Positions 1 to 64,000 of a stretch of DNA of 64,000 bases are shown here, piece by piece; position 1 is the first letter of the stretch, and every line of letters starts with the position of its first letter. The stretch lies in NCBI RefSeq assembly GCF_009914755.1, contig NC_060926.1; one strand, given 5' to 3'. Position numbers and translations under genes: made by a program. Under the pieces are notes generated by a model. That model was not told the DNA's origin, made no database searches, and saw only the letters and a program-made list of their open reading frames with translations. The stretch is from the human T2T-CHM13v2.0 reference genome, Homo sapiens.

Positions 1-217
<217 letters not shown>

Positions 218-1149
218 CTAGAAACTACACAGTAGTGGTTTGGTCAAAAGGGCTTGGAATTTATTAAGAGCTAGAACCATGCACCATGTTTTGTGTGTCA
301 TGCTCACTTTTTTAGTAGGGAGACCAGAAAAATGCCACCATGGGGTATTTTCAGCTAAAATGAATGAAGTTAGACGTTATCTTTCCAAAGACTTGCCACA
401 AACCATGAAGCTCTGGGCCTGGCACTGGACAGCAGTTCTTTCCTTGGGTGTGAAGCGATGGCTGATCTGTTTGCAGAAAAGAAAATCAACAAAGACCAGC
501 AATTTGTACTGACCTCCTCTGTTCTTTAGAGCGTGTCAGAGAGCACGATTTCAAAACACACTGGGACCGCAGGTCTCTCATTAGTCAAAGACACCCCTGC
601 AACCTTGCCCTGGGTGATGTGGCAATTTGGGCAAAGATGGGAAGTGTTTTGCCCTCCTAAGCTGAGCCTCTGGTAGTGACCACTCCCGGCACCCAAAGAT
701 ACTTTGTGACCTCCGATGGGCTGATTGCTCCCTCCCTCTGTTCCTACCATTCCGGATTCTACCATATGAGATAAAGTTTGTGTCTCATAGACTCCACGAC
801 ATCAGTGAAGCTTGTGTTTTAGAGATGCAATATCCAATTCTGGAAACAGCCTTTTCTTGGCCCACTTCAAGAAGTTGGACTAAGCTTCAGGAAAACTGAT
901 ATAGAAGGAGCCCCAGATGGGGATGCAGGGTGACCCAGGTCCTTGACGACTTGACAGTGACTCTGAGTCTCCTCAAACTTCCTGGGCTACTTTGCTGTGA
1001 AGTGAAAGTCCAGGCCCCATTTATGTTTCTTCTTCCTCTGCTATTGCTGCTGGCAGCCGATGAGGTAGGTGAAGGGTCATAATTAATAGTGTTCGGCCCT
1101 TTAAATCTGGTCTCCATAGCACCTCCACAATGCCATTATTGTGTTCGTG

Positions 1150-1400
1150 CTGCCTGTGGGGACGCTGGCTGGTGCTCTCAAAGGAGGACTCTAAGGGAGG
1201 CCTGCTGAAGCCTGCCACCACCACCAGGTTTTCTGTAATTGGATCTGCACAGGGGCCTCAGGGAGTACAGTATGAAAACACCCATTTCCATGCACTCCCA
1301 ACCAACACGCTGAACAATCTGTACTCTTGGTGAGAAAGACCCATGAGGGACTGAAAATTCTTTTTCTACGTGACACTGAGAAGACAGTCACATGGTTTGG
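1150..1400 (+). other. Candidate distal alternative first exon of CLIP4
   Basis: Non-repetitive sequence ending in the strong donor TGG|GTAAGT (1400/1401), with a second donor GAG|GTGAGT at 1472/1473. TTTAAA and a paired SOX site lie upstream. Start is uncertain. Confidence 0.5.
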
Positions 1401-1649
1401 GTAAGTCTCACTAGAAAACCAATCTCCTGTCCATACAGCCCTCTGATGAAACTCATTTCTGCTAAGGCAGAGGTGAGTATCCTGAACACAGCGTAGCATT
1501 ATTTTAGACAGATGAGTGTGGGTTTCAGTAACTGGATATATAATGAGGCAACTTTGACATATTTTACAGGAATGCAACCTTTTGTACGTAATGGAATGAT
1601 CAGAAAGTCAGTTCAGCACTCCAAACTTAAAAGGAGTATTAAAAATGCT

Positions 1650-3470
1650 TCACAATTGACTTTTTTTCTTCTTACGATCAATGAATAGATAATGCTACAT
1701 TATTATGAACTAAAGCCTGTGGTTTACATTAGGATTCACTTTTGTGTTTTACATTCGGTGGGTTTTGACAAATGTATAATGTCGTATGTCCACCCTTACG
1801 GTATCATGCAGAATAGTTTCACTGCCTTTAAAAGTCTCCTGTGCTCCATCTGGTCATCCTTCCCGCTCTCTTTCCCAGCCCTGACAACCACTGATCATTT
1901 TACGGTCTCCATTGTTTCACACAGCTTTTTCAGCCTAGCTTCTTCACTTAACAATATGCACTTAAGTTTTCTCCGTTTGTTCATGGCCTGATAGCTCATT
2001 ACTTTGTATCACTGAATAATATTCCCTTGTATAGAGGTACTACGGTTTGTTTATCCATTCACTTACTGAGGAATGTCTTGGTTGTTTCCAGTTTTGTCAA
2101 TTATGAAAAAAGCTCCTACTAACATTCACGTATCGGTTCTCGTGTGGACATAAGTTTTCATATCACTTGGGTAAATGCCTAGGAGCATGATTGTTAGATC
2201 ATATGGTAAGACTATGCTTAGCTTTGTAAGAACTGCCAAGTGATGTTCCACAGAGGACTTATAATTTTGCATTCCCACCAGCAATGAGTGAAAGTTCCTG
2301 TGTTCCACATCCTCACCAGCATTTGGTGGTGTTGCTGTTTAGGATTTTAGCCATTCTAATAGGCGTGTAGTGGCATCTCATGGTTGTTTTAATCTGCAGC
2401 TCCCTAATGACATATGATGTTAGCATCTTTTCACATGCTTATTTGCTATTTGTATATCTTTTTTGGTGAGGTGTCTGTTCAGATCTTTTGCCCATTTAAA
2501 CAATTGAATTTTCTTTTTATTAAATTTTAAGCCTTGTATATTTTGGATAACAGTCTTTACCAGACATGTGTTTTGCAAAGATTTTCTCCTAGTCTGTGGC
2601 TTGTCTTTTCATTGTCTTAACAGGATTTTTCACAGAACAGAATTGAAAAAATATAATGAAGTTCAACTTGTCAGCTTTTTCTTTCATTAATTATGCCTTT
2701 GGTGTTGTATCTAAAAAGTCATCAGCAAACCCAAGGTCACTTAGATTTTCTCCTATGTTATCTTCTAGATAGATGTTTTATAGTTTTGAATTTTACGTTT
2801 ATGTCCACGATCCATTTTGAGTTAATTTTTGTAAAAGGTGTAAGATCTGGATTCATTTATTCGTATGTGGTTGTCCAGTTGTTCTAGGGCCATTTATTTA
2901 AAAGACTATCCTTTTTTTCCATTGAATTGTCTTTGCTCCTGTGTTATCAGTGGACTATATTTGAGTGAGTATATTTCTGAGCCCTTTATTAGATTCCATT
3001 GATTTATTTGTGTATTCTTCTGCCAATTCCACAGTCTTGATGGCTGTAGCTTTGTAGTATATCTTTAAGCCTGTAGTGTCAATCCTCTGACTTTGTTCTT
3101 TAAGATTGTGTTAGCTATTTGGGGTCTTTCGCCTTTCCACAGAAACTTCAGAATCAGTTTGTCAACATGTACAAAATAATTTGCTGGAATTTTGATTGGG
3201 ATTGTGCTAAATCTACAGATCACGCTGGGAAGAACTGTCATTTTGACATTATTGAGTCTTCTGATCCACAAACATGAAATATCTCTCCATTTATTTAGAT
3301 TTATTTTATCAGAATTTTATCATTTTCCTTATATACATTTTGTACATATTTTGTTAGATTTATACATAACTCTTTCTCTCTCTCTTTTTGATGCTAATGT
3401 AAATGGTATTGTGTTTTAAATTTCAAATTCCCATTGTTAACTGCTGGTATATACGAAAGCAATTGACTTA
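1650..3470 (-). mobile_element. Old L1 (L1MB/MC-like) 3' portion
   Basis: Minus-strand ORFs 2126..2308 and 3065..3271 resemble the L1 ORF2 C-terminal region (WIRRLN.VKM...IPIKIP...KLILKF). Confidence 0.85.
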
Positions 3471-3479
3471 AAATTTTAT

Positions 3480-3707
<228 letters not shown>

Positions 3708-4295
3708 TAAATCCCCTCTTTGCCTTTTTCTTTCATTGATTTCTTCTGTCTCTTGAAAGAGAAAATACTCAGGGTTTGGAAAAAAATATGAAATTAAATA
3801 TTTTAAAAATTAGACTTTATTTTTAAGTTTATAGAAAATCGAGCCGACAGTATGGAGAATCCCTATGTGCCCCCCAACAGTTTCCTCTACTGTTAATATC
3901 TTCCATTAGTGTGATACATTTGTTGCAAATTTAAAATTTAAGTTTAATGCAGTAAGTAGGTATTGAGTACTTTTAGGCATGAACAAGAAATGTTCCCTAC
4001 CCCCATGAAGTTCACAATTCCACTGAGAAGGCAGGAAAAAAATGCTGTCATATGAGCCATTAATACAAAATAATGCACAATTTGGTTTTAAGGTGTGTCC
4101 TCCTGAGCAAAGAGGAAGGCTCTGGAAGTGAGGTAGGAATGGGATAAGTGCAGGTAGATTACAGGCAAAGTCCAAGCAGAAGGAAAGGCCTGTGCAAGGT
4201 TACAGAGGCAGGAATGTTAGAGGGAGGGGCTTAGCACATATCACATTGGGCAGAGGTGGGAAGTGACTTTGAAGAGCAAACAGGACAGGGTCCAT

Positions 4296-5153
<858 letters not shown>

Positions 5154-5905
5154 GTCCTTCATGCTGCTGTGAGGAATCAAAACTTGATAAAGGGCTTAGA
5201 GTTGAGTTTCTGAGCAGATCTTTAGGATCTGGTTTTCCCAGGACCATTGGTTTTTGGCTTCACATATATCTCAAGCCAGATACTCTGCACCGTTTGCTTC
5301 TTTGAATCAAAATTAAAGGCTCATGCCAAGGAGAAGCACTGCTTCTGGGGGAGAGCTACCAAATGGGACCACGGCTTTTTCATTTGCCACAAGGGTAGAA
5401 TTTTGTGTGTGCACATAGGAGGAAAGCAAACAGCTTAGGAGGTCATAAATAGCAATATGGACCCTACAGGGAAATTGCCCTGAGTTCTCCAGGCCCCTTT
5501 CCTGGGTTGAACTCACTCTCCTTGAAGGCCTTTGTCATTTCTGGTGGTCAGGAAAACCCTGTGGGGTCTCTAAGAAGGGAGGAAAGCAATGAGGGAACTG
5601 AATGAACCCTATTGCTTTAATCTCTTCTCACTACTAGGGGAAGAGCAAGGAGGGCATAAAATACCCTATTTTTCTTTCTTGGTCTTAGTTAACTTATCTC
5701 AACAGGCGTCTCTAGATTTACATGGAATTGCTTATTCAGGTCATCAATGAGACTGCAGGGACACGAGAAAGTTTTGTTAGTGAAAGGACATATACACAAC
5801 TTTGGTCACACCTGCCCCACGAACATCACCTGCCTTCACAATCTCTCTAGGTATCCGCCCCTTCTCTGTTGTTTCTTTGCCCCCACTCCTACTGTTGCCA
5901 CCTGA

Positions 5906-6362
<457 letters not shown>

Positions 6363-6597
6363 TACACCACTTCCTTTCGGTTCCCACCCTGCCCCAGGAC
6401 CTCAGCACCCTCCCTAAAACTCCCCCATATATTCTGCATCAAGTCTGGACTCTTGGGCCTGGATTTCAAGATGTTCCCTCTCAAAACCTACCAGCCTGTC
6501 CCGTGCCTTAGTCCACTGCTGCTCATTTTACCCCTGGGCCTGGCATTTTTTCCTCCTTCTCCCTCCAAAGAACAATTTAAGTTCTACCTTCTCTATA

Positions 6598-6761
6598 CAG
6601 GGTTGCCACTTTGAGCATATAAAATATCAGATAGTTGGTTAAATTCTAATTTCAGATAGATAAAAAATGTTTAAAAATATGGGACATATACTAAAAATTA
6701 CTTATTATTTATATAAAATTTAAACTTAATTAGACAACCTATATTTTACCTGTCAACCTTA
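6598..6761. mobile_element. MER53-like palindromic hAT MITE
   Basis: Termini CAGGGTTGCCA...TGTCAACCTTA with an internal AT-rich palindrome. Confidence 0.65.
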
Positions 6762-7136
6762 TGTCTACAAAGCCTGTTCTTAATGACCCAATTTTCTCTG
6801 ATCTCCTTTTTTTAGTTTCTAAAACACCCAATTTAGTCTTTAATTCAGTATTTCATTCTATGCTATTTTATACTTATTAATTATATATATAATTTTAACA
6901 CTTATTGAGTAATTATTCAACATCAGGGAGTGTGCTAAATTCTTTTCATACCATAACTTACATTCTTATAAGATTCGTGATAAAGTAGGTACTGCTACAA
7001 TACCCATTTCATAAATGAGGGAGCTGAGTTTTTGAGAGGTTATTTTATTTATTTAAGGTTCCAAAGCTAATTAAGAACTTGAATGTTGATCTGTCTGTAG
7101 GGTGACCAACTTGTTTCAATTTTCGTGGCACTGCTC

Positions 7137-7455
<319 letters not shown>

Positions 7456-7722
7456 CACTGCTCTGTTTTTAAACTGAGGCCCGCATCCCAGGAACTCCCT
7501 CAGTCCTGGGCAAGCCCTAAACATCTGACTTCAACATTGAGATTCTATCTTACTTCTCATTTTTCATGGGTTTTAATTGTGTTCTCTCAGCTAGACTATG
7601 GACTCCCTAAGGAAAGGGACACGTCTTATGGTATTTACTCATACTAAGAATTACTTAGTAAGTGCTTGACAAGTCAGGAGTAGGAAGATCCTTCACAGAC
7701 CAAATCTCTTTTCTAGGGTCTC

Positions 7723-8160
<438 letters not shown>

Positions 8161-9088
8161 TGATGCCACTGGATTCTGCTTGCAAAGATGCCAGGCGATT
8201 GCTATCAGCAACAATGCCTCTAAATTGCTGAAAATGCAGCTCCCTGGTAGGTAGGTCACTTGACAAGCTGAGCCTTGAGAGGCATCCTGCTGTGAAGTCT
8301 GAGTTAGGGTATGGGTGAGGCTGGAGAAACAGAAGTCAGGGTGCTAGGACGAGCGGGGTGCAAGTGGGCGGCAAGCCAGTCAGCACCTTGCTGGATGGGA
8401 CAGCACCGTAGGAAGCTGTGTGGCTGTTGTTTTTTTGCTGGGACTCTGCTTTTGTCCAATGGGCACATATCCAAAAGATTATATATTATTACATTATTAC
8501 ATAATAACCAAGTGGTTAAAATGATGATTTGTGGGTGTTATTGCTAGGCTGCAATGTGTTTAATGAGGTGTGATAGGAAAGGCAGAAAAGACAGATTTCC
8601 ATCCCTCAAGGGTGTGTGGCTAACTTGTCTCAACTTCATTTTAAATGCCGGTTGGTGTTGAGCACACATTAAATATAAGAACTAAGCTGTATGTGGAGAA
8701 GTCATCTGTAAACAATCATTTGCTATTTTAAAGAAATCTAAGTTGAATTGGTAAAAGAATCTCAAGGTAACTGTCTTTTCTGTTGCTCCATCTTACTTCA
8801 AAGTGCTTGAAGTTTTTTATATGCCTTTAATGTTCAGGTTTTTTCTTTAAGAGAATGTAAGAGACATGGGGCACAAAGGTTAGGCAGGAGTTTCCATTTT
8901 GAACCGTGCTGACAGACTCCTCAGTCTTTCTCTCTTTAGAAACCCATGCTGGGTTTTCCCTGTCTCCAGAGGGCAGCCTCTCCATCTCAGTGTAACATTC
9001 AAGGCCATTCCTGGCCTAGTCTGGCTCCAGCCTGACTTTGCAGCTCATCTCCTACCAGCGTCTTACCATGGGTCTGCTCCAGCTAGAC

Positions 9089-9411
9089 TGCTAGGGACTA
9101 AATGTTTGTGTACCCCCAAATCATGTTGAAACCTAGTCCCCATTGTGAGGGGTTTTTGGAGGTGAGGCCTTTGGAATTAACTGTTTTTATAAAAGAGACC
9201 TCAGAGAGCTCCTTTTTCCTTCCCCCATGTGAGGCTACACTGAAAAATGGCTGTCTGTGAACCAGGCAGAGGGCCCCTGCCAGCCACTGCATCTGCCAGT
9301 GCCTTGATCTTGGGCTTCCTAGAGTCTAGAACCATGATAAATAAATCTCTGTTGTTTATAAGCCACTTTGTCTATGGCATTCCATGACAGCAGCCTGAAA
9401 GGACTGACACA
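9089..9411 (+). mobile_element. MLT1 (ERVL-MaLR) solo LTR
   Basis: MLT1A/B-like motifs ATGTTGAAACCTAGTCCCC and CCTTGATCTTGGGCTTCC...AATAAATCTCTGTTGTTTATAAGCCAC. Confidence 0.8.
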
Positions 9412-9529
9412 GGCTCTTCGATTACCATCATCTAAATACACACTGAACTTTTCTGCCTCTTAAGACTTTTCTCTTGCAAGGTATCATGGTTTAGCATTTA
9501 ATCTTTTTTTTTTTTTTGAGACAGCATTT

Positions 9530-10080
9530 AATCTTTGGATCTAGACTGCATAGGCTGAAATCTTGGTTCTTCTATTTACTATGTGATCTTGGATAAGTTA
9601 CTTAACTGCTCTATGACCTGATTTCTCCAACTGGAAAAAAATTAAAATGATACTTATCTTATAGAAGTCAAATAATGGAAGTACTTAGAACAATGCACAT
9701 CGCATAGTTTAAGTACTCAGTAAATGCTAGCTCCTTATTTCCATAACTAGATCTCATTACCCTTCTCACGTAGCTCAAAATATGTCTTTCCCTTGAAGAC
9801 TTTCCTGACCACCCCATCCTGCAATGTACTTCCATCTTGAGAAATCCCGAGTTCTGGCACTGTTCTTTGGTGGGTGGGTGGTTTCTGTTCTCATGCTTGT
9901 GTCTTATGATCACAGCTATTCATTGAGCACTCACTTTGAGTCAGGCTTGTATGACACTTGGAGGCACGTATTCTTTATCTCACTTTATAGAGGAACCAAC
10001 TGAGGCTCAGGGAGGTTAAGTGACTTGCTAGGGTTGCAGAGAGAGGTGATTCTGGGGTTCCAATTCAGGTTCCCCACACT
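9530..10080. mobile_element. MIR fragments (two, opposite orientation)
   Basis: MIR core motifs GTGATCTTGGATAAGTTACTTAAC and ACTGAGGCTCAGGGAGGTTAAGTGACTTGC. Confidence 0.7.
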
Positions 10081-10713
10081 TGCAACCATGACACTCTCTA
10101 TTTTACTAGGAAACAAGGAGTGAATCTTGCACTTGATTCCAGCTTCCATACTGCTTTTCAAGTAGAAGGCACTCAACATATTGCTGATGATTTGATGGGT
10201 CAGTATGCAAACTGTTGTCCTTGTAAGTGCCACCCAGTGCCTTCTGGTTGTGATGATCTTGATGATAAAGATATTGCATGATATATTTTGATGGGCCTTA
10301 AAAAATTAGACAATAGCTTATTCTTCTTGTGTTGAACTCTACGTGAATTAAAAAACAATTCTCACTTATTTTTTACCTTAACTATCCCCTGCTGTTTCAA
10401 ATATGGTTAGGTGGGGAATGTCAGGAACAATCTTATTATGAATGCTGCTTTTGTCACAAAGGAGACTTTCTCATGACTCAGTACCAGCTAATTAGTCTGT
10501 CAGTGGCTTTCTTTGGCGAGGAGAGTCATTTGATCCATTGTTGACAAGGTGCAAGCTGCTTTCTACCTACTCTGTGGCAGCTCCAATGGGTCTGACATTT
10601 TCTCAACCCCTAATCAAGATGTTATTAAGCTTCTGATGGTTTACAGCCAACTGGGATGAGAGTGGATTGGTTTTGTAAACAACTGCCAGAAAGACAACTC
10701 AGTGGTACTTTAG

Positions 10714-11131
<418 letters not shown>

Positions 11132-11142
11132 GAGACTGAAAT

Positions 11143-11310
11143 TGTTTTTTAGAGATGGGGTCTCACTATGCTGCCCAGGCTGGAGTGCAGTGGCTATTCA
11201 CAGGCACAGTCACAGCTCACTGCATCCTCTATCTCCTGGGCTCAAGCGAGCCTCCTGCCTCAGCCTCCCAAGTAGCTGAGACTACAAGCACATGCTGCTG
11301 CACCTGACTC
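11143..11310 (-). mobile_element. Alu monomer (FRAM/FAM/AluJ arm)
   Basis: Single arm with TSD TGAGACTGAAAT at 11131-11142 and 11311-11322. Confidence 0.85.
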
Positions 11311-11522
11311 TGAGACTGAAATCTTCAAAAACCCTGGCCCATTTAATCAACACACATTTATTGAATTAGTACTATGTGCCAGATACTATTCTAGGTACTT
11401 AGGATATAGCAGTGTTAGAAATAGACTACAATTCCTGCCCTCTTGGAGTTTCTTTTTTTTTTTTAAAGCTTTCTATTATGGAAAACATTTCAAATTCCTA
11501 TAAAAGAAGAAAGAATAATATA

Positions 11523-12057
11523 CAGTAGTTCCCCACCTCTTTATCCACAGGGGATATGTTCTAAGATTCCCAGTGGATGCCTGAATCAAATCCTATATGT
11601 ACTATGTATTTTCCTAAACTTGCATACCTATGATAAAGTTTAATTTGTAAATTAGGCACAGTAAGAGATTAATAATAACAACTAATGATGAAATATAACA
11701 ATTATACCAGCATCACTACTTTTGTGCTTTGTGGCCATCATTAAGCGAAACAGGGGTTACTTGAACACAAGCACTGGATGGCCTGACAGTCGATCTGATC
11801 ACCGGGCTGGCTACTAAGTGACTAATGGATAAGGAGCATGTACAGTGTGGAGGCCCTGGACAAAGGGATGATTCAGATCCCAGGCGGGACGGGGCAGGAT
11901 GGCGTGAGATTTCATCATGCTACTCAGAATGGTGTGCAATTTAAAACTTATGAATTGTTTACTTCTGGAATTTTCCACTTAATATTTTCAGACTGTGGTG
12001 GATGGCAGCTAACTAAAACCACAGAAAGTGAAACTGCCGATAAGAGAAGACTACCGT
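11523..12057 (+). mobile_element. MER44 (Tigger7-derived) DNA transposon inside an old L1ME fragment
   Basis: TIR-like ends CAGTAGTTCCCC...TTATCC and GATAAGAGAAGACTACCG, flanked by TA. Confidence 0.8.
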
Positions 12058-12827
12058 ACCCACCATTCAGCTTTAATAATTATCAATATTTTATTCTTTT
12101 TACATCTATCCCTCCACCACACACTTATTTTTAAGGGAGCACATTAAAGCAAATCCCAGACCTCAAACATTTTTCATACGTACTTCAGTATGGATGTCTA
12201 ACAGACAAGAATTTTTAATAGAAACATGACCATCATGTCATGATCATCATACCTCCCAAAATTAACACTATTGAAAATATAATTTAATATCCAGTCTAGG
12301 CTAAATTTCCCCCATTTGTCTAAGGAATATTTTCACATTTGTTTGTCTGAATCCAGATCCAAATAAAGTCTGGACATTGCAGGCTGTGGATGGAGCTCTT
12401 ATGTCTCTCCTGGTCTATAACCATTCCCCTCAGCCATTTTTTGGTTGTCAGAATTGGGTTATTTGTTCTGTAGAAATTCCCACATTTTGGCGTTGGATGA
12501 TTGCATCCTCATGGTGTTTTTTAAAAAATGATTTTTATTATGCCTTACATTTTCTATAAAATAATAGTTATTTCTAGAGGCTTGGTCAGAGTCCGTTTCA
12601 GTGGCAAGTGCTGGGGAGATTGTTGGACTGACATCCTCATGGAAACTGGCTTGTGTTATTTTTGTGTGCCAAAGATGCTTCTGGAGGCGTCTTATTGGCC
12701 AAAAATTTGGGGGGTGGCTGGTACCCGAAACTTAGCTTTTGTGCCACAGTGGCAATTTTCATCCTAATGCCATGTGACATTCCTTTTGTTCCGTCTTCCT
12801 TTATGTAGGCTTTAAGAAGACTTCAAT

Positions 12828-13085
12828 TTTTTTTAAAAAATAAAAATACATCATAATTGCATATATTCATGAGGTACACAGTGATGTTGCAACACATATA
12901 ATGTATAGTGATCAGATCACAGTCATTAGCACATCCATCATCTCAAACATTTGTTTCTTTGTGTTGAGAACATTCAATATCCTCCTTGTAGCTATTTGAA
13001 ACCATATAATATATTATTGTTAACTATAGTTATCCTACAGAGTTATAGAGCACTAGAACATATGCCTCCAATCTAGCTGTAATTA
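12828..13085 (-). mobile_element. L1MA 3' end fragment
   Basis: GGTACACAGTGATGTTG...CATCTCAAACATTT...ATCTAGCTGTAA, typical of an L1MA 3' UTR. Confidence 0.75.
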
Positions 13086-13235
13086 TAAAGAAGACTTTGC
13101 ATCATGTGGTGTCTGAGAGTGGCAGCAACTGGAGGGTCTGGGGAGCAGTGCCCCATGTAGGAACATGCAAATTCCTTTGTTAGTGTCTTCTCAGGAACTA
13201 GGGCTAAGAAAAGGGAAAATAAATTTATAGAATAG

Positions 13236-13559
<324 letters not shown>

Positions 13560-14138
13560 CTAGATCAACTGAATGGAAATATCTGAGGAGGTCTTTAAGG
13601 GTTTATTTTGCAAAAGATATCCAGGTGATTCTAATGCACAACCAGGAATGAGAAGCCCCATTCAGATAATAAGTCTCGTGCGGCTCAATGGAGTCCTCTT
13701 CAGTTTGTGGTCTACTTCAGCAGGCAGTCCCCACCTGCAACCTTGACAAAGGAGATGGATTAGAGGAGGGCAAGCCCAGGTAGAAGCAGTAGGAGGTTCC
13801 TGGGGTCTCCAGTGGCTACTGATTTGTAAGGATTTCTATGGTATGTGAATTTACTTAATAAATGATATCATAAACTTTTTGAAGAATGAAGACAGGGAGT
13901 TTGGTTTGGAGAATCCAAAAATATGATAGGAAGAAAGGATGACTCCAGTGAGCAAAAAGAAGAATAGAGTTGCCATTTACTGACATAGGGAAGGTTATGG
14001 GGAAGGGTTCCATTTTGAACATGTTCTATTTGTGATATGTAATGTATGCTGTAGAATGGATGTTGAGTAGGCAGTTGGATATACATCTGAGGTTCAGGGC
14101 TGGAGATAGAAATTTGGAAATCAGGAAAACAGAGATGA

Positions 14139-14462
<324 letters not shown>

Positions 14463-14499
14463 TGAATAAGGTCACCTAGTGAATGAGAAACTGACTTCC

Positions 14500-16135
14500 T
14501 GGAAACTGCATGAACAAGGTGCTTATAGAACCACTGTAAGGGTTTCTCTGAGGCATATCCAGGAGGGTGACTGCTGAGTCATAAAGCATACTGCTAATTT
14601 TTTTCACTAAGCACTGCCAGGTTGATCTGCAGAATATATTTACCAGTTTAAATTTCCATCAGCAGTGCATCTTTCCCCAGATCTTTGCCAATATTTGGGA
14701 TTATCTTTCTGATTTCTGCCATGCTGGTGGGTGAAGCAGTGGTGTGTTGAAAACAGTTCATGAGAGCTGATAAAGCACATTTCTTCCCAACTTCTTGTTC
14801 AGTGACCTCAAGCTACACTGGTAGCTGGAAACTGGCAGTGCTCAGAGTATTTGCACCATGGAAATTGGCAAACACTGTACGTTAGGACTTTTCCTTCCCT
14901 GGGGAGCGGGTTTTAAAACATAGACCAGCATATTGGTGGCTATGGGGTCACACTCTTTATATTCCCACTCTGATTACAAGTGGGGTTGAGCATCTCTTTA
15001 ATGCTTGCTTGCCATTCTGGCTTTTCCTTCTGTGAATTGTCTATTCTTATACTTTTCTCATTTTTATATTGGCCTTTAAAATATTTTATATTGACTTCCT
15101 TTTGATTTGTGAAAAGTTCCTCATGCATTTCAGATATTAATCCCTAGTTGCTTTTGAACATAGCACATGTTTTCTTCCAATTTGTCAGCCATCTGTTAAT
15201 TTTTTCTATGGTATTCTTAACTGAACAGAACCCTTAATTGTGATGCAGTCAAGTCATACAATTTTTTTTTGCTTCAAGGATTGTGCTTTTGCAAACCTGT
15301 TTTATGAAGTAAATTCCTAACCCACATTATAGAGATAGTCTCCTGCATTTTCTTTTGTATCATATGTAGGTCTGCCATTTATCTGGAGTTCACCTTTGTA
15401 TATGGCAGAACATGGGGCTCTCAACTTTATTTTTCCTTGATAAATTAAAGCCAGTTTCCCGAATGCCGTCTTCTAAATAATTTATATTTTTCTCATTGAT
15501 CTGTGGTACCACCTTTGTGTAAATGGAGGTAGCATTTATACGTGGGTCTGCTCCTGAGTTCTTCATTCTGTTTCCTATTTGCTCTATGTGTTCCTATACC
15601 AGTACCATAATATTTTTATTACTATGTGGCAATGACATAATATCTGGCATGGCAGGTCTGCTCTGGTTTTTATAATTGACTTAACTGTTTAAAATTTATT
15701 TCTCCTTATATATTTTGTAAGTTTGTTGAGTTCCCTAAAAATTTAGTTTCTGCTGGAATTTTGGTTGCCATAACATTTACTTTGGAGACTAAATGGATAC
15801 TTTTACAATGTAAAGTCATCCTATCCATGCTGTATCTCTCCACTTATTCAATATTTTATGTCCTTAAATAGAGTTTTAAAATTTTCTCCTTAAAGTTTTT
15901 GCAAGTTGTTGGGTTAATTCCTGGATATTATGCTTTAGAGTTTGTTAAACTTTATTGTTATTGTGAATGGTTTCTTATTGTCTGTTACATTTCCCAGTTG
16001 CTTACTGCTGATGTAGACAAAACTATTGATTTTTAGAAACTGATCTTGTACTTGGCAACCTTGCTGAGCTAACATTACTTCTAATACTTTGTTGATTCTG
16101 TTGGGCTTTTTATGCTGATGATCACACCTGTAAAC
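14500..16135 (-). mobile_element. Old L1ME fragment containing a hAT-like insertion (~14737-14935)
   Basis: Degenerate T-rich sequence resembling the L1 ORF2 3' region. Confidence 0.6.
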
Positions 16136-17639
16136 ATCACAGACAGGAAGATATTAGGGGCTCTGCCCAGTGCTCTGATCTTTTGCATTTAAGCACTTCT
16201 GCTAGTTGAACTCCAATCTGGTGCCCCAATTCTGACAGTTGGGTGTCTCTCATGGTCCTAAGGGCCTAGGCCCCCTATACACTCACAAATTAGAAACTGA
16301 TGATATTCCATCCCATAACCAGTCCATGTAAAAGCAGTGACCTTGTCTTCTTTTGCTATTTCCTCTAACCCTTTTATCATGGTCGGGGTCCTGAGAGCTG
16401 CTGACAGATCTTCCTGCTGCCGAGTGTCTGAATTCCTGAATGCTGCTCTATGCAGCCATTCTGGGTCTTTAATGCCCCCAAAGACAGCCTGTGTAGGTTA
16501 GCAAAGTAGTGAATCAACATAGGCCTTCAGATCAGACAGACTTAGGTTTGAATCTTATTTCTGCCCCTGGCTACATGGAGCAAGTCACGCAGCCTCCCAG
16601 AGTCTGCTTCTTCATTTGTAAAGTGAAGACAAGATTTCCATAGGTCAAGTGCCTTACAGTGGTCAGTGAGTAATGCCCTTTCTCCACACTGTGATGTTGA
16701 CCAGTAAGTTGATCACCTCCTGACGCTGTGGATTATTGCTATACTTTTCAGGAACTTTGTGTCTCCAGATAGAATTGAATCTCAGCAGCTACAGTTGGTC
16801 CACATCCCCATGTGCCTTCCCACCCCAATGAATAGTTCAAGTTCCAAGTTCTGGCCACATATCATTGTCCAGTCTCACTCTGGTTAACTGGGCAATACCT
16901 GGTTCTAAAGCTTGTATGTCACGAGGTATTCTAGGAAGCATGACTCCAACGAGCACTTGCATTCTTGATGATGGTATAAAGAAGTAACGTCAGATTTTTG
17001 AACAAAGGCAACTAAGTGAGTGGGAGACTCTGGTGGCTTGGTATCCTGGGAATTTGCCTATGTATCATACAGTGTTTGGGTGTAGCAGATAAAGCCAGTG
17101 GCCTGGCTGGTTCTAACAGAGATCTTTATTATAACTAAGAACAACTGAGCTAGCCATGCCTTGTCACCTACTAATAGTGGTATTTCAGATGGATAATTTA
17201 AATCAGCAATAAAAGTGAACTGTATACGTTTGGAAACTTCACCAATAGCTACTCTGTTACACACAGATCTTTATGACTTTCTGTGGTTCAATGACAATTG
17301 GCCTCATTTATAGGTGCTTGAAGCCAACCAAGGGCAGATTGCCTTCCTTCTTTTAACCAGCTAAAGAGATGGGTGGGTCAGACAAGAAGAGGGTATGATG
17401 AAAGCAGGGAAAGGGAGGTGGACTCTTCAGAGGGAGGAGGAAGTATCCGTGTCACATTATCTCTGAGAGCACTCGCAGATGCTGAGCCTGCAGAGACAGA
17501 GAAACTGGCAGCTGACCAGGGTCAGGGATGGTCATGTATTCAAATATTGTGGGTTTTAGTCAAGTGTGCTCCACCCGATTCAACAATGTGATGTGACTGC
17601 TCCTAGCAACTATTTTGATATGGTGAATGTTGTTAAGCA

Positions 17640-18090
17640 TAGGACCTAAGAAGAGGTGGCAGTCTCTTTCCTCTCCGCACTTGGCAGGCCACCCACTCAT
17701 TCCTGATAATCACATTTAAGAGAGCTCTGGACAAGCTGGAATGCATCCAAGAGAATCCCTCAACATGCTGGTGAGTGGGATTGTGACCAGGTCATATCAG
17801 GAGTAGCCTAAGGGACAGGTAATGTGTGTCTTGGATGAATTGGAGTCAGACTTAAGAGTCCCCAGGGCAGAAACAAAATCCAGTGAGGGAGAGATGCAGG
17901 GAGCTGGATTTTAGCTCCTAAGGTAGAAAATTTCCAAAAGGCTGATCAAAGATTAAATGGCTGCCTTAAAAGGTAATGAGTTCCTTGTTAGTGGAGGTGT
18001 TCAACCACTGCTTGGTGGGAAGACACTGTAAGGAGGATTCAGGCAAGTGGGAAGGGGGCTTTTTCCAGTCCCTGAAATCAATGATTCTAA
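17640..18090 (+). mobile_element. L3/CR1 fragment
   Basis: CR1-like motifs GACAAGCTGGAATGCATCCAAGAG and GGTAATGAGTTCCTTGTTAGTGGAGGTGTTCAA. Confidence 0.55.
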
Positions 18091-18639
18091 CAGGAAAAGA
18101 TGCTCCGGGGTGCGGTGAGCGCTTACCTCTGCTCTTGCAGAGACACTGACAGACGTTCATTCAACATCTGTTCCTGCCAGGCACTGTGCGCGCTGAACAC
18201 AGAAGTACAGCCTCTATGAAGCAGCCGCTGTAGGCCTCAGAGACAGCTGATAGATGTAACACTGTTGTCTCCATGTTTCAAACTTCGGTCATGGTCTTAC
18301 TAGGTCTCCTCATTAAGGGGACTCACTATGTGTCCAGTAACGCTTTCTTGTTACCAGATGACAGAGAGTCAGGCTGTCAGAGTTCACGACTTTAGGTGCA
18401 CAGTTTCACCCTGTCTGGTCCTTGGGAGACGGAGAAGGGGTCAGGAGAAAACGTGGGTGAAGAGGCAGCAAAGCCGCAGGAGATATGAACTAATTGCTCA
18501 ACGTGGGTGTAGCACGGATTAGGCCTTTTACAGCAAGCGCTGCCAGCAGGGAACTGGTGGATGTACTCTTGACCACGCTCGGCTGGACTCTGGGGAGCCC
18601 AAGACGGGTAAGACTAGGTCCCCGGCCCCAGCAGCTGGT

Positions 18640-19540
18640 GGGGGCGCCGCAGGTTAGAGACGTGAGGCCGCGAGGCTGAGGGCTGTGAAGGCGGTGGGCA
18701 CGCACGGCGTGCCGGGGCCGCCTGGCTTCGCGGCGGGGGAGGTAACACTGCGACACCCCGCAGACGCTGTCAGCCGGGGTCGCGGCCCCGCGTGCGCCCG
18801 ATCATCTGACTGCTGGGGAGTGCGGGGGCGCGGGAGCCAGGCGAGCCAGCGCAGGCGCGCGCTGCCTCCTCCGTCCCCACCGAGTCCCCAGCGCGTGCGC
18901 GGGGCCGTGGCCGAGGCCTGCGCGCCGCCCGGCCGCCTGCACTGCGCGCGCGCCCACCCCGCGTGGGAGGCAGCGGGAGGGGCCCGGAGAGGTGTGGAGC
19001 GGCGCGGCGGGAGGCTCCGTGGGCGGCCACGGGAGACAGCGCCGGCGGGAGCGCGCCTCTCGGCCTTTCCTCCGCGCCCCCGCGTCCCCAGCCGGCCGCT
19101 CCGAGAGGACCCGGAGGAGGCAGGTGGGCCGGGGGCGCGCGGGGCCCCCCCGGGCCGCGGGCTGGCCGGCGGCGGGGTTGGGGCCGGGGTGGGCGGCCCT
19201 GGGGGCCCGCGGGGAGGTCAGTGGCCCCGGGAGGGTCGCGCAGAGGCGCTGGGGGCTGTGGAAGCCCCGCGGCCGCCTCCCGTGGGCACCGGTGTCGCTG
19301 GCCGCGGGGAGGCCTTCTCGGGGCGGAGCGGCCCACCCGGCGGGGATGGGGACTCCTCGTGGCGGCCGCTGACGGACGGCCCAACTTTAGGTTGAGGGGC
19401 GCGGGGTGTGCGGGACCCGGCGGCGGAGCTGGGCTCTGGGCCACGACCGCCAGCCGCGGCTGCCCCGAGAGTCCCCGCACGCGCAGTGGCTTTCCAACGC
19501 GGCCTCTTCCCATTTCTCACTTGACTCCCCTTGCGCATTA
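18640..19540. promoter_or_regulatory. CLIP4: CpG island / main CLIP4 promoter
   Basis: Very GC-rich and CpG-dense. Contains NRF1-like GCGCAGGCGC (18849) and GCGCGTGCGC (18891), and SP/KLF-like CGCCCACCCC (18951). No TATA box. Confidence 0.93.
18900..19123 (+). other. CLIP4: Probable non-coding exon 1 (5' UTR)
   Basis: Donor CAG|GTGGGC at 19123/19124 inside the CpG island, with no ATG in the exon. Start is approximate. Confidence 0.75.
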
Positions 19541-20760
19541 AATTGTCGAGAAACCTTTGGCCAGTGGGTCTTCAAAGCTAAACCTAATGGCTGTCCTTGC
19601 AGTCCTTGGCTACCTGAGATCCCTTAATTCTGAACCATCCGCACCTGGGAGGGGAAGTTGAAAGGAGCGCTGGAGCTGAGCCCGCATCCTTAAGGATCCC
19701 ATTCACTGCTTATGATGGTAGAGCTTTGAATTAGATGTCAGGCTGTTCACGTCATCCAGACTCTGGTTTTCAGCTCTGTGCTGAGACAGTGTTTTGATAC
19801 GTATCAGAGGATGATGTTCCTATGGGACAATAACTTGCTGTATGTTCTGAGATACTAGACTGCGTTCATATTGTAGCACCATCATCGTATAAAACGGGCG
19901 CCTTTGAAAGGTTTCAGTAAACACCTTCCTCAGGAACATCCGCCAGCACTTAAATTGTACTTCACTTTCACTTTGACGTTTGTTGTTTGTGAATCTTGTG
20001 CACAATTTAAAGTGAGTCGTCTAAACAGCACAGGATCACGTGGTGCGGGGCATTGAGCAACTGGGGAGGAAAGCAGAGACTTGAACCTGCTGGAGTCTAG
20101 TTGGTCTGCGTTTTTATGTTGGAGAACCATCCTGGTTCCAGCTTATTTTGCTTTCGTAAATATGATGCATTTTTTAAATGCTTTCATTTGATACGGACTA
20201 TCTGGACTGTAAGATTGAGTCTAGCCATGCATGGAATGTGTTTACTTCTGTTTTGTAGAAGATTTAGCCCATGGTATTCTATTTGTAGGATTCATTTCAG
20301 ACATTTTGTGTTTACCACATACAGTCCCACCAGCAAGGGCTTTTAAAAAAGTGACCTATGTTGTCTCTCATAGCTTATGACAACTCCAATTTTGACACGT
20401 GTTTGAAACTAGTGATCTTTAGATTATATAAAATCAACTTCACTCTTTCTCCCTGTTCAAACCTCAAACTCTGGTTACTTTTAGGCTTACTGCTCCCTTG
20501 TTAATTATTTATAATGAACTATGGAGCTATAGGCTTGCTTTAGTGTGTTAACCTTTATTTGTGTCTTGTTTCAGGCATTTGTATATTGTTTTCTCATCTG
20601 GAGAGTGAGCTGCACTGTTTTCCTTCAGTGCTGTTTAGAAGAGCTTTCGGAGACCAGAAACATGTTCTTTTTGCATTACCCAATATGGTAGCACTAGCCA
20701 CATATAGCTTTTGACCACTTGAATGGGGCTAGAGCAGTGGAAGCACTGAAATTTTAATAA

Positions 20761-21088
<328 letters not shown>

Positions 21089-21974
21089 AATTTTTAAATT
21101 AATTTAAATAGTCACATGTGGCTAGTAGTTAGCTGGTCAGATGCCACAGCTTTAACTTATTAGTCTCCAGGAAGCCTTCGTTGACCCTCTTGAATCTGTG
21201 CTTTCATAGGACTCAGCTGTCCTTGGTCATAGCACTTACTACTTTCAACTTTCTGGTAGGAATCAACACTAGGCTGTAATTTATATGAGGGCAAGGACAG
21301 ATCTGGTTTCTTTACCTTTGCATAGCTTAGAACTTAGTAAGAAAAACTGAATAAATATTTGTTAAATGCATAAATAGCTTTTTCAGGGCAGGTATTTCAA
21401 TTTTTAATTCTCTCTAAGGCCAACTAAGTGTTCAGTACTGTAAATACCTGTTTAGTAGATTGTACAGATGTTATGTAGGTAGCAAATAAAAGGATCATTG
21501 GAGTTATGCTTTAAATACTTACGTGGTGAGATTGGAATCTCAGGAGAATGATGACTCATAACAAAGTATTACAGGAAATTGAATGAAAGGGCCTCATGAT
21601 TCCAGCTAATGTAGACACAGCTTTGGTCTCCTATTAGTTGAATAACTCAAGGACACTCTTGAACCATATCTCAAATCTGAAGTCTCCTGGCTTCAGTAAG
21701 GCCCTTTTATGGGGTCCAGACAGTCCTGAACCAGCCTGAAGATGCTAGTGGACATCCCCATTTATTACTGCTCTGTGTTAAAGCATGGACCAAGGAGTCT
21801 TGGAAAAAAAATCACAAGGTATTTGAGCCACGTTATGTAAGATGCTTTTGCTAACAGCTAACTTGGAGTGATGAGTAGGGTGAAATTCCTATAGAAATCA
21901 GAGTTTGGGGAATTTGATTCTAGCTATTGTTAGTATCAGAGGCACCTGTTCTGTAGACAGTTGATTAGTGCCAA

Positions 21975-22280
<306 letters not shown>

Positions 22281-24845
22281 CAATATATATATATATATTT
22301 TTAACCTGAGGCTTACTTTATAATCAGTTATCACCAGTTAACCATAGTTGGATTTGGAATGAAAGTGTGTACTCAGTTCAGATCAGTATACTTAGACATT
22401 TGACCAAGAGTCCAGGTGTTGTAGGTCTTCAGATCCAGGAATTGCTTTTAGGAAATGAATCTGAGACTATAAGGAAGTTTATAGGGGTACATAGTTTCCT
22501 TTGGGAGGACAAAAGGTAGAATGTTAAGTTTTTCACGAAAATAAGGAAATGTAACTAGAGAAAAACGCAACAAAGACAAAATACAAAGAATGTTCACTGC
22601 ATTGGTCAGGTAATATTGTAGCTTCTTCTGGACTTGAAGTATCTAATATGTAAAAGAATGAAGCTGGTTACATCTGATTGCATGAATCCTCTTTCCACTT
22701 TGAATCTAAGCTTTGAATATTAGTTAAATATGTGTAACACACTATTCTAGCTCCTGTGGTGACTGCTAGTTGTGTACGATAGAGTTCGTATCTTTGAGGA
22801 TCTCAACAGTTTACAAGGAAATGAAAGGTGCTCTGGGGATCACTTAAAATTTTTTTTTTTGAATGGGAGACTCCACCCTTTGAAAGGGAAGTCATGTGGT
22901 GACTCCTCTTAACCGACTCAGACAGATATCCACTGAATCTTTTTGCTGAAGAATTAAGAGTATAAAAACATGTCTGAGTCCCAAACCGTGATTATAGTCA
23001 GATTAATTTTCCTAAAACAGCTTTAATCATGTTACTCTCTTTAAAAAAATCAGTAGTTTCCCAGTGCTCATGAAAGTAAGTGGTTTGGTCTTTGATGAGG
23101 TATTTGCTCCTCAGTACAGCCCTAAAAAGCCCTTACAGCCTCACCTCTGACTGTTTTCCTAGTCATATCCCAAGTTCCAGCCTACTGTTCTTTTAATGGG
23201 ATCCCCTTTTATATTGATACCTATTCATCATTCAAGACTCATCACAGATGATACCTTCTTCACCATTTATGATTCTTAGAAGCTCCAACTGCAAATGTTC
23301 CTGGTACTTATGTGATGGAGCAGATCCCATTCTGCCTCATAATCTATAGTTATTAGTGGTATTTTATTCACCTTAATAGATTGTAAACTACCTAAGAAGC
23401 ATGGACCATCTGTTAACTCATTTTTGTATTTGCTGAAACATCTAGAATAGTGTCTTGTATATAGTGGTTCCTTAATAAATACTCATTACTGTTTGGAATT
23501 GATAGTATTTGAGGAAGATCACCGCTGCTCTATAACACTAATTCCATGAACTTGTCATTTTCCTATTTATGTGGCAAGGTTAATGTCAAAATGCTTCTAA
23601 GTATTTGGTGGTAAGTAATTTTAGCATCCAAGAAAATGTGAATACCTTAAAATAGTAACAACTGGATTAGGTTACCTAATATATAACATCTATATCCATA
23701 TAAGCATACGATTTTTGAGGAAAAAGAAAGCCTCCTACTTTTTACCAGTTCCTGCCAGTATTAAGAAAACATGAATCAAGTTAGGAAGACAACAGTGAGC
23801 TCAATGAAATGACTGTTTTATTGTAGTGGGGAACTGATGGTAAGGATAATTGAGTTAGTTATAGGGTTGGTTAAGTAGAACAGAGCACACATTAAGTAGT
23901 AGCTAGTATGGTGTTGTCTACTACCAGATCAAGCCATTGATTACCTATTTTTATTCTGTGCTTTCTACTGAAATAATCTAAACTCATTTTTCATTTAGTT
24001 TTATAATGTTTTGCTTACATTTTAAAAACAGGAATTCATGATACTTCAGATAGTAAAGATCGGATACAAAAGAAACTGGAAGGCTTTTAGCTTCATAAGT
24101 TTGGTTTTACTAGCAGTTTCTCTGCTTTCTACATCATTTCTGAGATGTAGGCTAGGGTGTAGTACAAAGTCTAATTTAGAGCAAATTTATTCTAAGCACT
24201 CATGTTTTCTGGGAAAAAGAGGTAATATAAGCCATGTGCTTTAAAAGGCATGGCTTCCATCTTTGGCCAGGATAGAACTCACATACCTCGGACCTTGTTA
24301 AGTTGAACAATCTTAGTAAACTCTTAGATTTGTAAGAGGGATATGATTAATTTTCAGTAAAGTTTTCTGGGATAGAAAATAATGGAAACATTTTAAGGTA
24401 GATTATCTTCATGTGATGAGCACATGGCATGAGCTATTGGATGACAAATGATGTAACTTGTGCCAGTGTTATGGGAAGTTAAAGATCCATCTACAAGGGT
24501 TAATACGCCCTTGTTTGTTACATGAGTAGGAGGATTTCACCCATTTAGATTAGCTCAGCATTTAAAGTGTTTTCACCTATTTTATATTCCTTTTGAGCTT
24601 TGTCTAGAGAGATTACATGTGCTACCGACTGGTATAAGAGGTGGTGTGAAGCAATGTATGCCTTTTAACAACAGTTTTGCCAAAAGGAATTTTTTCCCTT
24701 TCATAAAAGATCCTTACTGAAAATGTCAGCAGATTTGACGTCAAATAACTTTTAGGCAGTTATTGAAGGCAGTCATTCTAAGTTGCATACAAATAAAGTA
24801 GAAACACTTTTTTTTTCTTTCTTATTATAGGTGGCTTTCTAGAAG

Positions 24846-24978
24846 ATGACCATAGAGGACCTTCCAGATTTTCCATTAGAAGGAAATCCTTTGTTTGGAA
24901 GATACCCATTTATATTTTCTGCTTCTGATACCCCAGTTATCTTTTCCATTTCTGCAGCACCAATGCCTTCAGACTGTG
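24846..24978 (+). CDS. CLIP4: CLIP4 exon 2 coding part (exon starts 24831), aa 1-44 MTIEDLPDFP...PSDC
   Basis: Polypyrimidine tract + TAG acceptor ending 24830. In-frame TAG at 24840-24842 upstream of AAGATGA. Donor G|GTATGT. Confidence 0.96.
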
Positions 24979-26102
24979 GTATGTGAAGTAGCTGTGCTTA
25001 TTTTCTGTGAACTGGTAACTTGACTTCTCTGTTACGCCTTTTTTGCACTCATAGTCTTTCTTAGAACCATTTTTATGGTTTTCATAAAATTGCTAAAGTT
25101 TTCCTTTTTCAAAAATACAATTGCTTATTGCTTTTTCTGCTTCTTAAGCTAAATGCTTTATTTCTGCTGTCAGCATTTATATTATGTTAAAATGTTCATT
25201 TTAAGCATCATGATGGATTTAGAGGACTTTATTTTTAGAAAGCAATGGTGCTTAGATATCTAGCATTCTTCTGCTATTGATGTATTTATTTTGGTTAAAT
25301 ATACTGACTTGCTAAAAAAGCCATGTACTTAGGCAAAGAGGGTAAGAGACCCTTCCCTGGAATGTGAAATGAGATTGGTTAATGTTTAAATTGGTCCATT
25401 TACATCTCCTCTGTAAAATGTTAATTTAGAAGCATTCCACTTCTCATCTATTTAGGCTTATTTCTCCAGAACCATAATAAAAGGGAACCAGGAGATAAAT
25501 TTGATAGAATTGTTAAATTTCCAGTTTAGAGTTTTTCAAGTAAAATGTTGGTTCACCATTTCAAATTGTTTTTGGAGGTAGAGATCATACAATTTTTACA
25601 TATTAGTAGATATTAGTAGATATAAAGTTATTGGACTGAGAATTTGTCTTTTTAGTCATATTCGTTGTAGTATAGTAATTCCTCATCTCCAAGTTTCTTT
25701 TTTTTTTTTTTTGTATTCAGATTCTTTAGCAGCTTACCTAGACCAGTCGTCAGAAGTATTATATAAAACCTGTGCCTTGATCTTGGGAGTTATCTGCAGG
25801 TTTTGCAGTAATCAACTGGGCTTATTTTCAGATATAACAAAATCAGTTATGCAGGGGAAACCTTGAACCTTGTGCATTGTACCTTAGGTATGATACTTGT
25901 CTCACTCCATCTTGACTTCTAATTGTCTTATTTTCTTTCCTATATTGTAGCGCTTTGGGATGGAGAACAATCATTTTATTTTTGTTTATCTCAAAAAGGC
26001 TAATATAGTCATTTGTTATTAGTTGCTCAATGATTGTTGAATAAATACATTGAATGAAAGGTAATAATGGATATTGACATTTTGCATAACTGGAATTAAA
26101 CG

Positions 26103-26308
26103 TTGAAACCCCGTCTCTACTAAAAATACAAAAATTAGCCAGGCATGGTGGTGTGCGCCTATATTGTCAGCTACTCAGGAGGCTGAGGCAGGAGAATCAC
26201 TTGAACCAGGAGGCAGAGGTTGCAGTGAGCTGAGATCGCATCACTGCACTCCAGCCTGGGCCACAGAGTGAGACTTTGTCTCCAAAAAAAAAAAAAAAAA
26301 AAAAAAAA
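26103..26308 (+). mobile_element. 5'-truncated AluS
   Basis: Starts at GAAACCCCGTCTCTAC; long A tail. Confidence 0.92.
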
Positions 26309-26759
26309 GCATTGTAGTCTTAGAATTATAGGTTTTTGTAGACTCTTATGAACCTTTCCCCACTCACCTCCCTGTGTAGACATCATATTTTCAGGATCTC
26401 TGTCAGATAACCATTTAACCTCTTGCATGTCTTCAATAGTGGGAAACTAACAAAATAGTTAATTTTATTGTTAAAAAGCTTTAGTTGTAATAAAATTGTT
26501 TTCGTATGTTGACTCAAAATTGGTCTCCCTGAAATTTTGGCCAAGTGATTCTAGTTTGATACATGGCACAAATTCCTTTATAGGATAGCCTTTAAGTATC
26601 TGCAGATAGTTTGAACATTTTAACTTAGCCTGAAACTCCTTAGGCTACACATTTCTGTTTCCTTCACCAGTTTCTCATTGTCAGGATTTCTAGACCCTTT
26701 TCATCGTAGCTGCTTTCTTGGTACACTGTGGTCAGTCTCCCCTTGAAAAGCGGCATATA

Positions 26760-27235
26760 TAATTGCATTTATTGAGCAAGTATTTATTGAGGGCCTCTTG
26801 TGTGCTAGGGACTGTCCTGGATGCTGGAGATATCAGTGACCAAGACAGGTCTTCTATAGGGAAGACCAGTAAACAAACAAATGAATAGACAAAGCAAAAA
26901 TAGGTCATAATGAATTCTGTGGAAGAAAGAAACAGGGTGCTGTGATAGAGAACAATGGGGGCAAGGCAGCTGCTTTAGATGGGGTGGTCATTCGGAGAAT
27001 CAGAAGAGGCTGGCTGTGAGAAGAGCCTGGGAAGAAGTGTTCCAGGAAGGAAAACAGAAAACTAAAGGCACAGTGTTGAGGGAAGACCTTGGTATATCCT
27101 AAGAATTAATGGAAGGTCTTTGTGGCTGAGAAGCAAAGTGATTGATGGCAGAGTGGGAGGAGAAGGAATTGGAGAGTAAGACACCGGCCAGGTCATGCGG
27201 GGTCATGTAGGCCCCCATAGGGAATTTTTATATAA
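26760..27235 (-). mobile_element. L2 fragment
   Basis: Typical L2 3' end TATTTATTGAGGGCCTCTTGTGTGCTAGG. Confidence 0.7.
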
Positions 27236-28619
27236 TACCAACTAATGAGTGTAAAACAAAGAAACAAAAAGAAACCAGTCCACAGAAACCAGAGTTGAGG
27301 CATGTGACTCAGTGTTGACTCTCAAGGTGATTACCCTGTGAAACTATGTACTGTTCTTGCATAACAATTTTTGGAATCTTTTGCTTTGAAATGCCTTCAG
27401 AATCAGTTCATGCAGAATACACATTATATACATTATAAATACCAAAATACCTTATTATATATTTTGCTTAAACATTGAATTATCTGTTAAATTTAAATAA
27501 TATAAAAAAATCTCATTTACCCATGTAGTTACCATTTCTAGTGCTCTTCATTCCTTTGTGAGTGTAGGTCCAGATTTCCATCTGATACCATTTCCTTCCG
27601 CCTGAAGCACTTCCTGTAATGTTTCTTATGGTGCTGGTCTGCCAGTGATGAATTCTTTCAGCTGTTTTATGTCTGAAAACATCTTTATTTACCTTATTTT
27701 TTTGAAAAATGTGTTTGCTGGGTTTAGAATTATAGGTTGGTAGTTTTCTTTCAGTACTTGAAAGATCTTGCTCTGCTCTCTTCCCATTTGCATTGTTTCT
27801 GCTGTCATTTTTGTTTCTCTAGATGTAATGTCTTTTTTTTGGCTGCTTTAAAGAGTTTTTATTTTGAGCAATTTTACTATTATGTGCTTAGGTATTGTTT
27901 TCTGTATGTTCTTGTGCTTGGGTTTGGTTGAGCTGCTTGGATCTGAGTTTCAGTTTTCATTAAGTTTGGGAAATCATTTAAAAAAATTTTTTGTCTGCTT
28001 CTCCCCGTTTTCAGATACTGTAATTGCATGTATATTATAGACTGCTTGAAGTTGTCCCATAACTCACTGATTTATTTTATATTTAAACATTTTTTTCTCT
28101 TTATTTTGGATAGTTTATATTACTGCATCTTCAAGTTCATTAATCTTTCCTTCTGCAGTGTCTAATTAATTAGCTGCTGATTTTTTCCAGTGCAGTTTTC
28201 ATTTCAGATGAAGTTTTCATCTCTAAAGTTTGCTTTGGCTCTTTTTTATGCCCAGGTCTCTTCTCCACCTTTGAACATTTGGAATAGAGTTATATTGACT
28301 GTTTTAATGTCCTTCTCTGTTAATTATAATATCCATGTCAACTCTAGGTCTATTATTCCCCTGATTATGGGTCATGTTTTCTTCTTTCTTTGCTTGCCTG
28401 ATAATCTTTAATTGGCTGCCAGACATTGTGAATTTTACCTTGTTAGATGCTGGATATTTTTGTATTCCTGTAAGTATTCTTGAACTTTGTTCTGGGATAC
28501 AGTTTAGTTACTTGGAAATAGTTGGACCCTTTGAGGTCCTACTTTTCTGATTTGTTAGGTGGGTCTGGAGCCATTCTTGGCCTGGGGCTAATTGTTCCCT
28601 ACTACTGAGAATTCCACTC

Positions 28620-28702
28620 CAGGGGCCCTGAACCCCCTGGCTACGGACTGGTACTGGTCCCCCTACCCCGGCCCCTGGTGCCAGAAAGATTGGGGACTGC
28701 TG
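28620..28702 (+). mobile_element. Miniature MER1 (hAT-Charlie) derivative
   Basis: TIRs CAGGGGCCCTGAACC and GATTGGGGACTGCTG; 8-bp TSD TTCCACTC / TTCTACTC. Confidence 0.75.
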
Positions 28703-28935
28703 TTCTACTCAATGCTGTGTGAATTATGAGGATTCTTTTTCAATCTTCCTTGTGAGAATAGGCACTAATCCCTGTAGTCCTTATGGATGGTTCTTTCCCT
28801 TACTTCAAGTATTTCCTCACAAGCATATGATGAATAGTTGAGGAGGACCCTGCACAGGTCTCTGGGTTTCTCTTGGAGTGTGTGCATCCATCTCTGCTGT
28901 ATTCTGCCCTGTGACCTCTGGCCGCCTCAAGTTCC

Positions 28936-29047
28936 CCAGACTCTTAGCTCTGTCTCCTCGACTCAGTGAGTCCAGACTCTTAGCTCTGTCTCTTCAACTC
29001 AGCGAGTCCAGACTCTTACTTAGCTCTGTCTCCTCAACTCAGCGAGT
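28936..29047. repeat. 3-copy minisatellite, 36-40 bp unit
   Basis: CCAGACTCTTAGCTCTGTCTCYTCRACTCAGYGAGT x3. Confidence 0.9.
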
Positions 29048-29350
29048 TTGCTGGGCTTTTTCTTGGTTCCCCCTGCCCCACCCCTGAACTATGCTCCTGG
29101 AGACTCCCTCAAGGCAGTTACCTGGGGCATGTGTAGGACTTTTCTCATTTGTATTCCATTCCTCAGAGATCACTGTCTTTCATTGTCTAACATCCCGTGT
29201 CTTGAAAACCATTGTTCTTCCCTCTGGTGTTGTGGTTGTTTCAGATGGAAGGGCGAATTTGGCCCTCATTATTCCATCTTGACTTAAAGTAGACATCACC
29301 TCCATTTTCTCCCCTCACCCCACTTTCTTTTGATTAAAAGCTATTTTTTA

Positions 29351-29665
29351 GGCCGGGCTTGGTAGCTCACACTTGTAATCCCAGCACTTTGGGAGGCTGA
29401 GGCAGGTGGATCACCTGAGGTTAGGAGTTCAAGACCAGCCTGACCAACATGGTGAAACCCTGTCTCTACTAAAAATACAAAAATTAGCCGTGTGTGGTGG
29501 CGTGCGCCTGTGGTCCCAGCTACTTGGGAGGCTGAGGCAGAGGAGAATTGCTTGAACCAGGGAGGCAGAGGTTGCAGTGAGCTGAGATCACTGAGATCGG
29601 CCACTGCACGCCAGCCTGGGCGAGAGAGTGAGACTCTGTCCCTACAAAAAATAAAAAAATAAAAA
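29351..29665 (+). mobile_element. AluS
   Basis: Full dimer with TSD AAAA(G/A)CTATTTTT. Confidence 0.93.
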
Positions 29666-30029
29666 CTATTTTTCATTTAATCTCAAAAGCTTGCAACAGC
29701 ATAAAAAATACTTTATTTTCCTTTATGGAAGTTGAAAATTCAAATGTAGTTAGATATGTTAATATATTATTGCATTGTAGCTTAGAGGTTATGTTCTCAT
29801 TCTGGGTTATTCTGGCAGTAATCCTGACTCAATCACTTTCCAGTTGTGTGATTTTGGGCAAATTGTTTATATTATCTATCCCTTTGTTTCTTCTTCTATA
29901 AAATGAGAATAACAATAGTGCCTACCTCATATGGTAGTTATGAGGATTAAATAAATTAATATACACAAAGTTCATAGAACAGTCCCTGGCATCTACAAGG
30001 CACTTAATAAGTCTAACTTATTGTTATTT

Positions 30030-33000
30030 AAATGAGCCCTCTGGAAGGCAGGGCATTAAGAAGATTTCCAGATTTGCTCTTGGAGCATCTTGAGATGCTG
30101 AAATGAGGATGGCAGTTTCTACCGATGGACTTTCCTGGTTTGCAGTTTGAATGTCTTGGTTGATGTCATCAGATGTTTTGGTGAATTCTCTAAGTGGCCC
30201 CCACAGAAACAGGCACAAAGGTTCCTTACATGAGCCATGATGGCGATTTGTCTAAAGTTTACATCAAATCATCCAGTAGGGGTTGGGGAAAAGGACAGTT
30301 TTAAGAATTTGGAAATAATAGTTTGGAGGGTTGTAACCAGATATTGGAGGAAACTAGAGGAATTCAGGATCCAGTGCAGTTTATAGGTGGACAGTGCCTC
30401 AAAGACAATAAACAGGACTAGAATCTGATAATGGGCGTACTTAGAGTTTTCTATGGAAACACAATTTTTCTCTCTACAGTTCCCATTTCTACCAAAGATA
30501 ATCACAGGCTAATTTGTTCGCAAAATAAGTTTTGTCTCATTAAGCTGGCCTGATTATATATGTAAGTGCAGCAAGAATAGTGAATATGTACACATTCTCA
30601 AGTATGCCATTCCAGTCAGAGGTTTGATAATATCTAAGGGGCTTTATTGGTTTTGTAAAGTCAATCTGAATTCCTTAAAACTGTCTGGTAATAAGGAATC
30701 TGAAATTAGACTTTAAAAAGCCTTTTCAGTCTAAGAAGCCAAGCAGAGGACTTGCCCAATTGTGTCCTGTTACAGGGGAAACAAACTTTCATTGAACTTA
30801 TGTAAATATTTATATTGCCATGAAAATAAAGAATACTCAATAAGTTTCTGAATTTTGGAGGGGTTGGGGTAGGGAGAAAAGAAAATGTGTTTCATTTTTG
30901 TTTACAAAAGTATTCTTCACCAAATTGCTGTAAGTTGTAGGTCTTAAGGGAAAAGAGAAAAGGCATTCTTTAACTCTAGAAAACAAACATTAAAGAACCC
31001 GCAATATTTCAAAGACATAAAAATTATAATCACCCTCATCAGTTCATTCAGTCCCCTGTAATTCTTGTTCTGCTTGATTTTGGGTTAGCAGCCTCATGAA
31101 TCCATTGGTTTTCCATTAGAGTGCTGGAAATTCTTACCCAGTCCAATGCTGTGATCTTAAAGTTACCAGAAACCTGCACTTGTCAGAGTCTTTTCTGTAA
31201 ATCTTCCAGCAATTTTGTATCACAGATGCTTGCAAAAGCTTTCAGGAAAATATCAGAGTAAAAAATCACTGTCTGTAGATGGCAAAAGATTTAAAATGTC
31301 CATAGTTACAGATTTGATGACAGTTCATTTTAATGCAATTGACAAGGAAATTTGGTTGTTTATTTTATAACATTTGAAGATAATAACTGGAATTATGACT
31401 GATAAAATTATACCAGAACATATCCAATTTCTAGGAATTTCATACAATTTCTAAAACACTTACATTAATAATATAGTCATACAAAAATAACATAAGGTTA
31501 AGCATCACCTTTGACAATGCTTCTCATGCAGTGTAATAGATCAAATAAGCCTAGTTAGTTTCACATATCAAATAAGCCTAGTTAGTTTCACATTTATTTG
31601 ACAATGCTTCCCATGCAAAGATGCTTAATTAGTTTAATGTCTGTGTTTTTTTTTTTTTTTTTAAAGAAATAGAACAAGATTTTCTAGGGGCCGTTGAAAA
31701 ATCCCAGAGTTAGTCTAAGGTCAGAAAAGACTTCATTCAGAATTTGATTTTTGAGACGTTTATAAAAAGAATACCCAAAAGATTCAAGATTCAAAGCACT
31801 TGATTAAATAGGATTACAGGTATTTAGTTATCCATTTAACCAAAGTGACAAAGATTTCAAAGGCAAATACAGAGAAAGCCATGTAGTTGTTAAAAAAAAC
31901 AAAAACAAAAAAAAACAAAACCCCTTGACTTTTTGAGAGAGAAACTTAATCAAAGACAGCACGAAGCACATGAAATTATCTTGACAAAATACAGAATCTT
32001 TGCTTTCTAGGCAGACCATTCAAAAGTTAAAGAAAAACCTTTCACAATCTCCCATCAAGAGCAGGCCCATACTCCAAGAAAGTTTAGTCGTTTTAACAGG
32101 AGCTGAAATGCTAGTTATGCATTATTTTGATATGAATGATAATAGATTCATTCAATTTTAGCCAGCTTAATCACACAAGATTCTCTCTCCCTCTTCTGAA
32201 CTTCCTATAGCCATTTTGGTTTTTTTCCTTCATTTTCTTTTTCAGCAAAAAACATATCTTCCTACTTCACATTTTTTCTTGACTGTCACGCTAGCATTCT
32301 GTAGATTGAGAAATCTATGTAAATACACCATAATTTCTAGAAGCACGTTTCCTTATATTATAATTTTTCAGTGTAGCACAGGACATGTTTACTAACACAC
32401 CCAGGTATCTTTAGTTTCTCTGTCCAAAAGTAGATAAGCTTATGTTCAGCAATTAATGTTTCAGTATTTATCTTATGTGGACTTACATTGATTTAATTCA
32501 CTTGTTTTGAACAATTATGCTTGGATTACTTACGAAAATTTCATGAGACATTAAATAGCTAAGCATCATCTTGTTTTTCTTGCTGAGAAATTTTGTAACT
32601 TAGAGATAGCAGAGGCTTATTTGTAATTCACTTGTCTAACATGAGCTTATTTGACTAGTAGACCTACATAGAATCAAAGTTGTACGTCTGCCTTATGTCT
32701 AATGCTGACAACTCTGAAGGCATATTGGTTTTTTAAACTAAACCAACAATGTTTTTGTTTATTGAAAATTACCCAAGTCACATGAACTTGAAAAGCATTT
32801 GGATTAGTTCCTATTTTTCTGAGAGTTTTCAGGAATACTTAATTTATATAAGCACTTGTTTTTACTTATGTCTATTGAACATACATAGCTATAAGATCTC
32901 TGTGTCTGTTTGTGTATACAGACAGACACAGAGATCTTATAGCTTTCATTTCCAAATTTTAGCCATGTGTCAATTAAAATAATACAAAGCTTATTGGTTT

Positions 33001-34118
33001 ATAAAAGAAGCTGGATCCAAATTGTACCTGTGAGAGATGGAACAAGTCAAGGTTACCTGCTCAGATGGCTACAGCTTTTTAGTGAAGATTTTTTTTTTAT
33101 TTGAGTGCTGTAGGGATGCTTTTAGAGAAGCTATTTTTGAGTCATTTTGTGTTCAGCAGCTTCTGCATACAAATCAAAGAATGCATTCCATTGTCTCCAA
33201 AAGGCTTAGGATACTCCTCCTTCAAGGGCACTCCCAAAGGCAGACTATCTTACCTAAATTAAAGGTTCTCTGAAGTGGTCACTGAAATTGCAAATTATTC
33301 TTTGTAAAGTTCACCTATTTTTTCTTGTGAACTTTGTAAAGTTCACAAGATTCTGATCCACAGTGTTTTTGGACCCCATCTTTGCATTAGATTCTCTGAA
33401 AGGTCTTAACTATTAAGGATTCTTTTTTCAGCAGCTGCTCTGGAACACAGGGAATCATGTGTTTCACCCTTCCCCCTTTTGAACAGAATAGGTTGACTTC
33501 CTGAGAAGTTTCAGCAAAGGTTGTTCAGCATAATTGGAGAGTTCTACACAGAAGGAGGAGAGCTCAGATTCAAAAGAGACTTACTCTAGAACTCCATGGC
33601 TGGGTGAGAGAGCAGCCAGTGCTGCGGCCCTGGGTACCAGCACCTAGTTACTGGCCTTGGGGCTTCACAGGGGTCTTCTTCTGATCCTGCTTCTGACATC
33701 AAAAACTGTCAAAAGAAAATTCAGGGTGCTTTTCTTAATATAAATATTAAGTTAGTAAAAAACTGCAAATAGGGAGACTTCCAAATCAAAAGTGGTAAGA
33801 AGCTTGTCTCACGAAGGTTATAGTAAGGTTTATAAAGCCTAGAAAAGGAAATTCATACAGCTTAATTCTCACTGGTTAGAATGAGTGGGTTAGTTTAGTC
33901 ATTACTGATTTGCTGCAATGTGCTGAGTCATGCTGACCAAGAAATGAAGTTCAAGCTTCATGTGCAGTTTAAGTAGGTGTTTTGGAGAATAGGTCCTTAC
34001 AGGTTTTCCTGAGCTGGGGGTGGGACTTTGGCTCAGAGGCCAAGGTTTGTCTTGGCTTCTATTTTGATTTTTGCCTAACAGGACCATTTTGTTGTCTAAG
34101 CTTACGAATGTTATCACA
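30030..34118 (-). mobile_element. Degenerate endogenous retrovirus: 5' LTR (~33707-34118), PBS and non-coding internal region
   Basis: LTR bounded by TG...CA. Adjacent PBS-like TGATGTCAGAAGCAGGATC on the - strand (33683-33701). AT-rich internal sequence resembles the MER4 group. Confidence 0.65.
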
Positions 34119-34714
34119 TTTCAGTTCAATCTTTCTGATTCTCTTCTGATGGACTGCTGCTCTGCTTGTATATGTGTCTTTAGTTTGGTGCCTCTCATCT
34201 TTTAGTTATGCTGACTCTAGAAGTAAGAACTATGTGTACATAGTATAATTTTGGAAAATATATAAATGCAAAGAAGAAAGCAAAAACAAAAAAACCTCAA
34301 TGAGTCCCACTACTTATGCATGCTGTTACAATCTGAGCTCAGTGGTGAGTTACCTCAGCAAGTAGAATAATAGAGGAAAGAAGATAGACTTTGGAGACAG
34401 ACCTGGTTTTCTACCCCAGATTTGCCACTTACTAGCTGTGCGATGTTGAGCTGGTATTATTTAGTCTGAGCTTTGCTTTCCTCATGTGCAAAATGAGAAT
34501 AATACCTGCCAGGTAAGGTGTTGGTGAGGATTTTTAAAGTATTTAGTAAGTGCTCAGCAAATGTTCATAATATTTTCCTTATTTAGATACTTCTGATTTT
34601 TTTTTAGCATCTAAAATATTTGTATCATTTGAACCTTGGTTTTATTGTTTATTATTTTCAATATATTTATTTGAAACTTTTAGTAAATTTAATTTGCATC
34701 TTTTTTTATTTCAG

Positions 34715-34854
34715 AATTTTCTTTCTTTGATCCTAATGATGCATCATGCCAGGAAATTCTTTTTGATCCCAAAACTTCAGTTTCAGAATTATTTGCCATT
34801 TTGAGACAGTGGGTTCCTCAGGTCCAACAAAACATTGACATTATTGGAAATGAG
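34715..34854 (+). CDS. CLIP4: CLIP4 exon 3 (EFSFFDPNDASCQEILF...IIGNE)
   Basis: TTTCAG acceptor, GAG|GTAAGG donor; 140 nt, phase 1 to 0. Confidence 0.96.
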
Positions 34855-35608
34855 GTAAGGAATTCTTACATTTTAAGTTTTGCATTGTTAGGATTGTTAA
34901 TGGTATAGATTTTTTTCCCCATCTGAAAGGAAGATGGTAATAAAGGAGAAACCCTTTAAAAGTTCTGATATTTATTTGTATTTCCAGGATTTTCATGGGG
35001 CAGTGAGTTAATACTATATATTCTTCTGATTATTTCTTCATGCTCTGTACTTCTGACATTTGTAGACTCCTGGCGGGTGCAGGGAGGGGCATTTTTCATA
35101 TTTCCTTCTTTGTAAAATTAATTTTGTAAACTTTTATGCATTTCATAAAGGGATTTGATTACCATCATGTTCTATTTACACTTTTGGTTGGTTTGGTAAA
35201 TATATAGGCTTGAATGTAGTCTTTAAGAATATTAGATTTTTTGAGGGAGGGTTCCTTGACCAGTATGTTGCTGTGTTGTAGGAAGAGAGTGCTTATACTT
35301 TTTTCAAATATCATTACACGCATAGAAATAAAATTTTGCTCATTTTTGAGAGGAACATATTTGGAGTGCCAGATTACCTTTGGAATAATCTTTAAGAATT
35401 TCCTTCAGCCTGCTGACAAGTTCAGTTTTCATTATTGTTGTTGAGTACAGATTTAAAAATTTACCCTTAAGATATGCTCATACTGTCTATACATTTTACT
35501 GAGAAGTAATTCAGATACGATAGACTAACTTGGTTCCTCAGCATTGGTTTGAAAGCAATAGGTACCTCAGTAGTTAGGTTGTAACCATATTTTCCTTGAC
35601 TGCTTCAG

Positions 35609-35702
35609 ATTCTTAAGAGAGGTTGCAATGTGAATGATAGAGATGGATTGACAGATATGACTCTTTTACATTATACCTGCAAATCTGGAGCTCATGGTAT
35701 TG
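35609..35702 (+). CDS. CLIP4: CLIP4 exon 4, ankyrin repeat (ILKRGCNVNDRDGLTDMTLLHYTCKSGAHGI)
   Basis: CTTCAG acceptor, G|GTAAGT donor; 94 nt. Confidence 0.96.
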
Positions 35703-36259
35703 GTAAGTGTGTGGTAAATCTATCAGTTGCTTATGTCATCTGCACTTGTGCTTAGATAATCTATATTTATGCCCATATATTGTCTGGGGGAAGGCACCCA
35801 GCTGATGATGATAATATTGCCTGAAGAGCTGAGGATTCAGTTAGGTCCTTCCAAAAACCATATTCCCTTTAATCAAGGAGGTCTTTATACCCTCCTGATA
35901 CCTCTTAACTTTTCTGGATCAGGCCTCATGCCTGATTGCATAATAGATGAGAGTAACTAGTAACACCCTAAAATCTTTCTGAGGGTTTATAACAAGGTTT
36001 GACAGTCCAAGGTCAGTCTTTGCATACTGATCCCTAATCTTAAGACCCCAGTCTTGAGACCTAAGGTCTGTTCCTACATATGTAACATATGTGCATATTT
36101 TCCAAAATTGTTATTCTCTTGTGCTTTTTGTCATTGTATGAACCTGCATCTCTTACTTAACTATATATTGTGATTGTCTCTCCTTGTTTCAATAGTCTGA
36201 TGTGGTGGTGCTGAAGCTACTGGTGGTGATGGACTCCTTTTTCCCCTCACAACTCATCA

Positions 36260-36660
<401 letters not shown>

Positions 36661-37111
36661 AAAAGGCATAAGACTACATTTCAGTTAACATAATGAGAAG
36701 ACATATTAAATAGGGAAAAGCAATAAAAGGTACACACAGATTGCAATTTGGGACTGCCAGTGGTCCACGGAACACGTTTGGGGGAGCACTGATCTGCTGT
36801 GTTGTTGTTGATGGCTTCATAGCATTCTATGTGTGTCTCAATTTATTTAACCAATTTCTTATTATACTTTTTGGATTTTTTAGAATTATATTAACAATAA
36901 GAGTGCAGTGATGAGCATCTTTGCAGCCAAGTGTTTATCTGTATCCCTGAGTATGATTATTTTCTTAGGATCAATTCTTGCAAGTGAAATTTTTGAAGTG
37001 TGTCTATACAGTGCACTGTTTGCTTTGGCTTTTTAAATGAGGCAATTGGTAGCCATCCATTGGAACTTAAAATTTGTACTAAAGGAAAGTAATTTAGAAA
37101 ATCTTCTTTAG

Positions 37112-37273
37112 GTGATGTGGAAACAGCTGTAAAATTTGCAACTCAGCTTATTGACCTGGGAGCAGACATTAGTTTGCGGAGTCGCTGGACAAACATGAAT
37201 GCTTTGCATTATGCTGCTTATTTTGATGTCCCTGAACTTATAAGAGTGATTTTGAAAACGTCGAAACCAAAAG
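37112..37273 (+). CDS. CLIP4: CLIP4 exon 5, ankyrin repeat (GDVETAVKF...NALHYAAYFDVPELIRVILKTSKPK)
   Basis: TTTAG acceptor; 162 nt; non-canonical AAG|GCAAGT donor needed to keep the frame; overlaps ORF 37117..37308. Confidence 0.95.
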
Positions 37274-38411
37274 GCAAGTATTATAAGATCACCTTTAGAT
37301 ATTATTAACTGAACACTTTAGTGGTGGCATAAAAATTATAATTCAAGGATATTTTTTCCTTCTAATCCATCTTGTTTCATATGCCTTTCTACTCCATTTT
37401 ATTTCTGAGATAGTTTAAAATTTCTTTATTGAGTATTAATTACTATCTTTTCTACAAAAGGATTAGTACAGAGAGATACAAAATGAAAGAGTGTTCTCTG
37501 GGTTTTCATATCTCTATAAGTTCTCCAGTATAACACGGATGTTTTATATAATTGATTCTACATGGTTTATGATTCTTTTGCCTTGCTTGGGTAGCCAGAA
37601 ATAGAATAATAAGGTCTTCAGAGATTGGAATAATAAATAATATTTATTTTAGATGGCATTTGGTTCTGAAATTATATAATTCAACTTAAGGGATAATATT
37701 TCAGTTTTTTTTCCCTGTTTTGATGGTGATATCCTGAAATTGAAGATCTGAATGTCTAAGTCACAGTCCTGGTATTTTGATTTTTCTCTCTGGTTCTCTT
37801 GGGGCCCAATTTTCTTTTCTTTCTTTTTTAGAAAAATATGAGAGCAAGCAAATAGTATTAACGTTAAGTTAAAGTGTACAATATTTTCCCCATTGTAGGA
37901 ACATGCTTCAGAGATTCAATAGATAAATTTCCCAGAATGTTCATTTCTAACCTCCAATCTGCATAATTGTCCATTTTCTCTTTAAAATTCTACCTTTTCA
38001 ATTTCTAAGTGATGTTGGGAAGAAAGCCTCTGTCTACACTACTGTGTCTTTAATAATTCAAGAGAGTTTGTTGAGTATTTCTGGGTGGTTTGCAGTTGTA
38101 GGAAGGGTATGTGGGTGTGGTGTTGTTTAGTTGAGGGTAGGATTTGCAGAACCAGAGGTATATTTAAACCCTTGTTATCGAAAATACTCAAGATGGGATT
38201 CCCAAATCTGGAGGATTTCCTGTATTTAAGTATAACATATGATGCTATGTTAAACGTTATTAACATGTCCTTAGAGTTGCAAGATTACTTTTCTCATTAT
38301 GAAATTCAAATTCATTTGTTCAGTAGAGTATTATGAATCAATTTATAGGTAAGCATTTCTATGCTTAATTAGACTTTAACTACTTTGAAAATTCTGCTTT
38401 GTTTTACCTAC

Positions 38412-38630
38412 CAGGTATTGGCCGTTTTTTTTCTGTAAAGGGCCAGCTACTAAATACTTTAGACTTTTTGGACCATATGGTCTCTGATGAAACTACTCAG
38501 TTCCATAGTTGTAGCATGGAAGTAGCCACAGAGGATATGTAAATGAATGAGTGTGCCTGTGTTCTAATAAAACTTTATAAAAACAGGTGGGCTGGATTTG
38601 GCCTCTGAGTCATAGGTTGCTGACCCCTGA
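38412..38630 (+). mobile_element. MER58A
   Basis: TTTTTCTGTAAAGGGCCAG...TAATAAAACTTTAT...GCTGACCCCTG. Confidence 0.8.
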
Positions 38631-39004
38631 GCTAAACTCTACTACTCTACCTCACTGTAGTTGTCATGGCAAATATGCAACAGACTTAATGGGAGATTGT
38701 GATAAGCTGTTACTTTTACAGATATGAATTTTTGCCATTAATTGTTTTAAAATATGTTTTAGTTTGAAAATCCAAGATAATATCACTCCATCTTATAATG
38801 AATTTTATTGTACTAATAATCAACTGCTTATTTTAACTAGATTGTAATATAAAGATTTTGTTCTGTTGTGAAATCATGCCTCTAGTGGGTTGATTTAAGT
38901 CTTACAAATGCTATAAGTCCCTCCTCCCAAAGCCCTGTCTTCTTTTAAATTATGATAGCTAAGTTTAAACTTTTAGTTAATATACTTATGATGTTTAATT
39001 GCAG

Positions 39005-39123
39005 ATGTGGATGCCACTTGCAGTGATTTTAATTTTGGAACAGCTTTGCATATTGCAGCATACAACTTGTGTGCAGGTGCTGTGAAGTGCCTCTTGGAGC
39101 AGGGAGCAAATCCTGCATTTAGG
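39005..39123 (+). CDS. CLIP4: CLIP4 exon 6, ankyrin repeat (DVDATCSDFNFGTALHIAAYNLCAGAVKCLLEQGANPAFR)
   Basis: TTGCAG acceptor, AGG|GTAAGA donor; 119 nt. Confidence 0.96.
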
Positions 39124-40481
39124 GTAAGAGGTTAAATTAAAAGTGAAAAATATTAAAAGAATTAAGAAATCTTACTTTCTGGTAAAATGTTGAATCTGAA
39201 TGTTATTAATAGAAGAACTCTTACATGAGCAAGTAATTTATATCTTTGTGCCACATGTAAAGAGTGATGATGATCTTTATTGTAAATAAATTTAAGGCAT
39301 AATGATAAATTTCCTTTTATATTGATAAGTCCCATTCAGGAAAGTAAAGTCTTCCTTTAAGTGTCATAATCTTTAAGTATCTTTCATTTAGGAGTTTGAT
39401 GTATTTATGAAAAGTCAGCTGTTAAGTAGCAATACATATATTACAGTTATATTTTTCTGTTAAATCATATTCTAAACTTTTTTGGAAATTCATTTCGGAA
39501 AGTTATATACCCATTTAAGGATGAAGTAAGCCTTTGAAAATGAAATGTTTAAAGGAAAAGTGTATTTTTTAATAGTAAAATTTCACTAATTTACAGAGTT
39601 ACACAGGATTGAATTTCATAGTCTTCAGATCATTTGTTGTTGTTGTTTTTTTTTTTCAGAAAGTGTTCTGTTTTCCCTTTCTTTATATTAATAACAATAA
39701 CTCGCTCTGGCAGGTATTCTTAATCGTGTTATACTTTCCCTTGAAGGGATGTGTGTGAGCGGCAGATAGTGTGCAGTATTCGAAAACACCTGTCTTCCCT
39801 TCCCTTTCCTATTTTTCCCATTTTCCCTACTTCTTTGCCAGTTTTCTTTCTGTTTAACCCCCTTGATTACCCCCCAACTTTTAATTTCTTCTCTTCCTCC
39901 CTCCCTCCCTTCTGACTATATTGGTTATTGGGCACTGGGAGAATACTACAATAATGTAGATAAAGCCCTTGCCCTCAAAAAGAATGTCTTGCAGAGGGGA
40001 GGTGGGACAGGGAAGCAGTCAGTTTTACTGTAGTGTGCTAATTCAGTGTGACATGATGGGGCGGGGGTGGCAGAGGGCCATGGGGTCATCTTCCCAAGGC
40101 TTCAACAGGGGGTGACATCTAAATCAAGTGCTTACATAGGCAAGAATTAAACAGGTACTGAAGGGAGGGTGAGGAAAGCATCTTAGGCAGAGAGAGTAGC
40201 GTGCAAGAAGCCTAGGAGATGATCATTCAGTCCAGCTGGAGTGTGAAGGGGGGAGGCGTTTGCTTTTGTTGGTACAGCTGTTGACAAAGCCCCATTAGTG
40301 GGGACAATGTTCTGAATTTGTTAGGATGCCATGAGATACGTTATTGAGCTAAATTACCAATTTAGGCCAGAAGCAGATTAATAGGTTGCCATATTTTGAA
40401 AATAACTACTTAAAAAAAAAAAAGGTAAACGTATGGGTCAGCAGTAGCCCTCAGACCATACTTTGATAGCCGCCATCTTAT

Positions 40482-43400
40482 TTTTTAATTTTTATTTTAA
40501 ATATTAGATTGAGGGAGTATATGTACAGGTTTGTGAAATAGGTTATATTGCCTGGTGCTGAGGTTTGGGCTTCTGTTGACGCCGTCACCCAAACAGTGAA
40601 CATACCCTAGCCCTTCCCCACCTCCTTCCCTCCCACACTCCCTCCCGTCTTTAGGGGTCCCAGTGTCTGTTGTTCCCATCTTTATGTCTGTGTGTACCCA
40701 GTGTTCAGCTCCCACTAATAAGTGAGAACATGCATTATTTGGTTTTCTGTTTCTGCATTAATTTTCTTAGGATAATGGCCTCTAGTTGCATCCATGTTGT
40801 TGCAAAGGGCACGATTTCATTATTTAAATGACTGTGTAGTATGCCCTATATGTACCGCATTTTCTTTATCCAGTCCACTATTGATGAGCACCTAGGTTGA
40901 TTCCATGGCTTTGCTATTATGAATCGTGCTGTGAAAAACATATGAGTGCAGTGTCTTTTTGGTAAAATAATTTATTTTCCTTTGGGTGTGTACAGTAATG
41001 AGATTGCTAGGTCAAATGGTAATTCTGTTTTTAGTTTTTTGAGAAATCTCCACATTGCTTTCCACAGGGGCTGAACCAATTTACATTCCCACTAACAGTG
41101 TATAAATGTTCCTTTTCTCCACAACCTCACCAAGATGTTATTTTTTGACTTTTTAATAATGGACATTCTGACTGGTGTGAGATAGTCTCTCATTGTGGTG
41201 TTGATTAGCATTTCTCTGATGATTAGTGACGTTGAGCATTTTTTATATTTGTTGGTTGCTTGTATGTCTTCTTTTGAGAAGTGTCTGTTCATGTTCTTTG
41301 CCGCTTTTTAATGGGATTTTTTTTCTTGTTGATTTGTTTACATTCCTTATAGATTCTGGATATTAGTCCTTTGTTGGATGCATAGTTTGTATTTTTACCC
41401 ATTCTGTAGGTTGTCTGTTTACTCTGTTGATAGTTTCTTTTGCTGTGCAGAAGCTCTTTAGTTTAATGAGGTCCTGTTTGACAATTTTTGTTTTTGTTGC
41501 CTTCGCTTTTGAGGACTTAGTCCCAAATTCTTTGCCTAAGCCAATGCCTAGAAGAGTATTTCCTAGGTTTTCGTCTAGGATTTTTGTAGTTCGAGGTCTT
41601 ACATTTAAATTTTAAATCCATCTTGAGTTAATTTTTGTATATAGTGAGTAGTGGGGGTCCAGTTTCATTGTTCTGCATATGGCTAGCCAGTTTTCCCAGC
41701 ACCATCTATGAGTAGAGTGTCCTTTCCCTACTGTTTATTTTTGTCAGCTTTGTCAAAGATCAGTTGGTTGTGTGTGGCTTTATTTCAGGGGTCTCTATTC
41801 TGTTTCATTGGTCTATATGTCTATTTTTTTTAGCAATATCATGCTGTTTTGATTACTGGAGTCTTGTAGTATAATTTTAAGTCAGGTAATGTGATGCCTC
41901 TGGCTTCTGTTCTTTCTGCTTAGGATTGCTTTGGCTATTTGGGCTCTTTTTTTTTTTTTGGCTCCATATGAATTTTAGAACAGTTTTTTCTAATCCTGTG
42001 AAAAACGATGTTGGAAATTTGATAGGAAGACTGTTGAAACTGTCAATTGCTTTGGGCAATGTGGACATTTTAATGATACTGATTCTTCCAGTCCATGAGC
42101 ATGGAGTGTTTTTCCATTTGTTTGTGTTCTTTCAGCAGCATTTCATAGTTATTGTAGAGATCTTCCATCTCCTTGGTTAGATGTATTCCTTGGTATTTTT
42201 ATTATTATTTTGTGGCTGTTGTAAATGGAATTGTGTTCTTGATTTTGTTCTCAGCCTGAGTGTTATTGGTGTATAGAAATGCTACTGATTTTCGTATATT
42301 GATTTTGTGTCCTGAAACTTTACTGAAGTTGTTTATCAGGTCTAGGAGGTTTTTTTTGGCAGAACCTTTAGAATTTTCTACATATCGAACCATATTGTTG
42401 GTGAAGAGAGGTAATTTGACCTCCTCTTTTCCTATTTGGGTGCCTTTTATTTCTTTTTCTTGCCTAATTACTCTGGCTAGGACTTCCAGTACTATGTTGA
42501 ATAGGCGTAGTGACAGTGGACATTCTTGTTTTGTTCCAATTCTCAGGAGGAATGTTTCCAACTTGCCCGTTCAGTATGATGTTGGCTGTGGGTTTGTCAT
42601 AGATGGCTCTTAGTATTTTGAGGTATGTTCCTTCAATGCCTAATTTGTTGAAGGTTTTTTTTTTTATCATGAAGGGGTGTTGGAATTTATTGATTGCTTT
42701 TTCTGTATCTATTGAGATGATCATACAGTTTTTAATTTTGTTTATGTGGTGAATCACGTTTATTGACTTGCATACGTTGAACCTCCTTGCATGACTTGAT
42801 CACGGTGAATTATCTTTTTGGTATGCTGCTGAATTTGGTTTGCTAGTAACTTGAGGTTTTCTGTGTCTGTGTTTATCAGGGATATTGGCCTGTAGTTTTC
42901 TTTTTTGTTGTGTCTTTGCCAGATTTTGGTATCAAGATGATACTGCTTTCATAGAATGAATTAGGGAGAAATCCCTCCTCCTTGGTTTTTTCATATCATT
43001 TTGGTAGGATTGTTATCAGCTCATCCTCGTATGTTTGGTAGAATTTGGCTGTGAATCCATTCGGTCCAGGGCTTTTTCTGGATGGTAGGTTTTTTATTAC
43101 TGATTCAATTTTGTAACTAATTATTGGTATGTTCAGGGTTTCACTTTCTTCCTGGTTCTTGGAAGGTTGTGTGTTTCTAGGAATTTAGATTCCTAGATTT
43201 TCTAGATTTCCTCTAGATTTTCTAGTTTATGTGAATAGAGGTATTCACAGTAGTTGCTGAGGATCTTTTACATTTCTGTGGGATTGTTGTAATGTCATAT
43301 TTATCATTTCCAATTGTGCTTATTTGGATCTTTTTTCTTTAGCTAGCAGTCTGTCAATCTTATTGTTTCAAAGAACCATCTTTTCATTTTGCTGATCCTT

Positions 43401-45655
43401 TGAATGCCTTTTTTGGTTTCAGTTTCATATAGTTGTACTCCAATTTTAGTTATTTTTTTGACTAGCTTTGGGTTTAGTTTGTTCTTATTTATTTTTTTAA
43501 CGTGTTTTTATTTATTTATTTTTATTTTTTATTTTGTTTCTTTTATTATACTTTAAGTTTTAGGGTACTTGTGCACAATGTGCAGGTTAGTTACATATGT
43601 ATACATGTGCCATGATGGTGTGCTGCACCCATTAACTCGTCGTTTAGCATTAGGTATATCTCCTAAAGCTATCCCTCCCCTCTCCTCCCGCCCCACAACA
43701 GTCCCCAGAGTGTGATGTTCCCCTTCCTGTGTCCATGTGTTCTCATTGTTCAATTCCCACCTATGAGTGAGAATATGCAGTGTTTGGTTTTTTGTCCTTG
43801 CGATAGTTTACTGAGAATGATGATTTCCAATTTCATCCATGTCCCTACAAAGGACATGAACTCATCATTTTTTATGGCTGCATAGTATTCCATGGTGTAT
43901 ATGTGCCACATTTTCTTAATCCAGTCTATCATTGTCAGACATTTGGGTTGGTTCCAAGTCTTTGCTATTGTGAATAGTGCTGCAATAAACATATGTGTGC
44001 ATGTGTCTTTATAGCAGCATGATTTATAGTCCTTTGGGTATATACCCATTAATGGGATGGCTGGGTCAAATGGTATTTCTAGTTCTAGATCCCTGAGGAA
44101 TCGCCACACTGACTTCCACAATGGTTGAACTAGTTTACAGTCCCACCAACAGTGTAAAAGTGTTCCTGTTTCTCCACATCCTCTCCAGCACCTGTTGTTT
44201 CCTGACTTTTTAATGATCGCCATTCTAACAGGTGTGAGATGGTATCTCATTGTGGTTTTGATTTGCATTTCTCTGATAGCCAGTGATGGTGAGCATTTTT
44301 TCATGTGTTTTTTGGCTGCATAAATGTCTTCTTTTGAGGAGTGTCTGTTCTTATTTTTCTAGTTCCCTTAGGTGCAATGTTAGGTTGTTGAGACCTCCCT
44401 GTCTTCTTGATACAGGCGTTTTGTACTTTACTCTTAACACTGCTTTTGCTACATCCCAGAGGTTTTGGTATATTGTGTCTCTATTTTCATTTGTTTCAAA
44501 GGATTTTTTTTGAATTCTGCCTTAATTTCATTGTTTACCCAAAAGTCATTCTGGAGCAAGTTTTCTAGTTTGCATGTATTTGTGTGGTTTTCAAGAGCTC
44601 TTCTTGGTATTGATTTCTATTTTTACTCCACGGTGGTCCAAGAGATTCTTGGTGTGATTTTGATTTTTTTGAATTTGTTGAGACTTGCTTTATGACCATG
44701 GTCAATCTTTGAGTATGTTCCATGTGCAAATGAGAATAGCATTTATATTCTGTGGTTGTTGGGTGGAGTATTCTTTAGATGCCTATTAAGTCTAACTGGT
44801 CAAGTGCTGTATTTAAGTCCAAAATTTCTCTGTTAGTTTTCTGCCTTGATCTGTCTAATGCTTTCAGTGGGGTGTTGAAGTCACCCACTATTATTGTGTG
44901 ACTATCTACATCTTTTTGTAAGTCTAGTAGTAATTGCTTTATAAATTTGGGTGCTCCAGTGTTGGGTGTGTGTATATTTAGGATAGTTAAGTCTTCTTGT
45001 TGAATTGAACACTTTATCATTATGTAATGCCCTACTTTGTCCCTCTTGACTGTTGTTGGCTTAAAGTATGTTTAATAGTGATCATCTGCTCCTTTTTGTT
45101 TTTCATTTGCATGATAGATCTCTCTCCAGCCTTTTACTTTGAGCCTATGGGTGTCATTACCTGTGCAATAGGTATCTTGAAGACAGCAGAAGGACAAGTC
45201 TTTTTTTTTTTTAATCCGATTTCCCACTCTATGTCTTTTGAGTGCTGTGTTTAGGCTGTTTATTTTCAGGGTTAATATTGATATGTGAAGTTGAGCTCCT
45301 GTTTCATGTTAGCTAGTTGCTTTGTAGCCTTGATTGTGTAGTTGCTTTTATGGAGTCTATAGACTATGTGCTTATGTATGCTTTTGTGACAGCAAGTATT
45401 ATTTTTTTGTTTTCATGTTTAGAACTCTCTTAATCATCTTTTATTAACCTTTTTCAGGGTTAATATAGAAATGTGAAGTTTTGTTCCTGTTGTCGTGTTG
45501 TTAGCTAGTTGCTTCCTAGTCTCAATTGTATAGTTGCTTTATGAAGAACATAGACTATGTGCTTAAGTATGCTTTTGTGGTAGCAAGTTTTATTCTTTTG
45601 TTTCCATGTGTAGAACTCCCTTAATCATCTTTTATAGGTCCAGTCTGGTGGTATG
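40482..45655 (-). mobile_element. Old primate L1 (L1PA13-16/L1PB-like), ORF2 remnants through the 3' end
   Basis: Minus-strand ORFs match the ORF2 endonuclease (IIVGDFNTPL), RT ([21 protein letters not shown]) and C-terminal regions. Confidence 0.92.
43490..44350 (-). mobile_element. Young 5'-truncated L1PA (L1PA3-like) nested in the older L1
   Basis: Intact 184-aa ORF2 C-terminus (43750..44304), near-consensus 3' UTR, and TSD-like TGTTCTTATTT on both sides. Confidence 0.93.
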
Positions 45656-46689
45656 CCACCACTTTAGAAGAAAGTGGAATTCCACAATTGATCATGAATA
45701 AGCCTTCTTGTGTTAGGAAGATATCGTCATTGTTATTTTATTATTCTTACTATTATTTAGGTTTTTTTTTTTTAACAGAAGTTTCGATTGTTGAATTGTA
45801 TGGGAATTAACAGAAGTGTGTGACAGGTTCCAAAAAGTGGGGATATAACAAAAGTCCAAAGTAAAATATTCACTGTAAGCATAGCTTACAACTTAGCCTG
45901 GGTGTATTTTAAAAATTTTTATGTTTCCCTATTTTTCTCTCTCTGTTTTTTAGAGAGTATACATTAGTGTAACACATATCTTTATTGTATTTTGTATGTT
46001 TTCTTGAAATCTGGGATTAGAAGAGTCCATTACCATCCTAGACATCTAATAACATATCTTCTTGCCATATTTCTACTAAGGACCAACCTGACTTGAATTT
46101 TAAAACAAAAAAATGCGAAGCAATTGCAAACTAAGTGTGTTCTAAAAGCCTCGTTCATTTTTCCATGTGGATCATTTGAAGAAGATTGTATCAGTGAAGA
46201 AAGGGAAAAAAGTTTCTCAGTTAACAAAAGTATCTTTATTCTTTATATTAAAAGAAGATTACAATCTAAATTATTTCTCATGAAGTCTAAGGTTTTTGGT
46301 TAGGGAATGTAAGATGACAGATAATTCATATGATAGGGCTTTTATGATACATATACCATGCAAATGACCGTGGGGTTGTCATTGGCCATTTTATCTTGTC
46401 ACAGGACAAATCCCAGGATACAGTCTTTCTGTCATAGTGAAAACAGAGCTTTTTTCTTGATTATAGCCCAGGTTTTAGTAGTATCAAAACCATAGTTTCT
46501 AGTTTTGAAATCTGAGTTACCCCATGAATGGGCAGGGGGCTGAGGTCACAGAGCCAAGAGGGCAGCTCTGGAACCATGGATCTGGGGCTGGGAAGCGTCA
46601 GTCCTGTGACTTTTGTTTCCAAGCTTGCTTTCTCATGCCTCTGCGGGCAGAATGCTCTCCGTTCAGGACCTGAGCACCGCTCCCCACAT

Positions 46690-47075
46690 GGACGCCTTGC
46701 TTTTCCCTGCCAGAGAACCTGCACAGCTCCTCCCTGGTCTGCTTTGGATCTCTGGAGATGCATCTCATCAGTGAGGCCTCCCTGACCACTTAATCTAAAG
46801 AGTTTCCCCTACAACCATCTCTGTCTCCACATTTCCTATTCCCCTTCCCTGTTTTTTTTTTTTTTTCCCCTCCAGGCCACTTATGACTGTTTATTATGCC
46901 ACATATAATTTACTTGTTTAATGTTGTATGGTCTATCTCTCCCACCAGAATGTAATGTTCCTTGAGGGCAGGGCTTGTGTTTTTTTCACTGTAGGATCTT
47001 TAGCACCTAGAATGGTGTCTGCATATTGTAGGCGTTCAGGAAATGTTTTTGAATAAACAAATGATGAATGAATTT
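46690..47075 (+). mobile_element. L2 3' fragment
   Basis: CAGTGAGGCCTCCCTGACCAC...GCACCTAGAATGGTGTCTG...TGAATGAAT. Confidence 0.75.
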
Positions 47076-47163
47076 AACGTAAAGTTCTTCCAACAGAAAT
47101 TTTATATGACTTTCTAGTGCTCTAAGTAAGAGTTGAACATTTTTCTCTTATCTTTATTTGTAG

Positions 47164-47400
47164 AATGACAAAGGACAGATCCCTGCTGATGTTGTTCCAG
47201 ACCCAGTAGATATGCCGTTAGAGATGGCTGACGCCGCAGCCACTGCTAAGGAAATCAAGCAGATGCTTCTAGATGCGGTGCCTCTGTCATGTAACATCTC
47301 AAAGGCCATGCTCCCAAATTATGATCATGTCACTGGCAAGGCAATGCTTACGTCACTTGGCCTGAAGTTGGGGGATCGTGTTGTTATTGCAGGACAGAAG
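47164..47400 (+). CDS. CLIP4: CLIP4 exon 7 (NDKGQIPADVV...LKLGDRVVIAGQK), start of CAP-Gly 1
   Basis: TGTAG acceptor, AAG|GTACAG donor; 237 nt, phase 0-0; overlaps ORF 47212..47409. Confidence 0.96.
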
Positions 47401-47979
47401 GTACAGTAAGTAACTGCAGTCTCTGAAGCCAGGGTTGTTATGTCCATGACCTATGTTCAAGGACACAGACAGTATGGTCAGAGTTTTGAGTTTTTGAAAA
47501 AGGTTCAACATGTAGGTAGAAAGATGCTTAATGGAAAATGTAAAACTTAGATATGAATTTACTGTTAAGTTATGCTTTAAGAATATAAACTACTTGAACT
47601 TAATAAAGAAGACATCTTTATTTGAATAAAGAGTGGAGTGGAGTAGAACTCTTGAGTGAATTTAGAAGCATGAGCTAAGGGATGATCTAAGGTGGAGGAT
47701 TATCTTTGCAGTCCCCTCTTTCCCCAGTGGTACTTCTCTGACTGCTGCTCCTCCATAGAAATGGAGCACAGGAGACCCTTGCTGTTCATGGGTGTTTGTC
47801 TTTGGGTTCCCACAAATAGGGCAGTCTGAGATATTATGTAACCTGGTGATAAGGATTTGTGTGGAAAAGAGGACTCCTACTCCCATCATCCAGACACCTT
47901 TTTTCCTCCCAAGCTTTTGTTTCCATATTGTATTCATTTATTGCCAGTTGCTTTTTAAAAATATCTCATATGGGAGGTT

Positions 47980-48150
47980 TTCTTGTTTTTTCTTTTTTTA
48001 ATTATTTTATTATACTTTAAGTTCTGGAATACATGCACAGAACATGCAGGTTTGTTACGTAGGCATACGTGTGCCATGGTGATTTGCTGCACCCATCAAC
48101 CCGTCATCTACATTAGGTATTTCTCCTAATGCTATCCCTCCCCTAGCCCT
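47980..48150 (-). mobile_element. Short L1PA 3' end
   Basis: TTATACTTTAAGTTCTGG...CCTAATGCTATCCCTCCCC. Confidence 0.88.
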
Positions 48151-48257
48151 GTCCCTTCAGTTTTTTCTTAATATTGAGGTTAATAGGGAGCTTGGTATGG
48201 AGAATGGAACAGGGAATTCCTGCTTGGATATTGAGTTTCCCAACATAGTTATATCCC

Positions 48258-48428
48258 TTTTTTTTTTTTTTTTTTTTTTTGAGAAGAGTCTCACTTTGAT
48301 GCCTAGGCTGGAGTGCAGTGGCACAGTCATAGGTCACTGTAGCCCCGAACTCCTGGGCTCAAGCAACCCTCCTGCCTCAGCCCCTGTAGTAGCTGGAACT
48401 ACAGGTGTGTGCTACTATCCAGCTAATT
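48258..48428 (-). mobile_element. AluJ right arm / FRAM
   Basis: Poly(T) plus a single Alu arm. Confidence 0.88.
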
Positions 48429-48690
48429 AGGATTCTTATGTCTTCTTGGAAATTGACTCCCTTATTATTATTTAATGTTCTTTTTCATCCTTGGTAATGT
48501 TCCTGGCTCTGAAGTGAGAGCAAGGAACATTACCAAGCATAAAAAGGTAATGTTGAGAGAGCGAATTTTTAAAATTCACTTTGAGAGAGTGAATTTTTAA
48601 AAACTCCCATGGTGAAGTAAAGTTGCAAGAGTAGGACCCTTGGAATTACTAATAATTCCCCAAAATTATTCTGGTTTATATTTTCTTTAG

Positions 48691-48826
48691 GTTGGTACAT
48701 TAAGATTTTGTGGAACAACTGAATTTGCAAGTGGGCAGTGGGCTGGCATTGAACTGGATGAACCAGAAGGAAAAAATAATGGAAGTGTTGGAAAAGTCCA
48801 GTACTTTAAATGTGCCCCCAAGTATG
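48691..48826 (+). CDS. CLIP4: CLIP4 exon 8, CAP-Gly 1 core ([45 protein letters not shown])
   Basis: TTTAG acceptor, G|GTAAGG donor; 136 nt; classic CAP-Gly signature. Confidence 0.97.
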
Positions 48827-49142
48827 GTAAGGTTGATATTATTTAACTCGGTAAGAATTAATTAAAAATAATCAAGTTTTACTCTTTTACAGTTGTTAAA
48901 TAAAACTTTTCTCCTGATTTCTTATGTGATAAATGAGGGGCATGTGGATGTAGGGAGGACTTTTTAAAGATAGGAGATAGTTATATTTATTTACACTGAC
49001 GAGAGGCGACGTGAGAGGGAGAAATGGTGGTTGCAGGAGAGAAAGGGGACATTTCCAGGAGGAAAGTCCTGAAAAACTTGAAAGGGAAATGGATTTCAGT
49101 ATAAGAGTTAGCCTTGCATTAGATCAGGCGCAGCTTTCCACT

Positions 49143-49474
<332 letters not shown>

Positions 49475-50119
49475 TAGGAGGGTGTCTGGTAGTGACTGGT
49501 GAAGAGGGCATCTGATGGAATTGTCTCAATGATGTTTTTGGGAAAGTGTCTTTCTTGGGACTGGTCTCTTGGGTGGCTTTTAGTGGGGAGACAGTGATGA
49601 GAGGGGTTTTTTCGTTAGTAGGCTGTGAGCTGTTGGGCTGCCCTTGATTCTTGCTGCCAGCAGTATAGTGATTGGGAGAAGGCCTCTGACCAGGGGCACG
49701 CCCAGCTCTGCAGACCTCCCTCAAATCCTGCACCTAGTAGTGTTGTGGCCAAGGGAGGGACTTGGTTATCAAGGAAGTACAGAGCTCTGGAGGTCATGAA
49801 GAACTTGGAAAACTGGAAAAATCAAGCAAGGCCAACTTTATGACCGCATTCCTGAGGTTTCTTTGAAACTCTGCGAGGTTTCTTTCTCTTTCTGACAAAT
49901 GTTTAAGTAAATTCTGACAAATGTTTAAGTAAATTCTTTCTGACATGTTTAGGTAAATTTATTCTTCCTCTCTCTCACACACACCTATCCTGTCTATTGA
50001 TTTCAATTTGATTTTGTAGTCACTTACTATGTTGTGAATACTTTTCCTTGAAATGAAATATTCTTTTAGAACATTGTTTTCCACGATTGTGTAGTATTCA
50101 TCTTGTGGCCTGATGGTGA

Positions 50120-50370
50120 GGTGGTGTGGTATGATGATGATGATGAAGCGGATGGACTTTGGAGTCTGACTGCTTTTGTGTGATTCGATTTCTTTACTTA
50201 CCAGCTATGTGACTGTCTTTCTCTTCTTGTGCCTCAGTTGTCTTCTGTGAAATAGGGATGACACTATCATAAGGACTAGTGCAAGAATTAAATGTGTTGG
50301 TAAAAGTATAAAGCACCTAGAACAGTGCATGATTCCCTGTAAGCACTCAACAGATGAGAGCTGTTGGCTA
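50120..50370 (+). mobile_element. MIR
   Basis: GGACTTTGGAGTCTGAC...CTTACCAGCTATGTGAC...GTGCCTCAGTT. Confidence 0.7.
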
Positions 50371-51004
50371 TCACGCTTTTATCAAAATTAACTAGTTTCC
50401 TTTCATCACACACTTAGGATGGAATCTCATTTTTTTGGTCTATTAAAACTTTTTTTGTTTGTTTATAAAAATGCTCATTGTATAAGATTTGAAAACAAGA
50501 GGAAAGTAAAAATTCTGCATTTTTATTTAATATCCTAGTGTAATTTCCCCAAATCTTTACATATTGTTTGAAAATTTGATTTTGAATAGCTCCATTTCCT
50601 TTAATTTTTCCAATTTGACAGATGAAAATTTCTATATTTTAATTGGTATTTCTCTTATTGTGGTGAAATAGAACACTTTTTAAAGTGTTTTGTTGTAGTA
50701 TAGGTATTTTTTATGTTTCTTGGCAATTGCCTGTTTGTATTATTTTCCCAGTAAAAATTGGGATATTAGTGTGTCTTTTTTAAAAAAGGATGAGTTTTAA
50801 AATACATACTTATGATATTAAGCTTTATTTATTATGGATATTTTGTCTAGCTTGTCATTTGCCTTTGAACCTCATTTGCAATGTTTTTTGGACATGTAGT
50901 TTTATGGCTTAAAGACTTTTATCAATTCTTATATTACTTTTATGCTTTGATAATTCTTCCTAATCTAAGGATTATACATTTTATATTTCTTTAAATGTTT
51001 ATAT

Positions 51005-51275
51005 TTTTCCTTTTATTTATAGTTGGCACTAAATATTTGTATTTATACAAATAATTGTACCTATTTATGGGGTACAGAATGATATTTCTGTGTAATGTAA
51101 GGTGTAATTAAATGAGGGTAATTAGGATATTCATCACTTCAAACATTTATCATTTGAGAACATTCAAAATCCTCTCTTTTAGCTTTTTCAACATACACAA
51201 TAAATTGTTGTTAACCATCTTCACCTCACAGTGCTGCAGAGCACTAGAACTTATTCCTCCTGTCTAGCTGTAATG
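51005..51275 (-). mobile_element. L1MA 3' end fragment
   Basis: TATTTATGGGGTACAGAATGAT...GCACTAGAACTTATTCCTCC. Confidence 0.75.
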
Positions 51276-52475
51276 TAAATGTTTTAATTTTTATACTTAA
51301 TTATGTAATCCATTTGGAATTTATTTGGTTAGTAGTTTGAGGTTAAGAATTTAATTTTAATTTTCCTCCGATAGATTACTTTGCCACCTGTCAAGCAGAT
51401 TAAGGGCAGGATCAAAAGCCTTTAGCAACACATAGGGCAGAGGTAAATCAGAATTATGGAATCATTTAGATTGCCAGCAGAACTCATGGGGACTCCCAAA
51501 CTCCCATTATCCCAAGGGGAGGCGTGCTTGATTGGCACAAAGCTGGATACCCCCATCCCCTTGTATGTACTCAAAGGCAAGTTGTGGGGCAGGGGTCATG
51601 TGTTGGATTGTGTGAAAATGGGTATAGCCCTTGACAGCCCTGGGAGCCCCAGGTCACGGCTAAGCTACTTAAGGTGGAGGGGAGGGGAGTTGGGGAATCC
51701 CCTGGCTAATCAGAAGCCAAGGAATTTCTCAACAATGGTTTTCTCTCTTTCCAAATCTATCATCTTTTCCCTTTGGCTTGTTGTGCTGCTTTTATTATAG
51801 ATTAAGTTCTTATCAATGCTATGGTATATTTCAGGCTTATTTTGTTCTATTGATCTGTTAATTCTCATACCTATTAGATTTTTTTAACTGTAGAAAATGA
51901 TAAGTTTTAATACTTGGTGGTATTACTGTTTTTATGTCTTTTAATAATTGCCAAAGTGAATACATATACTTAGTTTACTAAAGTCAGATTGTACGGCAAG
52001 GCTTATTACAAAACTGTCTCTTAGCTTGTTTTTCTCTGCCCTCAAATCCTGCTCCTTAGAACTAGGCAAGAACTTTTTCAACTCTTTTAGCTGTATTGTC
52101 TGATATTAATATCTGTATTTGTAACTAATATATTTACGTGAATCTCTCTTGATTTTTCCAGTTCAAGACATCTAGTGAGTTTGTACTATGAAGAGAGAGA
52201 TTTAGTTCTCTACATGAGACAACAAAGTATTACCTTAAATATACTGAGAGAATATGAAACCCAATGTAGCAGTTTGTTGGTTGACTTGTTTTTGGTATAG
52301 CCTGTCCTTCAGTAGCTTTCTGACAAAGGACTCATGAGAAGTAAATGTGTTGAGACCTTCTATTCTAAACACATGTTGATTTCTCCCCTCAAACTTTATG
52401 TGATAATTTGGGATGAGGAAAGTTAGGTTGGATTTCATATTCTCTCAGTATATTTAAGGAGATACTCTATTGTCT

Positions 52476-52710
52476 CAGGTAGAGTTTGACAGACTTTTTC
52501 TGTAAGGGGCCGCATGGTAAATGTTGTAGGCCTTGTGGGCTATGCATTCTCTGTTGTACCTGCTACTCAGCTTTGCTGTTGTAGTAAACGGGCAGCCATA
52601 GGCAGTGTGTAAGCAGATGGACGTGGCTACGGTTCAATAAAAATTGACCAATAAACAGGCAGTAGCCAGGATATGGCTGTTGGGCCATAGTTTACCAACT
52701 ACTATCCTGA
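52476..52710 (+). mobile_element. MER58A
   Basis: TTTTTCTGTAAGGGGCC...CAATAAAA...GGGCCATAGTTT. Confidence 0.75.
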
Positions 52711-54097
52711 GCTTCCAGTGTTGCTGTTCAGATGTTTTGAAGTATTGTTGTACAGGTTATTTAGTATAAAATGAAAAAGGAAAAACAAAAAGTAGGTAGA
52801 GGTTTTTCCATCTTCTGTTTTTGACCCTTTCCTCCTTCTTGGAAGCGTTTAGTATTTTTTCTCCTTTTCTTTTTTTTTTTTTTCTTTAGAGTTCATACCA
52901 TTTTTATTCCTTACCGATATTTTAGTGGGGGTTGGAGAAGAAGAATTGGAGTTAAACCTATGTTCAGTGGGCCATGTTTATCTGGAAATTTGTTATTTTT
53001 GTCTTTCCAAATAATTCATCATGTGTTTGTTTTTAGTTAAGCCTTACAGTTACATGTCGAGATTTGAGAAAAGTCCTATCAATACTTCAGTTAGCCTGAG
53101 TAACTGAGTAATAGAGGCCGCCCATATGCTATGCATCCAGTCATTGCTTTACATTTAGTTTTGGTTCTCTGAAATGCTTTGGCTAATAAAAAAAAAAAAA
53201 AGAAGAATGCAAACTATATAGATGAAGTTTTATATACTACGGAAATCTTTTTAAGCCATAGAATTAAATATTTAATTTAATACACAAATATACTTTAGCT
53301 TACAGAGATTTCCTGGTGAGATTTTTTTGTTAGAAAATATATTTATTATTGATAGTGAAGTAAAGGTGTCAGTAGTCATGATAGAGGTTATATCAGCCAA
53401 AGTTGCCTTCATATTGATAAAAATACCTTATTCACTTATAATCATAAACATTATTCCAGTAAAAGAGGTACATTTTCTCTCCTTTTCGTCTTTTTGCCTG
53501 TGTGATCACCATAATAAGTTAAAATGAAATAGCTCTTACATAATAAAGGGAGAAGAGAAAGAGAGAGAAAGCCAACATGCTACATCCTAGGCAATTCCAC
53601 CCAGCACTGCTGCCTCCAGTGGTGTCTCCTCTTCCCACTCCAATTAATTTAGCCTTCTACCCCATCCCACTTTGTTAGGGGGAAGGTTCACCAAATGATG
53701 GGGTTACTCAGAAGAGAAACATTTTATGGTCAGTGGAAGTTGAAGAGAAAGTACAAAAAGGTGGAGAGGGCTACCCTTCTCTTTTAATCATCGTAAGAGG
53801 GTTTACTAATACTGAAAAGTGTCCTTCAGTGACTGTTTCCTGATCTAGGTTTTGGCCCTTCAACTTGCTGCTGTTCAGAAAACCACACGTTTTCCCTGAC
53901 ATGAAGAAAAACATAATTTATTGAACATTATTATGACATTAATGACACAAATCAAACAAATCAGAAAAAGACTCCATAGCTTGACTTCTCTTATAAATGT
54001 TTATTTTAGGTTTCTTCCAATCCTGCCTGCTGCCTGTATTCACACATACAATTTTTCACATAATGTAATCAAATACATAACTTAATTTTTTTGATTT

Positions 54098-54377
54098 GCT
54101 CTTTTTTTTTTTTTTTTTTTTTTTTGAGACAGTCTCTCACTCTGTTGCCCAGGCTGGAGTGCAGTGGCCTCCCAGGTTCAAGCGATTCTCCTGCCTCAGC
54201 CTCCTGATAGGGATTACAGGCACGCACCACTGTGCCTGGCTAAATTTTGTATTTTTAGTAGAGATGGGGTTTCACCATGTTGGCCAGGCTGGTCTTGAAC
54301 TCCTGATCTCAGGTGATCCGCTTGCCTCGGCCTCCTAAATGGCTGGGATTACAGATGTGAGCCACAGCGCCTGGCCT
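54098..54377 (-). mobile_element. AluS with internal deletions
   Basis: GTGCAGTGG is joined directly to CCTCCCAGGTTCAAG. Confidence 0.9.
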
Positions 54378-54837
54378 GATTTACTTTTCATATTTTTCTA
54401 TATTTCTACATAATCTTTATTGTCTTATAATGTTATAATGATATAGTGGTTTATGGATATAGTGAATTCATTCATCATATTGGCAGGCAATTATGTTTTC
54501 TCCTACTTATGAATAATATTACAGTGATGACATATTCAGATATACAACCTTTTCCTCCTATTTAGAGTATTTTCTCATGATTCATTTCCAGAAGTGTGAT
54601 TGGGTCATTGTAGTAAAGTAGAAATTGTGTCACCTCTTGAAATGTATTTTTTTCTTTTAGTATACAGATGAAACCTTGTAACGTTTGTCATACCATTAAA
54701 TATAATTATTTCTTTAAAATTAATTCTATAAAGTGGATTAGGTCAAGATTTTTGTTTTCTAAAAAGATCATACAAATATACATTCCCAGAGTATAAAATA
54801 ATTTCTTTCGTCAAACCCTTGCCGACACTGGTTGTAA

Positions 54838-54898
54838 TCATCATCATCGTCGTCATTATCACCAGGCTTGAGAGAGAGAGAGAGTGTGTGTGTGTGTT
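54838..54898. repeat. Compound microsatellite (TCA/TCG)n, (GA)n(GT)n
   Basis: Seen directly in the sequence. Confidence 0.85.
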
Positions 54899-56141
54899 AG
54901 GGAAGGAAAATAATTTAGAGAAAGAATAGAAAGTCATGGAAAATCTCATAGGTAGGAGACAGAAGAGAGAACATTGTAAATAAGTTTAAAAAAGATAAGA
55001 AAATCAGGATAAAGTAGTATGGACTCTGAGGTGGGAGAGAATTTTAAGATTAGCAGGAAAGTAGTGTAGTTGGTACTTTTTAGTTATTAACAAAGCACTC
55101 ACTTCTTACAGAGTCTCGAGCATTTCTACCCTGCTTTAAAACAAGTTGTTTTTGATATATTCCATTTTAGTCATAATGTATATTTGCTAGATTGTAAACA
55201 CTCAATGAAAGAGTGTAATATACATATTATGGCTTTATTTTCACTTTTTAAATATCTTAGCCAGATTATTTCGGTATTTATAGTCTGTATTCACTATCTC
55301 TAATGTCGGTGCATACTTTTTATGCTGGTTATTTTATTGTATGGATAAACTCCTTTTTGGTGGAATTTTGTACTCCCAGCTGCTGCAGATAGGCAACCCC
55401 CCTGCCCCTGCCGCTCCCCTCCCCAAAGTACACTGTATTGTTTCTGATTGTCAGGACCTGAGGGCCAGGCCTTTTAGGAAGATTATATTTTATAGTCAGA
55501 AAGATTTATTTTATCCCTGCTATGTGTAACACACTGTAATTAGGTACAGTGGGGGAATGCAGAGTTAAGTAACATTTAAATTTTGTCTTTAAAAGGTGTT
55601 AGTCTGGAAGAGAGATAAGAAAGACATGGACATAAAAAGCTATAATGTGGGATAAATATAACTTCCAAAGGAGTTGTAAGTTGGCATGGAAGAATAGATT
55701 TTTATGCTCTATGGCTCACTGTTATTTGCCAATTGCTTAGAAATGATAGAAAACCAAATTGAAATACATAGGTTCAAATTTCAGATTTATGGCAAACAGT
55801 CTTCAAATACAATACAGACATTTCTTAAAAGTTACCGTAAAGGTTAAAAAAAATGATAGAAAACTATCAATATTACCTTTACTCATTTCTCTTTCTCCTG
55901 AATTTCACTTAACACCTGAAATGTGGTTCTTACATTATTGACGTGTTGTTAGTCTTGAAAACTAGATTGTAAGCTCTTTGAGGGTAAGTACTGTGTCTTA
56001 CATTTTTTTTCCTCTCATCATAGGACATGCAGTGGGCACTAAAGGTTTATATTAAAGATTTATGTTACTAATTAGTTGTACTTGTTCCTTTATTTGAAAT
56101 GTTTTAATTGTTTAACACTAAAATTCTGCATTCTCCCTTAG

Positions 56142-56285
56142 GTATTTTTGCACCTCTTTCAAAGATAAGTAAAGCAAAAGGTCGAAGGAAGAATATAACA
56201 CACACTCCTTCTACAAAAGCTGCTGTACCTCTCATCAGGTCCCAGAAAATTGACGTAGCTCATGTGACGTCAAAAGTAAATACTG
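56142..56285 (+). CDS. CLIP4: CLIP4 exon 9 (GIFAPLSKISKAKGRRK...SKVNT)
   Basis: CCCTTAG acceptor, G|GTAGGT donor; 144 nt, phase 1-1; overlaps ORF 56108..56356. Confidence 0.95.
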
Positions 56286-58607
56286 GTAGGTCAAACCAGA
56301 AAGTTAACCATCTGCTTCAGTGTTTTAATTTTATTTGTAGAATTCCTAATATTTAGATTGCTTCACTTTTTTTTGTTAGCCAACTCTGAAACCTGAATTT
56401 AATAAAACCTGCATCTTATGTGTTTTTAAACCTCAATTTTAATGACTTCAGTTCCTAACAAATGTATTTCAGATTTGTTCCTTCCTTTTTTCTCTTTACT
56501 GTCTCCATACCTTTATCACACATAATCTATCCTCAAGGCTAGATTTCATACTTTCATCAAATTTTTATGGAACAAAACTAGCTTTAGGCTCCTTGCCTAT
56601 TGAAGGATGTTTAGTGACTTCTTTTTTACCAAAAAAAAGTCCTGACTCGGGAAACTAGCAGTTGCGGCTCTCTTTCTTTATTGATAGAGTCTCACACGGC
56701 TTCCATAGGTGAACTATGGAAGTTCTATGGAAGAACTATGGAAGAGTTCTATGGAAGAGAACGGTTTATCGTATCTCTTCCCCATCTTTTACGTACATTT
56801 TCTCACTCCTCCCTTCATACTTTGTCTCATGCTATTTATCTGTGTGCAGTAATTTGACTTCTGCCTTTTGAGGTCCTCACCATTTTTTTCGACTTCTTAT
56901 TCATATCCTGTCTCTAGTTCACTTTAATCTCCTCATTCCCTAACTTTGTATGTGCTTTTTTTTATCCATACCACCCAATTGTTATTTGTTATCTTGGGTT
57001 TTGTCCTCGGATTGCTTTATTTGTGCAAGTGTCCTATTCTCTCGGCAAAATTTTAAACTTTAACTGAACCATGAGAGTAAATTGTAGTGTTGTTTTCACT
57101 GTAGCAATGCACAAAACAGGTGCTCAATAAACACTTGGTAATTTGTAAATAGTTGAGGTAGAAAGCTCTCTACCAGGATGAAAGGAATTTGTCCAAGAAT
57201 TAGGCTGGCCTTTATATTCTGTTCCACTGGGCTATTTGAATATCCCTGTGTCAATACTGCACTCCATAATAAGTAGTTTTTAAAAATAAATCTTGATGTC
57301 CAGTAGTGGAAAACCTCCTATCTCATTCTTGATCATTGTCTTGCTGATTTGGGGCTTTTATAAATCACCCTTCCGTATACATTTTACAATAAACTGTTAA
57401 GTTTCCTTTTAAAAATTCTGTTGAGGTTTTATCTGATGTTTTAGTTGAAGCTTAAATCAATGGGAAAGAACTGACATCTTTACAATAGTCAGTTTTTAAA
57501 TTATGAGTTTAGAATATCTTTCTGTTTAATTAGGCCCTTTGAAAATATCCCAACAAAATTGTGTAATTTTTTTCTACAGGTATTTTATATCTGCCTTGTT
57601 AGGTCTATTGGTAGGTACTCCATACTTTTTGGTGGCATTATAAGTAGCATCCTTTTAACCTGAAGCCCAGAAGTATACGGTAAATATAGACAGAAAGCTC
57701 CAAGAGAAGCCCCCTCTATTTCTGGTCTGAGGAGCAGAAAAGGGGTCTCCTATTAGATAGAATGTGGATGAAATCACCTGTTATCTTTATTGCTTGCCTT
57801 TTCTTTCCCTTGTTTCCCATCCAGTCCCCAGGCAGTCCTACGTGGTATGGATGGGCAGCTGTGAATGGGCAGGCACCCGAAACCCCAAGGAAGGGAAATC
57901 CATGTCTCTGACCAGAGAAACTTTGGTCCAAGGACATAGATGGAATCCACATTGGTTTTTCTTCTGTTTTCTCACTGCTTGGCCCCAGAGGCACAATCAG
58001 TCTCAGGATTGTATGACAGAGCAAGGAAACGAAAGCTTAGACATTCTACTCAGAATACCGGGAAGGGATGCCCAGGAGCAGGAAGTGTCAGGGAAATCAT
58101 AGAGAGGAGGGGACTCAAGAAAGAGGCCTCACAATTTTGGCTGTGAACTCCTAGGTCTTCTTGCAAGTGGTGTATGCATGGATCTGACCAAAGCCTTTGG
58201 TCTCCTTGGTAGACCACTGCTTGGGTCCCAGCCTGACTACTGGGCTGCACAGCACATGAGACAAATTCAAACAGCATTGCAGAGGCTGCGGAAGCGGAAC
58301 CCACATCAGAACCACAGTGCACAGAGGGTGGTCAGGAACTTCTGCCCAGAGGCTACATGGGTTGACTGCCTGCTAAAATGAAGCAGTCAACATCCTCCAT
58401 AGGATTTAAACAAGACCTATTCCAGTGTCCATACATAATATTCAAAAGACACAAGATACAATTTAAAATTACCCAAAATATGAAAAAGTCAACACCTCTT
58501 ACAAGGAAAAAGACTGTCCAAGCATAGCAGCTTTGAGATGACATGGACATTGCAATGAACACATAAAGATTTTAAGTAATGTAACCACACTCCAAGAATT
58601 AAGGGTG

Positions 58608-58770
58608 TAGCTGGGCATTGTGGTGCACACCTGTAGTCCCAGCTACTCTAGAGGCTGAGGCAGGAGGATCACTTGAGTCCAGGAGTTTAGGCTGCAATGG
58701 GCTATGATTGTGCCACTGCACTACAGCCTGGCTAACAGAACAAGACCCTGTTTCTGAACAAAAAAAAGAA
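58608..58770 (+). mobile_element. Alu monomer (FAM/FRAM) within old L1M fragments (~57200-59060)
   Basis: Single Alu arm with an A tail; L1M-like flanks. Confidence 0.8.
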
Positions 58771-59809
58771 TCAAACGTGAACACTCTTGAAACAAATGAA
58801 AAGAAAGTTTCAGCCAAGAAATAGAAGATATGAAAAACAACCAAATGATACACCCAAGTGTATACACACACACACACACACAAGAGTACAAGCAGAACTG
58901 TGGAAATCTCAGACTGGTGAATTGTATCACTGCCAACATCCTGGTTGACATATTATACTTATTATACCACAGTTTTGCAAAACATTACCTTTGGAGGAAA
59001 CCTAGTCAAAATGTACAGGGAATCTCCTTGTATTATTTTTTATAAAAACTTTAAAGAAAATATTTTATAACTGAAAAATGTAATGAAAAATAAAAATTTA
59101 CTCTTCAGGTTGCCTTCACAAAATGTCTCCTCTCCACCCTCTTCATTCAGTTTCTGCTGTTGGAGTTCAGGCTCTCATGCTTGGACTATGCTAATAATGT
59201 CTGACTGGTCCCTGCTTCCAGCCTCTCCCGCTGTGGTTTCGTTGCAGCCCTGCTGTCAGGAGAGTGTTATTTAACTAGACTCTGTTCATGCCAGTATTCC
59301 TTTTCAAAGCCCAGCAGAGGCTCCTTCTTTACAGAAGAGTTCTCAGTCCTTAGCTGGGCACTGGCATCCCTGTCTGAAGTGTTACTGTGACCTGTCTGTC
59401 TAGTCTTGCTTTTCCTACATTTCATAAGTACTCTGTTCCAGCCAAGCTACTCACTATTTTCTGTGTCTTAAGATTTTCTTTTTGTCCATCAGGAATGCCT
59501 GCCCTCAGTTCTTCCTGACCATACGGCTAGTATTCTCAGGAAGAAATCTGACCTGTCCCTTAGGACCCATCTCAGAATGTGATCATCTTGATGAGACATT
59601 AATTGATCTTTGTAGCCACTGTTACTGTCTCCTTCTCGTATGCTAGTGCTTATACCAAAACATGTCCTCATATGTCTGTGCAGTTGTTATCCAATATGTT
59701 TTCAGAAGTGAGTGAGATTTCGATAATGAGGGATGCATGTACTTTAAAAAATACATTTTATGTTTAATGTTAAAATTCTTGCTTAAAGTGTTTTATTTTT
59801 GTGTCCAAG

Positions 59810-59899
59810 GATTAATGACATCAAAAAAAGATAGTGCTTCTGAGTCAACACTTTCATTGCCTCCTGGTGAAGAACTTAAAACTGTGACAGAGAAAGATG
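59810..59899 (+). CDS. CLIP4: CLIP4 exon 10 (GLMTSKKDSASESTLSLPPGEELKTVTEKD)
   Basis: CCAAG acceptor, G|GTAATA donor; 90 nt, phase 1-1. Confidence 0.93.
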
Positions 59900-60663
59900 G
59901 TAATATACCTTGTAACCTCTGTTTCTCAAAATTTAACTTTTGATGGAACTTTAAAATATGGTAGGAAAACAGTTTATATGGAGGTTAAGTTTTAAAGTTG
60001 GCAAGGGAAAAATTATAGTAAAAATTAAACTTGGAAATCACTGAAGCAGCTCATAGCAAGCTATATACATTATATTTTTTGTGTGTAAAGTACTGCATTA
60101 TGATTCTTTTACTTAAATTAGATAACTACTGGACTAGATTTAAGAAAATAAACGGAAATTCCATAATATAGAGCACTCTACACAAATGTTTCATTTGCCT
60201 TTAGCTATCAAATCATTAGATGAATTGAGCATGAGTATTCCTTCTTGCCTTCTGGTTTAACTCAAAATGTCTTAATATTAAACTTTTGTTGCCTTAAAAC
60301 ATATTAATATCATGTTTAATTTTTGTATAAATAAGAGGGGACTCTACTATGTCATCTAAGGTGAGAGGTGACTGATGGTCATTAGATTAGGTAGTCAGTT
60401 CACATCAATTGATGTGGTGATACCTCTTATATAAGATTGTGATCTTACCGTGGGAATCCTTAAAATATTATTGCTTGTGTTATAAAATCTTTTATATATA
60501 AACTACAATTGCTATTTGGATGAAATTAGGCATTTAATTTGACACTAGATAATCCATAATTGAGGAAGTTAAATGAAGAATTTCAGAAAGATTTGCCTTG
60601 ACAAGCTGCTTCTTGGTCCACATCTTATTTTCCACCGTTTGACACGTTCTTTATCTGTTACAG

Positions 60664-60807
60664 TTGCCCTGCTTGGATCTGTCAGCAGCTGCTCCTCTAC
60701 ATCTTCTTTGGAACACAGACAGAGCTACCCCAAGAAACAGAATGCAATCAGCAGTAACAAGAAGACAATGAGCAAAAGCCCTTCCCTTTCATCCAGAGCC
60801 AGTGCTG
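60664..60807 (+). CDS. CLIP4: CLIP4 exon 11, Ser-rich linker (VALLGSVSSCSSTSS...SSRASA)
   Basis: TTACAG acceptor, weak G|GTATCT donor; 144 nt, phase 1-1. Confidence 0.93.
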
Positions 60808-62227
60808 GTATCTATGGCTTTTTCAACCAGGCTTTCTTGGTGTTTTTTATCTTGGTTTGTTTGTAAGTAGATTTGCTCTTTTTAAATGTGTAGAAGGAAC
60901 CCTTTACTTCAATCAGATTGAACTACTTTTACTCTTCCCCACCTCCCCCGAACCTTAAGCCTTAAGGTCTCTTTGTTTTGCCGTCTGAGATATAAGACTT
61001 TGCATTTATTTTCATGTAATTCATTCTTAGTGGTTTTACCTCATCTGAATTTAGCTTCTTCACAGGCCTTTGTGTCATCTTCATATTTAAAAAGCATGCT
61101 TTCTGTGTTTTTATTCAAGTGATTGTTTTAAAACTATGTTTGCTTAAAACCTAGGAGAAGGTCAGAGGGTCCTCTCCCAGGATGGCAATACCAGCCAGTT
61201 TTGATATGGCTTTTTAACTAGCCGTGAACCTGCATAATCTCACTCAGTCCACATTTCTTCAGTTATTTGTAAAGATACGTAAAACACTTTATCAGACTTC
61301 TTTTTGAAATGACATAGATTTTGTCTGTTGCAGTTCACTTATTTGCCTATATAGCGAACTTGTCCAGAAAGGCAAAAGCCATCTTGGCAAAATACGTTCT
61401 TCATGAACCTCTTTATTACCAGATTCTTTTTTTAGTACTTCTATTAATAGTTCTTGTAGTGAACCAACATTTTATTATGGAAAATATTCATGACAGATTT
61501 CTAAAAAAATACTTGATGGGAAGAAACCTCCAAAGCTCTCAACAATAACATTGACATAATAAGCCTAAAAACTGGGACCCTAAAAGTAGAGAACCTGAAA
61601 GTTTTCCCTGAAATTGTTTGCCTGGAATATTTATTCTCTGAGTGGCTTCCTCTCTCCATACCCCAACCAGTTTTTCTTTATGTTGTGAGGAGCAGAGGTG
61701 AGAAGGTACAGTGCTGACACAGCCATCCTGTTTGTCCAAATTTCATTCACATTTTAAGGCCCCCTTCATTTGGTATTTGCACTTTTGACATTTACTTGAT
61801 TTTAAAATTTATACATGGGTATGGAATTACTTTTTTTTTTTAACCTTCTAAACAAAGTAGTCTAGCGTGCCTATATATTTACCGTTTAAAAAAATAAATT
61901 TGAGGGTTATGTCGACTTAAACAACAGTGAAGATGAAGAGAGTTATCAGAGTGAGAAAGAGGACCTTTCAAAGAGGGAGATGGGCCGAGAATGGGAGATA
62001 TGGGAAAGTCTGTGTTGGGAACCCCAGAGACATGTACTTAAAACATGTTTCTCTAGTGAGTAGATATTCCACTTGTTTTATAGATTTGCATTTGAGGGAG
62101 ATGTAGACTGCAGAGAACGAACAATAATGGAAAGTTAGGTTAAAAAATTAGACAAAGAAGAGTGGAAATAAAGGATTCGGGGAATGGGAAAGGTAGGGAC
62201 CTCGGCCTCATCATATCCCATTGTTAT

Positions 62228-62394
62228 TTACTTTTTATTTTTTATTAAAGACAAGGTCTTGCTGTGTCGCCCAGGCTGGGGTGCAGTGTTGCAATCATAG
62301 TGACTGCAGCCTTCAACTCCTGGACCCAGGTGATCTTCCTACCTTGGCCTCCTAAAGTGCTGGGATTTACAGGCATGAGCCATCATGCCCAGCC
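62228..62394 (-). mobile_element. Alu monomer (hybrid right/left arm)
   Basis: Single-arm length with TSD-like TCCCA(T/C)TGTT. Confidence 0.85.
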
Positions 62395-63023
62395 TGTGTC
62401 CCACTGTTGAACTTGCCATCTTTGGTTCATTGTCTACAGGCAACAAGGGGACGGGCCTGAGGATTTCTGATCACAGAGTCTTGGTTTTAATCTAGGTGTA
62501 CCACTTACTGGATGTTAACAGTGTGTCTTAGTTAATTCCTGAGTTTGTATCTTATTTTTCAGCATAATTTTTAGGAAAAGCACTTTGTAAACTATGAAGT
62601 GCTATAGAATATTGGTTATGATGAGGGCCTTGGACTTACTGGTATAATCCAGACCTTCTCCATGGGTTTATTTTCCTTGTTTAGTTGCTGTGTTTTTGAT
62701 TTCTTCTTTTTTCACAGTATGACTTACCCTCCATCCCATGCCCTCCTCCAGAGTTCTCTACTCCCTCTCAGATGGCAGCTCTTCAAATCTTTGTTTATGT
62801 ACTGATGGGACAAGGCTCAAGCACCCACTTCTTCTCTTTCAGCTGTTATATTTGAACAGCTTTCTAGATCATATTTCTCTAGGACTTCTATGTTTAATAG
62901 TGGGCATTTCAAGGTTTAGTTTTGAATCAGGTTGACAGGGCAGTGGTTTTGTTCTTAATAACAAAATCACTTTAGGATAATTAGAACCGTATAGCAATTT
63001 AACCTTCAAATCACACTACTTTT

Positions 63024-63167
63024 GGCTGGTCACAGTGGCTCATGCCTGTTATCTTAGCACTTTGGGAAGCTGAGGTGGGAGGATCACTCAAGCCCAGGAG
63101 TTTGAGACCAGCTTGGTCAACACAGCAAGACCCTGTTTCTTTAAAAAAAAAAAAAAAAAAAAAAAAA
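63024..63167 (+). mobile_element. FLAM
   Basis: Left monomer plus a ~25-nt A tail; TSD-like TCAAATCACA..ACTTTT. Confidence 0.88.
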
Positions 63168-63249
63168 GTCAAATCACATGACTTTTTATATAATTTACAC
63201 TGAGTCTAAGTGAACTATTAATACTATAATTCTAGTATTTTAGTAGAAT

Positions 63250-63476
63250 AGAAATTGTCAAACTATGGCCCATGGGCCAAATCTGACCTACCACTTGTTT
63301 TTGTAAATAAAGTTCTTTGGAATGCAGCCATGCACATTTGAAAAAAATATATTGTCTATATCTACTTTCATGCTGCAACAGCAGAGTTCAATAGTTGTGG
63401 CAGAGGTGGTATGGCTAGCAAATCCTAACATATTTACTGTCCAGCAATTTGCAGAAACAGTTTGCTGTGACCCCTG
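63250..63476 (-). mobile_element. MER58A
   Basis: CAAACTATGGCCCATGGGCCAAATC...GTAAATAAAGTT...GACCCCTG. Confidence 0.8.
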
Positions 63477-63792
63477 TTCTAGTAGAGATGCTGCAGGCAA
63501 TCTTGGAAGAGTTGGTAGTTTACCAGGGATCAGGTTTTGTGAATTTCCCATGGCAGTAATTTTCCCAGGAAACTCTTCACATTTCCTTTGAGCAGCTTGA
63601 CCTCACATGTGAGAAACACAACTGTAGATGACTTATGTGATGAAAGGCATCAGATATCAAAATCACCAACTAACTAGACTAGTTAGAATACCTAGTGTGA
63701 TTTTTTGGCTAATGTGCTTTTTGAGTTTTTCTCCCTTTGTTTTTTCTCCTCTTTTCCTGCCCTGCCCCTGTATCCCTCCCTGACTTAAACAG

Positions 63793-63927
63793 GTTTGAAT
63801 TCCTCAGCAACATCTACAGCAAATAATAGCCGTTGCGAGGGGGAACTCCGCCTCGGAGAGAGAGTGTTAGTGGTAGGACAGAGACTGGGCACCATTAGGT
63901 TCTTTGGGACAACAAACTTCGCTCCAG
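63793..63927 (+). CDS. CLIP4: CLIP4 exon 12, start of CAP-Gly 2 (GLNSSATST...LRLGERVLVVGQRLGTIRFFGTTNFAP)
   Basis: Long pyrimidine tract + AACAG acceptor, CAG|GTAACT donor; 135 nt. Confidence 0.96.
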
Positions 63928-64000
63928 GTAACTCATCTGCATATTTTCTTAACTTGAATTCTTTAGAATACAAAAGGTTTAAAATTTTACATGTAAATAG

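What the first reader, a model, noticed from the sequence alone, without database searches (positions are those of the whole stretch)
60808..63826. Alternative 5' splice site that could turn CLIP4 into a tail-anchored membrane protein
Seen: exon 11 uses a weak donor (CTG|GTATCT, 60807). A consensus GTAAGT donor sits 55 nt downstream (TT|GTAAGT, 60862/60863). The extension is open in frame (GIYGFFNQAFLVFFILVC). Splicing it to exon 12 shifts the frame and reads L-FEFLSNIYSK-stop (TAA 63824-63826). The product would be ~495 aa ending ...SRASAGIYGFFNQAFLVFFILVCLFEFLSNIYSK*: a ~20-residue hydrophobic segment built from the exon extension plus the alternate frame of exon 12, then a short tail ending in Lys. 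Known: this is the layout of tail-anchored proteins, and the paralog CLIP3/CLIPR-59 reaches membranes through a C-terminal palmitoylated segment. Inference: a splice switch between soluble multi-CAP-Gly CLIP4 and a membrane-bound ankyrin + single CAP-Gly microtubule-organelle tether. The stop is ~100 nt upstream of the next junction, so the isoform could instead be a regulated NMD (poison) product.
Basis: partly seen in the sequence, partly recalled or inferred. Interest (0 to 1): 0.8.

Follow-up and report, generated by a model that had tools for sequence, protein, structure and literature searches.

The report
Known TIA-regulated CLIP4 exon 11 splice choice
The second splice donor 55 bases into CLIP4 intron 11 is real but already annotated and published as a TIA1/TIAL1-controlled splice choice, and the greasy protein tail it would encode is most simply a side effect of the U-rich regulatory sequence on a transcript predicted to be degraded.

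Summary
The weak donor is CTG|GTATCT at 60807/60808. A GTAAGT donor lies at 60862/60863. The 55-nt extension is open in frame. Joined to exon 12 it gives a 495-aa product ending GIYGFFNQAFLVFFILVCLFEFLSNIYSK, with TAA at 63824-63826, 101 nt before the next junction.

The event is not new. The hub annotation lists exon 60664-60862. A 495-aa chimpanzee "CLIP4 isoform 7" carries the same tail. Wang et al. 2010 (PMC2964331) use the variable part of CLIP4 exon 11 as an example: TIA1/TIAL1 crosslink to the U tracts after both donors, and the variable part is TIA-silenced.

The tail passes simple membrane-helix scales (KD19 2.2). Composition explains that: the extension is 55% T, and 33% of open same-composition shuffles are at least as hydrophobic. 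In five non-primate mammals the extension is 86/90 identical, against 174/235 for the adjacent coding part.

Best reading: a conserved TIA-dependent splice switch whose long form is frameshifted and predicted to undergo NMD. A functional tail-anchored isoform is possible but untested, at about 10%. Interest is low to moderate.

The parts
60664..60807 (+). CLIP4 exon 11, constitutive part, encoding a Ser-rich linker between CAP-Gly 1 and CAP-Gly 2.
   Evidence: Hub annotation. Translation. Conservation is 174/235 aa identical in five non-primate mammals.
60805..60813 (+). Intron-distal (upstream) donor CTG|GTATCT, which is weak.
   Evidence: U1 duplex energy is -4.3 kcal/mol, the weakest of the 12 donors scored.
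60808..60862 (+). Variable 55-nt portion of exon 11. It is U-rich (30 of 55 T) and reads GIYGFFNQAFLVFFILVC(L) in frame.
   Evidence: The hub annotation lists exon 60664-60862. Seven of 120 listed database proteins contain it. It is 86/90 aa identical in five non-primates.
60817..60835 (+). The window 10-28 nt downstream of the weak donor, holding T runs at 60819-60823 and 60833-60835. This is the likely TIA1/TIAL1 enhancer site for the upstream donor.
   Evidence: T runs. The positional rule and the CLIP4 exon 11 example come from Wang et al. 2010. I could not see the exact crosslinked nucleotides, which are in Fig. 1C.
60860..60868 (+). Intron-proximal (downstream) donor TTT|GTAAGT. Its GTAAGT holds an in-frame TAA, so intron retention would end the protein at ...ILVCL.
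   Evidence: U1 duplex energy is -7.0 kcal/mol. Read-through translation.
60872..60883 (+). T runs at +10..12 and +17..21 from the downstream donor, forming a second U tract.
   Evidence: The legend of Wang 2010 Fig. [quoted passage not shown]
63793..63927 (+). Exon 12, 135 nt. In the normal frame it starts CAP-Gly 2. After the 55-nt extension it is read one base out of frame.
   Evidence: The Pfam scan puts CAP-Gly 2 at residues 487-551 of the 705-aa form.
63824..63829 (+). Tandem stops TAA TAG in the shifted frame, 101 nt (TAA) upstream of the exon 12/13 junction.

Best explanation
CLIP4 exon 11 has two competing 5' splice sites 55 nt apart. U tracts 10-28 nt downstream of the weak upstream donor (60807) bind TIA1/TIAL1. 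TIA is generally held to help U1 snRNP engage a weak donor, so the weak site wins over the GTAAGT at 60862 and the productive three-CAP-Gly mRNA is made. When TIA activity is low, the downstream donor is used more. The 55 extra bases shift the frame, and a stop falls in exon 12, 101 nt before the next junction. This transcript is therefore predicted to be an NMD substrate, that is, unproductive splicing. The hydrophobic peptide is a by-product of translating a U-rich regulatory element. If any of it is made, a hydrophobic C-tail of this kind is the type that BAG6 triage captures, mostly for degradation.

Shown in print: both isoforms exist, TIA crosslinks at the site, and splicing changes on TIA knock-down. 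Shown here: sequence anatomy, the composition null and conservation. Inferred: NMD and the fate of the protein.
For: Wang et al. 2010 (PMC2964331; I read passages and all of section 11). The Fig. [quoted passage not shown] The event is among the array changes validated by RT-PCR in TIA1/TIAL1 knock-down HeLa cells.

The sequence fits their 10-28 nt rule, with T runs at +12..16 and +26..28 from 60807. The upstream donor has the weakest U1 pairing of the 12 donors scored. The frameshift and the stop 101 nt before the junction are.

Composition null: same-composition shuffles give mean KD 1.67 +/- 0.52 against 1.9 observed, and 33% of open shuffles are at least as hydrophobic. All three frames are open. 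Kesner et al. preprint (abstract and sections 8 and 14): U-rich noncoding sequence gives hydrophobic C-tails, which BAG6 captures.

The extension is more conserved than the neighbouring coding sequence (86/90 against 174/235 aa). That is the pattern expected of a regulated splice element. No stable RNA fold is present (z = +1.29), which fits a single-stranded protein-binding site.
Against: No NMD data were seen for this isoform. The 50-55 nt rule is predictive, not absolute. TIA binding to U tracts is degenerate and would not by itself demand near-invariance of all 18 codons. The tail does pass crude membrane-helix thresholds: KD19 2.2 and Eisenberg <H> 0.75 over 21 residues. Public protein sets carry the 495-aa form as a protein (P0002). 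The legend of Wang's Fig. 5 calls the CLIP4 exon 'enhanced' while the text calls it 'silenced'. I follow the text, because the CHD9 minigene data in the same section fit the text. The conservation sample is biased: only species whose gene models include the extension could be seen.
Confidence: 0.7

Rival explanations
1. The long isoform is translated into a functional tail-anchored protein with ankyrin repeats, one CAP-Gly domain and a C-terminal membrane helix. It would tether microtubules to an organelle.
For: There is a single hydrophobic segment at residues 475-493 (KD19 2.2), and no other window in the protein reaches 1.6. Eisenberg <H> is 0.75 with a low moment of 0.20 over 21 residues. 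The segment ends 2-9 residues from the C-terminus. The domain layout is confirmed. The extension is near-invariant in squirrel, tree shrew, rabbit and two bats. Both bat models end after the same number of residues with a hydrophobic stretch and a basic end, FEFLSNICSK and FEFFSKFWRK. The paralog CLIPR-59 needs a C-terminal palmitoylated segment for membrane and raft targeting (passages of PMC2797139).
Against: Composition alone explains the hydrophobicity. The uninterrupted apolar core is only 12 residues (AFLVFFILVCLF), flanked by N, Q and E. The stop is 101 nt upstream of a junction. The last residues differ between species (SNIYSK, SNICSK, SKFWRK) and follow the variable normal frame of exon 12. 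Near-invariance of a membrane helix, greater than that of the adjacent coding exon, looks more like RNA-level constraint. No paper links CLIP4 to a tail anchor: one search found 3 papers, one inspected is a gene list only, and the other two were judged from the listing. The bat and chimpanzee proteins are gene models, not evidence of expression.
Confidence: 0.1
2. Use of the downstream donor is splicing noise with no regulatory role. A strong GTAAGT happens to lie near a weak donor, and the cell simply discards the product.
For: GTAAGT is common in the window, at 19 on the + strand or about 0.3 per kb. The product is frameshifted. No function has been reported for the isoform.
Against: The 55 nt and the frame through them are kept almost unchanged across Euarchontoglires and two bats, better than the coding exon next to them. 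Donor choice responds to TIA1/TIAL1 levels. Selection could easily remove a harmful decoy donor.
Confidence: 0.15

Closest known systems
TIA1/TIAL1-dependent alternative 5' splice sites (variable-length exons; Wang et al. 2010, PMC2964331)
   Same: A weak donor is followed by U tracts 10-28 nt downstream. TIA crosslinks there, and the isoform ratio changes on TIA knock-down. CLIP4 exon 11 is itself one of the paper's examples.
   Different: Nothing differs in kind, because this is the published case. The paper, as far as I read it, does not discuss the coding consequence: the frameshift, the premature stop and the hydrophobic tail.
Unproductive splicing coupled to NMD (conserved 'poison' elements, as in SR protein genes; recalled from general knowledge, no paper read here)
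   Same: A highly conserved alternative region puts a stop more than 50-55 nt upstream of a downstream junction.
   Different: NMD sensitivity was not seen in any source I could read. CLIP4 is not a splicing factor, so this would be control by TIA in trans, not autoregulation.
Hydrophobic C-tails from translated noncoding, U-rich sequence, triaged by BAG6 (Kesner et al. 2022 preprint, 10.1101/2022.07.20.500724)
   Same: A U-rich, normally intronic sequence becomes the C-terminus and codes for a hydrophobic tail. The composition null reproduces the hydrophobicity.
   Different: This sequence is strongly conserved, unlike typical noncoding tails, and BAG6 dependence is untested.
Tail-anchored membrane proteins, and CLIPR-59/CLIP3 C-terminal membrane targeting
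   Same: A single hydrophobic segment lies within 30 residues of the C-terminus of an otherwise soluble ankyrin plus CAP-Gly protein. The paralog is membrane-targeted through its last 30 residues.
   Different: CLIPR-59 uses palmitoylated tandem cysteines, not a membrane helix. The CLIP4 tail arises from an intron extension plus a frameshift and shares no ancestry with the CLIPR-59 tail. Insertion and stability are untested.

Membership tests
TIA1/TIAL1-regulated alternative 5' splice site | U-rich tract 10-28 nt downstream of the regulated donor. | tested here: met
   T runs lie at +12..16 and +26..28 from 60807, and at +10..12 and +17..21 from 60862.
TIA1/TIAL1-regulated alternative 5' splice site | TIA crosslinking at the site and a splicing change on TIA depletion. 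| not testable with these tools
   Reported for the variable portion of CLIP4 exon 11 by Wang et al. 2010.
TIA1/TIAL1-regulated alternative 5' splice site | The TIA-helped donor is intrinsically weak. | tested here: met
   U1 duplex energy is -4.3 kcal/mol, the weakest of 12 donors, and the site lacks +4A and +5G. No MaxEnt model was available.
NMD-coupled unproductive splice isoform | Premature stop more than 50-55 nt upstream of an exon-exon junction. | tested here: met
   TAA at 63824-63826 is 101 nt before the donor at 63927. By the hub annotation the selected transcript has 16 exons, so exons follow exon 12.
NMD-coupled unproductive splice isoform | The isoform is stabilised when UPF1 or translation is inhibited. 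| not testable with these tools
   No RNA-seq data were available. Of the 7 papers holding 'CLIP4' and 'nonsense-mediated', none of those I opened or judged from the listing treats this isoform.
Tail-anchored membrane protein | A single membrane-spanning segment within about 30 residues of the C-terminus and no other hydrophobic segment or signal peptide. | tested here: inconclusive
   KD19 is 2.2 at residues 475-493, and every other window is at most 1.31. Eisenberg <H> is 0.75. However, the uninterrupted apolar core is 12 residues, and a position-independent sum on a recalled Hessa scale is +0.4 to +1.3 for 19-21 residues. No dedicated predictor was available.
Tail-anchored membrane protein | A stable protein is inserted post-translationally, with the N-terminus in the cytosol. 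| not testable with these tools
   This needs cell biology. No publication was found.
Tail-anchored membrane protein | The hydrophobicity exceeds what sequence composition gives. | tested here: not met
   33% of open same-composition shuffles are at least as hydrophobic as the real extension. This is my own added criterion, not part of the textbook definition.

The most novel reading that the evidence does not exclude
The near-invariant 55-nt element may do double duty. It would be the TIA-sensing splice switch, and in cells where the long mRNA escapes NMD it would also encode a genuine C-terminal membrane anchor. That would convert CLIP4 into a one-CAP-Gly, membrane-bound tether, a splice-generated analogue of the palmitoyl-anchored paralog CLIPR-59. 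The 637-aa human model (P0003), in which the same segment is internal and the frame is restored, would be a second membrane-associated form.
Probability: 0.1. Interest if true: 0.6.

Novelty: already known. Interest (0 to 1): 0.25.

Why it matters
As it stands the finding re-discovers an annotated and published splice choice, so its value lies in interpretation. It is a clean illustration of how a U-rich splicing enhancer, once included in an exon, automatically reads as a membrane-like tail. Such tails should therefore be tested against a composition null before being called anchors. If the long form were shown to be NMD-sensitive, CLIP4 dosage would be tied to TIA1/TIAL1 activity. If instead the tail were shown to insert into membranes, that would give poorly understood CLIP4 a localisation switch and would be an example of a regulatory RNA element co-opted as a membrane anchor.

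Tried and rejected
1. AlphaFold2 of the 495-aa chimpanzee form with a 12-sequence alignment. Mean pLDDT was 36 and pTM 0.30, too poor to use. The tail (467-494) is drawn as a helix at pLDDT of about 40-52, which says little.

2. RNA structure linking the two donors. The fold was -19.6 kcal/mol with z = +1.29, and 182 of 200 shuffles fold at least as well, so no structure is supported.

3. Rfam scan of 60000-64000 on both strands gave 0 matches.

4. Supplementary Table S4 and figures of Wang 2010 were closed. I could not see primers, isoform ratios or the crosslinked bases.

5. Earlier findings of this scan were not open.

6. Literature searches for the isoform:
- 'CLIP4' + 'isoform' gave 85 papers, 25 listed.
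- 'CLIP4' + 'nonsense-mediated' gave 7 papers. Two that I opened were false matches to 'CLIP' with a superscript 4.
- 'CLIP4' + 'tail-anchored' gave 3 papers. One that I opened holds only gene lists.
- 'CLIP4' + 'TIA1' gave 6 papers.
- 'CLIP4' + 'exon 11' gave 4 papers.
- Only Wang 2010 treats this event.

7. Nucleotide-level conservation and synonymous or non-synonymous patterns could not be done, because no mammalian genomes are held. I used protein models instead, which hide synonymous changes and are an ascertained sample.

8. MaxEntScan, TMHMM and DeepTMHMM were not available.

Full report
**What is in the sequence**

Exon 11 of CLIP4 (60664-60807) ends CTG and its intron begins GTATCT. 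Fifty-five bases further on lies TTT|GTAAGT, so the alternative exon end is 60862. The 55 bases contain 30 T. In the exon 11 frame they read GIYGFFNQAFLVFFILVC.

Joining 60862 to exon 12 (63793) shifts the frame by one base. The reading becomes L-FEFLSNIYSK and then TAA at 63824-63826, with TAG directly after. The product is 495 aa. The stop is 101 nt upstream of the exon 12 donor at 63927.

If the intron were simply retained, the in-frame TAA inside GTAAGT would end the protein at ...ILVCL.

**Is it more than chance?**

The individual features are not remarkable.
- All three frames of the 55 nt are open, and 57% of same-composition shuffles are open.
- GTAAGT occurs 19 times on the + strand of the 64-kb window.

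The upstream donor is truly weak. Its pairing to the U1 5' end is -4.3 kcal/mol, the weakest of the 12 donors scored. The downstream donor scores -7.0. The U1 motif was recalled from memory, and no MaxEnt model was available.

**It is already known**

The hub annotation lists exon 60664-60862 among the exons of other RefSeq transcripts.

A protein search with the exon 11 plus extension translation (P0001) found 137 proteins at E <= 0.001 among 207 candidates, of which 120 were listed. Seven of the 120 contain the extension:
- a 495-aa chimpanzee "CLIP4 isoform 7" with exactly the predicted tail;
- a 637-aa human entry, in which the extension is followed in frame by a later exon (VTDSLDT...);
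- models from thirteen-lined ground squirrel, tree shrew, rabbit and two bats.

Wang et al. 2010 (PLoS Biol, PMC2964331) use this gene as an example. The Fig. [quoted passage not shown] It lists this event among the array changes validated by RT-PCR in TIA1/TIAL1 knock-down HeLa cells.

The legend of Fig. 5 labels CLIP4 'enhanced' and CHD9 'silenced', the reverse of the text. The CHD9 minigene results in the same section agree with the text, so I follow the text.

The exon numbering matches. 60664-60807 is the eleventh exon of the selected transcript in the hub table. An independent paper's 'exon 12 skipping in CLIP4' (PMC6954394, passages) matches the in-frame 135-nt exon 63793-63927.

**How it most likely works**

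Wang et al. define the TIA-enhancing position as 10-28 nt downstream of a donor. T runs lie at +12..16 and +26..28 from the weak donor, and at +10..12 and +17..21 from the strong one. The region has no predicted stable fold (z = +1.29), as expected for a single-stranded protein-binding tract.

The simplest mechanism is that TIA proteins on the first U tracts help U1 onto the weak upstream donor. This gives the productive mRNA, which encodes three CAP-Gly domains. With less TIA, the GTAAGT donor is used more. The frameshifted mRNA carries a stop 101 nt before a junction, so by the 50-55 nt rule (established knowledge) it is a predicted NMD substrate. NMD itself is inferred; I found no data on it.

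**The tail-anchor idea**

By crude scales the tail could span a membrane.
- The best 19-residue Kyte-Doolittle window is 2.2 at residues 475-493.
- It is the only stretch of the protein at or above 1.6, and the 705-aa form has none.
- Eisenberg mean hydrophobicity over 21 residues is 0.75, with a low moment of 0.20.

Against that, the uninterrupted apolar core is 12 residues, flanked by N, Q and E. A position-independent sum on a recalled Hessa scale is slightly positive for 19-21 residues.

The more important point is that composition explains the hydrophobicity. Shuffles of the same 55 bases give a mean KD of 1.67 +/- 0.52, against 1.9 observed, and 33% of the open shuffles are at least as hydrophobic. 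Among read-through tails of 29 aa or more from all CLIP4 introns in the window, 3.1% reach KD19 >= 2.2 and 15% reach 1.6. The tail is therefore unusual only to the extent that the tract is unusually T-rich, and the T-richness has a documented RNA-level function.

Kesner et al. (2022 preprint; abstract and sections 8 and 14) show that U-rich noncoding sequence generally yields hydrophobic C-tails. BAG6 captures these tails, mostly for proteasomal degradation and occasionally for membrane targeting.

**Conservation**

In the five non-primate models the 18 extension residues are 86/90 identical to human. The 47 residues of the constitutive part of exon 11 are 174/235 identical.

The out-of-frame exon 12 tail is FEFLSNIYSK in human and chimpanzee, FEFLSNICSK in Rhinolophus and FEFFSKFWRK in Pipistrellus. 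The normal-frame start of exon 12 varies among mammals.

The extension is therefore under stronger constraint than the coding sequence beside it. That fits a regulated splice element. It is more invariance than a membrane helix would normally need. It is also more than degenerate U-tract binding alone would need, so something is left unexplained.

There are caveats. Only species whose gene models include the extension can be seen. Models are not evidence of expression. Synonymous changes are invisible at protein level.

**Comparison with known systems and verdict**

This is the published TIA-regulated variable exon, so it belongs to that class by identity. It has the formal layout of NMD-coupled unproductive splicing, but NMD sensitivity is untested. 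It resembles a tail-anchored protein only in hydropathy and position.

The comparison with CLIPR-59 is an analogy only. That paralog is targeted by palmitoylated tandem cysteines in its last 30 residues (passages of PMC2797139).

No paper I could find connects CLIP4 with a tail anchor.

My odds are:
- about 0.7 that the main reading is right: a TIA-controlled switch, an unproductive long form and a by-product tail;
- about 0.15 for unregulated noise;
- about 0.1 for a functional anchored isoform.

Interest is low to moderate (0.25).

Noticed in passing
window 47398-47411: The annotated donor of the exon ending at 47400 is AAG|GTACAG. A perfect GTAAGT starts 5 nt further on, at 47406. Use of this second donor would add 5 nt and shift the frame. 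The hub table lists no exon ending at 47405.
   Followed up: no
window 37271-37281: The exon ending at 37273 has a GC donor, AAG|GCAAGT, so this is a GC-AG intron in CLIP4.
   Followed up: no
window 63793-63927: Exon 12 is 135 nt, so skipping it keeps the frame. Seven of the 120 listed proteins join ...SRASAG directly to YWYGIELEKPH. That would remove the first half of CAP-Gly 2. An ASO off-target study reports CLIP4 exon 12 skipping (PMC6954394).
   Followed up: partly
P0003 (human, 637 aa), around residues 467-486: A human database entry carries the 55-nt extension but then continues in frame into the VTDSLDT... exon, with no premature stop. The hydrophobic segment is therefore internal, and two CAP-Gly domains remain. 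This isoform would not be an NMD target by the junction rule.
   Followed up: partly
window 63793-63922: The hub table lists an exon of another transcript ending at 63922. That is 5 nt short of the donor and is not followed by GT (the sequence is TCCAGG). No AATAAA lies just upstream. It looks like a truncated transcript end rather than a splice or poly(A) site. If it were real, the shifted-frame stop would lie in a last exon and escape NMD.
   Followed up: partly
window 60863-60868: The GTAAGT donor contains an in-frame TAA. Retention of intron 11 would therefore give a 485-aa product ending ...FFILVCL, also with a hydrophobic C-terminus.
   Followed up: yes
CLIP4 gene, position not determined: A study of DIS3 depletion uses CLIP4 as an example of a gene that makes prematurely terminated, exosome-degraded sense transcripts (PMC6403362, passages). 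This is unrelated to exon 11 as far as I could read.
   Followed up: no
PMC2964331, Fig. 5 legend versus text: The legend calls the CLIP4 variable exon 'enhanced' and the CHD9 one 'silenced', while the text says the opposite. The CHD9 minigene data agree with the text.
   Followed up: partly
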